Positions 1 through 64,000 of a stretch of 64,000 nucleotides of DNA are shown in pieces. Within the stretch, counting starts at the first letter, position 1. Every line of letters begins with the position of its first letter. Where the stretch lies: positions 128,001 to 192,000 of the forward strand of contig CAVVOP010000020.1 of the NCBI GenBank assembly GCA_963749915.1, given 5' to 3'. The notes under the pieces are model-generated. The model saw only the letters and a list, made by a program, of their open reading frames with translations, was not told where the DNA came from and did no database searches. This DNA comes from an uncultured cyanobacterium (GTDB lineage Bacteria; Cyanobacteriota; Cyanobacteriia; Cyanobacteriales; Cyanobacteriaceae). The position numbers were made by a program, and so were the translations under genes.

Positions 1-139
1 ATTTTACTGGCACAGCTTTAGGTCCAGTGGCTTGAGAGTCTGGTTCTCCACTGCCACAACCAGAGAGGAGAACAGGTAGTATGAACACCGCTCCCAGTAT
101 TTTCTGGGTAAAAGTATTTTTAGGTTTAGGTTTAATCAT
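1..139 (-). CDS. 5' end of a lipoprotein, probably efflux RND transporter periplasmic adaptor subunit (partial, runs off window)
   Basis: Manual translation MIKPKPKNTFTQKILGAVFILPVLLSGCGSGEPDSQATGPKAVPVK: lipobox LSGC followed by a PxAVPVK segment typical of cyanobacterial RND adaptors. Confidence 0.6.
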   Translation of the reverse strand, partial: MIKPKPKNTFTQKILGAVFILPVLLSGCGSGEPDSQATGPKAVPVK

Positions 140-355
140 AGATTTTATCTGTACTAATAGACTTTTGGAAAAATAGCGGTTAAAAATAGCTAAAATTTTT
201 AACTTGTAAAGACTCCAGCAATTATTGAGTGTGGAGGAATCGAATTGCCCACTTTATTTTACGTTTCAGAGATTTTTTTCTTTATTTTATTACCCACCGA
301 CTTTACGAGTATAGTCCATATTGGCTGAAAAATTCAAATGTCGAGTAAAAACGTC

Positions 356-388
356 ATTCTAAATTCTAAATTCTAAATTCTAAATTCT
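356..388. repeat. Heptamer short tandem repeat (STRR), (ATTCTAA)x4.7
   Basis: Direct reading of sequence. Confidence 0.9.
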
Positions 389-474
389 TCAATATTTGAT
401 TTTCCCTAAGGTTATAATCATTTAAAGGAGTAAATTTTTCTCAACAACATTTATATCGGAGGTAATTAATTTAT

Positions 475-765
475 ATGTCAACTCAAGTAATTGATAAGCC
501 TACAACTAAATCTGATACTAAACGTAAACACGATTCGGGTTATCGAGTATTGTTACATAATGATAGTTTTAACACTATGGAATATGTGGTACAAGCATTA
601 ATGGAAACCGTCGGCATCAATGAGCCTCAAGCGGTTAGTATCATGATGGAAACTCATACCAACGGTATTGGTTTAGTCACTACCTGCGCCTTGGAACACG
701 CAGAGTTTTATTGCGAAAGCCTTAAAAGTAAGGGTTTGACTAGCACTATTGAACCAGCAGAATAG
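475..765 (+). CDS. clpS: ATP-dependent Clp protease adaptor ClpS
   Basis: YRVLLHNDSFNTMEYVV and AVSIMMETHTNG motifs; GGAGG RBS upstream. Confidence 0.95.
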   Translation: MSTQVIDKPTTKSDTKRKHDSGYRVLLHNDSFNTMEYVVQALMETVGINEPQAVSIMMETHTNGIGLVTTCALEHAEFYCESLKSKGLTSTIEPAE

Positions 766-815
766 CAATTACCAATTAACCATTAAAATATCAACTATTC
801 GCTATTGTAATAATC

Positions 816-1634
816 TTGGTTTTTGAACATATTAAAAATTATCCTTTGTTGGCAAGGTTGGGATTATTTATCTTGACCTTACTTTTTGTTTGGCTACCTT
901 TTGCTATTCCTATTTACTATTTTCTCGGTGAAAAAGATCCTAATTTAACCACTATTATTACCATGGCAATTTTATTTGTCATCTTTTTATTTTTGGCTAA
1001 ATTTTGGGGTAAATATGTTTATGCCGATAACAATATTTTTTCCTATTATGGTCTAGTAAATAGCAGAAAGAACTGGCAGTATTTAATTAAGGGTTTAGCC
1101 ATCGGTTTTACCTTAACTTGGCTATTATTTGCTGTGGAAGCCTTGTTCGGTTGGTTAAATTTTCAGCCTCCTACTATGATATTTCCTCAGTTAATTTTAG
1201 AAGGTTTTGTCAGTGCCATGGCCATCGGATTTGCCGAGGAATTATTTTTTCGAGGTTGGTTCTTATCGGAGTTGGAAAGAGACTTTTCTTTATCTATTTC
1301 TGCGATCTTAAACGCCTTAATTTTTGCTGTTTCTCATTTCATAAGACCTCTTTCTGAAGTTATTAGAACTATAGTAACTTTCCCCGCTTTATTGTTATTA
1401 GGATATACTCTTTTATCGGTAAAGCGATCTCACCAAAATTTGTTAGGTATGAGTATCGGTCTTCACAGTGGTTTAGTTTGGGGCTATTATGTCATTAATG
1501 TAGGGGAAATGATAACTTATACTGAAAAAGTGCCCCAGTGGATTACGGGGATCGACAAAAACCCCATCGCTGGAATAATGGGGCTAGGTTTTCTCTCCAT
1601 TTTATTGTTTTTAAGTAACTGCCGAGACCGTTAA
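816..1634 (+). CDS. CPBP (CAAX/Abi) family intramembrane metalloprotease
   Basis: EELFFRG, FAVSH and IGLHSG motifs; multiple TM segments. Confidence 0.9.
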   Translation: MVFEHIKNYPLLARLGLFILTLLFVWLPFAIPIYYFLGEKDPNLTTIITMAILFVIFLFLAKFWGKYVYADNNIFSYYGLVNSRKNWQYLIKGLAIGFTLTWLLFAVEALFGWLNFQPPTMIFPQLILEGFVSAMAIGFAEELFFRGWFLSELERDFSLSISAILNALIFAVSHFIRPLSEVIRTIVTFPALLLLGYTLLSVKRSHQNLLGMSIGLHSGLVWGYYVINVGEMITYTEKVPQWITGIDKNPIAGIMGLGFLSILLFLSNCRDR

Positions 1635-1669
1635 ATTTACAGTGAGGCTAGCCCAATTTTGCGACCAAG

Positions 1670-1704
1670 AAAAAAAGGCCAACCAAAATTAATTGATTAG
1701 CCCT
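1670..1704 (-). terminator. Intrinsic terminator of the ycf46/ycf35 operon
   Basis: Minus strand GGGCTAATCAA...TTGGTTGGCC followed by T-run, just after the ycf35 stop. Confidence 0.65.
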
Positions 1705-1740
1705 AAAAATTGGGAACGCACTTTCAGAAAATAGATTCCA

Positions 1741-2091
1741 TTACTTGAGAACTAACTTGACGTTAGCGTTTTGTAACCCACGTTGCTTAACTTCGCCCAA
1801 AGTTTTATTAACCGCATATTTTTGATTAATGGAGTTAATTAACTCAGTTTGATTATGTTTTTTAGCAACGCCCCAGAGATCCGCGATCAAGTCAAAGCTA
1901 CCGTCTGTATTGCGAGACCAACCGAGATCGTATTCTCCTTCTAAAACAGCTACTATATCAGCACGAAGACGTTGACCATTATAGCCACGAACATCAGCAT
2001 CAGTTTTGACACTAATACCGAGATCACGCAAGGAACCAGTTAAAATTTCCGCAGAAGTGATTTTGGTGCGTAAGGTACTGAAATGAGACAT
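1741..2091 (-). CDS. ycf35: DUF1257 / Ycf35 family protein
   Basis: MSHFSTLRTKI...VRGYNGQ...FDLIADLW signature; downstream of ycf46. Confidence 0.85.
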   Translation of the reverse strand: MSHFSTLRTKITSAEILTGSLRDLGISVKTDADVRGYNGQRLRADIVAVLEGEYDLGWSRNTDGSFDLIADLWGVAKKHNQTELINSINQKYAVNKTLGEVKQRGLQNANVKLVLK

Positions 2092-2209
2092 TGGTATTTC
2101 CTCCTAAGAGATTAAAGACAACTTTTTGATTTTAAGATGCACATAAAGTGCTTTTCATTCAACTGTTAGCCCTTAAGCTAACCTTTCTCCAAAAATGAGA
2201 GAAAGACTG

Positions 2210-3730
2210 TTAAAACGACCTGCGTTGATATTCCTCAACGGAGGCTGACCCAGGTCTAGCTCGTTGTCGAGCCCAGTCTCGTAGCGCTGTGACCTGTTCT
2301 GTCATCGTACGGGACAGAGGTAGTGTCGATTTGACGGCAGCAATGATGTCCAACTGTGTAAACTCTCGCCCTTGGGCAAAAGCCTCGTACATAGCGGCAA
2401 CAATGGCCTGTTCAATCTCTGCCCCGGAAAAACCTTCTGAGACCTTGGCTAATTGTTCTAAGTCAAAACGACCGATATCGGAACGACGTTTGCCAAGATG
2501 AATATTGAAAATCGCTTCTCGCTCTTGCCCACTGGGCAAATCCACAAAAAAGATCTCATCAAAACGACCTTTTCGCAAAAACTCCCCTGGTAATTTTTCT
2601 AAACGGTTAGCGGTCGCCATCACAAACACAGGAGAATTTTTTTCTTGCATCCATGTCAGGAATGAACCGAAAATTCGACTAGATGTCCCACCATCAGAAT
2701 CACTGGAACCAGCACCACCGGCAAAAGCCTTGTCTAATTCATCGATGAATAATATTGCCGGAGAAATGGATTCCGCCGTTTTCAAAGCACTGCGCAGATT
2801 TGCTTCCGATTTCCCTACCGTTGAGCCGTCATAGACTCTACCCATATCCAACCGTAGTAAGGGCAATCCCCATAACTTGGAGGTCGTCTTCGCAATTAAA
2901 GACTTTCCACAACCGGGAACCCCTAAAATTAGCATTCCTTTGGGTTGGGGTAAGCCATAGGCTCTGGCTTTTTCCGTGAAGGCTTCCGAACGTTGGGTTA
3001 ACCAGTGTTTTAGCTCTTCTAAACCCCCTACTGCATTGATAGTTTCGTCTTCTTCAATATAATCAAGGATGCCATTACGCCGAATTAGTTGTTTTTTCTC
3101 AGAAAGGACGATTTCAACTTCATTTTCTGTTAATTGTCCCCCTTTGATCTGAGCTTTACGATAAACTTTTTCCGCTTCATCGATAGTTAAACCAAGGGCG
3201 GCCCTGCGCAATTTCTCTTTGACTTGCGGTTGAAGTTGCTTGCTTTTAGTTTTCTTTAATGCCCTTTCCAATACCTGATCTAGCTCATGGGCCTGAGGCA
3301 GAGGAAAGTCCAACACCACTAAATCTTTTTCTAGTTCTAAAGGTGTTTGCTGATAGGGTGACATCAAGACAATTATTTTATCTGTTCCCTTAAAACTAGC
3401 AATGGCATCTCTCAACCATCTTGTTACCGGGGGCGATTCTAAATAAGGATGTAAGTCTTTGAAGATGTAAATCCCCGCCTCTTTTTGTCTGACAACCCAC
3501 TCAATGGCCGCTTCGGGGGAAACCGTGTTGTGTTGTACAGAGGTCGAATTTTGTTGACTGCATTCAACGATTCCACGGGTTACTGTCCACACAAATAGCC
3601 GACGAGATCCCTGATTAGGTAATTCATTCAATATAGTCCCAATGGCTTCCTCTGCACGTTCTTCTTCCGAAGTCACTAGGTAAATCAAGGGATATTGAGC
3701 TTTGATAAGAATGTTTAACTCTTCTTTCAT
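2210..3730 (-). CDS. ycf46: Ycf46-family AAA+ ATPase
   Basis: Walker A GVPGCGKS, Walker B ILFIDE, SRH PGEFLRKGRFDE; start moved to MKEELN (GAGG RBS; avoids overlap with the upstream gene). Confidence 0.9.
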   Translation of the reverse strand: MKEELNILIKAQYPLIYLVTSEEERAEEAIGTILNELPNQGSRRLFVWTVTRGIVECSQQNSTSVQHNTVSPEAAIEWVVRQKEAGIYIFKDLHPYLESPPVTRWLRDAIASFKGTDKIIVLMSPYQQTPLELEKDLVVLDFPLPQAHELDQVLERALKKTKSKQLQPQVKEKLRRAALGLTIDEAEKVYRKAQIKGGQLTENEVEIVLSEKKQLIRRNGILDYIEEDETINAVGGLEELKHWLTQRSEAFTEKARAYGLPQPKGMLILGVPGCGKSLIAKTTSKLWGLPLLRLDMGRVYDGSTVGKSEANLRSALKTAESISPAILFIDELDKAFAGGAGSSDSDGGTSSRIFGSFLTWMQEKNSPVFVMATANRLEKLPGEFLRKGRFDEIFFVDLPSGQEREAIFNIHLGKRRSDIGRFDLEQLAKVSEGFSGAEIEQAIVAAMYEAFAQGREFTQLDIIAAVKSTLPLSRTMTEQVTALRDWARQRARPGSASVEEYQRRSF

Positions 3731-3789
3731 GGGATCGACCTCTATTTTGCTTAGGCAGTTACTGTAATCGCTAACATGACTGTCACCAT

Positions 3790-4134
3790 TTAGCAAGGGA
3801 TTAACTCTTCTTGTCCTTGAGTCCCTGCAATGATCTCTGTTTTTTCACCGATCAGGGGAAACTCTTCATCAACGATACTGGGTTGATTTTTGAGAGAAAT
3901 CATCTCCCCGTCACGCATCACCATTGCGGCACTACATTCGGGGCAAACGTGGACTTGATGAGTTTTTCCGTAACTCGCTTCTAATTCCTCTACCACTTCG
4001 GGATGTTTCAAGTAGAAGCTGAGGGCTCTTTCGACAAGTGCTGACATAGAATCAGTATCGATGGCCGCTTTTACTTTCAACTGACGATGCAGTGTTGGTG
4101 GAAGATAAAGAGTAACTTTTTGCTTTTCTTGCAT
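3790..4134 (-). CDS. Conserved cyanobacterial protein (Slr0373-like) with N-terminal ribbon-helix-helix-like region and CxxC
   Basis: KQKVTLYLPPTLHRQLKVKAA, CPEC; first gene of the three-gene ycf46 operon. Confidence 0.8.
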   Translation of the reverse strand: MQEKQKVTLYLPPTLHRQLKVKAAIDTDSMSALVERALSFYLKHPEVVEELEASYGKTHQVHVCPECSAAMVMRDGEMISLKNQPSIVDEEFPLIGEKTEIIAGTQGQEELIPC

Positions 4135-4173
4135 ATTCGCTGTTATTTGATATGCCCGGGTGCGATATTGATT

Positions 4174-4202
4174 AATTTAACTCTTTTTTTTTCCACTGTC
4201 AA
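4174..4202 (-). promoter_or_regulatory. Sigma70-type promoter of the ycf46 operon
   Basis: Minus strand TTGACA (4202-4197), 17 bp spacer, TAAATT (4179-4174). Confidence 0.6.
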
Positions 4203-4343
4203 GCGGTCATCCCGTTTTAATGGTAATATTGTTACAAAACTTAATAAATGAAATTTTAGAAAGATGGTTGTTTTCTTTATAACCTATATTCGGCAGGTTA
4301 TGTTCGGAATGAGTTATTTATAGAGAGTTCTATATCCAAAGTA

Positions 4344-5258
4344 CTATTCTAATGTGATAATTGTGCCGCGATCGCCCCTTAAAATTTCCGCGACATCTTG
4401 CAACTGACCAATTGCCGCCATACCCATCGTCGTAGTCTTAGCCTTGACAAAATTACAAGCCGCTTCGACCTTCGGTTGCATCGAGCCAGGAGCGAAGCTA
4501 TACTTGCTTAACTGCTGTGGAGTTATTGTGGAAATTGGTTGGGCTTCTGGAGTACCCCAGTTATGGTAAACCGCATCCACATCAGTCAATAGCAGTAAGG
4601 CATCCGCCTGTAAATCCTTTGCCAGTAATGCTGTAGCTAAATCTTTATCGATAACGGCTTCAATGCCACAAATACTCCCTGCCGGAGTAACAACAACGGG
4701 TATACCACCACCGCCGGCACAGATGACCAATGCTCCCACTTTTACCAATAACCGGATTGTTGGTAATTCCAGAATGCGCTTGGGTTTGGGAGAGGGGACA
4801 ACGCGGCGATAGCCATTGCCATCGGGGGCCACTGCCCAACCTCTTTCTTTCGCTAAATGTTTAGCTTCCGTCTCTGAATAAACTGAACCAATGGGTTTAG
4901 TAGGACAAGCAAAAGCAGGATCCTCAGGGTTTACTTCGATCTGGGTGAGGAGAGTGACTATTTGTTTTTCTGGTAGTTGATTGCAGAGTTCTTGTTCGAT
5001 TAGATAACCGATCGCCCCTTCTGTCTCCGCATCTAGTACATCTAGGGGATAGGGCTTGACGCCCTTGTAGGCTTCGGCTTGCATTGCTAAAAGTCCCACC
5101 TGGGGTCCATTACCGTGGGTAACTACCACCTGATGTTCTCTAGCAACAACAGCGATGGCTTTGGCTGCCAGCTGAATATTTTGTCGCTGTATTTCTACTT
5201 CTGGAGGTTGACCACGCCTAATTAGGGCATTACCCCCCAAGGCAATAACTACGAGCAT
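4344..5258 (-). CDS. arcC: Carbamate kinase
   Basis: VIALGGNAL, THGNGPQVG, PTKPIG, YRRVVPSP, GGGGIPV, EAVIDKD, GSMxPKVEAA. Confidence 0.95.
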   Translation of the reverse strand: MLVVIALGGNALIRRGQPPEVEIQRQNIQLAAKAIAVVAREHQVVVTHGNGPQVGLLAMQAEAYKGVKPYPLDVLDAETEGAIGYLIEQELCNQLPEKQIVTLLTQIEVNPEDPAFACPTKPIGSVYSETEAKHLAKERGWAVAPDGNGYRRVVPSPKPKRILELPTIRLLVKVGALVICAGGGGIPVVVTPAGSICGIEAVIDKDLATALLAKDLQADALLLLTDVDAVYHNWGTPEAQPISTITPQQLSKYSFAPGSMQPKVEAACNFVKAKTTTMGMAAIGQLQDVAEILRGDRGTIITLE

Positions 5259-5264
5259 GATCGT

Positions 5265-6623
5265 CTATCCTCCCAAGTTTTTACGGGCGAGAAATTGCTC
5301 TATTTCGGCGGATAATCTCGGTTCTCCTCTCTCAGCAAATTCATAGTGGGCGCGGACCACTGGCTTATTAAGTGTCATCAGAGAACTAAGATCGCTGGGA
5401 GTGGCTGCCACTACTACGTCAGCTTCGGCATTGTTAATGGTATCCTCCAATGCTTTTAGTTGGGCGGGAAAATAACCCATGGCTGGCAATACCGGGCCGA
5501 TGTGGGGATAGCGGGCATAAACTTCGGCAATTTCTGGAGCAGCAGAAGCTCTGGGATCGACAATTGCTGCAGCGTGGGCACGAATAGCAGCTACATAGCC
5601 TGCACCATAGGACATGCCACCATGAGTGGTAGTCGGACCGTCCTCTACTACTAACACGCGACGATGGCACACTGCTTCTGGATTGTCCAACTGGATTGGG
5701 GAGGCACCACGAACAATCACTGCTTGGGGATTAACCTTCTTCACTGTATCGCTAACTCTCTGTATGTCAGCATCAGCTGCCGAATCCACTTTCGCAATAA
5801 TGACAATGTCTGCCATCCGCAACACGACTTCCCCTGGGTGGTGAGTAGTTTCATGTCCAGGACGCAATGGATCGACTAAAACAAGGTGTAGATCGGGTTG
5901 AATGAAAGGAAAGTCATTATTACCGCCGTCCCAGAGGATAATATCTGCTTCTTGTTCTGCTTTCTGGACGATTAACCCATAATCGACTCCAGCATAGACT
6001 ATGTTACCAACCGCTAGATGGGGTTCGTATTCTTCCCGTTCCTCAATTGTACACTCGGCTACATCTAAATCTCCTTTAGTCGCAAACCGTTGTACAATTT
6101 GCTTTTCTAAATCCCCGTAAGGCATGGGGTGACGGATAACTGCTACTCGCAAACCTTTTTCTCGCAGTAGCTTAGAAAGCCAACGGGTAGTTTGAGACTT
6201 ACCACAACCAGTCCGCACCGCAGAAACAGCGATTACTGGTACTTGGGCTGGTAGCATGGTTCGTTTGGGACCTAAAAGTAAGAAATCTGCACCCGCTACC
6301 ATTGCTCGCGATGCGAAATGCATCACTTGGGAGTGAGTCAGATCGCTATAAGCAAAGACCACAAAATCTATTTGCTCTCGACGACAAAGAGATTCTAATT
6401 CTGTTTCCTCAACAATAGGAATACCTTGAGGATAAAGGGAACCCGCTAGCACACAAGGATAGCGGCGATTCGCAATGCCCGAAATTTGTGCTGCGGTAAA
6501 AGCCACCACTTCCACTTCTTTGTCATGGCGGTATACCTGATTGAAATTGTGAAAATCTCGACCTGCTGCCCCCATAATGACAATTCTAGAAGGGGATCGA
6601 GCAGTACTACTTGGCGATCGCAT
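5265..6623 (-). CDS. arcE: Arginine synthetase (ArcE)-like P-loop protein; often annotated as cyclic 2,3-diphosphoglycerate synthase-like GTPase
   Basis: IMGAAGRDFHNFN, AVRTGCGKSQT, RHPMPYGDL, CTIEEREEYEP, WDGGNND, EDGPTxTHGGM; 6 bp upstream of arcC; start set at the ATG after GGAGG. Confidence 0.75.
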   Translation of the reverse strand: MRSPSSTARSPSRIVIMGAAGRDFHNFNQVYRHDKEVEVVAFTAAQISGIANRRYPCVLAGSLYPQGIPIVEETELESLCRREQIDFVVFAYSDLTHSQVMHFASRAMVAGADFLLLGPKRTMLPAQVPVIAVSAVRTGCGKSQTTRWLSKLLREKGLRVAVIRHPMPYGDLEKQIVQRFATKGDLDVAECTIEEREEYEPHLAVGNIVYAGVDYGLIVQKAEQEADIILWDGGNNDFPFIQPDLHLVLVDPLRPGHETTHHPGEVVLRMADIVIIAKVDSAADADIQRVSDTVKKVNPQAVIVRGASPIQLDNPEAVCHRRVLVVEDGPTTTHGGMSYGAGYVAAIRAHAAAIVDPRASAAPEIAEVYARYPHIGPVLPAMGYFPAQLKALEDTINNAEADVVVAATPSDLSSLMTLNKPVVRAHYEFAERGEPRLSAEIEQFLARKNLGG

Positions 6624-6871
6624 TTGACCCTCCATAAAATATATCCTTATAATCCTTTTATTTGTCGTCTTAACAGTTCGTTTTCATTTACTAAGAGCTT
6701 GGGTTCTAAGTCATTGCGCTCACTTTTAACAAAGGTTGTCCAGACCTAACCATTATACCATTTCTTTAAATAGTATTGGTTCCCTTGCCGTGAACAAATC
6801 TATCCTCATCCATGCCTATTTCTCCCATCCGTCTTGCCTCTTTTCTAACTTCAAAAGAAAAAAGAGCTTTT

Positions 6872-9118
6872 TTAGTATTCTTGGGCTTCTACTACGGCGA
6901 TCGCCGTCATATTAACAATGGAGCGAATATCACAATCTTTTTGTAAAACATGAACTGATTTTTTCATCCCCATTAAAATTGGTCCTATGGTTTGAGAACC
7001 ACCTAATTCCTGTAATAGTTTATAGGCAATATTGCCTGAATTAAGATCGGGAAAAATGAGAATATTCGCATCACCTTTAATCGCTGAAAAAGGATAATTT
7101 TCTTGGACAATATTAGGATTGACCGCCGTATCAGCCTGCATTTCTCCATCAATAATTAAGTCCGGTTGACGTTTTTTAACAAGGTTGATCGCATCTTTAA
7201 CTTTATTACTCAAAGGATGAGGGGCACTGCCAAAATCAGAAAAGGAAAGCATGGCAACACGAGGTTGTAAGTTTAATCTTTGGGCTAATCTGGCACTTTC
7301 AATGGCAATATCCGCTAAAATTTCTGCCGTGGGATTAATATTTACCGTCGTATCCGCAAAAAGGTAGACCCGACGTTTTAATAACATAATATATAAACCG
7401 GAAACATATTTAATATCAGGACGAGTACCGATAATTCGTAAAGCCGGGCGAATGGTATCGGGATAGGCTTGAGTTAAGCCGGACACCAAACCATCAGCAT
7501 CCCCTAAATGTAGCATTAATGAACCGAAAATATTAGGCTTAAGGATTTCTTTTCGTGCTTGTTGTAAAGTCATCCCTTTTCTTTGTCTGAGGTTAAATAA
7601 TTCTTGAATATAAAGATCACTGTGAGAAGCCGTAGCTGGATCTACAATACTCAGATCAGGCAAATGTAAACCTAATTCACCAATTTTTGCTTTGATCTGA
7701 GCTTCTGAGCCGATTAAAATGGGTTGGGCAATCTTTTCTTCCATTAAGATTTGACAAGCAGTGAGAATTTTATTCTGATCTCCTTCTGGGAAGACAATTC
7801 TTTTCGGTGCTGTTTTAGCTTTATGAATAGCTTGGCGGATAATTTCTTGATCTACACCCATCCGTTTTTCAAGGGTTTCTTGATATTGCTCAAGGTTTAA
7901 GGTAATACGGGCAACTCCCGTATCCATGGCGGCTTTTGCTACTGCTGGGGTCACCCAAAATAAAACCCGATTATCAAAGGGTTTGGGAATGAAATATTCT
8001 CGCCCGAAGGCTAAATTTTTTAGTCCATAGGCTCTTAAAACGGAGTAAGGTACATCTTGTCTCGTTAAATTAACTAAAGCCCCAACAGCAGCTATTTTCA
8101 TGGCTTCATTAATTTCTGTTGCTCTTACATCTAACGCACCTCGGAAAATAAAAGGAAAACCCAACACATTATTAACTTGGTTGGGATAGTCAGATCTTCC
8201 TGTAGCAATAATGAGATCACTACGGGTTGCTTTAGCTAGATGATATTCAATTTCTGGATCGGGGTTAGCTAGGGCAAAGACGATGGGATTAACCGCCATT
8301 GATTTTACCATTGCCGGAGTTAAAATATCTTTGATGGATAAACCAATAAAAACATCTGCTCCTGCTATGGCCTCAGCTAAAGTTCGAGCCTTGGTATCAT
8401 TAGCAAACTGAACTTTGTACGGGTTCAGATGCTCTGTTCTTCCTTGATAAATAACTCCCATGCGATCGCACATGATTAAGTTTTCTCTTTTTACCCCTAA
8501 AGTTAAATGGAGTTTTGCACAGGCGATCGCAGCGGCACCTGCCCCACTATAAACTACCTTCACCTGATCAATTTTTTTCTGTGCCACTTCCAAGGCATTA
8601 ATTAAGGCAGCTCCGGTAATAATTGCTGTACCATGTTGATCATCATGAAAGACAGGAATTTTCATTTTTTGTCTCAGTTGTTCTTCAACATAAAAACTAT
8701 CGGGAGCTTTAATATCCTCTAAATTAATCCCACCAAAAGTAGGCTCAAGGCATTTAACCGTATTAATAAATTCTTCGAGATCTTCGCTCTGAATTTCTAA
8801 ATCAAAAACATTAATATCGGCAAATCGTTTAAATAAAACCGCTTTCCCCTCCATCACGGGTTTAGCCGCCAAAGCTCCTATATTACCTAGTCCTAAAACG
8901 GCTGTACCATTTGTCACCACCGCCACTAAATTGCCCTTTGTGGTGTAATCATAAACCTTTTTTGGGTCTTGGTGAATTTGACGACAGGGTTCAGCCACCC
9001 CCGGAGTATAAGCAAGGGCTAGATCTCTTTGAGTAGTAAAGGGTTTAGTGGCATTTACTTCTAATTTTCCGGGGCGATCGTATTGGTGATAGTGGAGGGA
9101 ATCTTCGGATAGGGACAT
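6872..9118 (-). CDS. maeB: NADP-dependent malic enzyme with C-terminal phosphotransacetylase-like domain
   Basis: [35 protein letters not shown], then KRIVFPEG...DGEMQAD PTA-like domain. Confidence 0.93.
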
Positions 9119-9309
9119 AAGCAAAATGATTAATTAAGATGATGAGCCGGCAAAAAGTCTAATGCACATTGAAGAAAAAGACAAATTCAACTTTAACATT
9201 TAATCCTGTTTTTAGCTTCTGCCCTTCCATAGTTTAAGACTCATCACCTTCGCCCAAATATTAAAAACCTACACCCGAAAGCTCCTGCCTCCTAACTTGA
9301 AAGTTTAAA

Positions 9310-9372
9310 AGTTACGCATTGACAGAAAACTAAAAATGATGCACATTAAAAAATATTTGTCAATGGGTAACT
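9310..9372. repeat. Palindromic dispersed repeat with 15-bp arms
   Basis: AGTTACGCATTGACA (9310-9324) / TGTCAATGGGTAACT (9358-9372), one mismatch. Confidence 0.7.
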
Positions 9373-9389
9373 CCTAAAGTTTAAGAAAG

Positions 9390-9824
9390 TTAGGCAATAG
9401 TGGCTAGAATATCTTGGGCGTGAGTGTCGGTTTTCACTTTATCGTCAACGTGAGTAATAACACCTTGACCATCGATAATATAGGTAACTCGTTTAGGATA
9501 ACCGCCGCCGTCAACATCATAGGCTCGAGAAATAACTCTGTCGGTATCAGCTAAGAGTTGGAAGGGTAAACCATATTTTTCTTTAAACATAGTGTGAGAG
9601 GCTTCGTCATCGTTACTAACCCCTAAAACTACTATATCTTTGCCTTGATATTCTTCATAGTTGTCGCGGAAACTCTGGGCTTCTTTGGTGCAACCTGGAG
9701 TATCATCTTTGGGGTAGAAATATAAAACTACTACTTTACCCACAAAATCCGATAAAGAAACTGTATTACCTTGATCATCTTTAGTGGTGAATGCTGGTGC
9801 TTTAGTGCCAACTGCGAGTGTCAT
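9390..9824 (-). CDS. bcp: Peroxiredoxin, BCP/PrxQ subfamily (1-Cys)
   Basis: VLYFYPKDDTPGCTKEA motif. Confidence 0.93.
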   Translation of the reverse strand: MTLAVGTKAPAFTTKDDQGNTVSLSDFVGKVVVLYFYPKDDTPGCTKEAQSFRDNYEEYQGKDIVVLGVSNDDEASHTMFKEKYGLPFQLLADTDRVISRAYDVDGGGYPKRVTYIIDGQGVITHVDDKVKTDTHAQDILATIA

Positions 9825-9888
9825 AAATAATTTCCCTACAATTAAATAAATTCTGTTTCTTATTTAACTTTACAATACTTAACGAAAG

Positions 9889-10593
9889 ATGAAAATATTT
9901 TTACCGAAAAACTTTGAACCGCAAAAGCCCATTAAAATTTATGATTATCATGATATTCTGATTACTCTATTTTCTGGCAAAATTCACCCCAGTCAATTTA
10001 ACTCCCAGAAAATGAAAGAAATGGGTTTGATTCCCGTTGATTGGCAGTTAAGTAAGCCGATATTGAATAAACCGAAATTATTACAGTTTTGTTTCCAACA
10101 AGGAATAAGTGTCGTTATCGAAATGGGGAAAATTTCTTTTTTAATGAAAATAGGCAAAAATTCCGTTGATTTAGCGAATATTATTACAAATTTTATCAAT
10201 CAATTAACTACCTATAATTGGCAAAAAGTGCAGATTAATTTAAGACGCTTAATCTCTCTACCCGGAAAAAAAGAAAACGGGGCAAAATTTATTCAGGACA
10301 ATTTTTTGCATGGTGATAAATGGGATATTTCCGGAAGAAATCCGACCAAAACTCAAATTAATTTTATGTATTCTTTAGTGCAAAATCCTTTAATAATTAA
10401 TTTAACTGATGTAACAGTAAGAGATCAAGACAATAACATTAAATCAGGTTTATTATTTAGAGGCACTTTTCACTATCAATATAAGCCTAATTTTAATATT
10501 AGTAATCGATTTTTTTTTACTTCAGTTATTAATAATTATCCTCAAAATTTAGAGTTATTCAATACTATAATTAATCAAAATTTATTATCATAA
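9889..10593 (+). CDS. Conserved cyanobacterial hypothetical protein
   Basis: 234-aa ORF; GLIPVDWQL..P...Q..F.QGIS pattern recalled from uncharacterised cyanobacterial proteins. Confidence 0.65.
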   Translation: MKIFLPKNFEPQKPIKIYDYHDILITLFSGKIHPSQFNSQKMKEMGLIPVDWQLSKPILNKPKLLQFCFQQGISVVIEMGKISFLMKIGKNSVDLANIITNFINQLTTYNWQKVQINLRRLISLPGKKENGAKFIQDNFLHGDKWDISGRNPTKTQINFMYSLVQNPLIINLTDVTVRDQDNNIKSGLLFRGTFHYQYKPNFNISNRFFFTSVINNYPQNLELFNTIINQNLLS

Positions 10594-10644
10594 AGGCAAA
10601 TTGTAAGTGTTTTCACTATGGATAAACCCCATAATAACTTAATT

Positions 10645-10802
10645 CCCTACTGCGAGGGTTTTGGAAAATATCAATGTGGTCGAGGGTAAGGCAGAAGGAA
10701 GGAGGCAGAAGGGAATAAATTCAGTGAAATTTTAAATTCTAAATTCTAAATTCTAAATTACCCTCACAGTAACCTTTTTGGCACGCTTCCGAGCAGTATT
10801 GA
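10645..10802. repeat. MITE-like element: degenerate inverted ends enclosing GGCAGAA and TAAATTC heptamer repeats; right 40 bp shared with 51624-51663
   Basis: TACTGC...GAGGGTAA on the left versus TTACCCTC...GCAGTA on the right; 34/40 identity of 10763-10802 to the reverse complement of 51624-51663. Confidence 0.6.
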
Positions 10803-10886
10803 CTTGCCATATAATCAACGAATATAAATTTTTATTACGATATGTAAATCATAATTTTATGTATCTAGGTTAATTTGAGAATTCTT

Positions 10887-12824
10887 ATGGTTTCAAAATA
10901 TATTAAAGTTCTAGCCCGTCTGATTTCTGTGGGCCTATTAGCTTTATTCTTGATTCTCTTCACCCCATCGCCAATGCTAGCACAAATCACTGGTCTCGGT
11001 TTGTCTGAGGATAATCTTTCCTCCCAGTCTTACGTCCCTGTCTTCACTCAGGGAAATCTAGATATAGCTCCCGTATTTCTTGATGGAAAACTCATCGGAA
11101 CTGTTTCCTCTTTTATTGAATTGGCACCAGATGAGGATAGTAATCAACCTAGTTCCTATGATGCCCCTACCCGTTCCCACTTGATGAACAGCAAACTGCA
11201 AAAAATCCTAGACAATATGAGTCGCTATTCTCAGGTGCTTTTGCCCAAACATGGGATATCGGGAGTTGAAAAACAAGAACAAGAACTGAGAAAACAGCTA
11301 ATTACTAGTTTCTCGGAGAAAAAGGGAAATGCTGTTGTCTCGGTTACTTTTCCTCAAGACGACGTGCCAGAAATCATTTATTCGATTACCCAAGCAGATA
11401 TTTCCATAGCTCGATTCGGTAACTCGCAACCATTAAAAATTGCACAGGTCGCTAGCAGAAGTATTGAAAATGCACTCATTCAAGCCTGGAAGGAACGCCA
11501 AAAACCTTATCTACTGACTCAAGCTCAACGAGCACTGCTGGTATTGCTTGCCCTTACTTGCGCAAGCCTCACCTTGTGGTGGGTGCAGAAACTCTTTGTT
11601 GCTCGACAAAGAAAACTCGAGGAGAGCTTATTAAATTCAAAAACCGTTCAACATCAACACAATTGGATTTCCGGTTTATCCAAGGTCACTGGCAAGTTTA
11701 CTCAACAGTTCCAGAAACTACGTCTGAGCCAACGTCACAGTCTTAATGCCTTCTGCAGATCTGGATTGTTTTGGACTCAATGGTTGCTTTGGATGAGCGG
11801 GATTGGCTATCTAACTAGCTTGTTTTACTGGACTCGCCCTTTGAGTAATTGGATAGTCGGTGTGACAATTTCCAATATTGGGGTAGGGTCGCAAACCGGA
11901 GAAATTATTTATAGCTGGCCTCCCATTAATTGGTTTCTCAGTTTCGGGCAGAAAGCTACCCTCGGAACTCCATTATTGATTTTAATCCTCTTCTTGGGGA
12001 CTCGTTTGATCATTAAAGGGGGAGATGTCCTAAGTGATTTTTTCGCTAACAATTGGATCAAGGAACAATCAATTCAACGGCACAATTTGCGTGCTCCCAC
12101 CTTGACGAGAGCCTTCAAAGGCTTGCTGAGAGTTGTTGTTTATCTTTTTTTGGGAGTAACAATCATCTATCATCTGCACCAGTTAGGTACCATTACTCAA
12201 GTAGTAGCGGTCTTCCTCGGCTTTTTCAGTTTTGCCCTTTCTTTGGCCTCTCAGGACTTGCTCAGAGATCTGATCGCTGGTCTGCTCATTTTATGGGAAG
12301 ACCAGTATGCCGTGGGAGATGTAATTGTCATTGGCGATCAAGGGGGGTTGGTAGAAAATATCACCCTGCGACTGACCCAATTGCGAAATCTTGATGGCGA
12401 GTTAATTAACATTCCCAATCGGTCAATTGAGATGGTGCGAAATCTGTCCAGTGATTGGTCACAGGTGAATTATGCCATCGAAATTAGTTATGATGCTGAT
12501 GTGGATCTTGCTTTGAAAGTAATTGAAACGGTAGCCCAAAAACTGTATCAGGATTCTCAATGGCAAGAACGGATTTTAGAAGCACCAGAAGTCTTGGGTA
12601 TTGATAATATTTCCCATACTGGCATTTTGATTCGCGTTATCATCAAGACTAAACCACTGGAACAATGGTCTGTTGCTCGAGAATTTCGGTTCCGTCTGAA
12701 AAAGGCATTTGATCGGGAGGGTATTGAGCTAGGAATTCCCCAACAAACGATGCATATAAATACTCCTTTTCCAAAAACGAGTAACGGTAATTTTAAAACT
12801 CATGATCAAGATAATCAATTCTAG
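10887..12824 (+). CDS. Large MscS-family mechanosensitive channel
   Basis: ASQDLLRDLIAG, EDQYAVGDVI, G.VE.ITLR.TQLR..DG.LI.IPN; N-terminal signal and periplasmic region. Confidence 0.9.
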   Translation: MVSKYIKVLARLISVGLLALFLILFTPSPMLAQITGLGLSEDNLSSQSYVPVFTQGNLDIAPVFLDGKLIGTVSSFIELAPDEDSNQPSSYDAPTRSHLMNSKLQKILDNMSRYSQVLLPKHGISGVEKQEQELRKQLITSFSEKKGNAVVSVTFPQDDVPEIIYSITQADISIARFGNSQPLKIAQVASRSIENALIQAWKERQKPYLLTQAQRALLVLLALTCASLTLWWVQKLFVARQRKLEESLLNSKTVQHQHNWISGLSKVTGKFTQQFQKLRLSQRHSLNAFCRSGLFWTQWLLWMSGIGYLTSLFYWTRPLSNWIVGVTISNIGVGSQTGEIIYSWPPINWFLSFGQKATLGTPLLILILFLGTRLIIKGGDVLSDFFANNWIKEQSIQRHNLRAPTLTRAFKGLLRVVVYLFLGVTIIYHLHQLGTITQVVAVFLGFFSFALSLASQDLLRDLIAGLLILWEDQYAVGDVIVIGDQGGLVENITLRLTQLRNLDGELINIPNRSIEMVRNLSSDWSQVNYAIEISYDADVDLALKVIETVAQKLYQDSQWQERILEAPEVLGIDNISHTGILIRVIIKTKPLEQWSVAREFRFRLKKAFDREGIELGIPQQTMHINTPFPKTSNGNFKTHDQDNQF

Positions 12825-12832
12825 TTATCAGA

Positions 12833-14161
12833 ATGAAAACCATTTATGGGAAACTTTTTTGTCCAAAAATGACAAATAAATTAGAGCAAAATTTAATTTT
12901 AGGAATTTCTCTGTCTCAACTACTTTTGGTTGGTTTCGATAATCCGGTAATCGCCAGTCCAAAATTCAATCAAGACAAAACAATTCTATTGATTACATCC
13001 TCTGAAGTTCAAGATCTTCAAGAAAAATCTCGACTTGAACAAAGTGTAGATCTGATTAATGAGATAGATGACTCCCCGCTGAAAGTTACGCTTTTAAATA
13101 ATCTTGCTCTATCTTATGCACAAATGGGCAATATCGATAAGGCGATCGCTATCCTAGACCACTCTTTGTCAATAGCTAAAGGCCTTGAAGATGTTGTTTT
13201 AAAAGTAACCACTATAACTAGTATTGCCAAGCATTATGACCAAATAGGTCAAAAATCTAAAGCCATTGAAATTCTGGACGATACCGTTGAGATGGCAAAT
13301 ATGGTGGAAGATAAATCTCTTCAAGGACAATTATTATTAGAAATTTCCTTCAAATATGGAGAAATTGGACAACAAGAATCCGCCCAAACCCTATTTGCTC
13401 AAAGTCAAACGATGATGGTAAAAGCATCACAACCTTTACCAGAATTTCCTTTTACGGAAACTCCTAGCACTTTAGAGTTCGGATTGGCTGGATTTGTTAA
13501 TTCTTTTCGAGATACCACTGCCTTGGTAGGGATTGAGGTAGATTTTGCCAAACTATGGTCAGAAGATGATTTTTTCGTTAATGCTAGTATTTATCTCGAT
13601 TATGATAGTAGTCGTTCTATTAATAATTATCGTCCTAGCAGTTTAATTCTGGCTAATTCTCGCCATCACTTCAATGCTAAATGGAATCTTTTTACTAATT
13701 TTTTCAATAGCACTAATCAAAATTTATTTTCTTCTAAAAACGATGATGAGGATTTGGTGATTATTAGTGAGTTTTTTGTTGGTGCTGGGTTAAATTTGTG
13801 GCGGGGAGATTCGAGGGGTGATTTTTTAGATTTACAATTAGGAATAGGACCTCGTTATGAGTACGATGACATTGATTCCGAACAAAAGCGTAATCAAGTA
13901 GCTCCAGCTTTGGCTCTTATCCTTTTGGGTAGAGGCTTTTCCATTGGGAAGGCCAAAATAAATAACACTTTTATCATCGTTCCTGCGTTAAACGATTTTA
14001 ACAACTATATCATTACTTCCGATACAAATCTTTCTGTTCCTCTAAGTGAAAGATGGTCACTGAGTAATCGTTTATTTGTACGCTATCGAAATGAGATAGT
14101 ATTTGAGGACAATCCTAAGGTGGAATTCTTTTTTTCTACGGGGTTAAAGTATAAGTTTTGA
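12833..14161 (+). CDS. TPR-repeat plus DUF481-like outer-membrane beta-barrel protein
   Basis: LNNLALSY/AIAILD helical repeats; C-terminal amphipathic strands ending in GLKYKF (terminal Phe). Confidence 0.7.
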   Translation: MKTIYGKLFCPKMTNKLEQNLILGISLSQLLLVGFDNPVIASPKFNQDKTILLITSSEVQDLQEKSRLEQSVDLINEIDDSPLKVTLLNNLALSYAQMGNIDKAIAILDHSLSIAKGLEDVVLKVTTITSIAKHYDQIGQKSKAIEILDDTVEMANMVEDKSLQGQLLLEISFKYGEIGQQESAQTLFAQSQTMMVKASQPLPEFPFTETPSTLEFGLAGFVNSFRDTTALVGIEVDFAKLWSEDDFFVNASIYLDYDSSRSINNYRPSSLILANSRHHFNAKWNLFTNFFNSTNQNLFSSKNDDEDLVIISEFFVGAGLNLWRGDSRGDFLDLQLGIGPRYEYDDIDSEQKRNQVAPALALILLGRGFSIGKAKINNTFIIVPALNDFNNYIITSDTNLSVPLSERWSLSNRLFVRYRNEIVFEDNPKVEFFFSTGLKYKF

Positions 14162-14181
14162 GAAAAAATCTGTCCTCTTGA

Positions 14182-14355
14182 TCTGGTTTAACCTGGATTG
14201 CGACGACACCTCGGGAAGCATTTTTTACCTTGGGACAATTTGGCATTGCCGAAGCCAAACGAGTTTACGATGCACCCAATCTGGGCGGCATGCCCCAAAG
14301 TAAACGACAAATGATGGCCATCGATAAACCGTACTTTGATGTATCAAAACATTAA
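14182..14355 (+). pseudogene. Possible headless gene fragment (57 open codons, no start at the 5' end)
   Basis: SGLTWIATTPREAFFTLGQFGIAEAKRVYDAPNLGGMPQSKRQMMAIDKPYFDVSKH*, GC-richer than flanks; family not recognised. Confidence 0.3.
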
Positions 14356-14418
14356 TATTATTTTCCTTACTGAAAAAATTGAAAGATAATTTAATTGTTA
14401 ATTGTCAATTGTTAATTT

Positions 14419-15186
14419 TTATAAGTCTATTTTACGGACTAAACTATCTAAATCAGCAGGAGTAATATTGATATTTGCTAAAATATTTTTAGTAAAATAA
14501 AATAAAGTGTCTTGATCTAAATCGATAAAATCTTGAGTATTAAAGATGAAAAATAATTCATTTCGGAATTCCTCAACATATTTCCAAAAATTTTTTATAA
14601 TAGAATAACAAAAAATCAAAGGTAATTGTTGTTCGATTATTTCTGCTTCAGACTTGGATTTTGAAATATAATTAATGGCTAAATATTTGCCATTATCTTT
14701 ACTAAAAACTAAAGTGCATTTTGGTTCATTTTCTGCAAAAGAAAGAGACACAGAATCCCAATAATCCCAAGGAATTAAATTATATTTTTCCCCACATTTA
14801 GATTGATTCGACAATAAATTAGAAGATTCTAAAATTAATCCTTTTAAAGTAAAAATAAGAAAAGTATCAAATGTTTTTGTGTCAAATATTGTATTAGAAA
14901 AACTCTTTACTTGAAAACTTGAGCCGTAAAATAAAACAGATTGATTTTTACCTAAGGATTGATTAATAATATTTCCCACCGACAAGCTTTGATTTTCTTG
15001 GGTAATAACTAAGGCATCAATTCCGTTGTTAATATTTTTATCTCTATCATTACGAACATGAAATAAGGGAATTAATTTCTCCGTTTCTAGTACTAACAAA
15101 AACTTAATAAGTAAACTAGCGGATTGGGATTCATCGGGAAAAATACAGGTAAAAAGATTATCGAAGTTAGATTTAACCATAGTCAT
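14419..15186 (-). CDS. Hypothetical protein
   Basis: 255-aa ORF in very AT-rich DNA; no motif recognised. Confidence 0.6.
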   Translation of the reverse strand: MTMVKSNFDNLFTCIFPDESQSASLLIKFLLVLETEKLIPLFHVRNDRDKNINNGIDALVITQENQSLSVGNIINQSLGKNQSVLFYGSSFQVKSFSNTIFDTKTFDTFLIFTLKGLILESSNLLSNQSKCGEKYNLIPWDYWDSVSLSFAENEPKCTLVFSKDNGKYLAINYISKSKSEAEIIEQQLPLIFCYSIIKNFWKYVEEFRNELFFIFNTQDFIDLDQDTLFYFTKNILANINITPADLDSLVRKIDL

Positions 15187-15322
15187 AATGGATCACCGTT
15201 GATAGTTGCTATTTATCTATCCAGTGATTTTTGCCGTTTTATGCAACTTGCCGAAAAAAATCGTTACTCTATCTCTAATTCTCTATCTATAATTAATTTG
15301 AACTTGATTTAATCTTGGAAAA

Positions 15323-15967
15323 ATGTTACTACATCCCCATCAGCGAACTAAACTTGATGATAGTGAAGATAGTTTTTTTTATTCTTTCCCCCGTTTTGTC
15401 AATCATGTCGATGATAATTTTATTAATCAATTAACCGAACTTTATCGGCAACAACTACAACCCCATAGCCGAATTTTAGATTTAATGAGTAGTTGGGTCT
15501 CACACTTACCGCCAGAAATGAAATTTAGTCATATAGAAGGCCATGGCATGAATGAAGAAGAATTAGCCAAAAATCAACGCTTAAATCATTACTTTTTGCA
15601 AAATTTGAACAAAAATCCCAAATTACCCCTGGAAGATAAAGATTTTGATGCAGTTTTATGTGCCGTTTCGGTGCAATATTTACAATATCCTGAAGGGATT
15701 TTCAGCGAAATTGTGCGAATATTAAAACCGAATGGGGTAGCTATTTTTAGTTTTTCTAATAGGATGTTTTATCAAAAAGCAATTTCTGCATGGCGTGAGG
15801 CTACCGATAGGCAAAGAATACACCTCCTTAAGTCCTATTTTCAATCGACACCGGGTTTCTGTCAACCACAAATAGTCGCAACCCAGCCAGAAATACCCGC
15901 CATTCTACAAATGCTAGGTATTGGTGGTAGAGATCCATTTTATGCAGTTTTTGCCCGCAAAAATTAA
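15323..15967 (+). CDS. Class I SAM-dependent methyltransferase (type 11-like)
   Basis: FY..PRFV.HVD, ILDLMSSWVSHLP, SVQYL, FSFSNR. Confidence 0.88.
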   Translation: MLLHPHQRTKLDDSEDSFFYSFPRFVNHVDDNFINQLTELYRQQLQPHSRILDLMSSWVSHLPPEMKFSHIEGHGMNEEELAKNQRLNHYFLQNLNKNPKLPLEDKDFDAVLCAVSVQYLQYPEGIFSEIVRILKPNGVAIFSFSNRMFYQKAISAWREATDRQRIHLLKSYFQSTPGFCQPQIVATQPEIPAILQMLGIGGRDPFYAVFARKN

Positions 15968-16040
15968 ATGTTTTTCTCTGATACTTTTCGTTAGAATGAA
16001 ATTAGGAACTGTAGGCAAATTTACTTGGTATAAAATACTT

Positions 16041-16310
16041 ATGAGTGTTGGCAAAACAACGGAATCAACTTCTCTATCGCAACGGGAATTAGAAATATTA
16101 GAGTTAGTAGCCACTGGGTTAACCAATCATGATATTGCTGAAAAGTTGGAAATTAGTAAAAGAACTGTAGATAATCATATCAGTAATATTCTCACCAAAA
16201 CAAAAACCGATAACCGAGTGGAATTGATACGTTGGGCGTTGCAATGGGGAAAAATCTGTATTGATGAAATTAACTGCTGTGTCTTACCTACTCCTTCTGA
16301 CTCTAATTAG
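16041..16310 (+). CDS. pedR: Redox-responsive small LuxR-type regulator PedR
   Basis: LSQRELEILELVATGLTN..IA..L.IS.RTVDNHISNILTKT...NRV, C-terminal WGKIC....CC; start at MSVG. Confidence 0.85.
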   Translation: MSVGKTTESTSLSQRELEILELVATGLTNHDIAEKLEISKRTVDNHISNILTKTKTDNRVELIRWALQWGKICIDEINCCVLPTPSDSN

Positions 16311-16359
16311 GGTTTGTATTTTTGTGCTATTCCAAGATCCCAGTATTAATTGTTCATAG

Positions 16360-17595
16360 TCAACAGTCAATTGCTGAGATTGCTTTAGCCGCCTCGGAAA
16401 TGGCGATCGCCGTATGAGTCCAATGAGTACCCCCTTGACAAAAAACGATATAAGGTTCTCTTAAGGGCCCATCAGCAGAAAATTCGGAAGTACTACCGTC
16501 GATAAAAGTGCCCCCAGCCATAACTAAATTACTCTCATAACCCGGCATTGGCGCTGGTATGGGGTCTAAATAAGACCCTACGGGGGAATTGCGTTGAATG
16601 GCACGACAAAAAGCCACTAATTTATCGGGACTACCGAGTTTTATCCCTTGAATAATATCCCTTCGGGGAAGAAAAGGTAAAGGATTGACTTCATAACCCA
16701 ACTCAGAAAAGACATAGGCAATGAGATGACTACCTTTCATCGCTTCGGCTACCATTTGTGGTGCTAAAAATAACCCCTGAAATAAGAGACGATTTTGCTC
16801 AAAAGTTGCCCCCCCACTACTTCCTATACCCGGTGCGGTGAGACGACAACAGGCTTTCTCCACTAAGTCCTCTTTTCCGGCTATATAACCTCCCGCCGTC
16901 ACAATTGTCCCCCCCGGATTTTTTATTAATGATCCTGCCATTAAATCTACCCCTACCGACGTCGGTTCAAGATTTTCGATAAATTCACCGTAACAGTTAT
17001 CCACAAAACAGACAGTATTAGGATTTTGTTGTTTAACTTCCTTGACAATTCGTTCAATATCTGATGAGTTTAAACTCTGTCGCCATGAATAACCACATGA
17101 TCGTTGAATTAAGACTAATTTTGTTTCCGGTTTTATGGCCGTAGTTAAGCCATGCCAATCAATGCCGCCATCGGCAGTTAAATCTAACTCTCGATAACTC
17201 ACCCCAAATTCTTGTAGTGAACCTTGTCCAGCGCCCCGTACTCCAATTACTTCTTCGAGAGTGTCATAGGGATGTCCAGCAATGGCTAACATTTCGTCTC
17301 CAGGTCTCAACACCCCGTATAAACAGGATGCGATCGCATGAGTACCAGAGACAAATTGAACCCTAACGGCGGCATTTTCAGCTCCAAAAATTTGAGCAAA
17401 AACCTGATCTAAAACTTCCCTACCCGAGTCATCATGACCATAACCAGTTACACTAGAAAAATGATGAACTCCCACACGATGATCTTGAAATGCAGTAAGA
17501 ATTTTTTGTAAATGTCGTTTGACTTGTTGATCAATTTCGGCAAAAGTTGGAAATAGTTTTTTCTCGGCTTCTTCTATTAATAAATCGGTGTTCAT
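16360..17595 (-). CDS. Methionine gamma-lyase family PLP enzyme (aluminium-resistance/YnbB-like)
   Basis: FVSGTHAI, FVDNCYGEF, GSLIKNPGG, SADGP motifs. Confidence 0.9.
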   Translation of the reverse strand: MNTDLLIEEAEKKLFPTFAEIDQQVKRHLQKILTAFQDHRVGVHHFSSVTGYGHDDSGREVLDQVFAQIFGAENAAVRVQFVSGTHAIASCLYGVLRPGDEMLAIAGHPYDTLEEVIGVRGAGQGSLQEFGVSYRELDLTADGGIDWHGLTTAIKPETKLVLIQRSCGYSWRQSLNSSDIERIVKEVKQQNPNTVCFVDNCYGEFIENLEPTSVGVDLMAGSLIKNPGGTIVTAGGYIAGKEDLVEKACCRLTAPGIGSSGGATFEQNRLLFQGLFLAPQMVAEAMKGSHLIAYVFSELGYEVNPLPFLPRRDIIQGIKLGSPDKLVAFCRAIQRNSPVGSYLDPIPAPMPGYESNLVMAGGTFIDGSTSEFSADGPLREPYIVFCQGGTHWTHTAIAISEAAKAISAIDC

Positions 17596-17598
17596 ATT

Positions 17599-19281
17599 TT
17601 AGGGACAAAAGTAGCGAGACTCGGAATTATAAACATAAATAGTTTGAGCTTTTAAGGGATAATTTAACTCATTGATCAGTAAATTATGATGAATATTTTC
17701 TCTTTCTAATGTTACCTTTAAGCCTAACATGGGATCTTCACCGTCAGCCATTAAAAATTGTAAAGTAGCCAAACTTTCCCAAGAAGTAATTTGAGTTAAA
17801 ATATCTAAAATACCTTTTAAATAAGGGTGATTTTTATTTTTATACCATTGAGATTCAATCATATTAGGTTTGTCAAAACCTAGATGAAAAATCATAGATG
17901 GTTGGCTGAATAAAGCGATGGAAACAGGACGAGTTTCTTCTTGTACAATTAAGTTATTACTACGAGCTAAATTCCGCAAATTTTCTAATTTCTGATAGCG
18001 TTTTGTGGCAGAATTTAAAGGATTTTTCCATGTAATGGCCACGGTGCAAAGATAAGATTGTAGCAATAAATGTCCTAATTTTTCCGCCTTAGTTGCTAAA
18101 TAATTAGAATTATAATCATTCGCCTCGATAAATAATGGTAAACGGTCGACTATTTCAATACCATAACCCTTTAAACCAGCAATTTTTCGGGGATTATTAG
18201 TAATTAGACGAATCTGATTAATACCCAAATCATTTAACATTTGTGCACCCATGCCATAATCTCTTAAATCAGCAGGAAAACCTAATTTTTCGTTAGCTTC
18301 TACGGTGTCAAAACCTCTATCCTGTAAAGTGTAAGCCTTGAGTTTATTTACTAAACCGATACCGCGCCCTTCTTGACGTAAATAGACGACCACCCCTAAC
18401 CCCGCGTTCTCAATCATCTTTAACGCGGCTTGTAACTGCATCCGACAATCACAACGCAATGAGCCTAAAGCGTCACCAGTCAAGCATTCTGAGTGCATTC
18501 TCACCATAACAGGTTGATGAGAAAATTGGTTAATATCCCCCTTGACAATGGCAATATGCTCAGTATTATCTAAAGCGTTACGATAGGCATAAATCTGAAA
18601 ATTCCCGAATTGACTGGGAAAGTTACAAATTGTTTCCCGATAGACAAAACGATCGTATTTTAGACGATAACTAATTAAATCCGCAATACTAATTAATTTT
18701 AAATTATGTTGTTGAGCATATTTGTAAAGTTGTGGCAACCGTGCCATACTACCATCGGGATTTTGAATCTCACAAATTACCCCTGCAGGATATAACCCCG
18801 CTAAACGAGACAAATCCACCGCTGCTTCCGTATGCCCAGCACGTTTCAAAACTCCTCCTTTTTTCGCCCGTAAGGGGAAAATATGACCAGGCCTTGTTAA
18901 ATCCTCTGGTTGTGTGGTGGAGTCGATGGCTACTTGGATAGTTTTTGCCCGATCATCCGCAGAAATACCAGTACTTACACCTAAATGTTTCGCCCCGTCA
19001 ATACTAACAGTAAAAGCAGTTTGATTACTGTCAGTGTTTTTCGTCACCATCAAGGGTAAATCTAACTCGTCTAACCTTTCTCCCGTCATGGCAAGACAGA
19101 TTAGCCCCCTAGCTTCTACTGCCATAAAGTTAATCATATCAGGGGTTGCAAACTGTGCCGCACAAATCACATCCCCCTCATTTTCTCTATTCTCATCATC
19201 TACAACTACAACTGAGCGACCGTATTTTATCTCTGCTAAGGCTTCTTCAATGGTGTTAAATGGGATATTTTCTGTGGACAC
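17599..19281 (-). CDS. ribBA: Bifunctional DHBP synthase / GTP cyclohydrolase II with cyanobacterial C-terminal extension
   Basis: [41 protein letters not shown]. Confidence 0.97.
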
Positions 19282-19376
19282 AATTTAAAACTTACTATTG
19301 AGTAATGATTCTTACTCAATTTTACAGTTAAATTATCCTTCTTTATTATTAGAAAATGCTTAAGGGCTTTTGCCTT

Positions 19377-19425
19377 TGAGAAGCCCACGCCATAAACCTT
19401 TGATTCTGGCGATGGGAGTACGTCT
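19377..19425 (+). mobile_element. Orphan IS200/IS605-type right-end remnant
   Basis: GAGAAGCCCACGCCA-loop-TGGCGATGGGAGTACGTC resembles the terminal hairpin that follows cyanobacterial tnpB genes; no tnpA/tnpB nearby. Confidence 0.5.
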
Positions 19426-19690
19426 TCATATTAGAAGAGTCCATCAGAGGGTCAAAAATAAGTAAAAGCAAAGCAATTATAAAAAACAAAATAAATTGAG
19501 AAAAAAAGGTTTAGGCAAAAGAGGTGAAGTCTGTTGTTTTCTTCCCTTTCTGGCGAGTATCATCAAGGTTAAATCATAAGAATTGTATCTATTTTGCTCA
19601 TTACCTTTTTAAATTTGCTATGAATTTGCTATGACAAAGTATAGGTAGTGGGGGAAACACTAAATGTCAGCAAGGGCTAGAAATCGCAAA

Positions 19691-22600
19691 ATGATTAAAT
19701 ATGGGAAAAACTTGATCTTGAGTGCCATTGTTTGTATTATTATCGTCGGCTGTAATTTTGTGAGTCTTCAAGGAGGAAAAGAGCGTCTTCCATCTGTGTC
19801 TTCCTTACCCTTGCCAATTTTACCTAATTGGATTGAACAAATTACCCCTACGGGGGAAGCTAAACCTTTATCGCAAATTCTAATTCGTTTTAAAAATCCG
19901 ATAATTCCCCTTGAAAAGCTAGATACGCCCCAACAAAAGAATCTATTAAGCAAGTTTGAAATATTGCCCCCCTTAGCCGGTCGGTTTCGTATTTTAACGC
20001 CGAAAATGGTGGGTTTTCAAGCAGATAAAGCACTGCCAAAAGCCACAAGAATTAAAGTTACTTTAAAAACAGGTTTGTCAGACTTAGAAAATAATCGTTT
20101 AGAAAAAGATTTAGCTTGGACATTTAACACTGAAGTAATTCAAATAACAAATTTACCCGGCAGAACAAAAGACTCCGAACAAGAAACAGAACCCATTGAT
20201 ATTAGGCCGACCTTAGAGTTTAATTCTAATGTTGAATTGGATCCGGTTTCTTTACAAGATAGTATAAGTTTAATCTCCACTGAAAATCAAGATAAAATTA
20301 ATTTAAAAGTTGAATTAAAACCTGAAGACACTGACACGGAATATCCTCAAAATTCTTCACAAAAATTTGATCCTTCATCCCGTGAATGGATTTATACTAT
20401 TAAGCCCCTAAAAACCCTAGATAAAGCCACTACTTATCACCTAGACTTTGCTGAGGGTTTACGTCCCATTGATGGTAATTTACCCAGTGAATTTCCCTTT
20501 TCTAGTGAATTATTTACCTATGCACCTTTAGCATTTGCTCAAATAGAAAATTATGGAAAACCTGATCAATATGGAGCTTATGGACGTTTTGTTAAAGGTA
20601 GTCCTCAATTAAAATTTAATAACGGCTTAATGGCCACATCAGCAAGAGAAAATATTACCATTAATCCTACCCCAAAAAAAGCCATTAAATTAGTCCAAGC
20701 TTATGATGAAAATAAGATCGTGAGCCTTAATCCCTGGGCATTAGAGCCAAATACAAACTATACAATTACCATCGCTTCTAAACTTCAGGATAAATTTGGT
20801 CAAACCTTGGATAAACCTGTTACCGTAGAATATCAAACAGGAGATATAGCTCCAGAAATATGGGCTCCTAGTGACTTAAATATTTTTCCCTCAGAAACTG
20901 ATTTACAATTGAATATTTCTACTGTAAATTTACCTGATTCTCAGTATCAAGCGGCTTATAAAATTATTCAACCAGAGGATTTAGTTTATATTGATTCCGC
21001 TTATCCTAGTGGGCAAGATAAAGATTTATTACCTAACTCAAAAAATTGGTTAACTTCCTCTACAAAAGGTAAAAAAAATGAAGTTTATGATAATGTTATT
21101 CCCTTAAAAGAAAAGCTAGAAAATAACACAGGAATGTTGGCTTACGGAGTAAAAGCAAAGACAAATAGTTATGAGGAAAAAGGTGAAACATTGTGGCGAG
21201 AACCTGAATATTATGGCTTAGTACAATTAACCAATTTGGGTGTATTTGCCCAATGGTTTCCTGAGTCAGGTTTCGTTAAAGTTCATCATTTATCTGATGG
21301 TTCTGCGGTGAACAATGCTAGGGTAGAAATCTATGAATCAAAACTAGAAAATAAAGGGGACAAATATCCCCCAAAACCTTGTGCCATTACTCAAACTGAT
21401 GCAACAGGAACAGCAATTATTCAAGGAGAAAATTGGCAAAATTGTCTTGTGAATAAGGAACCGCCAAAACTATTAGTAATTGTTAGGGAAAATGAAGATT
21501 GGGCATTTGCCAGAACTAACGAATATAGTGGTGCTTACGAATATGGAATTAATGCTGGTTGGGATGAAGGAAAACCGTTATCAAGAGGTGTTATTTTTTC
21601 CGATAGACAATTATATCAACCCGGGGAAACTGCTTGGTTTACCGGTACCGCCTATTACTTAAAAAATGGGATTTTGCAACAAGATAAAAATATTTCTTAT
21701 CAAATAACTTTAACCAATCCTGATGGTAAAGAGGTTAATTTAGGTAAGCAAATTACTAACAAATTTGGCACGTTTTCCTTGAAACTACCCTTGGCTAAAA
21801 ATCAACCATTAGGCAACTATTCTATGGTAGCAAAAGGGGTAAATGGCGTTGAAATTTATGGAGATTTTCGAGTAGCTGAATTTAAGCCCCCTAATTTTAA
21901 AGTTGACCTACAATTAGATCAAGAATTTGCTTTTATTGATCAAAAAATAACCGTTAATACAGAGAGTAATTACTTCTTTGGTTCTCCAGTACAAGGAGGC
22001 AAAGTTAATTATTATGTCACCCGACAAAAAGCAGATTTTACCCCTAAAAATTGGGACAAATTTAATTTTGGTCGCCAATGGTTTTTTCCTGAAGAACCAC
22101 CAGAAGTACCTAATAATGTGTTGCAAGGTAGTGAAATTTTAAATACAGTGGGTAAAAATACTCAGCAAATTGCCGTGGCTAAAGATTTAGCTTATCCCAT
22201 GACTTATCAAGTGGAAGCACAAGTTACAGATGTTTCTAATTTATCAGTATCCAATTCTAAAACTTTTACCGCTTTGCCCAGTGATAAATTAATTGGTTTA
22301 CAAAGTGATTTCGTGGCAAATTCAGGACAGTCTTTTCCTGTTAAGTTGATTGTGACGGATGCGACAGGGAAGGTTATTACTGGCGAAAAAATTAAGATAG
22401 AATTGCAATCCATGAATTACAGCAGTGTCACCCAGTTAGAGGAAGGAAGTCGCATTTCTCGTCCACAAGTTGAATATAAAACAGTGGCACAACAGGAAAT
22501 AACTTCTAGTGATGAACCCCAGACAATTTCCTTTACCCCTCCCGATTCTGGTTCCTATCGTATTCAGGGCAATTTTGTTAATAGCAATAATGACATTACA

Positions 22601-25399
22601 GCCACAGATTTACAAATTTGGGTAACAGGGAATAATCAAGTTAGTTGGGGCGATCGCTTTGATAATAATCGTTTAGAAATTCAACTAGATAAAGAAACCT
22701 ATCAAGTAGGGGAAACAGCAACAGCTTTAATACAATCCCCCTATCCAGAAGCAGAATTATATTTTGCCGTCATTCGCCATGATACCCTTTATCATACTAC
22801 ACAAAAAGTAACAGGGGGTGCTCCTAAAATTCAATTTACCGTTACCCCTGAAATGTTGCCTAATGCTGCCGTTGAAGCGGTTTTGGTTCGTCAAGGTACA
22901 TCGTTAGCACAAACTGAACCCGGTAGCGTTAAAAATTTAGTTCGCATTGGTTTTGCACCCTTTAACCTCAACTTAGATAATCAGTATTTGCAAGTAAAAG
23001 TTATTCCCCAAGAGGCACGACAACAACCTGGCACAAAGCAAACCGTTGATTTAGAGTTAAAAGATAATCAAGGAAATCCCATTGGGGGACAATTTACCTT
23101 GATGGCAGTTAATGAAGCTGTATTACAATTAACGGGATATAATCCTCCAGATTTAGTAAAAACTGTTTACGCTGATCAAGATATTTCTACTCGCTTGGCT
23201 GATAATCGCCCTGAAGTAGTCTTGACTTCTCCTGCTTCCCCACTACAAAAAGGTTGGGGATACGGAGGCGGAGACTCTGCTGGAATTGGTGATACACAAA
23301 TTCGCAAAGATTTTCGAGCCTTAGCTTATTATAATGGCTCTATTTTGACTGATATTAACGGAAAAGCTAGTGTTAATTTTACCCTGCCTGATGATTTAAC
23401 TACTTGGCGAGTGATGGTAGTTGCTACGGATGGAGACTTGCGTTTTGGCAATGGGGAAGCAACTTTTATCACTCAAAAACCTCTTGCTACTAATCCTATT
23501 TTGCCTCAATTTGTGCGTTTGGGCGATCGCTTTTTGGGTGGTGTTGCTGTGACAAAGACCACGGAAAAACTTGGTAATTTAAGTATTAGTGCTAATGTGT
23601 CAAATAATTTTAGTTTTACCGAGGATTCTCGACTAAAAACTCAGGCAGAATTAGGGACAAAAGCCTATCGTTTCCCCATGACCGCTGATAAAATTGGTGA
23701 AGGAAAAATACAATTTTCTACGAACTTAAATAACCAACAAAAAGATGCTTTTGAGGTTCCTTTAGAAGTTAAAAATTTAGAAGTAACAGAACAGGTAATA
23801 ACATCAGGGATAACAGCTAATGAGGTTAAAATACCTTTAAATATTGATCCTCAAGTAAGACCTGATGTAGGAGGCTTAGAAATAATCTTAGCAAGTACCT
23901 TAATTCCTGAAATTAATATCACCGCTAAGCAAGTTTTTACGGCTGATGAATTGCCCTTTTTAGAACCCTCTGCCAGTCAATTAATGATTGCCGCAAATTT
24001 GCAAATTCTCAGGGAAAAATATCAACTAACTTTGACAAATTTTGAGCCTCTAAAAGAGGCTAATCAAGCCTTAGAAATTATCCAAAATTTACAGAAAGTA
24101 GATGGTGGATTTGCCTCATTCCCACAGGGAGAAAAATCAGATCCTTTTCTAACGCCCTATACTGCCAATAGTTTAGCACAAGCAAAATTAGCGGGATTTA
24201 AAGTTAATCCAATCCTATTAAAATCTCTTACTAATTATCTAGAGAAAATTTTAGCTAATCCAAATCCATCTAATCTTTGTAATACCTCAGTTTGTAAAAA
24301 TCAAATCCGTTTAGATGCTTTAATTGCCTTAGAAAAATTAGGAACAAAACGTGCAGACTTTTTAGAATCTTTATACGAGCAAAAAAATGAATTTGATTTC
24401 GTCCATCAGATTAAATTAGCTCGTTATCTTTCTAAATTTCCCGAGTGGCAAACCGAGACTGAAAATCTCACTAACAACATTCAAGAAACTATTTATACAA
24501 CAGGAAGAAATGCTACCGTAAATTTACCTGCAAATTGGGATTGGTTGGACTCTAAAACTACGGCACAAGCACAGGCATTCCGTTTATTTATTGCTCAAAA
24601 AAGTGCTCCTGAAAATTTAGACCGTTTATTAAAAGGATTGTTGGCAATGAGACGGAATGGTTTATGGAGTAATAGCTATGATAATGCTCAAGCTTTAACT
24701 GCTTTAGTTGAATATAGCCAATTACAACCAACTCCCCCTGATTTTCAAGCCACCGTTGAACTCAAAAATAAATTATTAGGAAATGTTCAATTTACAGGAT
24801 ATAAACCTTCTAATTATGACCTAAAAATTCCTCATCAAAATTTACCCAATGGACAAAATAATCTCATCCTACAAAAATCCGGTGAAGGCATGTTACATTA
24901 TTTAACAGCCTATAGTTATCGCTTACCCGGAAATCAACCGGGCCGCTTAAACGGATTGCGGGTTACTCGTTATATTCGTCCAGCTAATCAAGAGAATATC
25001 TTGGAAAAATTGGGACTTTATGCACCAGATAAAACCGTAACTTTACCCGTCGGACAAATATTTGATTTAGAATTAGAAATTATTACCGATCATCCTATTA
25101 ATCATCTCATCATCAATGATCCTCTTCCGGCAGGATTAGAAGCTATTGATAGCAATTTTCAAACATCTGGTAGCTATTTTCAACAGCAAGAAGATAGTTG
25201 GCAAATCAACTATCAACAAATCTATAAAGATAAAGTAGTGGCCTATGGCGATCGCTTAGAAGCAGGGGTGTATAATTTACATTATCTAGTGCGCTCAGTT
25301 ACTCTCGGAACTTTTGATTGGCCAGGGGCAGAAGTTCACTTACAATATGCCCCCGAAGAATTTGGGCGCAGTGCCTCCACAAAATTGGAGATAAAATAG
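19691..25399 (+). CDS. Bacterial alpha-2-macroglobulin family lipoprotein
   Basis: Lipobox IVGC, FSDRQLYQPGE, F.VAEFK.P.F, LPDDLTTWRVM, DPLPAGLE, YAPEEFGRS. Confidence 0.93.
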   Translation: MIKYGKNLILSAIVCIIIVGCNFVSLQGGKERLPSVSSLPLPILPNWIEQITPTGEAKPLSQILIRFKNPIIPLEKLDTPQQKNLLSKFEILPPLAGRFRILTPKMVGFQADKALPKATRIKVTLKTGLSDLENNRLEKDLAWTFNTEVIQITNLPGRTKDSEQETEPIDIRPTLEFNSNVELDPVSLQDSISLISTENQDKINLKVELKPEDTDTEYPQNSSQKFDPSSREWIYTIKPLKTLDKATTYHLDFAEGLRPIDGNLPSEFPFSSELFTYAPLAFAQIENYGKPDQYGAYGRFVKGSPQLKFNNGLMATSARENITINPTPKKAIKLVQAYDENKIVSLNPWALEPNTNYTITIASKLQDKFGQTLDKPVTVEYQTGDIAPEIWAPSDLNIFPSETDLQLNISTVNLPDSQYQAAYKIIQPEDLVYIDSAYPSGQDKDLLPNSKNWLTSSTKGKKNEVYDNVIPLKEKLENNTGMLAYGVKAKTNSYEEKGETLWREPEYYGLVQLTNLGVFAQWFPESGFVKVHHLSDGSAVNNARVEIYESKLENKGDKYPPKPCAITQTDATGTAIIQGENWQNCLVNKEPPKLLVIVRENEDWAFARTNEYSGAYEYGINAGWDEGKPLSRGVIFSDRQLYQPGETAWFTGTAYYLKNGILQQDKNISYQITLTNPDGKEVNLGKQITNKFGTFSLKLPLAKNQPLGNYSMVAKGVNGVEIYGDFRVAEFKPPNFKVDLQLDQEFAFIDQKITVNTESNYFFGSPVQGGKVNYYVTRQKADFTPKNWDKFNFGRQWFFPEEPPEVPNNVLQGSEILNTVGKNTQQIAVAKDLAYPMTYQVEAQVTDVSNLSVSNSKTFTALPSDKLIGLQSDFVANSGQSFPVKLIVTDATGKVITGEKIKIELQSMNYSSVTQLEEGSRISRPQVEYKTVAQQEITSSDEPQTISFTPPDSGSYRIQGNFVNSNNDITATDLQIWVTGNNQVSWGDRFDNNRLEIQLDKETYQVGETATALIQSPYPEAELYFAVIRHDTLYHTTQKVTGGAPKIQFTVTPEMLPNAAVEAVLVRQGTSLAQTEPGSVKNLVRIGFAPFNLNLDNQYLQVKVIPQEARQQPGTKQTVDLELKDNQGNPIGGQFTLMAVNEAVLQLTGYNPPDLVKTVYADQDISTRLADNRPEVVLTSPASPLQKGWGYGGGDSAGIGDTQIRKDFRALAYYNGSILTDINGKASVNFTLPDDLTTWRVMVVATDGDLRFGNGEATFITQKPLATNPILPQFVRLGDRFLGGVAVTKTTEKLGNLSISANVSNNFSFTEDSRLKTQAELGTKAYRFPMTADKIGEGKIQFSTNLNNQQKDAFEVPLEVKNLEVTEQVITSGITANEVKIPLNIDPQVRPDVGGLEIILASTLIPEINITAKQVFTADELPFLEPSASQLMIAANLQILREKYQLTLTNFEPLKEANQALEIIQNLQKVDGGFASFPQGEKSDPFLTPYTANSLAQAKLAGFKVNPILLKSLTNYLEKILANPNPSNLCNTSVCKNQIRLDALIALEKLGTKRADFLESLYEQKNEFDFVHQIKLARYLSKFPEWQTETENLTNNIQETIYTTGRNATVNLPANWDWLDSKTTAQAQAFRLFIAQKSAPENLDRLLKGLLAMRRNGLWSNSYDNAQALTALVEYSQLQPTPPDFQATVELKNKLLGNVQFTGYKPSNYDLKIPHQNLPNGQNNLILQKSGEGMLHYLTAYSYRLPGNQPGRLNGLRVTRYIRPANQENILEKLGLYAPDKTVTLPVGQIFDLELEIITDHPINHLIINDPLPAGLEAIDSNFQTSGSYFQQQEDSWQINYQQIYKDKVVAYGDRLEAGVYNLHYLVRSVTLGTFDWPGAEVHLQYAPEEFGRSASTKLEIK

Positions 25400-25533
25400 G
25401 ATTTAGCAAGATATTGATACTGTTAATAAATTCAAATTTATTTCCCCTAATGGAACATCAATGATCACTTGTCGTCCCTAATATAAAGTTAGGGGAGTAT
25501 TTCTCCCAAAAATATTAATCTTGGTTTATAATC

Positions 25534-26370
25534 GTGTTTAATTTCAAACGTAAATTATTATATTCAACTATTTCTCTCACCGTTGCACTAGGTCTAGTTT
25601 TTACTGATGTTAGGGTTAGTCAAGCCATTCCCTGGGGAGAATTATTTTTGAGAGGTGTCCAAGCCATTCAAATTAGTAATCTTAGTGATCAACAAGAGGT
25701 TGAATTTGGCAATCAAATACGGCAGCAATTGTTGTCACAAGGAAAAATTCGATTATACCGTAATGAGGAGTTATACGGTTATGTTAATCAGATTGGTCGT
25801 AGATTAGTGAAAGTGAGTACTCGTCCAAATTTACCTTACCGTTTCGAGATTGTGGATGATCCTCAAGTGAATGCTTTTGCGACCATGGGGGGTTATATTT
25901 ATCTTCACACTGGCTTAATTGCCACCGCCGCCAATGAAGCTGAGTTGGCCAGTGTTATCGCCCATGAAATTGGTCATGTTGTCGCCCGTCACTCTCAAAA
26001 ACAAATACGTCAACAAGCTATTACCCAAGGATTATTAACAGCGGCAGGATTAAATAAAACCAATGTGGTACAGCTTGGGGTTACTTTAGCTTTAGATTTA
26101 CCCTATAGTCGTCAAGATGAATATGAAGCGGATGCCATCGGGCTACAAATTCTCTCTGACGCTGGTTACGCACCCCGTGCGATGGTGGATTTTATGCAAA
26201 AATTGGGTAAGTCTGGGGGTAAAGTACCCACTTTACTCAGTACTCACCCCAATGGTGCGGATCGTGCCATCGCCCTTGATCAAAAAATTCCCCGCCAAAT
26301 GGCTTATCGAGGAAATGGCTTAGACAAAGAAGCCTATCAATATAATATTCGCTCATTATTAAGAAGATAA
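25534..26370 (+). CDS. M48 family zinc metallopeptidase, exported
   Basis: NAFATMGG, HEIGH, YSR.DEYEAD, LSTHP. Confidence 0.92.
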   Translation: MFNFKRKLLYSTISLTVALGLVFTDVRVSQAIPWGELFLRGVQAIQISNLSDQQEVEFGNQIRQQLLSQGKIRLYRNEELYGYVNQIGRRLVKVSTRPNLPYRFEIVDDPQVNAFATMGGYIYLHTGLIATAANEAELASVIAHEIGHVVARHSQKQIRQQAITQGLLTAAGLNKTNVVQLGVTLALDLPYSRQDEYEADAIGLQILSDAGYAPRAMVDFMQKLGKSGGKVPTLLSTHPNGADRAIALDQKIPRQMAYRGNGLDKEAYQYNIRSLLRR

Positions 26371-26384
26371 CGAAAGTAATAAGA

Positions 26385-26403
26385 TAGGGTGGGCAATGCC
26401 CAC
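26385..26403. repeat. REP-like palindrome between convergent genes
   Basis: TAGGGTGGGCAATGCCCAC (GTGGGCA/TGCCCAC arms). Confidence 0.6.
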
Positions 26404-26428
26404 AAAAATCAGACAATTTTTGAAAACA

Positions 26429-27985
26429 TTAACAAGCTACTAATGATTCTTGATCTTGACTTAAATATTCTTGCAATTGTGCCTCAATTTGAGCTTTGAC
26501 AATTTCTCGATATTCCATAAAATGTTCGTTATGAGCACACAGGGTTAAATAGTGTTCCCATACAGCTGGATTATCTTTGATGATGCTAAATAGATGGTGC
26601 CAGAATTTCCAGCGGGTATCTCGTTTTATTCCTTGCCGCCATACTACGATCGCTAATGCCTTAAGATCAAGTAAGGTCGGTAATTTGGCAGGAGGATGAG
26701 CTTTGGGTGCGCCTAATTTCAAGAAACAATGATAAATACGATCAAGGTAAGCATGGGGATCATAGAGTCGCCAAAAAGCATCTACATATTCTTTGGCAAT
26801 ATCTTCCACAGGGCGAGTGGGTACAAAATTCATCAAGGTGGTTTGGTTAATATTACCGTCTTTTCCTTCCCTTAAACGCCCTTCTTTTTGCAGACGATGC
26901 CATAACGCTGTATTGGGTAACGCTTGTAACATGGAAAAAGTAGTTGTGGGAATGCCCACTTGTTCCGCAAAACGGACAATGCGATCGCCAGCACCTTTTT
27001 TCTCGCCATCAAAACCGATAATAAAACCAGCCATAGGACGCAATCCGATACGGATAATTTTATCAACGGCATCGGCGAGAGAACTACGGGTATTTTGAAA
27101 TTTTTTGGTAAGCTGTAAACTATCCTCATCAGGGGTCTCAATGCCCAAAAATACGGCATCGAAATAACAATCTACCATCAACTCCATTAATTCTTCATCG
27201 TCAGCTAAATCAACGGAAGCCTCGGTATTGAAGCGGAAAGGATACTGATGTTCTTGTTGCCATAGCTTTAAGGCTTTTAACAATAATTTGACGTTGCGCT
27301 TATTGCCAATAAAATTATCATCTACCATGAAGACACCACGACGCCAACCTAACTCATAAAGATAATCTAACTCTTTGAGTAATTGTTCAGGAGTTTTCGT
27401 TCTCGGTTTTCGCCCATAAAGCACGATAATATCGCAAAATTCGCACTGGAAAGGACATCCCCTCGAAAATTGTACCGACATGGAATCGTAAGCATCAAAT
27501 TCCAGTAAATCGAAACGAGGCACGGGGGTAATTGTCACGTCAGGTTTTTCGGTGGTGCGGAAAGTTCCTGATTTTTCACCCTTCTCAATGGCTTCTACAA
27601 ACATCGGCAAGGTGATTTCCCCTTCATCTAAAATTAAAAAATCGACCCCCGCCTGTTCGGCTTCATGGGGGACAGAAGTAGGATAAGGGCCACCCACCGC
27701 CACTAATTTTCCTCTTTGTTTAGCTTCTTTAATTTGAGCGATTAAATCATCTTTTTGGACAATCATCGCCGACATGATTACCACATCAGCCCATGCCCAT
27801 TCAGCATCTGTAGCCGGGCGTATATTCCGATCAACTAACTTAAATTCCCATTCCTGAGGTAAGATTGAAGCAACTGTAATTAATCCTAATGGTGGTAATA
27901 ATACTTTGCGATTGACTAATTCTAAAATTTTGTCATAGGACCAGAAAGTAGGTGGAAAAATGGGATAAATTAATAAAGCACGCAT
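26429..27985 (-). CDS. B12-binding radical SAM protein (DUF4070 C-terminus)
   Basis: PPLGL, VGGPY, SRGCPFQCEFC (CxxxCxxC), VDDNFIG. Confidence 0.93.
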   Translation of the reverse strand: MRALLIYPIFPPTFWSYDKILELVNRKVLLPPLGLITVASILPQEWEFKLVDRNIRPATDAEWAWADVVIMSAMIVQKDDLIAQIKEAKQRGKLVAVGGPYPTSVPHEAEQAGVDFLILDEGEITLPMFVEAIEKGEKSGTFRTTEKPDVTITPVPRFDLLEFDAYDSMSVQFSRGCPFQCEFCDIIVLYGRKPRTKTPEQLLKELDYLYELGWRRGVFMVDDNFIGNKRNVKLLLKALKLWQQEHQYPFRFNTEASVDLADDEELMELMVDCYFDAVFLGIETPDEDSLQLTKKFQNTRSSLADAVDKIIRIGLRPMAGFIIGFDGEKKGAGDRIVRFAEQVGIPTTTFSMLQALPNTALWHRLQKEGRLREGKDGNINQTTLMNFVPTRPVEDIAKEYVDAFWRLYDPHAYLDRIYHCFLKLGAPKAHPPAKLPTLLDLKALAIVVWRQGIKRDTRWKFWHHLFSIIKDNPAVWEHYLTLCAHNEHFMEYREIVKAQIEAQLQEYLSQDQESLVAC

Positions 27986-28245
27986 ATGATAAGGTAATTT
28001 AATTACTAAAAACTAGTTATTATCCTTAACTGTAACCTAAATTTTTGGGAAATCAACCCACTTTCTGCACGTCAAATTGTTTTTCAGAAAAAAGCTAAGT
28101 ATAAAGGTATTGAATCTTAATAAGATTTAAGGGGCTCTTTTTTTTGTTAAAGGCACGAAACCCTACTATCACAGGCATTTCGTCTCATAGAGATGTTTTT
28201 AATAGGGGGTCACTGACAAAAGGTACCATTTTTCTTAAAAAATAA

Positions 28246-28275
28246 TTGTCAAATCTGATACTTTTTTGTTATACT
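28246..28275 (+). promoter_or_regulatory. Sigma70-type promoter with overlapping NtcA-like box (repressor position)
   Basis: TTGTCA (28246-51), 18 bp, TGnTATACT (-10 at 28270-75); GTC-N8-TAC at 28248-28261, one mismatch to GTA-N8-TAC. Confidence 0.6.
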
Positions 28276-28291
28276 GAAGGCGTAAGGATAA

Positions 28292-28353
28292 ATCGTTCAT
28301 CTGCAAGAGCGGACGGAAGTAAGAAGTGATAAGTTCTTCTGAAGGAACGCGCC
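28292..28353 (+). ncRNA. Glutamine riboswitch, glnA-motif (type I) aptamer
   Basis: ATCGTTCA-[TCTGC aaga GCGGA]-CGGAAGTA-[AGAAG...CTTCT]-GAAGGAACGCGCC; P1 CGTTC/GAACG; E-loop AGTA/GAA. Confidence 0.9.
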
Positions 28354-28392
28354 TCGAGTCTAAGCCCATCAAAAATTAGAGGAGGCGGTATT

Positions 28393-28527
28393 ATGAACGC
28401 TAAACAAAATAATCTCGGTTCAATCAATCAAAAAGCTCGTTTGTTAATAGTTGATAATCGTCAACGTAAACACAATCGTCAAGCTAGTATGTTGGAAAGA
28501 TCTGCCAAACAAGTCGGTCTTCAATAA
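28393..28527 (+). CDS. 44-aa glutamine synthetase inactivating factor (IF7/IF17 core)-like protein; absent from the ORF track
   Basis: MNAKQNNLGSINQKARLLIVDNRQRKHNRQASMLERSAKQVGLQ; AR..NRQ.SML.R.A...G pattern; SD AGAGGAGG. Confidence 0.85.
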   Translation: MNAKQNNLGSINQKARLLIVDNRQRKHNRQASMLERSAKQVGLQ

Positions 28528-28629
28528 TTTATTATGAACTGTGTTGGTAGTTGGAGTAAAGTACTTTGGGCTCCAGCTATCAGTGTCAATGGAAAAAGTT
28601 CTTTCGTTCATTCAATTAGGAGTATAATC

Positions 28630-28782
28630 ATGATTAGTAAAAAAACTGCACAGGGTGCCATTCAAGCTCATAGAACCACTTTACTTAAAACTCTCGAACA
28701 TCGTTTAGAAGTAGCTAAATCCAAAGGACAAACTGCATTGATAGCCCAGTTAGAGGCGGAAAAAAGTTATTATCTGAAGTAG
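28630..28782 (+). CDS. pirA: PII-interacting regulator of arginine synthesis PirA (50 aa)
   Basis: AHR..L.K.LEHRLEVAK.KG...LI..LEAE pattern; AGGAG RBS before ATG 28630. Confidence 0.8.
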   Translation: MISKKTAQGAIQAHRTTLLKTLEHRLEVAKSKGQTALIAQLEAEKSYYLK

Positions 28783-28994
28783 AGGGTTTGTAATTGATTC
28801 GGTTCTTCCGGAGTGGTTGTGACGAAATAGATTAAAAAATTAGGGGACAGGGAATTAGGCAATGGGCAATAGTTAATTAACTTAAGTTCGGTTTGCTGTT
28901 TCACTGTCCCTGAAGATTGTGAATATTTATCTAGTACTTCGGAAAGTAGGTTCTAACATCATTAGAGAATGTGAGACGGCTATATTATATAACC

Positions 28995-29897
28995 TTACGT
29001 TAGAGCTTCGAATCCCGCTACCACATCTAATAATTCTGAAGTAATTGCACCTTGGCGTTGGCGACGATATTGAGTCTTAAGCTCGTCAAGACGTTCTTCA
29101 ATATTTTTCTGTGCCGATTGCATGGCGGCAAGGCGACTGGCATTTTCGCTTGCTAGGGAAGCCGCTAAGGCTCGATAGAGGGAGACAAACAGGTATTGGC
29201 TAATTAGTTCCGAAAATAAGTCTTGCCAGTCCATCGTAAAAATTGGTATGACGGAAGTGTACCAGGGTTTCTTTTCTAGGGAAAGCAACCAATGAGGATC
29301 GAGGGGTAATAACTGTTGTTTACCAGAGCAATAGGAAGAACCAGAGATGGGCTGGTTATAAAATAGCAGAATCCTACCAATTTGCTCCCTTTGTTGCCAA
29401 CTTTCCAGCATCAGTAGAATATTTCGTACCGTTTCGCCAATGCTGATGGCAGAGGTAGGAAGAGTAAATTGTTCTGTGATTTGATACTGAGTTGTTTTGA
29501 GATGAGGTAATAAACGAGAACCCACAGACCCAATCAAAATTGGTTTAAAGTTAGGAAATTGTCCCAGATACTCTCTAGCATATTGCGTAATTTGTTCATT
29601 AAATTGACCACACAATCCTTGATCAGAGCCAAAAATAATCGCCCCTATTTTTTTTGTTTCAGGAAGATCAAGGGTTTCTTTTAAGTTTAAGGAAAGGGGT
29701 TCACCCGCAAAATATCGTTCTCGCAGGAGAATTTGAAAGCCCATTTCAACAGTACGGTTGTATTCAGCTAAAGATTCTACTGCCCGTTCGTACTGACGAA
29801 TACTCACAGCCGCAAGAACTTTCATCGTCTTGACGACGGAATATAAATCTTGAACACCGTCAATGGTAGCTTTCAGGGATGCAGGGGTTATAGACAT
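28995..29897 (-). CDS. atpG: N-type (alternate) F-ATPase gamma subunit
   Basis: SVVKTMK.LAAVSI.QYE, GSDQGLCGQFN, ASENASRL.AMQ, RQ.AIT.ELLDV. Confidence 0.92.
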   Translation of the reverse strand: MSITPASLKATIDGVQDLYSVVKTMKVLAAVSIRQYERAVESLAEYNRTVEMGFQILLRERYFAGEPLSLNLKETLDLPETKKIGAIIFGSDQGLCGQFNEQITQYAREYLGQFPNFKPILIGSVGSRLLPHLKTTQYQITEQFTLPTSAISIGETVRNILLMLESWQQREQIGRILLFYNQPISGSSYCSGKQQLLPLDPHWLLSLEKKPWYTSVIPIFTMDWQDLFSELISQYLFVSLYRALAASLASENASRLAAMQSAQKNIEERLDELKTQYRRQRQGAITSELLDVVAGFEALT

Positions 29898-29953
29898 AAT
29901 TTTTTACTCTAGTTTTCTTCAGATACCAAATTGTTCTGTTTTTATTTTTCTCT

Positions 29954-31522
29954 TTAACTGGGAAGATTTTTGTTTCTATCCTTGCTATTGTGGTCAGATT
30001 TAAATAATTTACAGACCTCTTCACATTTATTTAATAACTCTTTTTTGGCTTGGTCCCTCAGAAATTCTCCCGACTCGATACAAGTGCAGATTGTGGATAG
30101 TTGCTCAATAACTATCTGACGAATGGCTATTTCTGCCTCCCTAATTCTTTCTAAAGGTACCTTGTCTAAAATGCCCTCATTTAATGCCAAAAGTACAGCT
30201 ATTTGTTCAGCAACTGAGAGGGGCTGAGATTGGGGCTGTTGGAGAATCTCACGAACACGCTTTCCCCGTTCTAAGGTTTGGCGAGTATCCTCGTCTAATT
30301 GAGTACCAAATCGGGCAAATACTTCTACTTCCTGAAACTGAGAATAAGATAATCGTAGTTCTCCAGCAACTTCTCTATAGGCAGGTAATTGGGTTTTGCC
30401 ACCCACCCGGGAGACGGATTTCCCCACGGATACTGCCGGCATGATTCCTTTGCGATAGAGGTCAGGAGATAAATAAATTTGACCATCAGTAATTGAGATT
30501 AAGTTGGTAGGAATGTAGGCGGAGATATCTTGAGCTTGGGTTTCCACAATGGGCAGTGCCGTCAAAGAACCACCGCCCAACTCCTCTCGTAAATGGGTGG
30601 AACGCTCTAGCATCCGTGAATGAATGTAAAAAATATCCCCTGGATAGGCTTCTCTGCCGGGAGGACGACGTAATAAAAGGGACAGTTCTCGATATGCCCA
30701 AGCATGACGGGTAAGATCATCATAAACGATTAAAACATCCTGCCCTCGTTCCATAAAGTATTCTCCCATGGAAGTGGCAGCATAGGGAGTAATGTATTGC
30801 AAGCCCGGAGGATCTTCTCCATCGGCTACGACCACAATTGAATACTCGAGGGCATCTCCTTGTCGAAGTTGTTCGATCACTTTCGCCACCGCTGAGGTAC
30901 GTTGACCAATGGCACAGTAGATGCAAATAACATCTTTTCCTTTTTGATTGAGAATAGTATCCACGGCGATCGTTGTTTTACCTGAGGAGCGATCGCCCAA
31001 GATTAACTCTCGCTGTCCTCGTCCCACTGGAATCAACGCATCTACTACTTTCAACCCAGTTTGCAGAAGAACTTCCACTGGAGCACGATCGATAAATGGT
31101 GGTGCTTTACGTTCCATGGGTAATCGTTCTCTCGTGATGATCTTTCCCCCTTCGTCCAGGGGACGACCAATGCCATCAACAATACGTCCTAAGAGGGCTT
31201 TTCCCACTGGTACTTGCAAAATTTGTCCCCTACGCTCTACTTCCTGACCTGCGCTTAAATGCTCACTGTCGCCTAATAAAATTACTCCTAATTCGTCAAT
31301 ATCTAAATTAAAAGCGATGCCTAACACTCCTCCTTCAAAGCAAATCAGTTCATCGACTTTAACTCTTGGCAAGCCAACTACTTTGGCAACTCCCTGATCT
31401 ATGGATTTGAGAATCCCCATTTCTTGTGGTTGGATTTGAAGATGATGTGTTTCTAATCCTTGTTCAAATTTAGTAAATGTTCGCTCCAGAAATGTTTGTA
31501 ATGAGCTTATTTTCGGGTTCAT
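29954..31522 (-). CDS. atpA: N-type F-ATPase alpha subunit
   Basis: [37 protein letters not shown]. Confidence 0.95.
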
Positions 31523-31601
31523 AGTTTACTCCATCTTGAGATAGACTATTTTTGAGTTTGGCTGTGGAAATTTAAACAAAATTTTGGTTATTTTTATATT
31601 G

Positions 31602-32351
31602 CTAAAAAACTTCAAGATATTTCTCAATGGAGAGCAAATAACTCTTCAAATTCCAAGCAATTTTATAATCACTAGCTTGTAGCTCAATGCCACAAATTAA
31701 TTCTGGTACGGTAGCAAATTCTACTTTGTTACCCTGGTAAATTTGTTGGTGATATAAAGAATTCAAAATCTTTTGGCGACTTTCTGGAGGAACCTCGAAA
31801 CTAGTGTGAATCACTAATCCCTGATCCGATTTTTGGAGGGATTGAGCTAGGGATCGTCGTTCTTGTTGATCCAGATTTTCCAAACGACGAATAAAAGTCA
31901 AGATCACCTGCTGCTCTAAAGAAAAATCTGCCAGTTCTTGGAAAGCACGGCGAGTAATCTCATACACTTGCTGAGTTAATTTTTGTTGTAGATTTTCGAA
32001 AAATTGCTCTTGCTGTTGAGCGATCGCTTCTTTCCAAGCGGTTTGTTTTTCCTTGACTTGCTGACGTGCTTGTTTGACCAAATTATGATACTCTTCCTCC
32101 CCCTCTTTTTGAGCTTGAATCATAATTTCTTGCCGTTTTTGCTGTAACTGCCGTTGTTTTTCCTCGTATAAGACTGCTTGTGCTTCAGCTACTTCTTGTT
32201 TTTCTCTTGCTTCTTGCCAATGGCGATCGATTTCCTCCTGTCGTGCACTAATGGTTTTAATTATCGGTCGATATAAAAAGCGATGTAACAAAAAAACCAG
32301 AATCAGAAAATTGGCCAGTTGGGCGATAATGGTAAACCAATCAATTAACAA
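31602..32351 (-). CDS. atpF: N-type F-ATPase b subunit (long, b-delta-like)
   Basis: MLIDWFT..AQ..NFLILV.LL.RFLY.PI; C-terminal LICGIEL...KIAW. Confidence 0.9.
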   Translation of the reverse strand: MLIDWFTIIAQLANFLILVFLLHRFLYRPIIKTISARQEEIDRHWQEAREKQEVAEAQAVLYEEKQRQLQQKRQEIMIQAQKEGEEEYHNLVKQARQQVKEKQTAWKEAIAQQQEQFFENLQQKLTQQVYEITRRAFQELADFSLEQQVILTFIRRLENLDQQERRSLAQSLQKSDQGLVIHTSFEVPPESRQKILNSLYHQQIYQGNKVEFATVPELICGIELQASDYKIAWNLKSYLLSIEKYLEVF

Positions 32352-32354
32352 GGT

Positions 32355-32630
32355 TTAGCCTCCATTTTCTACAAAATGATTCCAAAAAGGGTTGGCAAAA
32401 ATCAAAATCATCGAAACCACAAAACAATAAATTCCCGTCGATTCCACTAATGCCAAACCGACAAATAGAGTTCGAGTAATAGTATTTGATTGATCTGGCT
32501 GTTGTGCAAGAGCTCGCATGGCATTAGCCAAAGCCAACCCTTCACCAATTGCTGGGCCAATTGCACCGATGGCCATAGTAATACCAGATGTAATAATTGA
32601 AACCATACCGATTAGACCGAGATTATCCAT
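32355..32630 (-). CDS. atpE: N-type F-ATPase c subunit with Na+-type ligand motif
   Basis: GPAIGEG, QQPD loop, ESTGIY; start at MDN after AGGAG. Confidence 0.93.
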   Translation of the reverse strand: MDNLGLIGMVSIITSGITMAIGAIGPAIGEGLALANAMRALAQQPDQSNTITRTLFVGLALVESTGIYCFVVSMILIFANPFWNHFVENGG

Positions 32631-32713
32631 TAAAATTGCTCCTGTTCCAATCACAAGAAAAAACTTCTCTTGCTTGATTCTATATTTAATATGGTAAAGT
32701 CATGTAGATAAAC

Positions 32714-33001
32714 TCAATCGAAATGTAAAGAAATGTGTGCTTTTGCCCTGGCATAGGTATAGGCATTCAGGTGGTAAAGACCGACATACTTCATCTCGTC
32801 GTAGCCCTGGGCATTGGGCAGTGCGTAATCTGCCTCACCCAGGTGCCATTTGCCCGTGAAAAAGGTGCGGTAGTCTGCCTGTTTCAGCACGGAGGCCAGC
32901 GTCCACTCTGTTGCGGGTAAGCCGCCGCCATAAGGACCGAGATCGCCATAGCCTGTGTCATCAGTCACAAGCAGAATAATGTTTGGTTTTTTGTCCGGCA
33001 T
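32714..33001 (-). pseudogene. Arylsulfatase remnant (internal deletion and 3' truncation)
   Basis: KPNIILLVTDDTGYGDLG and GKWHLG present, but the CxPxR catalytic segment between them is missing; 95 aa only. Confidence 0.85.
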
Positions 33002-33031
33002 TGTTTTGTCTCTCCATTAAATGGTCATTAG

Positions 33032-33052
33032 TTGGCAGGATTCACCTGCCAA
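33032..33052. terminator. Perfect 8-bp hairpin, possible terminator or stabiliser
   Basis: TTGGCAGG-attca-CCTGCCAA. Confidence 0.4.
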
Positions 33053-33078
33053 TGGATTTAATTGCGTATCCGTTTGAT

Positions 33079-33810
33079 CTAAATTGAGACTTCAAAAGCT
33101 ACTCCCTCACAAATAAACTGAGGATAATTAGTTAAAATATTTTGTCTTTCTTCTTCCCCTACAAAAATATATGTACCGACTTGTTGACTATTTTGAAAGC
33201 GATAAAAATCAACCCCTTTATTGGCATCCCCGTTATAGACATAAAAGGCAATACCTTCCTCCATAAAATTGGTATAGTTGGCACGAATACTAATACTTTC
33301 TGATTCTCCTGCATAAAGATAAGTACCGGGTATATCTTTATTTTGAAAACGATTCATCACAATTAAATCATCATCAGGTGCGATCGCTACTTTAAAAGCC
33401 TCGCCTTCTTCGGTAAAGTTAGAATAATTAGCAATAATACTTTGTCTTTCTTCTTCCCCCACAAAAATATAAGTACCCAAGACATCAGTATTTTGAAACC
33501 GATAAATAGGATTATTTAATAGATCATCAATATTATCATCTCCACGATTGGCAATATCATGGCTCAAAATTTGTAAATTATCCTCACCATCAGCAATGTA
33601 AATATATTCTTCAACCACTGTTAAAGCGTTTGCATTACCAAGAGTATCATAAGAGTCAATGAGAGAAATATTATTAGGATCACTAATATCGATGATTTCT
33701 ACTCCTTCTTGATTAGTGAGATAAGCATAGTTTCCAACTACCTCAAGGTCTTTAGTAGGATAATTGTTATCATAAGAACCTATGGTATGAGGATTAGCTG
33801 GATCACTAAT
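33079..33810 (-). pseudogene. 3' fragment of a surface/secreted protein with LVIVD repeats and three C-terminal YRFQN...GTYIFV repeats; cut by the IS end
   Basis: VVGNYAY, VEIIDISDP repeats; frame begins exactly at the IS left end (ISDPANP). Confidence 0.75.
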
Positions 33811-35312
33811 CTGACTTTTCACGGCATCTCTGAAAGGCACTCTGGAAAGGCATTATAGACTTAGGGCAGTTTTTGAGGTAGAGTAAAGAAAAACTAGTGA
33901 GTAGAGGTAAAAAAATGTTGGATTGGTGGATGAAAAACTTTGCCAGTTGTGACTTGGGAGACGAACGTTTGAACGACAGAGCCTTCTTAATAGGCAAAGC
34001 TTTAAGTCAAGGATTTGGCAAAGCACTCTCAGAAATATTTAAAAGTGCTAATGAGTTAAAAAGGTCATATGAATTTTTGCCAATTTAAAAACAAATTTTG
34101 CCAAGATAATATGGCCGCATTGTCAAATGACAATCGCCGCCGTTGAAGAACATAATACTATTTTATCGGTAGGAGACACTACCTATCTTGATTATCGTGG
34201 AATTAAGGAAAAAAAGGAAGGGTATGGACCGACCGGTAATGGTGGGAATGGCTTAATTCTTCATAGTTCCCTAGGAATAGACCCCCAAATAGGACAAACA
34301 ATCGGATTACTGTGGCAAAAACTTTGGAATCGCGACCACAAACCCAAACCCCCCAAAGATGAAACAGCAGAAGCAAAAAAAGAACGTCAAAAACTTGCCA
34401 GAAAAGCTGCACGTCAAAGACCTTTTGAAGATAAAGAATCCTATAAATGGGTAGAATCCATTAACGAACTAGAAAAACAAGTAGACGTTTCAACCAAGGT
34501 GATTCATATCTTTGACCGAGAAGGAGATATTACAGAAGTTTTTGATAAAGTACGTCAATGCAAACATACAGGAATAGTGGTAAGGGCAGCACATGACCGC
34601 AGTTTAAATGCTGATAGCGAAAGACTTTGGGCAAAAATGGAATCAATACCTATTAATTTTGAACAAGAGATTGAGATCCCTGCTACCCCTAAACGTCGAG
34701 CTCGTAAAGCTAAATTAGCAGTGCGGTTTTCTCAAGTTCAACTGCGAGTACCATTAAGATTTGACTGTCGTGATCCCTTAAATGTCTACGCAGTTTATGC
34801 TACAGAAATCGATTGCCCAGAAGGGGAAACTCCTTTATCTTGGATGCTTTTAACCACAGAAGTTGTAGATTCAATAGACATGGCTGCAACCATTCTCAGA
34901 TGGTACACTTACCGTTGGCATGTAGAGAAGTATCATAAGATTTTAAAATCAGGTTGTCAAGCCGAACAGTATAGACTTGCTGCTGATGGGATGAAAACTT
35001 TATTAGGTTTTTTAAGTGTTATTGCGGTTGAACTCTTACAGGTAACTTATCTCCATCGTACTCAGCCAGAAGCTCCTGCTATTTCTATTCTTAACCCTGT
35101 TCAGGTTGAAGTTTTAAAAGCCAAATCTAGAAAACTTCCTCCTGTTTTAACTATATCTTGGGCAGTAGAGGCTGTTGCTTCTCTTGGGGGTTATCTTGAA
35201 CATCGACGTAAGACCCCTATTGGTATCCAAGTTCTCTGGCGTGGTTGGTTAAATTTACATGAACTATGTGAAGGCTGGAAGCTTGCAAAAAGCACTTAAC
35301 GTGAAAAGTCAG
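33811..35312 (+). mobile_element. IS4-family (IS50/Tn5-like) insertion sequence, about 1.5 kb
   Basis: 13-bp terminal inverted repeats CTGACTTTTCACG; internal DDE transposase; no matching target duplication. Confidence 0.92.
33915..35299 (+). CDS. IS4/Tn5-family transposase split by a -1 frameshift near 34074-34078
   Basis: ORF1 LGDERL..R (Tn5 DNA-binding N-terminus); ORF2 GDTT, DREGD, W.LLTT, Y..RW.VE.YH..LK (YREK); adding one T to GAATTTTTG fuses them as EFFAN. Confidence 0.85.
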
Positions 35313-35709
35313 ATCTCCCTATATGTTAGTGATCGCTGACATGAAGGCAAAACAAGCAGGTTTAAATATTCAATGGCTACATAGTCAAGCAGAAGCGACA
35401 CAACTTGAGGATGAACAGTTTGATTTAATTACAGCTAGTTTGTTATTCCATGAAACTCCCTCTTCAATTGCTCAAGCTATACTCCAGGAGTGTTTTCGTC
35501 TGTTAATACCAGGAGGACAAATTCTGATATTAGATGGCAATCAAAAAACTATCCGTCATACATCTTGGTTAACAAAGGTTTTTGAAGAACCCTATATTAA
35601 AGACTATGCAGAAGGCAGTATCGATGCTTGGATGGGTGCTGCTGGTTTTGCTCAGATCCGCACAGATGATGTCTGGTGGATGAATCAAGTTACTCGTGCC
35701 ACTAAGTAA
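35313..35709 (+). pseudogene. 3' half of a class I SAM methyltransferase, truncated by the IS
   Basis: Frame starts SPYMLV right after the IS end (normally GIDLSPYM); FDLITASLLFHE, RLL.PGG present; motif I absent. Confidence 0.8.
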
Positions 35710-35769
35710 TTTACATTAGACCTGTTGTGAAATAACATGTTATCATCTTGAAAGGGCTGGTATATAAAT

Positions 35770-37332
35770 CTACCAAGAATGCAATGCTCTCAACTGAGGT
35801 GTTTTTTTCAATTGATGGGCTTCCATACGAGTTAGGACATCATCCAAAATAGTGATCGCTTCAGCAATGAATGGTCCTTTATTCAACATAACACACTCGG
35901 CTCGTTCAGCCATTGCCGCATCAGTCATTTCTCCTCGGGAAGGTGCTCCTTTTTTCACCAAGTTTTCCAAAACTTGGGTTGCCCAAATCACGGGAACATG
36001 AGCCGCTTCACACAGCCAGAGAATTTCCTCTTGGATTTCCGTTAAACGTTGGTATCCAATTTCAACCGCCAAATCGCCCCTAGCAATCATGACTCCGAAT
36101 GAACGCTTACCTGCCGCATGAATGATTAATTCTGGTAGATTAAGAACCGCTATAGGGGTTTCAATTTTTGCCACGATTGCCAGTGGGGCAAGTCGGCCGT
36201 TGGAACGCTGGTCTAATTCTTGTTGTAGTAACTGAATATCGGCAGCTTTTTGCACAAAAGAGTAACCAATGATGTCTGCATGAGTTGCCACAAAGTCTAG
36301 ATCCTGTAAATCTTTTTCCGTCAGGGGATTGAGGGGTAAGACCGTGTTCGGAAAATTCAAGCCCTTTTCAGGCTTAAGTTTAACCCCTTTAGGCGGTGCA
36401 TGGGTCACTTGGAGTAAGAGTCCTGATTGTCCATTAGGTATTGGCAATTGGGAATCAACCACACGAGTCCGGATTTTGCCATCGTCGATATATACTGGTG
36501 TGCCAACGGTCAGAAGTTCAATAATTTCCGGAACGGTACAATAGGTTTGGAAATAATCCACAGATCCTGAAATTGCTTCACCTGAAAGAGTTTCACTTCC
36601 CAATTCACTGGGAGATCCTAATAGCAGAATATGATCTCCTCGAAATACCCTTTTTTTGTCCGGTGGTGCAACCACTGAACCAGTGCGGATTTTCGGACCA
36701 GCTAAGTCCATCATCACCCGGCAATTGACACCGATTTCTTGTTCTGCCAGTCGCACATGACGGATCATGCTTTCCCAAGCTTTTGGTAGATCGTGGGCAC
36801 AATTAATGCGGACACAGCTTGCACCTCGTTGGAGAATATCTCGCACCAGTCCATAGTCGGTGGCGGCTTCTGTGGGTAACGTGACCATAATTCTGACCCG
36901 TCGATGGGGTAAGGTGTGACCAAACAATTTCTCCGTGTGTTGCCGTAATAATTGCTCACCCTCAAAAAAAGCCTCAATGGGTGGACGTTTAATTTCAGGA
37001 GATTTAAACCCGCAAATCATTTCCAGAGTGGCAATGACTGCATCGAGATTGGGCATCACTCTGCCCTCAATACGCCCGAGGGAAGACAATCCCCAAGGTG
37101 TAAGTGCTACTTGGAGGGAACGTAAATCGTGCCGCCGTAAGGCTAGATACTGAGCCAAATTCAGTGCACTGGAGAGAAACTCAGAACGCTGGATGTGTCC
37201 TCGCCATTGGTTAAAGATGGCTTGTCCTTCAGTCTCAACGGTTTGACGAAGTTCTTTGAGGGTAGAGAGTAAAACCTCTGGACTGTCGAGATTAAGAGGT
37301 GAAACACTTAGGTCTAATGTCGAAGGAATCAT
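35770..37332 (-). CDS. pyk: Divergent pyruvate kinase (N-terminal extension, no C-terminal regulatory domain)
   Basis: RINCAH, DLAGPKIRTG, IDDGKI, AKIET, MIARGDL, WATQVLE, CVMLNKG. Confidence 0.88.
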   Translation of the reverse strand: MIPSTLDLSVSPLNLDSPEVLLSTLKELRQTVETEGQAIFNQWRGHIQRSEFLSSALNLAQYLALRRHDLRSLQVALTPWGLSSLGRIEGRVMPNLDAVIATLEMICGFKSPEIKRPPIEAFFEGEQLLRQHTEKLFGHTLPHRRVRIMVTLPTEAATDYGLVRDILQRGASCVRINCAHDLPKAWESMIRHVRLAEQEIGVNCRVMMDLAGPKIRTGSVVAPPDKKRVFRGDHILLLGSPSELGSETLSGEAISGSVDYFQTYCTVPEIIELLTVGTPVYIDDGKIRTRVVDSQLPIPNGQSGLLLQVTHAPPKGVKLKPEKGLNFPNTVLPLNPLTEKDLQDLDFVATHADIIGYSFVQKAADIQLLQQELDQRSNGRLAPLAIVAKIETPIAVLNLPELIIHAAGKRSFGVMIARGDLAVEIGYQRLTEIQEEILWLCEAAHVPVIWATQVLENLVKKGAPSRGEMTDAAMAERAECVMLNKGPFIAEAITILDDVLTRMEAHQLKKTPQLRALHSW

Positions 37333-37449
37333 AAGTTGAGTCTAATTGACAACTAGTTTTAATGATTATGGTCAAGGTATTCAAACTTAACTATGTTCAA
37401 GTTAGCTTTCACAAAAGTATAGTTTTAAACTGTTTAAAGTATAGCCTAT

Positions 37450-37833
37450 TCAGAGAGGAGAAGACTTAAACGCAAAAAAGGTTAAACATCCCCAACCGAC
37501 AATAAAAGCAACTCCACCTAAAGGAGTAATCGCACCTAACCACTTGACCCCTGTCAAACTCAAAGCATATAAACTACCAGAAAATAATAAAATTCCTACC
37601 ATAAAAGCAACGGCGGCAGTATTTAACCAAATTGAAGGTATTTTTTCCACTTTTGTTAAAATAGCGATGAGAAATAAACCGATACTATGGTACATTTGAT
37701 ATTTAATGCCTGTTTCCCAAATCGATAAAGCATAATCCGTTAAAATGGTTTTAAGACTATGAGAAGCAAAAGCACCACCAATGACGGCCAAACCAGCTAA
37801 AATTGACGCAATGGCTAAAAATAAGTTATTCAT
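37450..37833 (-). CDS. DUF423 membrane protein
   Basis: GAFASH, YQMYH, LFSGSLY, GAITPLGG. Confidence 0.92.
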   Translation of the reverse strand: MNNLFLAIASILAGLAVIGGAFASHSLKTILTDYALSIWETGIKYQMYHSIGLFLIAILTKVEKIPSIWLNTAAVAFMVGILLFSGSLYALSLTGVKWLGAITPLGGVAFIVGWGCLTFFAFKSSPL

Positions 37834-37889
37834 CGGCAGAAAATAGGTGTTAGTAAAATAAGATCAAATTATTTAATTTACTGATTGTT

Positions 37890-39557
37890 TTGAATTATTT
37901 AGATAAATTATTACATCCCTTAACGGATTTCGTCTCACCTGAAGAAATCGAAGAAAAAGAAGTAGTGACCTATTATTATCAGGGAACTTGTCCTCAAACG
38001 GGTGTTACCCTTAAATTACCTCGCACTATCTTAGGGGAAAAAATCGCCTTAAGTTTATGTCGTCAATTAAAAGAAACTAACTTTCACACCGTCAAAGGAA
38101 AAATGTTAGGGATTTTGATTGTCAAAGATAGTCAAGGAAAATTAGGAGTAATTAAAGCCTTTTCGGGATTATTAAACGGTAAAAAAGAAGTTAACGGTTG
38201 GGTGTCACAAATTCCGGGTTATTCTCTGATTGCTTTAGCGGAAAGTCTTACCCTTAAACAGTTGGATGAGATTAAGCAAGAAATTCTCTTCCTTAAAAAC
38301 TTATCCCTTCGTCAAGACTATCAAAAACTATCCGCTGAATATCAACGTCAATGGCAGGATTTAAAAATTACTCATCGTCAGAGAAAAGAAGATAGAGATA
38401 AAAACAGGTTTTTAGCCACCGATACCTTAGAAAAAGAAGAATTAACCAAAATACTCCATAATTTACAGCAAGAAAGTCGTCGAGATGATTGGGAAAGACG
38501 CAATTTGAAACATCAATGGCAGGATCAATTAAATCCTTTGACAGAAGAAATTAACATCGCTAACCTCAAAATTCAACAACTCAAACAACGACGAAAAGAA
38601 TTATCAAAACAGTTACAGGCACAAATGCAAACAGCCTATACTATTACTAATTTTGCTGGGGATAGTTTAAGCGTAGGAAAATTACTGGGCAAAACTTTCA
38701 TCCCCACTGGTACGGGAGATTGTTGCACCCCAAAATTATTACACCATGCCGCTACTAATCATCTACAACCCATGATGATGGCTGAATTTTGGTGGGGGGA
38801 AAACTCTCCTAATGGTGAAAAAGTCGAAGGTCTTTTTTATCCTGCTTGTGTGGAAAGATGTCAACCGTTAATGGGTTTTCTATTATCAGGTTTACCTACT
38901 TTTACCACCGTTAATACTCAAGAATCAATCCCCATTATTTATGATGATGACTGGCTATTAGTAGTAAATAAACCCTGTGATTTATTATCGGTATCTGGTA
39001 GAGGAAGTCATAATTTTGACAGTGTCGAGTCTCGTTTTAGACAGATTGCCACAGATACATCTAACATCTGGCCTATCACAGTCCATAGATTAGATCAAGA
39101 TACTTCAGGAATATTAATTTTGGCAAAAACCCAAGAAAGTTATATCAACCTATCTCAACAATTTGCCCAAAGGCAGGTTAAAAAAGTTTATGAGGCAGTG
39201 TTAAATGATTTAATTTCTCTATCAGAGGGCATTGTTGACTTACCATTATGGGCTAACCCTTTAATACGACCTCGTCAAGAGGTAAATTATGATCATGGTA
39301 AACCTAGTGTTACTCATTTTCAGGTGATGGGGGTAGAAAATGGACAAACACGCTTAGAATTAAAGCCGATCACGGGAAGAACTCACCAGCTAAGAGTCCA
39401 TTGTGCCAAAGGTTTAGGGGTTGCTATCAAAGGCGATCGCCTTTACGGAAAATCCCAGGATAATAGTCGAAGATTGTATCTTCACGCCCGTGAAATTAGT
39501 TTTACCCATCCACAACAAACAAAAGTGATACATTTACACACGGAAACACCTTTTTAA
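37890..39557 (+). CDS. RluA-family pseudouridine synthase with long N-terminal domain
   Basis: VNKP, HRLDQDTSG, TGRTHQLRVH, LYLHA. Confidence 0.92.
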   Translation: MNYLDKLLHPLTDFVSPEEIEEKEVVTYYYQGTCPQTGVTLKLPRTILGEKIALSLCRQLKETNFHTVKGKMLGILIVKDSQGKLGVIKAFSGLLNGKKEVNGWVSQIPGYSLIALAESLTLKQLDEIKQEILFLKNLSLRQDYQKLSAEYQRQWQDLKITHRQRKEDRDKNRFLATDTLEKEELTKILHNLQQESRRDDWERRNLKHQWQDQLNPLTEEINIANLKIQQLKQRRKELSKQLQAQMQTAYTITNFAGDSLSVGKLLGKTFIPTGTGDCCTPKLLHHAATNHLQPMMMAEFWWGENSPNGEKVEGLFYPACVERCQPLMGFLLSGLPTFTTVNTQESIPIIYDDDWLLVVNKPCDLLSVSGRGSHNFDSVESRFRQIATDTSNIWPITVHRLDQDTSGILILAKTQESYINLSQQFAQRQVKKVYEAVLNDLISLSEGIVDLPLWANPLIRPRQEVNYDHGKPSVTHFQVMGVENGQTRLELKPITGRTHQLRVHCAKGLGVAIKGDRLYGKSQDNSRRLYLHAREISFTHPQQTKVIHLHTETPF

Positions 39558-39607
39558 AAAGGTGTAAAACATCAAACATAAACTCGTTAACTATTACTTA
39601 CTTACCG

Positions 39608-39859
39608 ATGAACATCATTCTTTATAGTAAACCTGGATGCCATTTATGCGAGGGATTAGAAGAAAAATTACGAGCTATTACTGATATTAAATTAGAAATA
39701 GAAATCAGAGATATTAATACTAATAATCAATGGTGGGAAATGTATCAATATGAAATTCCAGTGCTGTTATTGGCAACGGAAAAAGGAGAACTATTGATCC
39801 CTCGCCCTTCTCCTCGAATTTCGGTGGTGCAATTGACAAAAATTTTACAGAAATATTAA
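39608..39859 (+). CDS. Glutaredoxin-like protein (DUF836)
   Basis: LYSKPGCHLC, YEIPVL. Confidence 0.88.
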   Translation: MNIILYSKPGCHLCEGLEEKLRAITDIKLEIEIRDINTNNQWWEMYQYEIPVLLLATEKGELLIPRPSPRISVVQLTKILQKY

Positions 39860-39906
39860 CAAGGATATTTCTATAAAAATAGTTATAACTTAATTAAATC
39901 ATTGGA

Positions 39907-41400
39907 GTGAATTTCATGGAATTGCGTCAATTATTATCAGATTTAGCTCATCTTAACAACCTTGGTGAACATCCCAACCTAGAGGCAGAAGTAAAAGGCA
40001 TCACCACTAATTCCCATGCTGCCACTGGGGGTGATCTCTTTATTGGTATGCCCGGCACAAGGGTTGATGGAGGCGAATTTTGGCAAAGTGCCTTAAGAGA
40101 AGGGGCGATCGCCGCTATAATAGGACCATCCGCCGCTAGTAAAATACCCCCAACTTCTCAAGATTGCGTCATTGTTAGCGATGACATTGTGAGTATTTGT
40201 GCGGATATTGCCACTAAATTTTATGGTTATCCTAGCCAACAGTTAAAGATGGTGGGGGTTACAGGTACAAACGGTAAAACCACCACGACCCATTTAATCG
40301 AATTTTTTCTACATCAAGCCCAAAAAACTACGGCTTTATTTGGCACTTTATATGCCCGTTGGCAAGGTTATCAGAAAATTGCGACCCATACAACTCCTTT
40401 CGCCATTGATTTACAAGCCCAATTAGCGGAGGCGGTGGAAGCAGGGAATCATTACGTAGTTATGGAAGTAAGCTCCCATGCTTTAGCTCAAAAAAGAATT
40501 AGGGGCTGTAACTTTGATGTAGCTGTTTTTACGAATCTAACCCAAGATCATCTCGATTATCATGAAAATATGGATGATTATTTTTCGGCAAAGGCGTTAT
40601 TATTCAGCCCTGAATATTTGCGAGGAAAAGCGATTATCAACTATGATGACTTTTATAGTCAAAAATTGATTAATAGCCTCAATTCTGGAGAAATTTGGAC
40701 TTACAGCGTCAATAATCATCAAGCGGATTTATATACCAGCAAATTAACCTATCAAGCTACGGGAGTAAATGGTTTATTACATACTCCCCAAGGCAATATC
40801 GAATTTACCTCTCCTTTAGTGGGACAATTTAATTTATCCAATCTATTGGCCAGTGTGGGTGCAGTTTTACAGTTAGGGGTACCTTTAGAAATTATCGCCC
40901 AAAGTCTTCCTCTGTTTAAGGGTGTGCCAGGACGTATGGAAAGGGTAACACATAACGATCGCCAAGGTATAAATGTAATTGTCGATTATGCACACACTCC
41001 TGATAGTTTAGAAAATTTACTTAAGGCAGCCCGTCCATTTATCCCAGGAAAGATGATTTGTGTATTTGGTTGTGGGGGGGATCGCGATCGTACAAAACGC
41101 CCGATAATGGGTAAAATTGCGGCAAATCTAGCGGATTTTGTGGTAGTTACCTCCGATAATCCTCGCACAGAAAACCCTGAGCAGATTTTAATGGATATTT
41201 TGAAAGGTATTCCCGATTATATTACTCCTATTGTGGAAGGCGATCGAGCCTCGGCTATCAAAATAGCCATAGAAATGGCAAAAAGTGGCGATGGGGTGTT
41301 AATAGCTGGAAAAGGCCATGAAGATTACCAAATTTTAGGCACAGAAAAAATCCACTTTGATGACAGAGAAGAAGCCCGAAAGGTACTAGAATCAATGTAG
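39907..41400 (+). CDS. murE: UDP-MurNAc-L-Ala-D-Glu:meso-DAP ligase
   Basis: GVTGTNGKTT, MEVSSH, DHLDYH, VDYAHTPD, DNPR, AGKGHEDYQ. Confidence 0.97.
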   Translation: MNFMELRQLLSDLAHLNNLGEHPNLEAEVKGITTNSHAATGGDLFIGMPGTRVDGGEFWQSALREGAIAAIIGPSAASKIPPTSQDCVIVSDDIVSICADIATKFYGYPSQQLKMVGVTGTNGKTTTTHLIEFFLHQAQKTTALFGTLYARWQGYQKIATHTTPFAIDLQAQLAEAVEAGNHYVVMEVSSHALAQKRIRGCNFDVAVFTNLTQDHLDYHENMDDYFSAKALLFSPEYLRGKAIINYDDFYSQKLINSLNSGEIWTYSVNNHQADLYTSKLTYQATGVNGLLHTPQGNIEFTSPLVGQFNLSNLLASVGAVLQLGVPLEIIAQSLPLFKGVPGRMERVTHNDRQGINVIVDYAHTPDSLENLLKAARPFIPGKMICVFGCGGDRDRTKRPIMGKIAANLADFVVVTSDNPRTENPEQILMDILKGIPDYITPIVEGDRASAIKIAIEMAKSGDGVLIAGKGHEDYQILGTEKIHFDDREEARKVLESM

Positions 41401-41418
41401 GTAAAAGAGAAACAAAAA

Positions 41419-41575
41419 CTATAGCAATCAGGAATCATTCGTGAGAATCAAATAATTGTTTTAAAAGGATTCAGAATCCAGAATCCAGTATTCAGTAGAA
41501 TAATTCTGACTCCCGACTCCTGACTCCTGACTCCTAGTCTCACCAAAATCTCACAAATTAAAACTGATTGCAGCG
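41419..41575. repeat. Palindromic MITE-like repeat enclosing heptamer STRRs
   Basis: GCAATCAG/CTGATTGC and GTGAGA/TCTCAC arms around CAGAATC and CTGACTC tandem repeats. Confidence 0.65.
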
Positions 41576-41579
41576 ATAT

Positions 41580-44072
41580 TTAAGAAAAAGGCAGATGAAA
41601 AAACCATTGATTCAACCGTCTTAAACCACGGGTTACATAGACGGGGCGAGTATGGTTAAAAACTCCGTAGGCTCGCTGTTTCACCCAGTCGGCAATCAAA
41701 AACCAGATTAATCCATAGGCCCAGACAACTCCTGCTAAACCCCATCCAAGCGGGGTCATGAAGATGCCATACACCGCAATCAGAGTGGCCAGGACTTGGG
41801 TACCCAGGACGGCTGCCAGCAAAATTCGGGCTGGTTTAATCGACCAGAAAGGCCCCTTGGTGCGGGTCACGAAGATGGTGAGATGTCCGGCGACCGACAG
41901 CTTCAGGTAAATCAACGTTTGCAAAAGGCTGCGATCGAGGTGAAAAACTCGCTCCCCCAGATATAACATCCCAAAGGAGCTGACTACACCAGTGAGACCC
42001 AGAATGGTTGCCAACCCCAGGACGACGGGCATATTCCAGGTTTCGGGGCCCTGGGCGGGACGAGTGCGATCATAGGCAATGGAGATAATGGCACCATCAT
42101 TTAATAGAGCCAGCAGCACGATCATGATGGCGGTCACGGGATAGAAGTTGTAGACCAGAATGGAGAAGGTCATGAACAACAAAACCCGAATGGTTTCTGC
42201 GATCCGGTAAATGGCGTAGTTATTCATGCGCTGAAAGATGCGGCGACTTTCCTGAATCGCCTCCACAATCACGCCAAGTCCTGGGGTGAGCAAGACAATA
42301 TCGGCAGCGGCACGGGCGGCATCGGTGGCTCCTGAAACGGCAATCCCGGCATCGGCTTTCTTGAGGGCAGGGGCATCATTGACTCCATCGCCCGCCATGG
42401 CTATGATGTGACCTCGTTGCTGTAAGACCTCCACGATATGGTATTTATGTTCAGGAAAGACCTGCGCAAACCCGGCGGCAGCTTCGATCGCCTCGGCAAC
42501 CTGTCCGGCTTGGTGGGGAGCGGCTTTTTCTAGCAGGCTGGCATCGAGGATGTCTCCTTTTAGTCCCAGTTGATGGGCAGTTTCGCGGGCGATCGCCTGT
42601 TGATCTCCCGTCAACATTTTCAGGTCAATTCCCAGCTTTTTCACTGCCTGAATCATCAGTTGGGAGTCGGTGCGGGGTGGGTCATATAGTGGCAGTACGC
42701 CCAAAAATTGCCAGTTCCCGGAATCGTCAGTCCGGGCAACCCCCAGGGATCTAAATCCACGTTGGGCAAACTCTGCGATCGCCTGATTCACCTGAGGCTG
42801 CACTTGAGCGACATTTTTTGAGAGCGCCAGAATCACTTGGGTTGCCCCTTTGGTCACTTTAAAGCGAGCGCGATCGGCGGTTTCAACGGTGGCTTCCGTG
42901 CGTTTGCCCACCGGGTCAAAGGGCTGGAAATGGATAATTCGATAGGCATCCAGAGATTGGTCAGGCTTCAGTCCCGTGAAGATTGCCAGATCGATGGGGT
43001 CGCCGTCTTCATCCCGAGACGCCAGGGCGGCGTTGAGGATTAGCGATTCTGGAGCGGTATTACCCACACAGAATGGCTCTCCTAGGGTTAACTGGTTGAG
43101 GGTTAAGGTGCCCGTTTTGTCGGAACAGAGAATGTCAATGCCAGCCATCTCTTCGATCGCCGCTAGCCGACTGACGATGGCGTCCTTTTTTGCCAACCGT
43201 TGGGCACCGACGGCCATCGTCACCGACAGCACCGTGGGCATAGCTACGGGGATGGAGGCCACCGTTAACACCAAGACAAACCGCAGGGTCGTCAGCCAGG
43301 GATCGCCCCGAAACAGCGCCACCATGAACACCAGCACCACCAGCACCAGGGCAATCACGATCAGGTAGTCGCCGATTTTCAATACCGCTCGTTGAAAGTG
43401 GCTGACCGTCTGGGCAGATTCCACCAGGCGGGCGGTTTTACCCATGTAAGTCCGAGCGCCCGTGGCATAGACAATGCCATCCAGTTCGCCCTGCTTCAGG
43501 ATGGAACTCGAATACAGCACGCCTCCCACCTGGCATTCTACGGGGAGCGATTCCCCCGTCAACGCCGACTGGTCAACCTGCGCCGGATCTCCTGCTAAAA
43601 ACCGCACATCTGCTGGCACAATATCCCCCAGACGCAGCCGGATCAGATCGCCAGCCACCAGTTCGCGGGCTGGAATTGTCGTCCAAGTGTCGTCTCGCTT
43701 GACCTTGGCTTGGAGTGCCAGTTTCGCTTTGAGTGCGGCGATGGCATTGCCCGCCTGAAATTCCTCCCAAAACCCCACCACGCCGTTGGCGATCAGCAGG
43801 GCTAGAATCAAGCCAAAATCGACCCAGTCTTCCACCAGAGCCGAGAGGATCACCGCCGCCTCAATCATCCAAGGGATCGGTCCCCAAAAGTGCGACAGAA
43901 ACCGCATCAGCGGGCTGACGGTGGTTTCGGGTAACTGGTTATAGCCATCTTGCGATAGTCGCTGGTGGGCCCCCGTCTGGCTCAATCCTTGAGGGGACGT
44001 GCCTAATTGCTTTTGTAGGTCTTCTAACGATAGATGCGAAAGTGTTTCTGGATCGGCAGATCTAGTCATCAT
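41580..44072 (-). CDS. Plasma-membrane proton-efflux P-type ATPase (P3A)
   Basis: FWGPIPWMIE, TGES, IPVAMP, CSDKTGT, PFDPV.KRT, GDGVNDAPALK, ALLNDG. Confidence 0.93.
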   Translation of the reverse strand: MMTRSADPETLSHLSLEDLQKQLGTSPQGLSQTGAHQRLSQDGYNQLPETTVSPLMRFLSHFWGPIPWMIEAAVILSALVEDWVDFGLILALLIANGVVGFWEEFQAGNAIAALKAKLALQAKVKRDDTWTTIPARELVAGDLIRLRLGDIVPADVRFLAGDPAQVDQSALTGESLPVECQVGGVLYSSSILKQGELDGIVYATGARTYMGKTARLVESAQTVSHFQRAVLKIGDYLIVIALVLVVLVFMVALFRGDPWLTTLRFVLVLTVASIPVAMPTVLSVTMAVGAQRLAKKDAIVSRLAAIEEMAGIDILCSDKTGTLTLNQLTLGEPFCVGNTAPESLILNAALASRDEDGDPIDLAIFTGLKPDQSLDAYRIIHFQPFDPVGKRTEATVETADRARFKVTKGATQVILALSKNVAQVQPQVNQAIAEFAQRGFRSLGVARTDDSGNWQFLGVLPLYDPPRTDSQLMIQAVKKLGIDLKMLTGDQQAIARETAHQLGLKGDILDASLLEKAAPHQAGQVAEAIEAAAGFAQVFPEHKYHIVEVLQQRGHIIAMAGDGVNDAPALKKADAGIAVSGATDAARAAADIVLLTPGLGVIVEAIQESRRIFQRMNNYAIYRIAETIRVLLFMTFSILVYNFYPVTAIMIVLLALLNDGAIISIAYDRTRPAQGPETWNMPVVLGLATILGLTGVVSSFGMLYLGERVFHLDRSLLQTLIYLKLSVAGHLTIFVTRTKGPFWSIKPARILLAAVLGTQVLATLIAVYGIFMTPLGWGLAGVVWAYGLIWFLIADWVKQRAYGVFNHTRPVYVTRGLRRLNQWFFHLPFS

Positions 44073-44142
44073 TATGACTCCTTTACTGGCAAATTATGGA
44101 AAAACGATATATGGAGTATTCAGCCGTCAGCTACCAGCAAAT

Positions 44143-44985
44143 CTAGTCAAGGGAAAGTATGACCACTTTTCTAGCTAAACCTAGTTTCTTGAGGATGGAA
44201 ATTGCCCACCAAGTCATATCAATTTCCCACCATTTCCATCCTGCTTTAGCAACATTTGGATGAGCGTGGTGATTATTATGCCAACCTTCTCCATAGGTAA
44301 GAATGGCTGCCCACCAAAGGTTACGGGAGTTATCTTCGGTATTGAATGTACGGTAGCCTGTGATGTGGGCAGCAGAATTAATCAACCAAGTGCTGTGCCA
44401 GAGCAAGACGGATCTTAAGAACAGACCGTAGATCACGAACGACCATCCTCCGAGCAGATATAGCAAGATTCCTAGCGGTAGCTGGAGGAGTAGGTAGTAA
44501 CGGTTTAACCAGCGATAGAATGGCTGTCGCTCCAAATCAGGAGCAGATTTTTTATAAATATCGTAGTTAAAAAATTCTGGGCGATCATATAAGAGCCAGA
44601 GTACATGACTCCACCAAAAACCTCGTTTGGCAGAATATGGATCTTTGTCCTTATCTTCCGTATAAGCATGGTGCATTCGGTGTCCAGCTACCCAGAAAAT
44701 TGGACCACCTTGCAATGCCAGCGTGCCAACAATAGCGATCGCATATTCCAGTCCTTTCGATAACTGCAAACTATGGTGAGTCAACAGGCGATGATACCCA
44801 AGACAAATACCAATGCTGCCTAACAACCAATGTAGAAATATGGCAACCCCCAGAGCAGACCAGGAAAAGAACCAGGGAGCTAGGAGAGCGATCACATGAA
44901 CGGCACTGAAAAAACCTACTACCGTCCAATTTAGTGCCAGTGGTTGCCCACCTTCAGGGGAAATTTTAAGTGAACGAGAAGTCAT
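44143..44985 (-). CDS. Delta-9 acyl-lipid desaturase (DesC-like)
   Basis: His boxes HRLLTH, HRMHH, WHNNHH. Confidence 0.9.
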   Translation of the reverse strand: MTSRSLKISPEGGQPLALNWTVVGFFSAVHVIALLAPWFFSWSALGVAIFLHWLLGSIGICLGYHRLLTHHSLQLSKGLEYAIAIVGTLALQGGPIFWVAGHRMHHAYTEDKDKDPYSAKRGFWWSHVLWLLYDRPEFFNYDIYKKSAPDLERQPFYRWLNRYYLLLQLPLGILLYLLGGWSFVIYGLFLRSVLLWHSTWLINSAAHITGYRTFNTEDNSRNLWWAAILTYGEGWHNNHHAHPNVAKAGWKWWEIDMTWWAISILKKLGLARKVVILSLD

Positions 44986-45051
44986 ACCAGTCCTCCTTAT
45001 AAAAAAAAGTTGCGTTCCTTACAGGATTTATTTATTGAATTTGAAAACTGT

Positions 45052-46839
45052 TTATTGAGAAAAGATCAGCACACTGTAGGGTCCAATGGAAAGCGTCCCA
45101 TGCCAAGGAAGCCCATCATAGGCACCCGACTCGGCGATGACGTCAGTGCTGGGATGGTTTTTGAAATCGTCATTATAGCCCTGCCAATCGCTGTTGAAAC
45201 GGAGCTTCCAGGTTCCTGCTGCCGGGAAACCGATGAGGTAGCCATCCTGCGCGTCACGGAAGAAGTTGGCAACGACCACAACATCATCCGCCGATCCGCC
45301 CTTGTCCCAGCGATGGAAAGCGATGACCTTGCGGTCTTCGTCCAGATGATAGACCTCGGTGAACTGTCCGCAGAGTCCACGGGTGAAGCCCTCGAGGTTG
45401 AGCCGCAACCGGATGAGGTCACGGTATAGCCGAACGATGCCATGAAACTCGTCCCGTTGGTCCCAATCGACGGGGACTGTGTCGCGGAACCATCCTCCTT
45501 CGAGGAATTCCTGACCTTGGAAAAGCATGGGGATACCCGGGGCGGTGAAGACCATCGCGGCGGCCAGTGTCGAACGTTTCCTTGCATACCAGCCCTTGGG
45601 GTCGTTCGGGCTGATCTCTTGTGGTACGCGGGAGCTACCATTCGCCACTGCATCGTGGGATTCGCTGTAGATGACCCGGTCGAAAGCATCATCGTTGTAC
45701 CGGTAGCAGATGGCATCGCGGATGGCGGCAAGGGAGCGTTGCTCGTCTTGGGAAGAGATCACCGCCTGGCGGATGGGATGGACGAACATGGCATCCCACT
45801 GAGAGCTGAACCCAGCCCCACCTGCGCCAACATCCTTGGTGAGCCATCTGTTGTTTTGAAGATCTTCCGCGATCGTGATCCGGCCGGGGAATTTCTCTGC
45901 TACCTCGCTATTGATCCACTGGAGCAGACTCCAGCCATCAGGCAAGTCCCGATCTTTAGAGCCGTCCACCGTGTGAATGAATTGGGTCGCATCGAAGCGA
46001 AAGCCATCAACGTGGTATTCATTGAGCCACATCAAGATGTTATCAACAAGGTATTGACGAACCTCGCCACGTCCGTAATCGGGTCTGGTTTCTCCCCAGG
46101 GCGTGTGGGCCCGATCATCGTTGTAGAAGTAGATTCCACCGCGATCGTTCTCGCACCAGCCGTCAAACTGCCAAAGATCGAGGTCGCTGGGTCCTAGGTG
46201 GTTGTAAACAACGTCTAGGATCACCGCAATGCCCTCCTGGTGAGCTCGCTTGACGAACTGCTTAAACGCCAACGGACCTCCGTAGGTGATCTCCACCGAG
46301 AAGATATGGGCGGGGTTGTAACCCCAAGACCAGTCTCCCGCAAACTCGCCTATTGGCATGATCTGGATCGCATTGATGCCCAGTTTTTTCAAATGTCCTA
46401 GACGGGTTGATATTGAGGGGAACTTGCCTGGACGGTTAATATCCTCTTGATCGTTGAACGTGCCGACATGAAGTTCGTAGATGGCCAGTTCGTTCCATGA
46501 GGCGATATGGAAGTCATCCCCTTGCCAGTCAAAGCTCGGATCGTGAACGATCGCGTTTCCGACCGAGTTGGTCACCTCGCGGGCATAGGGGTCAATGCGC
46601 TTGAACTCGCCCCTCGGCGTGGACAGAAAGAACCGATACTGATCCCCAGCTTTAGCCTCGGCTATGTTGACGTACCAGTAACCGTTCTCTTCGGCTTGCA
46701 TGGGGTGCTTGGTATCTTCCCAGTCGTTGAAAGAGCCGATGACGGATACTCCCTGTGCATGGGGTGCCCACACGCGGAAAGCTACTCCTTGGGTGTGGAG
46801 AATTGATCCCATTCCCTTAATCTTGGTTTCATCGCTCAT
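45052..46839 (-). CDS. GH13 alpha-amylase-family enzyme with CBM48 (glucan branching enzyme / maltooligosyltrehalose hydrolase-like)
   Basis: FRVWAPHA, IYELHVGTF, WGYNP, DVVYNH, DGFRFDA, IAED, ESHD; start at MSDETK after GGAGG. Confidence 0.88.
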   Translation of the reverse strand: MSDETKIKGMGSILHTQGVAFRVWAPHAQGVSVIGSFNDWEDTKHPMQAEENGYWYVNIAEAKAGDQYRFFLSTPRGEFKRIDPYAREVTNSVGNAIVHDPSFDWQGDDFHIASWNELAIYELHVGTFNDQEDINRPGKFPSISTRLGHLKKLGINAIQIMPIGEFAGDWSWGYNPAHIFSVEITYGGPLAFKQFVKRAHQEGIAVILDVVYNHLGPSDLDLWQFDGWCENDRGGIYFYNDDRAHTPWGETRPDYGRGEVRQYLVDNILMWLNEYHVDGFRFDATQFIHTVDGSKDRDLPDGWSLLQWINSEVAEKFPGRITIAEDLQNNRWLTKDVGAGGAGFSSQWDAMFVHPIRQAVISSQDEQRSLAAIRDAICYRYNDDAFDRVIYSESHDAVANGSSRVPQEISPNDPKGWYARKRSTLAAAMVFTAPGIPMLFQGQEFLEGGWFRDTVPVDWDQRDEFHGIVRLYRDLIRLRLNLEGFTRGLCGQFTEVYHLDEDRKVIAFHRWDKGGSADDVVVVANFFRDAQDGYLIGFPAAGTWKLRFNSDWQGYNDDFKNHPSTDVIAESGAYDGLPWHGTLSIGPYSVLIFSQ

Positions 46840-46956
46840 GGTTGGTTCCTCCATTACAAAGATTATCCGATAAGTTTGGCGATGGTGAAATTCGCCGGCA
46901 CGGCTCCGGTGCACGTACCGCTTGAACCGGTTGAGCAGTCAGGCTCTCGGAATGGA

Positions 46957-47148
46957 TCACTTACCGATACGAATTCCCCGGAGAAAACTAAGCAATCCGA
47001 ACACCTTAAGAATCCACAAAATGAGGGCGACGACAACCACAATGTTCAAGATTTGCTTGATCTTGCTGTCCATCGGAATGTAGTTGTTCACGAGCCACAA
47101 TAGAACCCCAACTACGATGATAACGACCACAAACTGGACTAAATCCAT
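46957..47148 (-). CDS. Small two-TM membrane protein (Thivi_2564-like)
   Basis: GVLLWLVN.YIPMD..IK.ILN.VVV; GGAGG RBS. Confidence 0.8.
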   Translation of the reverse strand: MDLVQFVVVIIVVGVLLWLVNNYIPMDSKIKQILNIVVVVALILWILKVFGLLSFLRGIRIGK

Positions 47149-47273
47149 GACTAACCTCCTTTCTATTATCTAATGAGTGGTGACTTGAACTAAATAGCTA
47201 TAGTATTCGTTAAGCATTTTATTTTCTCCATGATCAATTATTCTGGTTTCATCGCTTCGACCTTGTTTACCTC

Positions 47274-47969
47274 CTATAGGACCGTTCCGAACAGAGCCCC
47301 TACAGCAGCAGTCAGCCCCATCGCCAGCACACCCCAAAAGGCAATTCGAACAGCCGATTTCATCACTGGCGCTCCACCTGCACGGGCAGCTAGTACCCCC
47401 AATGCAGTGAGAAAGATGAGAGAGTTCCCAAATACAACGGGCACCAATCTCGATTCGGGCGCTACCAGCACGGTGAGAAGCGGCATAGCTGCACCCACAG
47501 CAAACGCGCCTGCCGATGCCAGTGCCGCTTGCACTGGTCGAGCTGCCAAGCTCTCGGAGATAGCCAGTTCATCACGTGCGTGTGCACCTAATGCGTCATG
47601 AGCCATCAACTGCTTGGCAACTTGTTTTGCTAACAAAGGATCGAGGCCACGATCCACATAGATTGCAGCCAGTTCCTCCCGCTCGGATTGTTCGTCGATA
47701 TTGAGTTCTTTCCGTTCACGGGAAAGGTCAGCTTTCTCGGTATCAGCTTGTGAACTGACCGATACATATTCCCCAGCCGCCATGGACATTGCCCCAGCTA
47801 CCAGGCCAGCCACCCCAGCCACTAAGACTTCGCTGCGAGACCCGTGGGCTGCTGCCACCCCAACGACAAGGCTTGCCGTTGAAACAATGCCGTCGTTTGC
47901 ACCCAAAACTGCGGCACGTAGCCAGCCGATTCGTCCCGTACGATGTCGTTCTTTATGGCTTCTGGGCAT
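47274..47969 (-). CDS. VIT1/CCC1 family Fe/Mn transporter
   Basis: LRAAVLGANDGIVS, SMAAGEYVSVSSQ. Confidence 0.93.
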   Translation of the reverse strand: MPRSHKERHRTGRIGWLRAAVLGANDGIVSTASLVVGVAAAHGSRSEVLVAGVAGLVAGAMSMAAGEYVSVSSQADTEKADLSRERKELNIDEQSEREELAAIYVDRGLDPLLAKQVAKQLMAHDALGAHARDELAISESLAARPVQAALASAGAFAVGAAMPLLTVLVAPESRLVPVVFGNSLIFLTALGVLAARAGGAPVMKSAVRIAFWGVLAMGLTAAVGALFGTVL

Positions 47970-48005
47970 TTTCTTGCTCTCCCTTATGATTGAGGTGACG
48001 AGTAT

Positions 48006-48389
48006 TCATTTCGCCTCATCAACTATTTGAATAGTCTTTTCTTCAATTTCTTTGGCAGCTTGAGCTAATGTTACATCCTGAGTTAGGGTTGAAAGCATTT
48101 GCACTGGCTTAATCAGACCGATCTTCGTTTCACCTTTCTCCGTAAACACTGAAATCCGACAGGGTAACGCCATATTTAGGCGCATATCGATAGACAAAAC
48201 CTTTGCTGCCTGCACCGGATTACAAACTTCAAAAACTTTGCACTCTTCATCAAAGGCAATGCCTTTACTGCGAAGTGTGGCTCCTAGATCGTGAACATGG
48301 AGTACTCCGAAACCATGACTCATAACCGCTGATTCAAGGTCTGTCGATGCTTGGTTGAATGATTTTTTCGTTTTAACTATGTAATACAT
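48006..48389 (-). CDS. DUF302 domain protein
   Basis: GFGVL..HD, EVCNP, LPCRISV. Confidence 0.9.
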   Translation of the reverse strand: MYYIVKTKKSFNQASTDLESAVMSHGFGVLHVHDLGATLRSKGIAFDEECKVFEVCNPVQAAKVLSIDMRLNMALPCRISVFTEKGETKIGLIKPVQMLSTLTQDVTLAQAAKEIEEKTIQIVDEAK

Positions 48390-48437
48390 AGAATTATCTT
48401 GATTTTTGTTTTTCCGCCTCGCCTCTATTCCCGAATG

Positions 48438-48842
48438 TTACTCAGAAAAGTGTTCTCGAACCTTCGCCGCAATTTGGCGATCCGTCATTTTGTCAACTGT
48501 TTCAATACCGACAATGCGTCCACCGAGGTTATGTCCTTCAAGACGTTTTTTAAGTTCATCCTTTGCCTCACCAGGACCAAATATCAGGATAGACTCTGCA
48601 TCACGAATACAGGCAATGACAGCATCATAGTATATGTTCAGATGTCCGGAAAAAGCCCTCTGTTGGCTATCATCTGCAGGCACCTGAAGTGCTTCATAGG
48701 GACTATTCATCGGTGAATCACCAGAACGTCGGGGCTGTTTTTCTACCTCCGATATTATCAGTCCGATCTCTTCCCCTTTCTCCGTAACAGCCACGATAAT
48801 AGCTTCCCTGTGGTCAATCCATAGACCCACTTTTGTTCTCAT
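48438..48842 (-). CDS. Host-attachment / bacterial eRF1-like small protein
   Basis: VGLWIDHREA, ILIFGPGEAK.EL, DKMT..QI.A.VR; start at MRTKV after AGGAGG. Confidence 0.7.
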   Translation of the reverse strand: MRTKVGLWIDHREAIIVAVTEKGEEIGLIISEVEKQPRRSGDSPMNSPYEALQVPADDSQQRAFSGHLNIYYDAVIACIRDAESILIFGPGEAKDELKKRLEGHNLGGRIVGIETVDKMTDRQIAAKVREHFSE

Positions 48843-48880
48843 CGATATATCCTCCTTATTGTACAAGTTATAATAGAAAT

Positions 48881-49297
48881 TCACGATTCCTGATGAAAGA
48901 TGACTCTAACTAAGGAAACAACAACATAGCTTAAGAGAGCATAGGCTACGATCGCAATCAGAATGTTGACATCAAATATATTGGCACCACCAGCTGAAGC
49001 AGGACTAATGAATAAGGTAGAAAATGGAGCAATGAAAGGTGCAGATAGATTATTAATCAACTGAGCAAATTGATTTTGGGGGTTTGCACCAAACAAACGC
49101 AAAAAGAACCTGATTCCCAGTAGTATTTCCAGCATTCCTGCCAGGGAGAAAATGCTGTTAATTATCCAATTCAAGGTATTACTTCGTCTGGCATCTCGCA
49201 GGCGTTTCTCCTCTTGACGAAGTCGGAAAGCCTCTTCATCATGGTGCAGTTCTTGTCGCCGCTCAACATTGGTTTCATCATCGCGATCGTGATTCAT
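48881..49297 (-). CDS. YggT-family membrane protein
   Basis: LEILL..RF.L.L.GAN..N.F...I..LS.PF..PF. Confidence 0.8.
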   Translation of the reverse strand: MNHDRDDETNVERRQELHHDEEAFRLRQEEKRLRDARRSNTLNWIINSIFSLAGMLEILLGIRFFLRLFGANPQNQFAQLINNLSAPFIAPFSTLFISPASAGGANIFDVNILIAIVAYALLSYVVVSLVRVIFHQES

Positions 49298-49386
49298 TCT
49301 TAGACCTCAGAGTCAATATTTTTCTGATTTAAATAAAGTCTCCAATCAGTGACATGTACAAGCCACCACTGATTGTTCCTTCCTAC

Positions 49387-50250
49387 CTACTGTCTTTCAA
49401 CTTCTGCCTCCTTTTTAGGATTGCTATCCTTTAAATCGGTTGATTGAGAGAAAATGGGCTTGCGAGTTTTCAAGTTAAAGCGGAATCCTTGAGGTAAGAT
49501 GTGCAACCTGACTCCACACACCGCCATCGCTTCATCTTTGAGCAGTTCGCCTAAATTATCATAAGTTGCCTCTGATTCATCGACAACTGTTACAGCCCCA
49601 CGCCCCACCACTTTAAATTCGTTACCGTCCACAATTACTGCTGTATCTTCGTCAATGCCAAAACCTAAGTTAGCTGGCTGCTGTAAGAGAGCGGAAATCA
49701 GGCGACCTAACCGTCCGCGCTGAGCAAAATGCTGATCGATCACCACTGAGTGCAAAAACCCCATTCCCGACCCCATTTCTATCGCGTCCAAGCGTGGATT
49801 GGTTTCGGAGTCTCCTTCAACAATCATAAAATCGGGCATTATGGCAGCACCTGCACTCGTACCACCGATCACCATTCCTTCCCGATTGCGTTGGTGCAGT
49901 AAGGTATCTAGCTTAATTCCCTTGATGTATTCAATGATATTGGCTTGATCTCCTCCTGTAAAAAACACTCCTGTGGCTTCTTCAATAATTTTCAGTTTTT
50001 CTGGATCATCCGCATCTTCCCTGTGAATGGTATTGACAACACGCACATCCTCGACACCAAGCCGTTCAAACACTCGGGTATAGTCTTCTCCAGACTCACG
50101 AGGCTCGCTTGTTGCCGCCGTTAACACGGCAATTTTAGCTTGAGTCCCACCAGCACAGCGAACAAACTCTCGCAAGATTTCACAATCTTCTTCTTTGTCT
50201 TCTGCTCCACCAATGATGACTAATTGCCCCCGCTCTTTTGTGGATTCCAT
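49387..50250 (-). CDS. cphB: Cyanophycinase (peptidase S51)
   Basis: LVIIGGAEDK, FFTGGDQ, GGTSAGA, DQHF.QRGR.GRL, GIDEDT; start at MESTK after AGGAG. Confidence 0.88.
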   Translation of the reverse strand: MESTKERGQLVIIGGAEDKEEDCEILREFVRCAGGTQAKIAVLTAATSEPRESGEDYTRVFERLGVEDVRVVNTIHREDADDPEKLKIIEEATGVFFTGGDQANIIEYIKGIKLDTLLHQRNREGMVIGGTSAGAAIMPDFMIVEGDSETNPRLDAIEMGSGMGFLHSVVIDQHFAQRGRLGRLISALLQQPANLGFGIDEDTAVIVDGNEFKVVGRGAVTVVDESEATYDNLGELLKDEAMAVCGVRLHILPQGFRFNLKTRKPIFSQSTDLKDSNPKKEAEVERQ

Positions 50251-50368
50251 ACAAAAACTCCTTGAATAACTAAACAGCACAAAAACAGAAATTGTAACCG
50301 TTCACATTCCCCCTAACCCTCGACGAGAAATGAATAGTTTCGGCAAATTGACAGGGGGAATGAAATAA

Positions 50369-50518
50369 TTACCGTCGTCTCATAAATAAGTTGTAGACAA
50401 CGCCAATCAGCACAAAAACCAAAAGCAGGTGGATTAAGCCGCCGCCAATGTTAACGGAGAATCCTAACAACCAAAGGATGAAAAGTATAACAACAGCAGT
50501 CCAAACGAGATCGAACAT
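50369..50518 (-). CDS. 49-aa membrane protein, lmo0937/DUF5670-like; absent from the ORF track
   Basis: MFDLVWTAVVILFILWLLGFSVNIGGGLIHLLLVFVLIGVVYNLFMRRR; AAGGAGG RBS. Confidence 0.85.
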   Translation of the reverse strand: MFDLVWTAVVILFILWLLGFSVNIGGGLIHLLLVFVLIGVVYNLFMRRR

Positions 50519-50568
50519 AATTTCCTCCTTAATTCGGATAAAAGTAATGAAAATTCAGTCATCGATCT

Positions 50569-51111
50569 TTAATTGAGGATATCTTGAACCTGATCTTTGA
50601 CATCTTCTACTGCATTGCGAACTTGGCTTTCGACTTGTTTAGCTTTTCCAGCAACTTGATCTTGGCGGTTGCCAGTAGCTTTACCTTTCGCTTCTTGAAC
50701 TTTGCCTTCAATGTTTTTGGTAACTGCTTTTGCTCTCCCTTTTAACTTCATCTGGTCTTTCATCTCTTCTGCTGCATTACGAGCCTGACTTTCGACTTGC
50801 TTGGCTTTTCCCATAATCTGATCTTTGGGATCGCCTGTTATGTTGCCGATCGCTTCTTGAGCTTTACCTTCAATATTCTTTGTAACTGCCTTGGCTCGAT
50901 TCATGGTGGCGATTTGAGTCGGGGGTTGGCTGATGAGTTGGGTGGGTAAAGTTGCCGCCCAACTATCTGTAGTTCCAAAATCAAAAGCGATGGTAATTGC
51001 CAGCATTATAGTTAAAATTATGGTGACAAAAAAGCGACGAATCTGTTCAAATGAAATCATTTTTAAAAACTCCAAAAAAGAATTTGATTGTTTAATCATC
51101 TCCTTAGACAT
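50569..51111 (-). CDS. CsbD-family protein with N-terminal hydrophobic segment and two tandem CsbD repeats
   Basis: RAKAVTKNIEGK.QEA.G..TG...DQ..GKAKQVESQ.RNA.E twice. Confidence 0.85.
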   Translation of the reverse strand: MSKEMIKQSNSFLEFLKMISFEQIRRFFVTIILTIMLAITIAFDFGTTDSWAATLPTQLISQPPTQIATMNRAKAVTKNIEGKAQEAIGNITGDPKDQIMGKAKQVESQARNAAEEMKDQMKLKGRAKAVTKNIEGKVQEAKGKATGNRQDQVAGKAKQVESQVRNAVEDVKDQVQDILN

Positions 51112-51248
51112 TAGTTAGTCACAGGAAAGAGAGGGGAAAGTGTGGGAGGTGTGGGAAAAATGAAGATTAGGTAAGCTTTTTGTCTTTCCTGTCTTTACAT
51201 ACTCTTCCCTCACCTAACCAGGTCTTTTGGCATTACTGAATCGACCCT

Positions 51249-51431
51249 CTAGTCAACAATCTTTTTGACTTCATCCTTCACATCTTCAATAGTGTGACGA
51301 ACTTTTGCCTCTGCCTGTTTTTCCTTGCCCTCTACCTGAGCTTTGGGATCGCCAGTCACATTGCCGACTGCTTCTTGAACTTTCCCTTCGATATTTTTGG
51401 CGGTTGCCTTGGCTCTATCTTTTAAACTCAT
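51249..51431 (-). CDS. csbD: CsbD-family stress protein
   Basis: KNIEGKVQEAVGNVTGD......G..KQ.E; AAGGAG RBS. Confidence 0.88.
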   Translation of the reverse strand: MSLKDRAKATAKNIEGKVQEAVGNVTGDPKAQVEGKEKQAEAKVRHTIEDVKDEVKKIVD

Positions 51432-51623
51432 GATGCGCTCCTTATTTAATTTTGAAAACTGCTTACCCGAATTGAATAAGAGTTAACTACTCTGCCTCTG
51501 ATAAGTGGGCACAGTACCTGCCTACCATTGTAACGGGCGGATGTTATGATTTCCTGAATAAATTTACAAAATGTAACAGTTAGAAAATATAACAGGTGAT
51601 GCACGAGTTAAGCTCCATCAACT

Positions 51624-51699
51624 TCAATACTGCTAGGAAGCGTGCCGAAGACATTACCGTGAGTAATAAGTAATAAGTAATAAGTAATAAGTAATAAGT
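51624..51699. repeat. 40-bp dispersed repeat end followed by (AGTAATA)x5 STRR
   Basis: TCAATACTGCTAGGAAGCGTGCCGAAGACATTACCGTGAG, inverted copy at 10763-10802; tandem heptamers 51662-51699. Confidence 0.75.
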
Positions 51700-51839
51700 G
51701 AGTAGTATGAAAATTGAGAAAAAGTGTCGCCATTTGAAAGGGTTCCTTGGAATTCATAAAGAAGGTGAAATTGATGAGTGTTTTTAATCAATTATACGAA
51801 ACTATATCAAGACTCATATTTTTTTGCGACAGAACCCAA

Positions 51840-54095
51840 TTAACCTTCATCCTGATAATAATTTTTGTAATCATAATAACCGTAACCATAATAACCACCC
51901 ATAGATTTTTTGACACCGTTAAGTACCATTCCTAAAATGGGCATTTTTGACATTTGTAAATCATTAAGTACCTGTCGGACATTAGGGCGATGAGTTTTTC
52001 CTAACCCAAGGATAAAAACAAGGCCATCAGTAAAAGGAATAAGAATTTTCCCATCAGAAAATCCCATCAGAGGTGGAGTGTCATAGATCACTAAATCGAA
52101 ATCTCCCTTCAATTTTGCCATTAAAGTTTGCATTTTTTGAGAGGAAATAATCCTCGTGGGATTAGGAGGTTTAGAACCGGCAGTGATGGCAAATAGATTT
52201 TCCTGTTCCGATGCTTGAATAACTTTCTCTAAAGGTATATCGTCTGTTATTAAATTACTGATTCCCATAGTATTTTTGATTCCTAAATATTTATGTAATT
52301 TAGGTTTACGCATGTCCACATCTACTATTAAAACTCTTTTGCCCAACATTGCCGCCGCTTTTGCTAAGAAAACAGTCGTAGTTGACTTTCCTTCACTCGC
52401 TTCCGCCGCCCCGACGACGATAGAACGAATAGAGCTGTCTGAGCTTAAAAGGTTAATATTCGTATAAAGGGAAAAATAAGCATCAAGGTTAGACATCGTT
52501 TCTGCATCAGCAAAAAGTCCTTTTCCTTGGTTAAAACTACTCTTAATTGATTTCTTTTTCTTATCGTTTACAACATCCAGGCTTTTATTATAAGGAATAA
52601 TCGCAAGAGTAGGCAAATCAATAGTGCTTTTAACATCCTCTACAGAATGAAATGCCGAATCCAGTCGATCAATTACAAAACCGAGTAATGTTCCTATGAA
52701 CATACTAGCAATAGTAATTAAAGCGATATTTTTCGTTGTGTCTGATACATCTTTAATAGTAGTTTCATCAATAGGTGTGAGTAACTTCCATGGAGAAGTC
52801 TGTTTTGCTACTTCTATTTGCAGATTTTCGCTGACTGCTAAGAGGCGATTTAAACTTTCACTGGCAGTCTGTAGCTCTCTTTGAATTTCTTGGTATTTTC
52901 TATTGGTGGTTGATAAAACATTAACTTTTGCATTAAGTTGTTCCCATGCTAGATCAAGTTGTTTCTGTTTTGATTGTAATACTTCAATTTGATTGTTGGT
53001 ATCAAAAAATTTCTGAGTCACTTCCACATTATTGGAAATCGAGGTCAGAAAATCTAAAGATAGATTTGACCCTTTACTACCCAGAATCTTATAAGTTTCC
53101 TGATTTAGTAATGATATTAATTCTTCTTTTTTGGCTCTCAATGTTTTGAGTATGGGGTGTTGAGTTCCCAATCTCACACTTTCTAAGGCCATTTGAGTGT
53201 CAATGTCTTTGATTTGGGAAATCAGTTTCCCATAATTAGTTTCTTTATTTAAACGAGAAACAATGTTCCCTTGTTCGGGCGTTAAATCCAACTTATTTGC
53301 TAGCTCATTACTTAGTTTCTTCATTCCGCTAAGTTCAGTTTGTACATTTTCGATTTCTCGCAATAGAAATCCAGCCTGTGATGATAACACTTCATTTTGA
53401 GTCTTAGGATCGATTAAATCATTAGTCTTTTGAAAATTTTCTAATTTCGACTCAAACATGGCTACGTCTTCAAGAACTCGATTTATTTGATCTTCGGCGA
53501 AAGCTTGGGCTTGAGTAATATTACTTATATACTCTTTCGATTGATAGTCTAAGTAACCCTTCATTAATTGATTTAATACAAACAATATTTCTTCTTCCGA
53601 TTCATCTGTATAACTAACCTCGAGAATTTTAGTTTCGCCGAATCGTTCAAGATTTAATTGGCTCATGAATTCCTTTTTTACTAATTCAGGATAACGAGAC
53701 TGAATTACCGGGAAAATAGTATCCATCACCAATGGACTTTTTAATACATCAATTTGACTATCATAATCCAAACCTGAATCGAAATATGAAGGTTTTGAAA
53801 AATTGTCCAAAAAATCTAATTTTTTACCTTCACTATTCAAAGGTTCAACAAGAAGTTTAAATTTTCCCTCATAAACTGGGGGCTGAAGTAAAATCCATGT
53901 AGATAAAGCCGTCACTAATGTAAGAGTTGTACCAATTATTATTAAGCCTCGTCTCCTGAAAACTCTCAACAATTCACTTATATTTATTTCATCATCATCA
54001 TCATCGGAAATGTTTGAATTTAAGTAAACTAATTTATTCGGTTCTTGATTCTGTGTCTGTAAATTATTGGTCTTGTCAGAGTTATTTAAAAACAT
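51840..54095 (-). CDS. wzc: Polysaccharide co-polymerase / BY-kinase (Wzc/GumC)
   Basis: Two TM helices around coiled coil; SEGKST, VDVDMRKP, YDTPP; C-terminal Tyr cluster. Confidence 0.9.
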   Translation of the reverse strand: MFLNNSDKTNNLQTQNQEPNKLVYLNSNISDDDDDEINISELLRVFRRRGLIIIGTTLTLVTALSTWILLQPPVYEGKFKLLVEPLNSEGKKLDFLDNFSKPSYFDSGLDYDSQIDVLKSPLVMDTIFPVIQSRYPELVKKEFMSQLNLERFGETKILEVSYTDESEEEILFVLNQLMKGYLDYQSKEYISNITQAQAFAEDQINRVLEDVAMFESKLENFQKTNDLIDPKTQNEVLSSQAGFLLREIENVQTELSGMKKLSNELANKLDLTPEQGNIVSRLNKETNYGKLISQIKDIDTQMALESVRLGTQHPILKTLRAKKEELISLLNQETYKILGSKGSNLSLDFLTSISNNVEVTQKFFDTNNQIEVLQSKQKQLDLAWEQLNAKVNVLSTTNRKYQEIQRELQTASESLNRLLAVSENLQIEVAKQTSPWKLLTPIDETTIKDVSDTTKNIALITIASMFIGTLLGFVIDRLDSAFHSVEDVKSTIDLPTLAIIPYNKSLDVVNDKKKKSIKSSFNQGKGLFADAETMSNLDAYFSLYTNINLLSSDSSIRSIVVGAAEASEGKSTTTVFLAKAAAMLGKRVLIVDVDMRKPKLHKYLGIKNTMGISNLITDDIPLEKVIQASEQENLFAITAGSKPPNPTRIISSQKMQTLMAKLKGDFDLVIYDTPPLMGFSDGKILIPFTDGLVFILGLGKTHRPNVRQVLNDLQMSKMPILGMVLNGVKKSMGGYYGYGYYDYKNYYQDEG

Positions 54096-54225
54096 AGTTA
54101 AAATTTTTTGGGATAGCAGTGTTTTAGTAAGTAAACAAGAAAAAGACGAAATTCAGGTAACTATAAGGTTTCTGTATCAAAATTGGTGTTAATTTTAATT
54201 CATTCAATAATTTATTGTAATGAAA

Positions 54226-56124
54226 CTAAACAAGTAAGGGATTATTGAATTCAGGAACTAAAATTTTCAGTTGTTTGAGTACCTCTTCTGAATTTCCTTC
54301 CTTTGCCAGGTCGAGTAAACTTTCTAAATTCGGTTGCAAAATTTCCCATTCTAGCATTGGTTCGTTCCCCGAAAATATCTGTGGGTGTTGACTCGGATTA
54401 CTATTATTTTTGTCGATTAATAGTTCTTCATATAGCTTTTCTCCCGGTCTTAACCCGATAATGTCAATTTTGATATCTTTTCCCGCTTCCATACCACTTA
54501 ATTCTATCATTTTTACCGCTAGATCATAAATAAGTACAGGATTACCCATATCTAACAAAAAAATTTCTCCGCCTTTTGCCATGGCCCCCGCTTGAATGAC
54601 TAAACTAACGGCTTCTGGAATGGAAATAAAATAACGGGTTACATTTTTATGGGTTAGGGTAATTGGTTTTCCTTCACTTATTTGTTTTCGGAAACGAGGA
54701 ATTACCGAACCGCTACTATTTAACACATTGCCAAAACGAACGATGGCAAAAATAGTTTTCGTCCTTTTCTGCGCTGCTAAACCCTGGATAACCAATTCTG
54801 CGACTCTTTTACTTGCTCCCATAACATTTGTAGGACGTACAGCTTTATCCGTAGAAATGAAAACGAAATTTTTTACTCCACAGGCTATAGCCGAACGGGC
54901 TGTGGTCAAAGTCCCCGCAACGTTATTATAAACTCCGACACAAGGATTCATTTCCACTAAAGGAACGTGTTTATAGGCGGCGGCATGATATATTGTTTCA
55001 ACGTTGTGTTTTTTTAAAATTTTTTGAAAATACAACTCGTCGGTAATATTTCCTAAATAAGGATAAATAGGCACATCACAATTTTTTTCTCTTAGTTCTA
55101 AATCAATATCATAAAGAGCAAACTCATTTAGCTCAAATAATACCAGACATTTCGGTTGTAGTTGAGATATCTGGCGACATAACTCTGAACCGATAGAGCC
55201 CCCCGCACCGGTAACCAAAACGGTCTTATGGGTAATATTTACCCTCAATAGGATATGATTAGGAGTAATTTCTTCTCTACCCAATAGTTCCGATACATCA
55301 ATATTCCTTATTTCAGAAACGGATGCTTGATTAGATAATAATTCTCTAAGATTAGGAATGGTTTTAAATTTAATAGGTAATAAGTTCAAACTTTCAATAA
55401 TTTCCTTTCGTCTTGAACTGGTTAAATTGGGAATAGCAAAAATTAGGGTTTGAAAAGGTTTTTGCCGATACAGTGATTGTAAATGATGAGGGCGATAAAT
55501 CGGAATGTTTCCTATGATTCTTCCTTCTAATTCTGGGTTATCATCAATAAAAGCTAATAATTTATATTCTGGATTTTGCTCTAAACTCTGTGCCAATTGG
55601 TATCCAGCTGAACCAGCTCCGTAAATGACCAAAGATTCTCGTGAGTACGAGTCCCACTGGAGAATAATGAGGGATTTAATCAGAGAACGAATTGTTATAC
55701 GTGATGCCGTAATGGCAATAATTGATATTAAACCATCTATAAGCATTACTGACTCACCAATAGAATCAGAAGCAAACAAAAATACTAATAGAATTCCAAT
55801 AATAGTACTAACAATAACAGACTTAGTAATTTTTGAGAAAAAACCTATATCTGTATATTTTGTCACTGGACGATATAGACCAAAGAATCGAAATATTAAA
55901 ACTTTTGAGACGAGATGAACTGTTATTAGCGGAAGGAAAAGATCAAATAGCTCGAAAGTGTGAGGAAGACTATAGAAGATATTAAAGGCTGAGAATATAG
56001 AGACTACAGACACAAGAAAATCAAGACATAATAATATAACTTCTTTTTGCCATCGCGATAAATCGCTATATTGTGGGGTGAACCGAATAAATAGATTTTG
56101 AAGAAGCATTTTTTTGACGATCAT
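54226..56124 (-). CDS. Membrane-bound nucleotide-sugar 4,6-dehydratase (CapD/PglF/WbpM type)
   Basis: YGAGSAG, TGAGGSIGSE, HAAAYKHVP, STDKAV, RFGNV, RPGEKLYEE. Confidence 0.92.
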   Translation of the reverse strand: MIVKKMLLQNLFIRFTPQYSDLSRWQKEVILLCLDFLVSVVSIFSAFNIFYSLPHTFELFDLFLPLITVHLVSKVLIFRFFGLYRPVTKYTDIGFFSKITKSVIVSTIIGILLVFLFASDSIGESVMLIDGLISIIAITASRITIRSLIKSLIILQWDSYSRESLVIYGAGSAGYQLAQSLEQNPEYKLLAFIDDNPELEGRIIGNIPIYRPHHLQSLYRQKPFQTLIFAIPNLTSSRRKEIIESLNLLPIKFKTIPNLRELLSNQASVSEIRNIDVSELLGREEITPNHILLRVNITHKTVLVTGAGGSIGSELCRQISQLQPKCLVLFELNEFALYDIDLELREKNCDVPIYPYLGNITDELYFQKILKKHNVETIYHAAAYKHVPLVEMNPCVGVYNNVAGTLTTARSAIACGVKNFVFISTDKAVRPTNVMGASKRVAELVIQGLAAQKRTKTIFAIVRFGNVLNSSGSVIPRFRKQISEGKPITLTHKNVTRYFISIPEAVSLVIQAGAMAKGGEIFLLDMGNPVLIYDLAVKMIELSGMEAGKDIKIDIIGLRPGEKLYEELLIDKNNSNPSQHPQIFSGNEPMLEWEILQPNLESLLDLAKEGNSEEVLKQLKILVPEFNNPLLV

Positions 56125-56279
56125 AAAAAAATTATTTAGTCAATTATATGGGCAAATATAATATAACTGTTGATAATAATCATAAGTTAATAATCAGTCA
56201 ACCTAAATTCAGATATTTGAAGATAACAAAAAGGGGAGTGCTAACTAGTTAACATCCAAATAAATGGCATTCATAAACG

Positions 56280-56310
56280 AAAAAAAAGGCGAACTATACA
56301 TAGTTCACCC
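56280..56310 (-). terminator. Intrinsic terminator of dnaK
   Basis: Minus strand GGTGAACTA-tgta-TAGTTCGCC then T-run. Confidence 0.8.
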
Positions 56311-56370
56311 GTAAAATTAATAACAAATTACAAACTTGAAAAAATAAATCAAGGCAAAAAATCTGAAAAT

Positions 56371-58269
56371 CTAGTTGTCAGAGAATTCTGCATCAATGAC
56401 ATCCTCACCACTATTACTTGAACCGGTGTCATTAGTGCCACTGGTATCTGTGCCTGGAGTTGCACCACCAGATTGCTGATAAATGTTACTACCGATGGTA
56501 TACAACACCTGTTGTAATTCTGGCATGACGGTTTTGATTTTCTCGTCATTTTCTTTAGCTACAGCATCTTTAAGATCTTTAATCAATCCTTCGGCTTTGG
56601 CTTTATCATCGGCGGAAACTTTATCTCCTAATTCCGTGAGTTGTTTCTCTGCTTGATAAACTAAAGAATCAGCCTGGTTTTTACGCTCAATAGCATCTCG
56701 TCTTTCTTTATCTGTCGCCGCATTGGATTCAGCTTCCTTGACCATACGATCGACTTCATCAGAAGGTAAAGTGGAAGCACCAGTAATACTGATGGATTGT
56801 TCTTTACCAGTACCTTTATCCTTGGCGGTTACATTTAAGATACCGTTAGCATCAATATCGAAAATAACTTCTATTTGGGGTACGCCACGAGGTGCAGGAG
56901 GAATACCATCTAAACGGAAAGTTCCCAAACTCTTGTTATCTTTAGAAAATTCTCTTTCACCTTGTAAAACGTGAATTTCTACGTTACTTTGTCCATCAAC
57001 GGCAGTAGAGAAGGTTTCCGATTTTTTGGTAGGGATAGTAGTGTTACGGGGAATAATTTTTGTCATTACACCGCCGAGGGTTTCCACACCCAGAGAAAGA
57101 GGAGTTACATCTAACAAGAGAATATCTTTAACTTCTCCGGCTAAAACACCCCCTTGAATAGCTGCCCCTACAGCCACTACTTCATCGGGATTAACAGTTT
57201 GATTAGGATCTTTTCCGAGAATTTTTTTGACTACTTCTTGGACGGCGGGAATACGAGTTGAACCACCAACTAAGACAACTTCATCAATATCGCTAGGGCT
57301 GAGTTTAGAGTCTTTAAGGGCATTTTGTACAGGGACAGCACAACGATCGATTAAATCAGCACATAACTCTTCAAATTTAGCTCTAGTTAAGGTTAATTCT
57401 AAATGCTTAGGTCCGTCTTGAGTAGCGGTAATAAAAGGTAAGTTAATTTCCGCTTGAGAAACGCTAGAGAGTTCGATTTTGGCTTTTTCAGCGGCTTCTG
57501 TTAACCGTTGTAAAGCCTGTTTATCTTTGCGTAGATCAATACCTTCCTTTCCTTTAAAGTCTGCCGCTAAGTGATCGACAATTTTTTTATCAAAATCATC
57601 ACCGCCTAAGTGGGTATCCCCAGAGGTGGATAAAACTTCAAATACACCATCACCAACTTCTAAAACAGAAACGTCAAAAGTACCACCACCTAAGTCAAAT
57701 ACTAAAATAGTTTCGTTGCTTTTTTTATCTAACCCATAAGCCAAAGATGCGGCGGTAGGCTCGTTAATAATACGTTTAACTTCGATGCCAGCGATTTTTC
57801 CCGCGTCTTTAGTGGCTTGACGTTGAGAGTCGTTAAAGTAAGCTGGTACGGTGATTACAGCCTCAGTAACTGTTTCTCCTAAATATTTACTGGCATCTTC
57901 GACCAATTTGCGTAAAACTTGGGCAGAAATTTCTTCAGGAGAGAATTGTTTACTTTGCGAGGGACAATCCAACTTCACATTGCCACCAACATTTAATACT
58001 TTATAAGATACTTCTGTGGTCTCGTTGGTGACCTCATCATATCTTCTACCGATAAAACGCTTAACGGAATAAAACGTATTTTCGGGATTCATTACCCCTT
58101 GACGTTTGGCAATTTGTCCGACAAGGCGATCGCCATTTTTAGCATAAGCTACTACGGAAGGAGTAGTCCTAAAACCCTCAGCATTGGCAATAACAACAGG
58201 TTTACCTCCCTCCATCACCGCCACACAAGAGTTGGTTGTACCTAAATCTATACCTACTACTTTTCCCAT
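56371..58269 (-). CDS. dnaK: Chaperone DnaK (DnaK2 type)
   Basis: [20 protein letters not shown]-terminal DVIDAEFS. Confidence 0.98.
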
Positions 58270-58403
58270 ATATAATTACTTCCTTATCAGTATATGTAAA
58301 TTTTTATAACGGAAACAATGAAGTTAATGATTAATTTTTGAGAATTTTTACTTAACTGCTTATTTCTTCTTCTATATTGAGGGAAAGCGATCCCTTTAAG
58401 GTA

Positions 58404-58419
58404 GTGTAGTTTTCCGTAC
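58404..58419 (-). promoter_or_regulatory. K-box-like element upstream of dnaK
   Basis: Minus strand GTACGG-AAAA-CTACAC versus recalled consensus GTTCGG-NNAN-CCNNAC (2 mismatches). Confidence 0.5.
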
Positions 58420-58462
58420 CTTTTATAACCTGAGTTCCGTTTAATGTTTAATGTTTATTTGT

Positions 58463-60028
58463 TTATTTTTCTGAAGATAAACCAAAAAGATTTTTGATTT
58501 TAAACCATTTTTGGCGTAAACTCCAAAATTTACTACTTTCCATAGCCGTAATTGTCTCTTGATGTTGAGCTAAAATTCTTCTAGTTTCTTGGAGTTTTTT
58601 CCCCGTTTTATTAAGTTTTTGATGGGTATTTTTTAGTTCTTGTTGTATGGAGTATAAAGCTAAATCTGCATAAATTTTTTCAAAATATAATCCTCTATTA
58701 TTGGCAGTAGTATTTGAAGCGGAAAATAGAGAAGAATTTGTTATATTTACTGATGAACTATCTAACAATTCTTGATATAATTGCAAATAATGATTAGCTT
58801 GAATGGACAATCCATAATTATTGGTAATTATTTCCCTCGATTTTTTTCCCATAGGGACCAATAATCCCTGACCATTAGTAAGTTGTATAATTTTTTCGCT
58901 CATGGATTGAATATCCCCATATGGCACTATTATTCCCGAAATTTGATCTTGAATTAAATCAGGGATTCCGCCGACATCAAAGGCAATAACTGGTGTGGCA
59001 CAACTCATGGACTCTAACATTGTATTGGGGAAATTATCTTCCAAAGACGGTAGAATGAAAATATCCGCCGCCGAATAAATCAGACTTAATTCCTCATCGG
59101 AGTTGATATTACCGAGGGAAATAATCTTTATTCCTAACTCTTGAAATGCCTGATTAGGTTCACCAAAACAGCAAATTTTTAAGCGATCATTTTTAATGAG
59201 TGCAGAAAATTGATGATTATTTTTACATATTTTTAAACTATTAATTAATTCCATAAACCCTTTTCTTTTTTCTTTTCCCGTAACGGCTCCCACTAATAAG
59301 ATAATGTCGTCAGCATTAAGATTGCAACTTTTTTTGGCTTCTAATTTATTAATAGGTCGAAAAACATTTGTATCTAAAGAATAAGGTATAACCTCGATTC
59401 TATTATGACGAAAAACTCGACTTTTTTTTGCAGACTCAGCCAACCATTTACTAGGGGTTACAATTACTAAATTAGGATCCTTAAAAAATTCTATTTTCTC
59501 TTGTAAAAGATGATGGGGTAATTGAAAAATATCCTCAGAAAGTTGAGGACAATTTAAGCAATTATTTTCATATCCTTGACATCCTGCCGTATAGTGACAC
59601 CCTCCGGTAAATGCCCACATATCATGAAGTGTCCACAGCACCGGCTTACCTAAATCCAGTAATTTTTTGATGGTTAGGGGTGATTGAAAACCACTGGTTA
59701 TCCAATGTAAATTGATAATATCACTATTAATAATTGGGTCTAATTTAGCGACATTAAACCCCGAATAACCTAAAGAAAATAAAGTATTAGAAATAGGGGT
59801 TCTATTATTATTAATATAATGATTTTGAATATAATTGCAATAGGTAGAATCCAAACTATTTTCGAATTTATTGAGTTTATATTCCAAAACATGAGTGTCG
59901 GCGGAGGTTTTATATAAACTTAATATTTGCGATTCCTGCCCTATTTTTAGTAGTCCTTCATGTAATCGATAAGCTGCTCTTGCTGCGCCTCCCGCAATGT
60001 CAAAAGTACTAAGATGTGTTATTTTCAT
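58463..60028 (-). CDS. GT4 glycosyltransferase with C-terminal coiled coil
   Basis: GGAARAAYRLH, WTLHDMW..TGGCHY, PSLEDNFPNTMLE. Confidence 0.9.
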   Translation of the reverse strand: MKITHLSTFDIAGGAARAAYRLHEGLLKIGQESQILSLYKTSADTHVLEYKLNKFENSLDSTYCNYIQNHYINNNRTPISNTLFSLGYSGFNVAKLDPIINSDIINLHWITSGFQSPLTIKKLLDLGKPVLWTLHDMWAFTGGCHYTAGCQGYENNCLNCPQLSEDIFQLPHHLLQEKIEFFKDPNLVIVTPSKWLAESAKKSRVFRHNRIEVIPYSLDTNVFRPINKLEAKKSCNLNADDIILLVGAVTGKEKRKGFMELINSLKICKNNHQFSALIKNDRLKICCFGEPNQAFQELGIKIISLGNINSDEELSLIYSAADIFILPSLEDNFPNTMLESMSCATPVIAFDVGGIPDLIQDQISGIIVPYGDIQSMSEKIIQLTNGQGLLVPMGKKSREIITNNYGLSIQANHYLQLYQELLDSSSVNITNSSLFSASNTTANNRGLYFEKIYADLALYSIQQELKNTHQKLNKTGKKLQETRRILAQHQETITAMESSKFWSLRQKWFKIKNLFGLSSEK

Positions 60029-60046
60029 ATGTTATCGCCGTCATTC

Positions 60047-60072
60047 CAATTCCTAATTCCTAATTCCTAATT
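60047..60072. repeat. Heptamer STRR (TCCTAAT)n
   Basis: Direct reading. Confidence 0.8.
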
Positions 60073-61738
60073 ATTCATCTGCCGGTAAGCCGAAAGTTTT
60101 TTTAACTTTAAACCATTTTTGCCGTAAACTCCAGAATTTACTGCTTTCCATGGCGGCAATTCTATCGTTAGCTTCTTTTAATTGATTTTCAATTTGTCGC
60201 ATTTCATTTTTAATATCCCCATATTGTATTTCATCAAAATAGCTAACTTGTATCATACTATTATCGTCAGAAGAGTTATTTTCTAATTGATAAACATGGT
60301 TTTCACACTTGTGCAACTGTTCTGTTGTTTGTTGCAACTTCCATCGTAAATCAGCCATTTGTGAGGGTAAATCTTGCAGTTGTTGTACTGCTGTTAATAA
60401 CATATATATTTGTCTTTTACGCCATTTCTCCGGAGGAATTTTGGCTAAAAATTGACGTAGGGAGTATTTCGCTTTGGCGGACATTTCCTGATGTAGGGGA
60501 TATTCGGAGGTGACGAAGTATTCATATAAAGGATAAGGATAATAAACAATATTTTCTCCCGTAACGACGGCGGCAGTGATGATTTCCCAATTCTGGCTAT
60601 CAATGTCTTTGTCTTCCGTATAGGGAAATTTATCTAATAATGTGCGAGAAAATAAACAACATTCTCCACCATAAGCATTACCTTTCATCATGGTGGGCAA
60701 TGTACCTCCAGCATAACTGACAATGCGATCAACTGCTCCAATTTCTTTTTGCGCACTGGTGACAATGACGGCATTGGCATTAACGGCGGTTTCGACAAAT
60801 TTTTCGATGGTTTGAGGAAAAAGGGTTACTTGAGGATTAAAAGACAAGAAAAAATCCCCTTCAGAAATGTCTAAAAGATGATTGCCTATTCCGCCAATGC
60901 CCTTAGTTTTTTGTAATTGTATAAATTTAAAGTTGGGGAAAAGAGATTTTGCATGAAGGAATAAGTCTTTACTTTCCGAATCTTGAGAGTTATCGTCAAT
61001 AATAATTACCTCTAAATGGGGATAAGTTTGAGTTTCAATACTACTGAGACAATCAATTAAATATTTTCCTTGATTGCGAGAAATAATCCCCAAAGTTACT
61101 TTATTTGTGGGTTTTTCGGTGGTTTTTACTTCGGCAAAAGCCTTGTCAATATAGGCAATTTTTTCCTGCAATAATTTTTGATTGATATTTTCTAAAGTAT
61201 TTTTATCAGCAACTTTTGGTGTTTGAGGATAATCCGTTAATGCTTCCTGCAATTTTTCCGCCAAAGAGTCCGCATCTTTTGGTTTAAACCAGTATAAACC
61301 CTCTGTACGTTGCACTAACTGTAAAGTTTCTCGGAAACCCCCCGTATCTGATACCACTAAACTTACGGGTAATTGTCCCATTTCTAAGGCTGTATTCGGG
61401 AAATTTTCTTGGGGACTGGTTAAGCATACTATGGCATGATCTAATTCTCGAATATACTCGATGGCCTGTTGACTATAAAAGTCACTAATAATTTCATAAC
61501 TAATATCATCATCCAATTCTTGCTCGATATATTGTTCACTATTTAGATGCTTTAATTCTGCGGAATACAAAGGGACAACTTTTCCCATGAAAATAATATT
61601 AATTTTTTCCTGCCATTCAAGGGGTAAAAATTTAACAGCAGAGATAAAAGTACATAAACCTTTTCTTTCTTCTAAACGTCCAAAAAAAACCAATGAAATT
61701 AGATCATTTTTCTCAGTCTTTAAAGATTCTTGTGACAT
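60071..61738 (-). CDS. GT4 C-terminal lobe + GT2 domain + coiled coil
   Basis: FFGRLEERKG, ENFPNTALE, then YL.DCL.SI..QTY..LEVIIIDD.S. Confidence 0.85.
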   Translation of the reverse strand: MSQESLKTEKNDLISLVFFGRLEERKGLCTFISAVKFLPLEWQEKINIIFMGKVVPLYSAELKHLNSEQYIEQELDDDISYEIISDFYSQQAIEYIRELDHAIVCLTSPQENFPNTALEMGQLPVSLVVSDTGGFRETLQLVQRTEGLYWFKPKDADSLAEKLQEALTDYPQTPKVADKNTLENINQKLLQEKIAYIDKAFAEVKTTEKPTNKVTLGIISRNQGKYLIDCLSSIETQTYPHLEVIIIDDNSQDSESKDLFLHAKSLFPNFKFIQLQKTKGIGGIGNHLLDISEGDFFLSFNPQVTLFPQTIEKFVETAVNANAVIVTSAQKEIGAVDRIVSYAGGTLPTMMKGNAYGGECCLFSRTLLDKFPYTEDKDIDSQNWEIITAAVVTGENIVYYPYPLYEYFVTSEYPLHQEMSAKAKYSLRQFLAKIPPEKWRKRQIYMLLTAVQQLQDLPSQMADLRWKLQQTTEQLHKCENHVYQLENNSSDDNSMIQVSYFDEIQYGDIKNEMRQIENQLKEANDRIAAMESSKFWSLRQKWFKVKKTFGLPADE

Positions 61739-61768
61739 AATTTTTAGATAAATTTTTTGAAAATAAAG

Positions 61769-63367
61769 TTAACCAATTAATAATTTTTCTACGATAGATA
61801 ATTCAGTATCAGGTTGATAAAGGGCAGTTTGTTTGATTAATTCTAACTCTTTTTGGGCTTCCGCCATGTCGCCTAAATTAATTAATACCATGATTTTCGC
61901 TGCCAGAATATTAGGTTTAGCCTCAGGAGGAACTATACTTAAAGAATAATCAAAGGCTTGATTGATTTCGGTACGAGAAAAATCCTCAAGAGAGTAAGTT
62001 TTTTGTAGAAGTTCTGAAGGAATTTGCCTGATATATTTGAAAATTACTGAACCCCTGGGGACATATAACATAGGTTCAAAATAGTCTTTTAAACGATACA
62101 TAATTAAATGAATCCAAACGCAACGATAATGACAAAAATCTTGATGTTGAATCACCGAAATATTAGGCACTAAAGCTGGAAAAAATTCTTGTAAAATATG
62201 ATTAGTCAAGTTCCAATCTTTCATTGCATCAACTAATAAAAATTCAATGGGTTTATTCTCCTCCCATGTCATGGTTTTTAAATCCCCTACATGAATTTTC
62301 ACTTGATTTTCATAAGGTTTAATTTGTTCAATAAAACTATCTAAAAAATTATCTTCATCATTATACTTATTTTCTAAAGGCGTATTTTTTACTTCTTCAT
62401 TCATCCATTTTTTCCAAATAAATCGCTCATAAGCATGTATTTTTATCTGGTTATTATTAATATGAGAATTGTTATTTAATCCTATAACTAAAGGTAAAGT
62501 TAACGAACCCAACCAACAACCTAAATCAACAATTTCTCCCTGGCCAGTATATTCATTTTCAGCGTAATCTTTGACATAACATCTCTCTTGCTTTGATGTC
62601 ATTCCTAAAGCGTTAATAAGCCGAGATTCCAATTCATATTTTGTATAAGTTAAAATCGGTTGAATGGGGACAAAATAAGGACGATTATGGGCATGATTTG
62701 TTCGCCAACCATAGGATTCGACTTTATTTTTCAGGAAAAAAGAAGGGAAAAAAGCTAAATCTACATTCTCATAAGCCACCTGTTCTCGATGGCAAGATTT
62801 ATTAAACCAATCCTCTTTATTAATACTATCATTAGCCTCAAAAACCCATTCAAAACAACCATGAATAGTGATATTTGTCAAGCAATTTTTCCCCAACAAA
62901 TTCGCTTTTTTAGCCTGAATTGTATCATAACCAAATCCGTTAACATCAGGAAATTCTATATAAATTTTACTATCCTTAAAAGTAGAAGAAAACCCCTGAC
63001 AATAAAGCCAACTACCCACACTCTGATATTTAAAATAATAATCTTCTTTGGCTTGATTTAAGATAAATTTATGTTCTTGAGTTAAATTTAAAATCTCATC
63101 TACTTCCGAGACAGAAAAGATATGTTTTAACGCCCGAATATGAGATTTTCCACGATATTTTTCATCATTTTGACAAATAATTAAAATCACCGCCCAACCA
63201 GCTTGAGCCATTTTTTGACTTAAGCTAGTATAATAGGTACCAATGCCACCGTTACGGGAAAATCCTTCATATTCATTACTAATTAAAAGGGCAATTTTAG
63301 AATAATCTTCTCCTTGAAATTGTTGTAAAATTTTACTCTTAAAACTGATTAAATGTTGTTTGATCAT
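61769..63367 (-). CDS. GT4 N-terminal lobe fused to class I SAM methyltransferase
   Basis: NEYEG..RNGGIGTY and FPS.FL followed by IVDLGCWLGS and FLLVDAMK. Confidence 0.8.
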   Translation of the reverse strand: MIKQHLISFKSKILQQFQGEDYSKIALLISNEYEGFSRNGGIGTYYTSLSQKMAQAGWAVILIICQNDEKYRGKSHIRALKHIFSVSEVDEILNLTQEHKFILNQAKEDYYFKYQSVGSWLYCQGFSSTFKDSKIYIEFPDVNGFGYDTIQAKKANLLGKNCLTNITIHGCFEWVFEANDSINKEDWFNKSCHREQVAYENVDLAFFPSFFLKNKVESYGWRTNHAHNRPYFVPIQPILTYTKYELESRLINALGMTSKQERCYVKDYAENEYTGQGEIVDLGCWLGSLTLPLVIGLNNNSHINNNQIKIHAYERFIWKKWMNEEVKNTPLENKYNDEDNFLDSFIEQIKPYENQVKIHVGDLKTMTWEENKPIEFLLVDAMKDWNLTNHILQEFFPALVPNISVIQHQDFCHYRCVWIHLIMYRLKDYFEPMLYVPRGSVIFKYIRQIPSELLQKTYSLEDFSRTEINQAFDYSLSIVPPEAKPNILAAKIMVLINLGDMAEAQKELELIKQTALYQPDTELSIVEKLLIG

Positions 63368-63421
63368 GATTAAATATGGAAGGTAAAAATTGATTCTTGA
63401 CTTTTGATTTTTGCTGTATGG

Positions 63422-64000
63422 TTACTTTTGCATAATAAAGTTTAAAACTGCATTAGTAAAGGCAAAAGGCTTATTAATTTTTTGTTTAATGAAATAGTCT
63501 TTTAATAATTCTTCCTGCAATGTTACGGGAAAAAGTTTACGAATTAAAGAATCATCACCATCAGCAATAATTAAATCATTTAAGTCAGCATTAAGGGCAA
63601 TTTCAAACTCATGAAAACTTACACCATTTCCCCAACGAATTAATGTTTCTATTCCTTCACTTATATTTTTTTCCGCCATTGCTTGATCAAGAGAAAATTT
63701 AAAATCTTCTCTGGGAGATTTATGATAATATTCAATGGCTAAATCTTCTGGCAACATATGGAAAAAATCTAACCAGGAAGTGTGATGATCATAATATGTT
63801 AAGCGATTTGGAGTTTCTGTTATGATTAAAATTCCATGGGGTTTAAGTAATTTCCATGTTTCTGATAGCACTTCCAATCTCTCTTTGATTTTCATGTGCT
63901 CTAACACTGCAAATAAAAGAATCACATCAACACCATCACTATGATTTTTTTTAATTATTGATAATGAATTTTCAGGAGTAACCTGAGTTATATCAACATT
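63422..64000 (-). CDS. Class I SAM methyltransferase (5'-partial; frame open to window edge)
   Basis: DVILLFAVLEHM, LLKP.G.LII.ETPNR. Confidence 0.8.
   Translation of the reverse strand, partial: NVDITQVTPENSLSIIKKNHSDGVDVILLFAVLEHMKIKERLEVLSETWKLLKPHGILIITETPNRLTYYDHHTSWLDFFHMLPEDLAIEYYHKSPREDFKFSLDQAMAEKNISEGIETLIRWGNGVSFHEFEIALNADLNDLIIADGDDSLIRKLFPVTLQEELLKDYFIKQKINKPFAFTNAVLNFIMQK

Follow-up and report, generated by a model that had tools for sequence, protein, structure and literature searches.

An arcE-type gene next to a carbamate kinase gene in an uncultured cyanobacterium: a probable ATP-yielding route of arginine breakdown

The closest described system is the ArcE-ArcB-ArcC pathway of Thermococcus kodakarensis (Michimori, Yokooji and Atomi 2024). 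Its first enzyme, ArcE, catalyzes the reaction Arg + ADP + Pi <-> citrulline + NH3 + ATP, which has been demonstrated for one protein only, TK2200, with K=10.1 and a sigmoidal dependence on ADP (PMC11032458). The reaction is near equilibrium and reversible (dG0' -6.8 kJ/mol), and the sole characterized ArcE enzyme works at 80 °C. We know of no measured activity in bacterial or mesophilic members of the family.

The first step of the arginine deiminase pathway (arcA-arcB-arcC) is hydrolytic and does not yield ATP. In cyanobacteria, arginine breakdown is currently described via ArgZ/AgrE, i.e. a direct conversion of arginine to ornithine that proceeds without citrulline, carbamoyl phosphate or ATP. 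The arginine deiminase pathway has its last two steps in common with the ArcE pathway, namely the phosphorolysis of citrulline by ornithine carbamoyltransferase (OTC) and the carbamate kinase reaction (PMC11032458). With respect to protein fold, ArcE has a distant P-loop relative in cyclic 2,3-diphosphoglycerate synthetase (cDPGS; PDB 8ORK, 8ORU and 9SXB).

We analyzed a stretch of 64,000 nt from an uncultured cyanobacterium ("the window"), which contains an arcE-type gene directly followed by a carbamate kinase gene. The features of this gene pair are the following:

5265..6623, minus strand: arcE-type gene (arginine synthetase family), ORF of 452 aa starting with the ATG at 6623
4344..5258, minus strand: arcC, carbamate kinase, ORF of 304 aa with matches to NF009008 and TIGR00746
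5268..5273, minus strand: GGAGGA in the last arcE codons, seen in the sequence 9 nt ahead of the arcC start, putative ribosome-binding site
6629..6633, minus strand: GGAGG resembling a Shine-Dalgarno sequence, seen in the sequence 5 nt ahead of the ATG at 6623, function predicted
6752..6760, minus strand: TGGTATAAT, candidate extended -10 element seen in the sequence, within the 236 nt that separate arcE from the malic enzyme gene

Judged by its sequence, the gene at 5265-6623 (minus strand) is a member of the arginine synthetase (ArcE) family, as the initial annotation had proposed from sequence motifs. All five of these motifs (GAAGRDFHNFN, RTGCGKSQT, CTIEEREEYEP, DGGNND and EDGPT.THGG) are present in the translation; they form conserved columns in an alignment of 26 family sequences, including the Walker-A-like RTGCGKS, and are also found in the protein of Pyrococcus furiosus. 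The window protein shares 60% identity with a protein whose sequence equals that of "GTPase [Pyrococcus furiosus DSM 3638]" (435 aa, 0 gaps, 556 bits, E 0.0), and also 60% with an ArcE-type protein of Thermococcus eurythermalis (437 aa). The authors of the ArcE study defined homologs by a BLASTP E<1e-100 and a length >380 aa (SI of PMC11032458), and the window protein, with 452 aa, falls within these limits when the P. furiosus and T. eurythermalis proteins are used as proxies. The link to TK2200 runs via these named Pyrococcus and Thermococcus family proteins, not via TK2200 itself: no Thermococcus, and so not TK2200, is among the 80 loci listed (of at least 595 relatives on at least 598 stretches), and no T. 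kodakarensis entry is among the 15 members listed (40 read) of the Thermococcus 90% protein cluster, which has 201 members. In the class that includes a Methanofastidiosia-labelled genome, 117 of 121 genomes have one strong ArcE match each.

For comparison, the relationship to cDPGS was analyzed. A cDPGS paralog is encoded in the same Pyrococcus-type genome and matches PDB 9sxb at E 6.5e-158; its BLASTP alignment with the window protein covers only 117 aa, at 23% identity and 46 bits. In a tree of 48 rows, six cDPGS sequences are split from 42 ArcE-type sequences with an SH-aLRT support of 100, the cDPGS branch being 2.7 changes per site long. The window protein groups with the Thermococcales ArcE-type proteins, and the two families coexist as paralogs in archaeal genomes. 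Within the ArcE side, it lies in a cyanobacterial clade (support 98-99), more precisely in a Pleurocapsales/Xenococcaceae-like branch apart from Synechocystis. The AF2 model of the window protein (pLDDT 93.1) has a P-loop fold, and its top fold matches in the PDB are cDPGS (E 6e-17 at 12% identity) and LpxK (PDB 4EHY, E 6e-10); the likeness to LpxK is also reported for ArcE by Michimori et al. (PMC11032458). The window protein has the family, the motifs and the LpxK-like P-loop fold in common with T. kodakarensis ArcE. It differs from cDPGS, with 12-13% identity and a TM of 0.45 in the structural alignment. The best phmmer match in the PDB is likewise cDPGS (E 9e-4), over 84 aa only, and full-length similarity to any solved or verified cDPGS was not found. 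Neither Pfam nor NCBIfam contains a curated ArcE profile; the matches there were weak P-loop matches to cobW, hypB and lpxK.

The arcC product exceeds both carbamate kinase cut-offs (NF009008, 471.1 bits with a cut-off of 361; TIGR00746, 373.2 bits with a cut-off of 358.25), and the genome search revealed no second copy. Both genes are on the minus strand and separated by a spacer of 6 nt (5259-5264), exactly the distance noted before. The GGAGGA inside arcE suggests that translation of the two genes may be coupled, and they are presumably co-transcribed. For arcE, a start at the in-frame ATG further upstream, at 6635, would yield a longer ORF (5265..6635, minus strand, 456 aa); the previously chosen end at 6623 is the second in-frame ATG, and the GGAGG at 6633-6629 that precedes it makes it the likelier start. 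A consensus promoter scan returned five sites, compared to 5.3 expected, the minus-strand region upstream of arcE contains none of them, and TGGTATAAT went unreported because no -35 element fits. A riboswitch or leader RNA at the arcE locus was considered and rejected: there were no Rfam matches with E<=1 in 4100-7000, and the upstream regions of nine cyanobacterial arcE genes have a mean column identity of 38%, with conservation only inside one genus.

The window stretch is present in sediment metagenome runs of three studies, with shares of 0.27-0.81. In one RNA run of a sediment metatranscriptome, four contigs align, two of them exactly (arcE at 5961-6180 and 6536-6647). They are a weak hint of arcE transcription; contigs of this kind can hold DNA, and uncovered parts of the window carry no information.

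The remaining genes of arginine metabolism were searched for in the genome. The window, which is on contig C20, contains no OTC gene, in agreement with the initial annotation, which had assumed that OTC is supplied from elsewhere. Contigs C8 and C11 carry the genome's two carbamoyltransferase matches; the one on C8 is an argF (418 bits with a cut-off of 281). Unlike the arginine deiminase operon, the genome has no arcA: the best match to TIGR01078 reaches 20.3 bits (cut-off 489.1) and falls within the ArgZ gene. ArgZ itself is clearly present (NF052231, 1381.5 bits), as are argG, the cyanophycin synthetase gene cphA and two cphB genes for cyanophycinases. Carbamate kinase and OTC without arginine deiminase represent the same genomic logic as in T. 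kodakarensis. The host is different, a mesophilic oxygenic phototroph with a complete arginine synthesis (argG), ArgZ and cyanophycin. Like ArcE, ArgZ/AgrE would consume arginine in this genome, but its fold is unrelated. The location of arcE also differs: it is adjacent to arcC in the window, while none of 29 Thermococci-class loci has arcC or OTC within 1.5 kb of arcE.

The same pair exists in Synechocystis PCC 6803. The window ArcE is 65% identical to Sll0572 over 439 aa, and the arcC product is 66% identical to the Synechocystis carbamate kinase (sll0573) over 299 aa. In both cases arcE precedes arcC on one strand and arcA is missing from the genome; in Synechocystis the two genes share 14 nt, in contrast to the 6-nt spacer in the window. 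Sll1336, regarded by Schriek et al. as the arginine deiminase partner, was reportedly reassigned later as ArgZ, which would leave the Synechocystis carbamate kinase without a partner. According to Schriek et al. (2007), this carbamate kinase was the only one among 24 cyanobacteria and is arginine-induced (PMC2242806). Sll0572 has been detected at the protein level; it is uncharacterized and was still named a "potential GTPase" in 2025 (PMC12454622). Michimori et al. count "Cyanobacteria (e.g., Synechocystis)" among the arcE holders in their discussion, and the supplementary text contains no sequences and no cyanobacterial names (PMC11032458). As sll0572 is the single ArcE match in the Synechocystis genome, we take it to be the gene that was meant. 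The novelty implied by the initial annotation was therefore overstated, and its view that model cyanobacteria lack an ATP-gaining route is not quite right, because Synechocystis PCC 6803 has arcE-arcC. The ArcE family is already known, and the window pair adds another cyanobacterial holder.

The distribution of the two genes was determined in 301 sampled cyanobacterial genomes. ArcE was found in 14 and arcC in 10 of them, and all 10 arcC holders also have ArcE; the genomes counted are related to each other and do not represent independent cases. Four of the 14 ArcE holders lack arcC, and arcA did not exceed the cut-off in any of the 13 other cyanobacterial ArcE holders. In 80 named loci, which belong to many phyla, a distance of at most 4 kb from arcE was found for arcC in 16 cases, for OTC in eight, for at least one of the two in 17 and for both in seven. 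Hence, arcE has neither neighbor in 63 of these diverse loci, nor in seven of 11 full-length cyanobacterial loci. In the arcC-less cyanobacterial loci, the neighbors (methyltransferase, GST, glycosyltransferase-like, glyoxalase and peptidase M16 genes) are uninformative. A natural fusion protein (P0125) combines a carbamate kinase (residues 3-309) with an ArcE-type part (residues 320-753).

The pair is flanked upstream by a gene for a PTA-domain malic enzyme, as annotated before, and downstream by an slr0373-family gene and an AAA+ ATPase gene. The GC-richer block that had been noted is real: the GC contents of the two genes are 0.482 and 0.484, compared to 0.395 for the window. The excess is located in codon positions 1 and 2, and the GC3 values of 0.377 and 0.408 are close to the mean of 34 ORFs (0.334, sd 0.10; z 0.4-0.7). 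The raised GC content reflects the amino acid composition and does not include a foreign codon signature. Foreign composition as a proof of lateral transfer was rejected, because GC3 is within 0.4-0.7 sd of the window ORFs. No arcE was found in the six sampled family relatives and no arcC in the five of those that were searched; in this lineage, the two genes form an accessory unit. Five family genomes have only about 1660-4262 in common with the window, and their flanks differ from it on both sides, so that no insertion scar is readable.

We consider it likely that ArcE, the distant argF and arcC form a catabolic route that yields two ATP per arginine. By analogy to the T. kodakarensis enzyme, the predicted ArcE reaction consumes arginine, ADP and phosphate and produces citrulline, ammonia and ATP. 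The OTC encoded by argF on contig C8 would then release carbamoyl phosphate from citrulline, and the carbamate kinase would gain the second ATP from it. The ArcE route would run in the catabolic direction, the arginine would probably be derived from cyanophycin, for which a synthetase and two cyanophycinases are encoded, and the route may be used when ADP accumulates, e.g. in darkness or anoxia. As counterpoints, ArgZ in the same genome represents a competing arginine sink, the reaction is reversible, and arcE often stands without arcC or OTC as a neighbor, as counted above.

One alternative is that the pair serves to mobilize nitrogen and carbon skeletons, i.e. two ammonia and either ornithine for proline or glutamate or carbamoyl phosphate for pyrimidines, with ATP as a by-product. 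In T. kodakarensis, pyrimidine-free growth requires arcE and arcB, not arcC (PMC13260591), and ArcE supplies ornithine for proline (PMC11032458). The four cyanobacterial ArcE holders without arcC are also in line with such a role, as is the class-III aminotransferase gene found upstream of arcE-arcC in the nearest GTDB relative. Nevertheless, arcC lies 6 bp behind arcE with its putative ribosome-binding site inside arcE, which points to the burning of carbamoyl phosphate, and ArgZ already yields ornithine and ammonia without ArcE. We regard mobilization as an unlikely main function. It is compatible with the catabolic two-ATP explanation.

The same three enzymes could also work in the opposite direction: ammonia and CO2 would be joined to carbamoyl phosphate by the arcC product, citrulline would be formed by that of argF, and ArcE would incorporate a second free ammonia to yield arginine, at the expense of one ATP. 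Such a route would be a cheap way from ammonium to arginine and cyanophycin where ammonium abounds. The enzyme is reversible, and T. kodakarensis synthesizes arginine in vivo when given citrulline and ammonium (PMC11032458); in addition, the genome encodes a cyanophycin synthetase and the stretch occurs in the sediment metagenomes mentioned above. Against this, argG is already present, ammonia has a reported Ks of 3.7 mM, the equilibrium favors citrulline and ATP, and the reported ADP sigmoidicity suits a low-energy, catabolic role (PMC11032458). Furthermore, the Synechocystis carbamate kinase is induced, not repressed, by arginine (PMC2242806). Both the synthetic direction and the benefit ascribed to it appear improbable.

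It is even less probable that the window protein belongs to the ArcE family but acts on a guanidino or ureido compound other than arginine or citrulline. Substrate-binding residues of ArcE are not known to be published, but the 60% identity to the Thermococcales proteins with zero gaps, the linkage of arcE to arcC and OTC across many phyla, and the lack of an amidinotransferase gene adjoining the window pair speak against such a shift. The reading as a cDPGS that makes a compatible solute, which would follow from the NCBI name of close relatives and from the top PDB matches by sequence and fold, can practically be dismissed, because the Thermococcales ArcE-type proteins carry the identical name, making it a family-wide label, and because true cDPGS is the distinct paralog in the same archaeal genomes described above (23% over 117 aa, support 100).

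Many cyanobacteria store nitrogen mainly as arginine, in the form of cyanophycin. Through the ArcE-OTC-carbamate kinase route, this store would also feed substrate-level phosphorylation. In public records, the ArcE family, including its Thermococcales members, is named "cyclic 2,3-diphosphoglycerate synthase" or "GTPase", and this naming hides the pathway from metabolic reconstructions. On a more tentative level, and with the balance somewhat against it, the three enzymes might constitute a laterally mobile fermentative module of benthic cyanobacteria, with cyanophycin as an ATP store for the night or anoxia that yields two ATP per arginine and is switched on when ADP accumulates. If true, this would explain why carbamate kinase occurs only alongside ArcE in this phylum, and it would give a purpose to the long-orphan, arginine-induced carbamate kinase of Synechocystis. 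The ArcE route as such would also assign a role to the enzyme described by Schriek et al. (PMC2242806), and with sll0572-sll0573, Synechocystis PCC 6803 is a strain in which this can be tested directly.

The initial annotation had described two genes 6 bp apart, the second encoding a carbamate kinase, and both the open reading frames and curated protein models bear this out:

5265..6635, minus strand, arcE-type ORF, 456 aa counted from the first ATG
4344..5258, minus strand, arcC ORF, 304 aa

The gap between the genes is 6 nt. Position 6623, the end coordinate in the initial annotation, corresponds to the second in-frame ATG of the arcE-type gene. Because the motif GGAGG stands 5 nt ahead of this ATG, it is the likely start, resulting in a protein of 452 aa. 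A further motif, GGAGGA, lies within the final arcE codons, 9 nt ahead of the arcC ATG, and would fit coupled expression of the two genes. No Rfam family matched at the locus, and no conserved leader was seen among nine cyanobacterial arcE upstream regions. The arcC product is a carbamate kinase according to NF009008 (471.1 bits, cut-off 361) and also passes TIGR00746 (373.2 bits, cut-off 358.25); its gene is the sole carbamate kinase gene in the genome.

For the ArcE-type protein, no curated Pfam or NCBIfam family was found, and the P-loop matches to cobW, hypB, and lpxK are weak. The five motifs on which the initial assignment was based are all present, and their columns are conserved in a 26-sequence family alignment. 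The family is large: in 50%-identity clusters it counts 3406 representatives when the threshold is E≤1e-3 and 572 when it is E≤1e-30, and species genomes contain at least 595 loci. Its reference is TK2200 of Thermococcus kodakarensis, characterised as the arginine synthetase ArcE by Michimori et al. (2024, PMC11032458), where homologs were defined by BLASTP E<1e-100 and >380 aa, with Thermococcales homologs of cyclic 2,3-diphosphoglycerate synthetase (cDPGS) as the outgroup. In our comparison, Pyrococcus and Thermococcus proteins served as stand-ins for TK2200. In the class that contains a Methanofastidiosia-labelled genome, 117 of the 121 genomes have one strong match, many with a second, weak match. 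The product of one strongly matching locus (L090) is identical to ‘GTPase [Pyrococcus furiosus DSM 3638]’ and shares 60% identity with the window protein over 435 aa (0 gaps, 556 bits). Identity to a Thermococcus eurythermalis protein, which belongs to a 90% cluster of 201 members from Thermococcus and Palaeococcus, is likewise 60% over 437 aa.

The weak second match in the genome of L090 is a true cDPGS (E 6.5e-158 to PDB 9sxb), and its identity to the window protein is limited to 23% over 117 aa (46 bits). In a maximum-likelihood tree built from 48 rows, the 6 cDPGS rows are separated from the 42 ArcE-type rows with a support of 100, along a branch measuring 2.7 changes per site, and the window protein is placed in a cyanobacterial clade on the ArcE side (support 98–99). 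Because of this split, the grouping with cDPGS that would have spoken against the initial assignment was not seen. The predicted structure (pLDDT 93.1) has as its best PDB matches cDPGS (E 6e-17, 12% identity), LpxK (4EHY, E 6e-10), and HypB; likeness to LpxK is shared with TK2200, for which it was used to guess a nucleotide cofactor (PMC11032458). The proposed ArcE identity is thus upheld by 60% identity to Thermococcales proteins and the position in the tree, and the sequence comparisons support regarding the window gene as a further member of a known, recently described family. Public NCBI names of its proteins are ‘cyclic 2,3-diphosphoglycerate synthase’ or ‘GTPase’ (relatives P0004, P0015, P0286, P0288, P0291, P0418, and others). 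The Thermococcus and Pyrococcus proteins bear the same names, although their genomes hold a separate true cDPGS, and the naming is a misnomer across the ArcE family.

In a set of 80 named loci that covers many phyla of bacteria and archaea, 16 have arcC at most 4 kb from arcE and 8 have an ornithine carbamoyltransferase (OTC) gene within that distance; 17 loci have either, 7 both, and 63 neither. Where the genes are linked, the usual order is arcE-arcC(-arcB). None of 29 Thermococci-class loci has arcC or OTC beside arcE (1.5-kb flanks). In the metagenomic protein P0125 (766 aa), a carbamate kinase (residues 3–309; NF009007, 313.8 bits, cut-off 266) is naturally fused to an ArcE-type part (residues 320–753), which shares 49% identity with the window protein. 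At the locus of the nearest GTDB relative (L125), a class-III aminotransferase gene (3737–4336, minus strand), which may encode an ornithine aminotransferase, precedes arcE-arcC by about 0.9 kb in the same orientation.

The phylum sample comprised 301 cyanobacterial genomes, including that of the window, with thresholds of E≤1e-20 for ArcE and E≤1e-40 for arcC. ArcE-type genes occur in 14 genomes and arcC in 10, and all 10 arcC holders are also ArcE holders, a count from related genomes that are not independent. Four ArcE holders lack arcC (G190, G292, G244, and G304), and in the other 13 ArcE holders no arcA match exceeded the cut-off. In the family of the window, arcE was not seen in any of the six other genomes (two of the same genus, all ≥99% complete), nor arcC in the five tested (each ≥99% complete). 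Five of these relatives share with the window just a block at about 1660–4262, with 74–81% DNA identity, which ends right before arcC. It contains genes for an AAA+ ATPase and for a blue-light stress protein of the slr0373 family, plus a 116-aa ORF without a family. As the flanks of the relatives differ from the window at both ends of this block, there is no clean empty site.

The gene tree places the window ArcE in a seven-row set (support 99) with proteins named Xenococcaceae (91% identical), Prochloraceae, Pleurocapsales, Myxosarcina, Cyanothece, and one sampled genome of another family. In contrast to the other cyanobacterial proteins, those of one family (L133, L134, and L135 of f30) cluster, with a support of 96, with the one from Pyrococcus, which suggests a separate origin. 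This pattern fits arcE-arcC being accessory genes that were probably moved laterally, with two or more origins in the phylum; multiple losses within the family are conceivable as well. Composition was rejected as evidence of transfer: the GC content of the pair is 0.48, compared with 0.395 for the window; the excess falls in the first two codon positions, and GC3 is ordinary. One cyanobacterial genome with an intact pair has a second, fragmentary copy (L138, G268:C41:7464-11042), probably a decayed duplicate, consisting of ArcE residues 18–72 and 266–456 and a 34-residue ArcC piece.

Elsewhere in the window, a minus-strand block looks like a laterally acquired island, with ORFs of foreign-looking composition (GC 0.55–0.56 and GC3 0.62–0.65, compared with a GC3 that averages 0.334 in the window; z about 3):

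within 41580–47969, minus strand, proton-efflux P-type ATPase, plasma-membrane-type (TIGR01647, 1018 bits, cut-off 615.5)
within 41580–47969, minus strand, GH13 enzyme like GlgB and TreZ, below both cut-offs
within 41580–47969, minus strand, desaturase-like ORF, GC3 ordinary
within 41580–47969, minus strand, 231-aa ORF, no family match

Judged from homology, ArcE would attack the guanidino group of arginine by phosphorolysis and transfer the phosphate to ADP, yielding citrulline, ammonia, and ATP; the argF product would use phosphate to cleave citrulline, giving ornithine and carbamoyl phosphate, and ArcC would generate a second ATP from the latter. For the window pair we infer this whole proposal, from the reaction onward. 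The genome search proposed initially did not find arcA, located a single argF elsewhere, on contig C8 (418 bits, cut-off 281), and revealed a bifunctional ArgZ (1381.5 bits, 705 aa); argG is also present. Cyanophycin would be the obvious source of the arginine: cyanophycin synthetase is encoded on contig C17, and of two cyanophycinases one is on contig C5 and the other in the window:

49387–50280, minus strand, cyanophycinase (TIGR02069, 327.8 bits, cut-off 126.6)

The reported equilibrium (K=10.1, ΔG0′ −6.8 kJ/mol at 80 °C) and the sigmoidal response of ArcE to ADP (PMC11032458) suggest that the route would run upon ADP accumulation, which in a phototroph means darkness or anoxia. Three points speak against a simple energy reading: the reaction is reversible, ArgZ is present, and some ArcE holders have no arcC. 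The stretch was found in sediment metagenome runs of three studies (shares 0.27–0.81), and one sediment metatranscriptome run contained two contigs identical to arcE (5961–6180 and 6536–6647), a weak hint of transcription, because RNA libraries can hold DNA.

The pair has a counterpart in a model species. At locus L131, the product of one gene (308 aa) matches ‘carbamate kinase [Synechocystis sp. PCC 6803]’ exactly, and that of the gene immediately upstream is identical to ‘sll0572 [Synechocystis sp. PCC 6803]’; these are 66% and 65% identical, respectively, to the window proteins, and the genes overlap by 14 nt, in contrast to the 6-nt gap in the window. ArgZ yields ornithine directly, and Sll1336 of this strain has been reassigned as ArgZ. 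The literature searched contained no experimental work on any cyanobacterial ArcE. Schriek et al. (2007) found carbamate kinase (sll0573) in 1 of 24 cyanobacteria, reported its transcript to be strongly increased in arginine-grown cells, and presumed Sll1336 to be its deiminase partner (PMC2242806). Sll0572 was still named a ‘potential GTPase’ in a 2025 proteomics paper (PMC12454622), and in text searches ArcE can be confused with the arginine/ornithine exchanger of the deiminase pathway of the same name (PMC5300872). ‘Cyanobacteria (e.g., Synechocystis)’ were already given among the homolog holders (PMC11032458), so that cyanobacterial ArcE homologs are known and the window pair is a further case. 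New here are the strict nesting of carbamate kinase within cyanobacterial ArcE holders, the recognition of sll0572-sll0573 as the same pair, the accessory nature of the window pair within this lineage, the natural ArcC-ArcE fusion, and the misnaming as cDPGS throughout the family.

Follow-up and report, generated by a model that had tools for sequence, protein, structure and literature searches.

A glutamine riboswitch, a 44-residue protein of the inactivating-factor family and a second PirA occur in conserved order in cyanobacteria

In a 64,000-nucleotide stretch of DNA from an uncultured cyanobacterium (the window), a glutamine riboswitch aptamer is followed by a gene for a 44-amino-acid protein of the glutamine synthetase (GS) inactivating-factor (IF) family and then by a second copy of pirA. 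The aptamer, the complementarity between an anti-Shine-Dalgarno (anti-SD) segment and the Shine-Dalgarno (SD) sequence, purifying selection on both genes and their conserved order carry our main conclusion, that this rearrangement of known parts is real, under selection and widespread, and apparently undescribed. Below, 'mini-IF' denotes the product of the 44-amino-acid ORF and its homologs, 'unit' the aptamer, mini-IF and pirA in that order, G000 the genome carrying the window and f1 the family of G000. On one side of the unit lies a divergent B12-radical-SAM gene, on the other a convergent gene for ATP synthase gamma, which belongs to an alternate-type F1F0 operon. Its features are the following.

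28246..28275, plus strand: predicted sigma-70-type promoter from a consensus scan (-35 TTGTCA, 28246-28251; -10 TATACT, 28270-28275)
28248..28261, plus strand: NtcA-like box GTC-N8-TAC, overlapping the -35 and centred near -28, a repressor-type position
28292..28353, plus strand: type-1 glutamine riboswitch aptamer (glnA motif, RF01739; 55.2 bits, E 2e-9)
28350..28387, plus strand: expression platform, in which anti-SD CGCCTC (28350-28355) can pair with the mini-IF SD GAGGCG (28382-28387)
28393..28527, plus strand: 44-aa mini inactivating factor, IF17-like and apparently internally deleted (arginine positions, relatives, dN/dS 0.13-0.25)
28544..28583, plus strand: intercistronic hairpin without a U tract (spacer fold -23.0 kcal/mol, z -2.2)
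28618..28622, plus strand: pirA's own SD, AGGAG, read from the sequence; relatives likewise have an SD-like purine run ahead of pirA
28630..28782, plus strand: 50-aa PirA paralog, the second copy (NF050139, PirA_Argsyn; 65.9 bits, cut-off 50)

Models of cyanobacterial nitrogen control are built on Synechocystis, which has gifA, gifB and pirA as separate genes; the unit represents another wiring of this control in at least 12 of the order's families. A sequence-only reading of the stretch had presented the arrangement as not known to it from model strains, and we likewise found no published description, with coverage thin for subscription journals, so that an earlier mention is possible. The unit is absent from the accessible portions of PMC6212724, PMC8092223, PMC6316151, PMC9196836, PMC11848123, PMC10939160 and 10.1101/2021.07.27.453982. 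Aptamers in front of genes without a Pfam match were noted by Klahn et al. (PMC6212724), and the protein downstream of the aptamers of C. aponinum PCC 10605 and C. stanieri PCC 7202 is given as 'none identified' in that 2018 survey. The unit accounts for these two survey aptamers without an assigned protein.

Distribution of the unit

Synteny in relatives, which had been proposed as a check on the first reading, speaks for the unit. We inspected the full set of 64 riboswitch matches from 61 related genomes; 23 of them head the unit, in 19 of the 20 f1 genomes and in G036, G044, G045 and G055; the lone f1 genome without it is 67% complete. An order-wide search of 401 genomes with a profile of 25 short proteins (E 1e-11 or better) matched 55 genomes, its 60 matches comprising 49 mini-IFs (47 genomes, 10 families) and 11 proteins that are gifA-type or unclear. 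Together with G007, G019 and G045, the 49 mini-IFs make a table of 52 loci, in which the aptamer lies upstream in 51 (the remaining one is at a contig edge) and pirA downstream in 50, one of these pirA genes being broken; pirA is absent in G308 and G828. Since the loci were picked by the short protein or by the aptamer, the association with pirA is not a product of the selection, with the limit that related genomes are not independent. In family f7, aptamer and mini-IF occur in five of 351 genomes. Counting f7 and f27, the unit is present in at least 12 of the order's families, f1 and 11 others.

Mini-IF homologs number 134 proteins, all annotated as hypothetical among the 120 listed. Named sources include C. 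aponinum, C. stanieri, Rippkaea, Gloeocapsopsis, Hydrococcus and Chlorogloeopsis, and the mini-IF of the window matches named Geminocystis records at 82-86%, which suggests that f1 corresponds to the Geminocystis/Cyanobacterium lineage. A pattern scan of genome contigs, an insensitive method, returned five loci, of which one is a weak match outside the cyanobacteria. Among the loci examined from a class-wide search of 301 genomes with a narrower, earlier profile, the unit was not found outside the order; the 26 next-best loci examined there (L084-L109) are gifA or gifB.

Several loci depart from the common form. Full units of f7 (L246, L248 and L249; 3 of 351 genomes) have pirA 27-28 nt downstream of the mini-IF, and the other two of the five f7 genomes (L245 and L247) have aptamer and mini-IF without pirA. 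With an intact mini-IF, pirA is broken or missing at L176 (G308), L178 (G251) and L181 (G828), all from one genus with genomes of 2.5-3.1 Mb. G802 holds three copies of the unit (L177, L180 and L191). The f7 units and the homologs from Chlorogloeopsis occur even though the 2018 survey reports no aptamer in the heterocyst-forming strains sampled (PMC6212724).

The riboswitch and the mini-IF

The glnA-motif aptamer recognised in the first reading was borne out by the covariance model: RF01739 matches over its full length (positions 1-53) and well above the gathering score of 35. It is the only Rfam match above threshold in the window, and the only RF01739 match in the G000 genome. The mini-IF starts 40 bases 3' of the aptamer, behind GGAGGCG. 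Among the 51 aptamer-bearing loci, the anti-SD is complementary to the SD in 50; the pair CGCCTC/GAGGCG is identical in 43, four loci have a G-U variant, three a compensatory variant (all from one genome, G802) and one has another form. The fold predicted for the G000 leader without ligand has the mini-IF SD paired, and holding the anti-SD single-stranded in silico opened the SD in part only. Klahn et al. (2018) postulate that glutamine binding melts such an anti-SD helix in gifB (PMC6212724). Judged by this layout, the riboswitch very probably gates translation of the mini-IF.

Ten glutamine riboswitch matches (L038, L048, L058, L062-L064, L070-L072 and L075) precede a hydrophobic protein of 67-75 aa that is unrelated to IF or DUF4278 and may be a further recurrent target of this riboswitch.

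The unannotated 44-aa ORF had been read as an IF-family gene, and the comparison with relatives sustains this assignment: it recurs, it keeps the three arginine positions of the family and its dN/dS is low. Arg16, Arg29 and Arg36 of the mini-IF align with Arg8, Arg21 and Arg28 of G000's own IF7 proteins, of whose 36 core residues only 12 and 14, respectively, are identical to it. Three arginines in IF spacing are kept in 50 of 50 complete mini-IF ORFs, a count in which G019 was checked by eye (the pattern was mis-anchored) and which does not include the truncated G007 or G048, cut by a contig end. Three arginines are essential in IF7, and R110, K102 and an 82-residue N-terminus are named for IF17 (PMC6316151). 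Subtracting these 82 residues places R110 of IF17 at R28 in IF7 numbering. We take R8 and R21, which align with Arg16 and Arg29 of the mini-IF, to be the other two critical arginines of IF7; a literature search turned up no paper that names R21 or R28 of IF7. Pooled pairwise dN/dS of the mini-IF is 0.13 across seven genomes of the genus and 0.25 across 17 of f1; for pirA the corresponding values are 0.17 and 0.19. Both genes are thus under purifying selection, and it is practically certain that both are real. A frameshifted gifA pseudogene was considered as a source of the ORF and rejected, given the low dN/dS and a stop 7-14 residues past the third arginine in 47 of 47 mini-IFs.

The mini-IF conforms to neither known IF class. 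Against the IF7A profile (NF052599) it gives a partial match of 33.4 bits, below the cut-off of 70, and GifA is about 65 aa long with a C-terminal tail, a form that the mini-IF does not have. It matched no Pfam family, DUF4278 (PF14105) included, so its placement in the IF17/gifB class by that domain fails; only a remnant of the first residues of DUF4278 is seen in homologs. K102 and the N-terminal region strengthen IF17 (PMC6316151), and the mini-IF has no equivalent of either.

With gifB (Synechocystis sp. PCC 6803 sll1515, IF17; PMC6212724) the unit shares the aptamer family, the anti-SD/SD layout, an IF core with the three arginine positions and N-terminal residues that resemble the start of DUF4278. 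It differs in that the mini-IF has 44 aa, with DUF4278 almost entirely gone and neither a K102 equivalent nor a C-terminal tail, and is followed by pirA, and in that its NtcA-like site lies near -28, versus -7.5 in gifB. The likeness to IF7/GifA (Ssl1911; Anabaena IF7A) consists in a small basic protein (pI 11.8 for the mini-IF), arginine spacings of 13 and 7, and an NtcA-like site at the gifA-type position. Here the differences are the profile score (33 of 70 bits), the tail after the third arginine (8 residues, compared with 33-39 in 31 gifA), the riboswitch upstream and the presence in G000 of two true gifA genes besides the mini-IF.

Three lines of comparison suggest that the mini-IF derives from gifB/IF17, as it appears by internal deletion. 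It has the gifB-type leader of aptamer plus anti-SD. At their N-termini, 114 homologs are similar to the opening 12 residues of 24 DUF4278 proteins, with a mean score of 1.0 against -8.8 +/- 0.4 for shuffled leaders (best shuffle -7.3), the score being somewhat inflated by a general Lys bias at position 2. Finally, 7 of 12 full gifB proteins end 7-12 residues past the third arginine, as mini-IFs do. In a tree of the IF core, 46 of 47 mini-IFs fall on one branch (support 92/49), next to two long-branch gifB rows; with 35 columns, long branches and five changes for gifB, this tree does not by itself fix an origin from gifB. The mini-IF of G054, which is not accompanied by pirA, is placed among gifB, which suggests a second deletion within the limits of the same 35 columns. 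If the mini-IF does derive from gifB, its riboswitch would have been inherited and not newly gained.

We consider it likely that the mini-IF inhibits GS. The alternative, that the 44-aa protein no longer regulates GS and has taken on another role, for example as a partner of the PirA of the unit (PirA2) or of PII, would fit its separate branch in the tree, a family-specific invariant Arg23, its score below the IF7A cut-off and its travelling with pirA in 50 of 52 loci. However, the three arginine positions of the IFs are themselves among the invariant columns, the mini-IF persists without pirA in four genomes, and full gifB was not found in f1; we regard such a change of role as unlikely. A PDB sequence search with the mini-IF profile gave no matches at E up to 1, and a complex prediction with two GS chains and the mini-IF alignment, scoring 0.00 with controls not folded, is given no weight for or against. 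As a GS inhibitor, the 44-aa protein would be a natural minimal construct for mapping the binding of IFs to GS.

The mini-IF and pirA of the unit add to known genes. G000 also encodes two full 66-aa IF7 proteins (gifA) and a standalone 54-aa PirA (contig C30); both gifA genes and the standalone pirA have a perfect GTA-N8-TAC box and no riboswitch. The unit therefore replaces neither gifA nor pirA, and the first reading is to be corrected in that its genes are extra paralogs and not relocated gifA and pirA. A gene joining DUF4278 to an IF core (full gifB) was not present among 30 examined of 31 DUF4278 matches in the 20 f1 genomes. Against this absence, Table S1 of PMC6212724 lists one gifB each in C. 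aponinum and C. stanieri, strains of f1; this gifB is probably a DUF4278-PirA-like fusion. Outside f1, G121 has retained the unit alongside a gifB behind a riboswitch.

DUF4278-PirA-like fusions of 125-142 aa are found in most f1 genomes (L010, G000:C8:329025-329411, minus strand; L110-L127). The fusion encoded by G000 has 133 aa, and its gene carries a GTC-N8-TAC box like that of the unit. N-terminally extended PirA-like proteins, left by Bolay et al. as possible misannotations (PMC8092223), appear to be such fusions. G000 further encodes an 84-aa DUF4278 protein that ends at the point where gifB would continue into its IF core; this gifB-like gene (L009, G000:C21:178433-178687) has no riboswitch, adjoins a 398-aa transposase-like ORF and may be a decayed or acquired gifB.

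The pirA paralog and its transcript

The 50-aa ORF described earlier as PirA-like scores above the NF050139 cut-off and is upheld as a PirA family member. Like Ssr0692 (Bolay et al. 2021, PMC8092223) it has 50 aa; it differs in belonging to a second paralog group, located downstream of riboswitch and mini-IF, and is a predicted PII binder. For Synechocystis PirA, ADP-dependent PII binding that competes with NAGK has been demonstrated (PMC8092223). In a tree of 49 proteins from the unit and 34 standalone proteins (34 of 41 standalone loci were used and seven dropped; the broken G251 pirA was left out; 52 columns), the two labels need one change, against a mean of 26 after shuffling, with weak support (71/75). 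This fits a single old duplication, short of proving it. Of the 34 standalone pirA genes, 27 have a perfect NtcA box within 300 nt upstream, and none has a riboswitch or IF gene there. An 82-aa PirA starting at the in-frame ATG 28534 was also considered; this start has no SD, it is changed in a near-identical strain contig that has a 4-nt insertion in the spacer, and the PirA proteins of relatives have 50-51 aa, so it was discarded.

We consider it highly likely that mini-IF and pirA are co-transcribed. The spacer between them, 102 nt in G000, measures 83-230 nt inside f1 and an operon-like 13-46 nt in 30 of 31 loci outside it. Metatranscriptome X1 contains a 583-nt contig of a relative (depth 198.5) that begins at 28293, after 22 extra letters, and spans both genes; between the first gene and pirA it has 135 unlike letters, and it continues for 72 letters past pirA. 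The 22 letters at its start are presumably sequencing adapter. Other X1 pieces over 19.9 kb, among those listed, have depths of 2-9, with 17 at one joint in the ATPase alpha gene; given these depths, the 583-nt contig is unlikely to stem from genomic DNA. A contig from a second study bridges 28473-28726. Assembled contigs are only a hint of a single transcript, the runs having been chosen because they hold the stretch and the long contig coming from a relative; runs X2, X4 and X5 gave short pieces only and are uninformative on co-transcription, and uncovered stretches were not read as silent. The claim of one unit thus stands as to the conserved order and the RNA that bridges the spacer in a relative, and falls short of proof as to the single transcript.

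That pirA2 is merely a neighbour with its own promoter, the riboswitch unit being monocistronic, could be argued from the long and variable spacer in f1 and from G018, where a spacer hairpin is followed by a T run. Yet the G000 spacer contains no promoter-like site and no perfect NtcA box; of 19 f1 spacers, five have promoter-like matches, whose positions are scattered, and one has a perfect NtcA box. The short spacers elsewhere leave scant room for a promoter, and RNA contigs bridge the spacer. We therefore hold separate transcription to be very unlikely. No canonical terminator was seen 3' of pirA in G000, the sole one in the scanned region lying upstream, at 28181-28195. The spacer hairpin of G000 has counterparts in the family, with a fold z of -2.0 or less in 9 of 19 f1 spacers.

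Whether glutamine reaches the second gene of a shared transcript is a different matter. The anti-SD helix reaches the mini-IF SD only, so glutamine could control pirA only by an indirect route, and we think it rather doubtful that it does. One such route would be that the riboswitch controls both genes through translation and access of RNase E: without glutamine the whole mRNA would be degraded, making PirA2 glutamine-responsive. The gifB riboswitch of Synechocystis is cleaved internally by RNase E, and the hypothesis of a dual action has been put forward (10.1101/2021.07.27.453982; PMC10939160). G007 (L026) keeps aptamer, SD helix and an intact pirA around a mini-IF cut to a stub of 34 codons, and in G036 (L065/L235, G036:C80) a riboswitch directly heads a DUF4278-PirA fusion. 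Set against this, pirA in f1 has its own SD 83-230 nt 3' of the first gene, often behind a hairpin that possibly shields it, and aptamer and mini-IF occur without pirA in G308, G828 and two f7 genomes. These four genomes indicate that the mini-IF is a riboswitch target in its own right. Control of both genes is accordingly a tentative option beside the reading we prefer, in which the riboswitch gates the mini-IF and PirA2 is translated independently.

Promoter and possible nitrogen control

The promoter-like site upstream of the aptamer has 10 of 12 consensus matches and an 18-nt spacer. Three such sites occur in the region, compared with 3.9 in shuffles, no excess over chance by itself; a similar -10 lies at equal distance from the aptamer in other f1 members. 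Transcription would start near 28282, as inferred from this site.

The NtcA-like box that the first reading saw over the -35 is present and kept in 15 of 19 f1 loci, 44 nt 5' of the aptamer; it is imperfect (five of six consensus bases, one mismatch to GTA-N8-TAC) and occurs at none of 30 loci outside f1. One-mismatch sites are expected by chance in about 0.25 of 80-nt windows in the G000 genome, so the case for NtcA rests on position and conservation. One f1 locus has a perfect GTA-N8-TAC at the position of the box. Its TAC half falls between -35 and -10, a stretch in which the sigma factor is not expected to constrain the sequence, and its centre agrees with the NtcA repressor sites of gifA at -28.5 to -30.5 (PMC6316151). 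On these grounds NtcA seems reasonably likely to repress the promoter of the unit in G000.

Outside f1, a motif of roughly TACGGTTYTCT-CC-A-TGACAGAAG lies about 70 nt 5' of the aptamer (L082, L141, L163-L165, L169-L173 and L246-L249), with a perfect GTA-N8-TAC inside it in two genomes. This could be a distal NtcA site or a site of another regulator.

Taken together, we lean towards a bicistronic mRNA on which the riboswitch-gated mini-IF would brake GS and PirA2, from its own SD, would damp arginine synthesis via PII. Under nitrogen limitation, NtcA would sit over the -35 (in f1 only) and the mini-IF SD would be sequestered. After an ammonium upshift, the fall of 2-oxoglutarate would open the promoter and yield the bicistronic mRNA; PirA2 would be translated, bind PII and damp arginine synthesis. 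The mini-IF would be made only when glutamine rises and melts the anti-SD helix, and would then inhibit GS, standing in for gifB as the glutamine-gated GS brake in f1. Since PirA holds back arginine synthesis (PMC8092223), the two functions coupled by the unit would both be brakes. The proposed coupling of GS shut-off to arginine synthesis is to be corrected in this sense, with the pairing of two nitrogen-upshift effectors retained. Likewise, dual input from NtcA and glutamine would at best be an f1 trait and would apply to the first gene, with pirA served by a separate SD, 102 nt farther on and past a hairpin.

A farther-reaching version, which we offer as speculative, is that glutamine sets the level of PII-sequestering PirA, that the mini-IF is a third, minimal class of GS inhibitor replacing IF17 in f1, and that glutamine control of PirA domains arose twice, once in this unit and once in a DUF4278-PirA fusion behind a riboswitch. 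Glutamine would then, beside 2-oxoglutarate, set flux into arginine and cyanophycin. The unit offers a direct handle on whether glutamine sensing reaches the PII-NAGK-arginine branch.

Two genes or groups of genes with nitrogen-related products lie 21-24 kb from the unit in the window, namely carbamate kinase with an unassigned 456-aa neighbour (4344-6635) and cyanophycinase (49387-50280), a proximity that is probably coincidence. Next to the unit, the alternate-type (N-ATPase-like) F1F0 operon occupies 28995-32654 and 32714-35299, with only gamma, alpha, b and c seen here. Upstream of the F1F0 genes are a short sulfatase-like fragment, read from its ORF, and an IS4 transposase, and the operon may be split.
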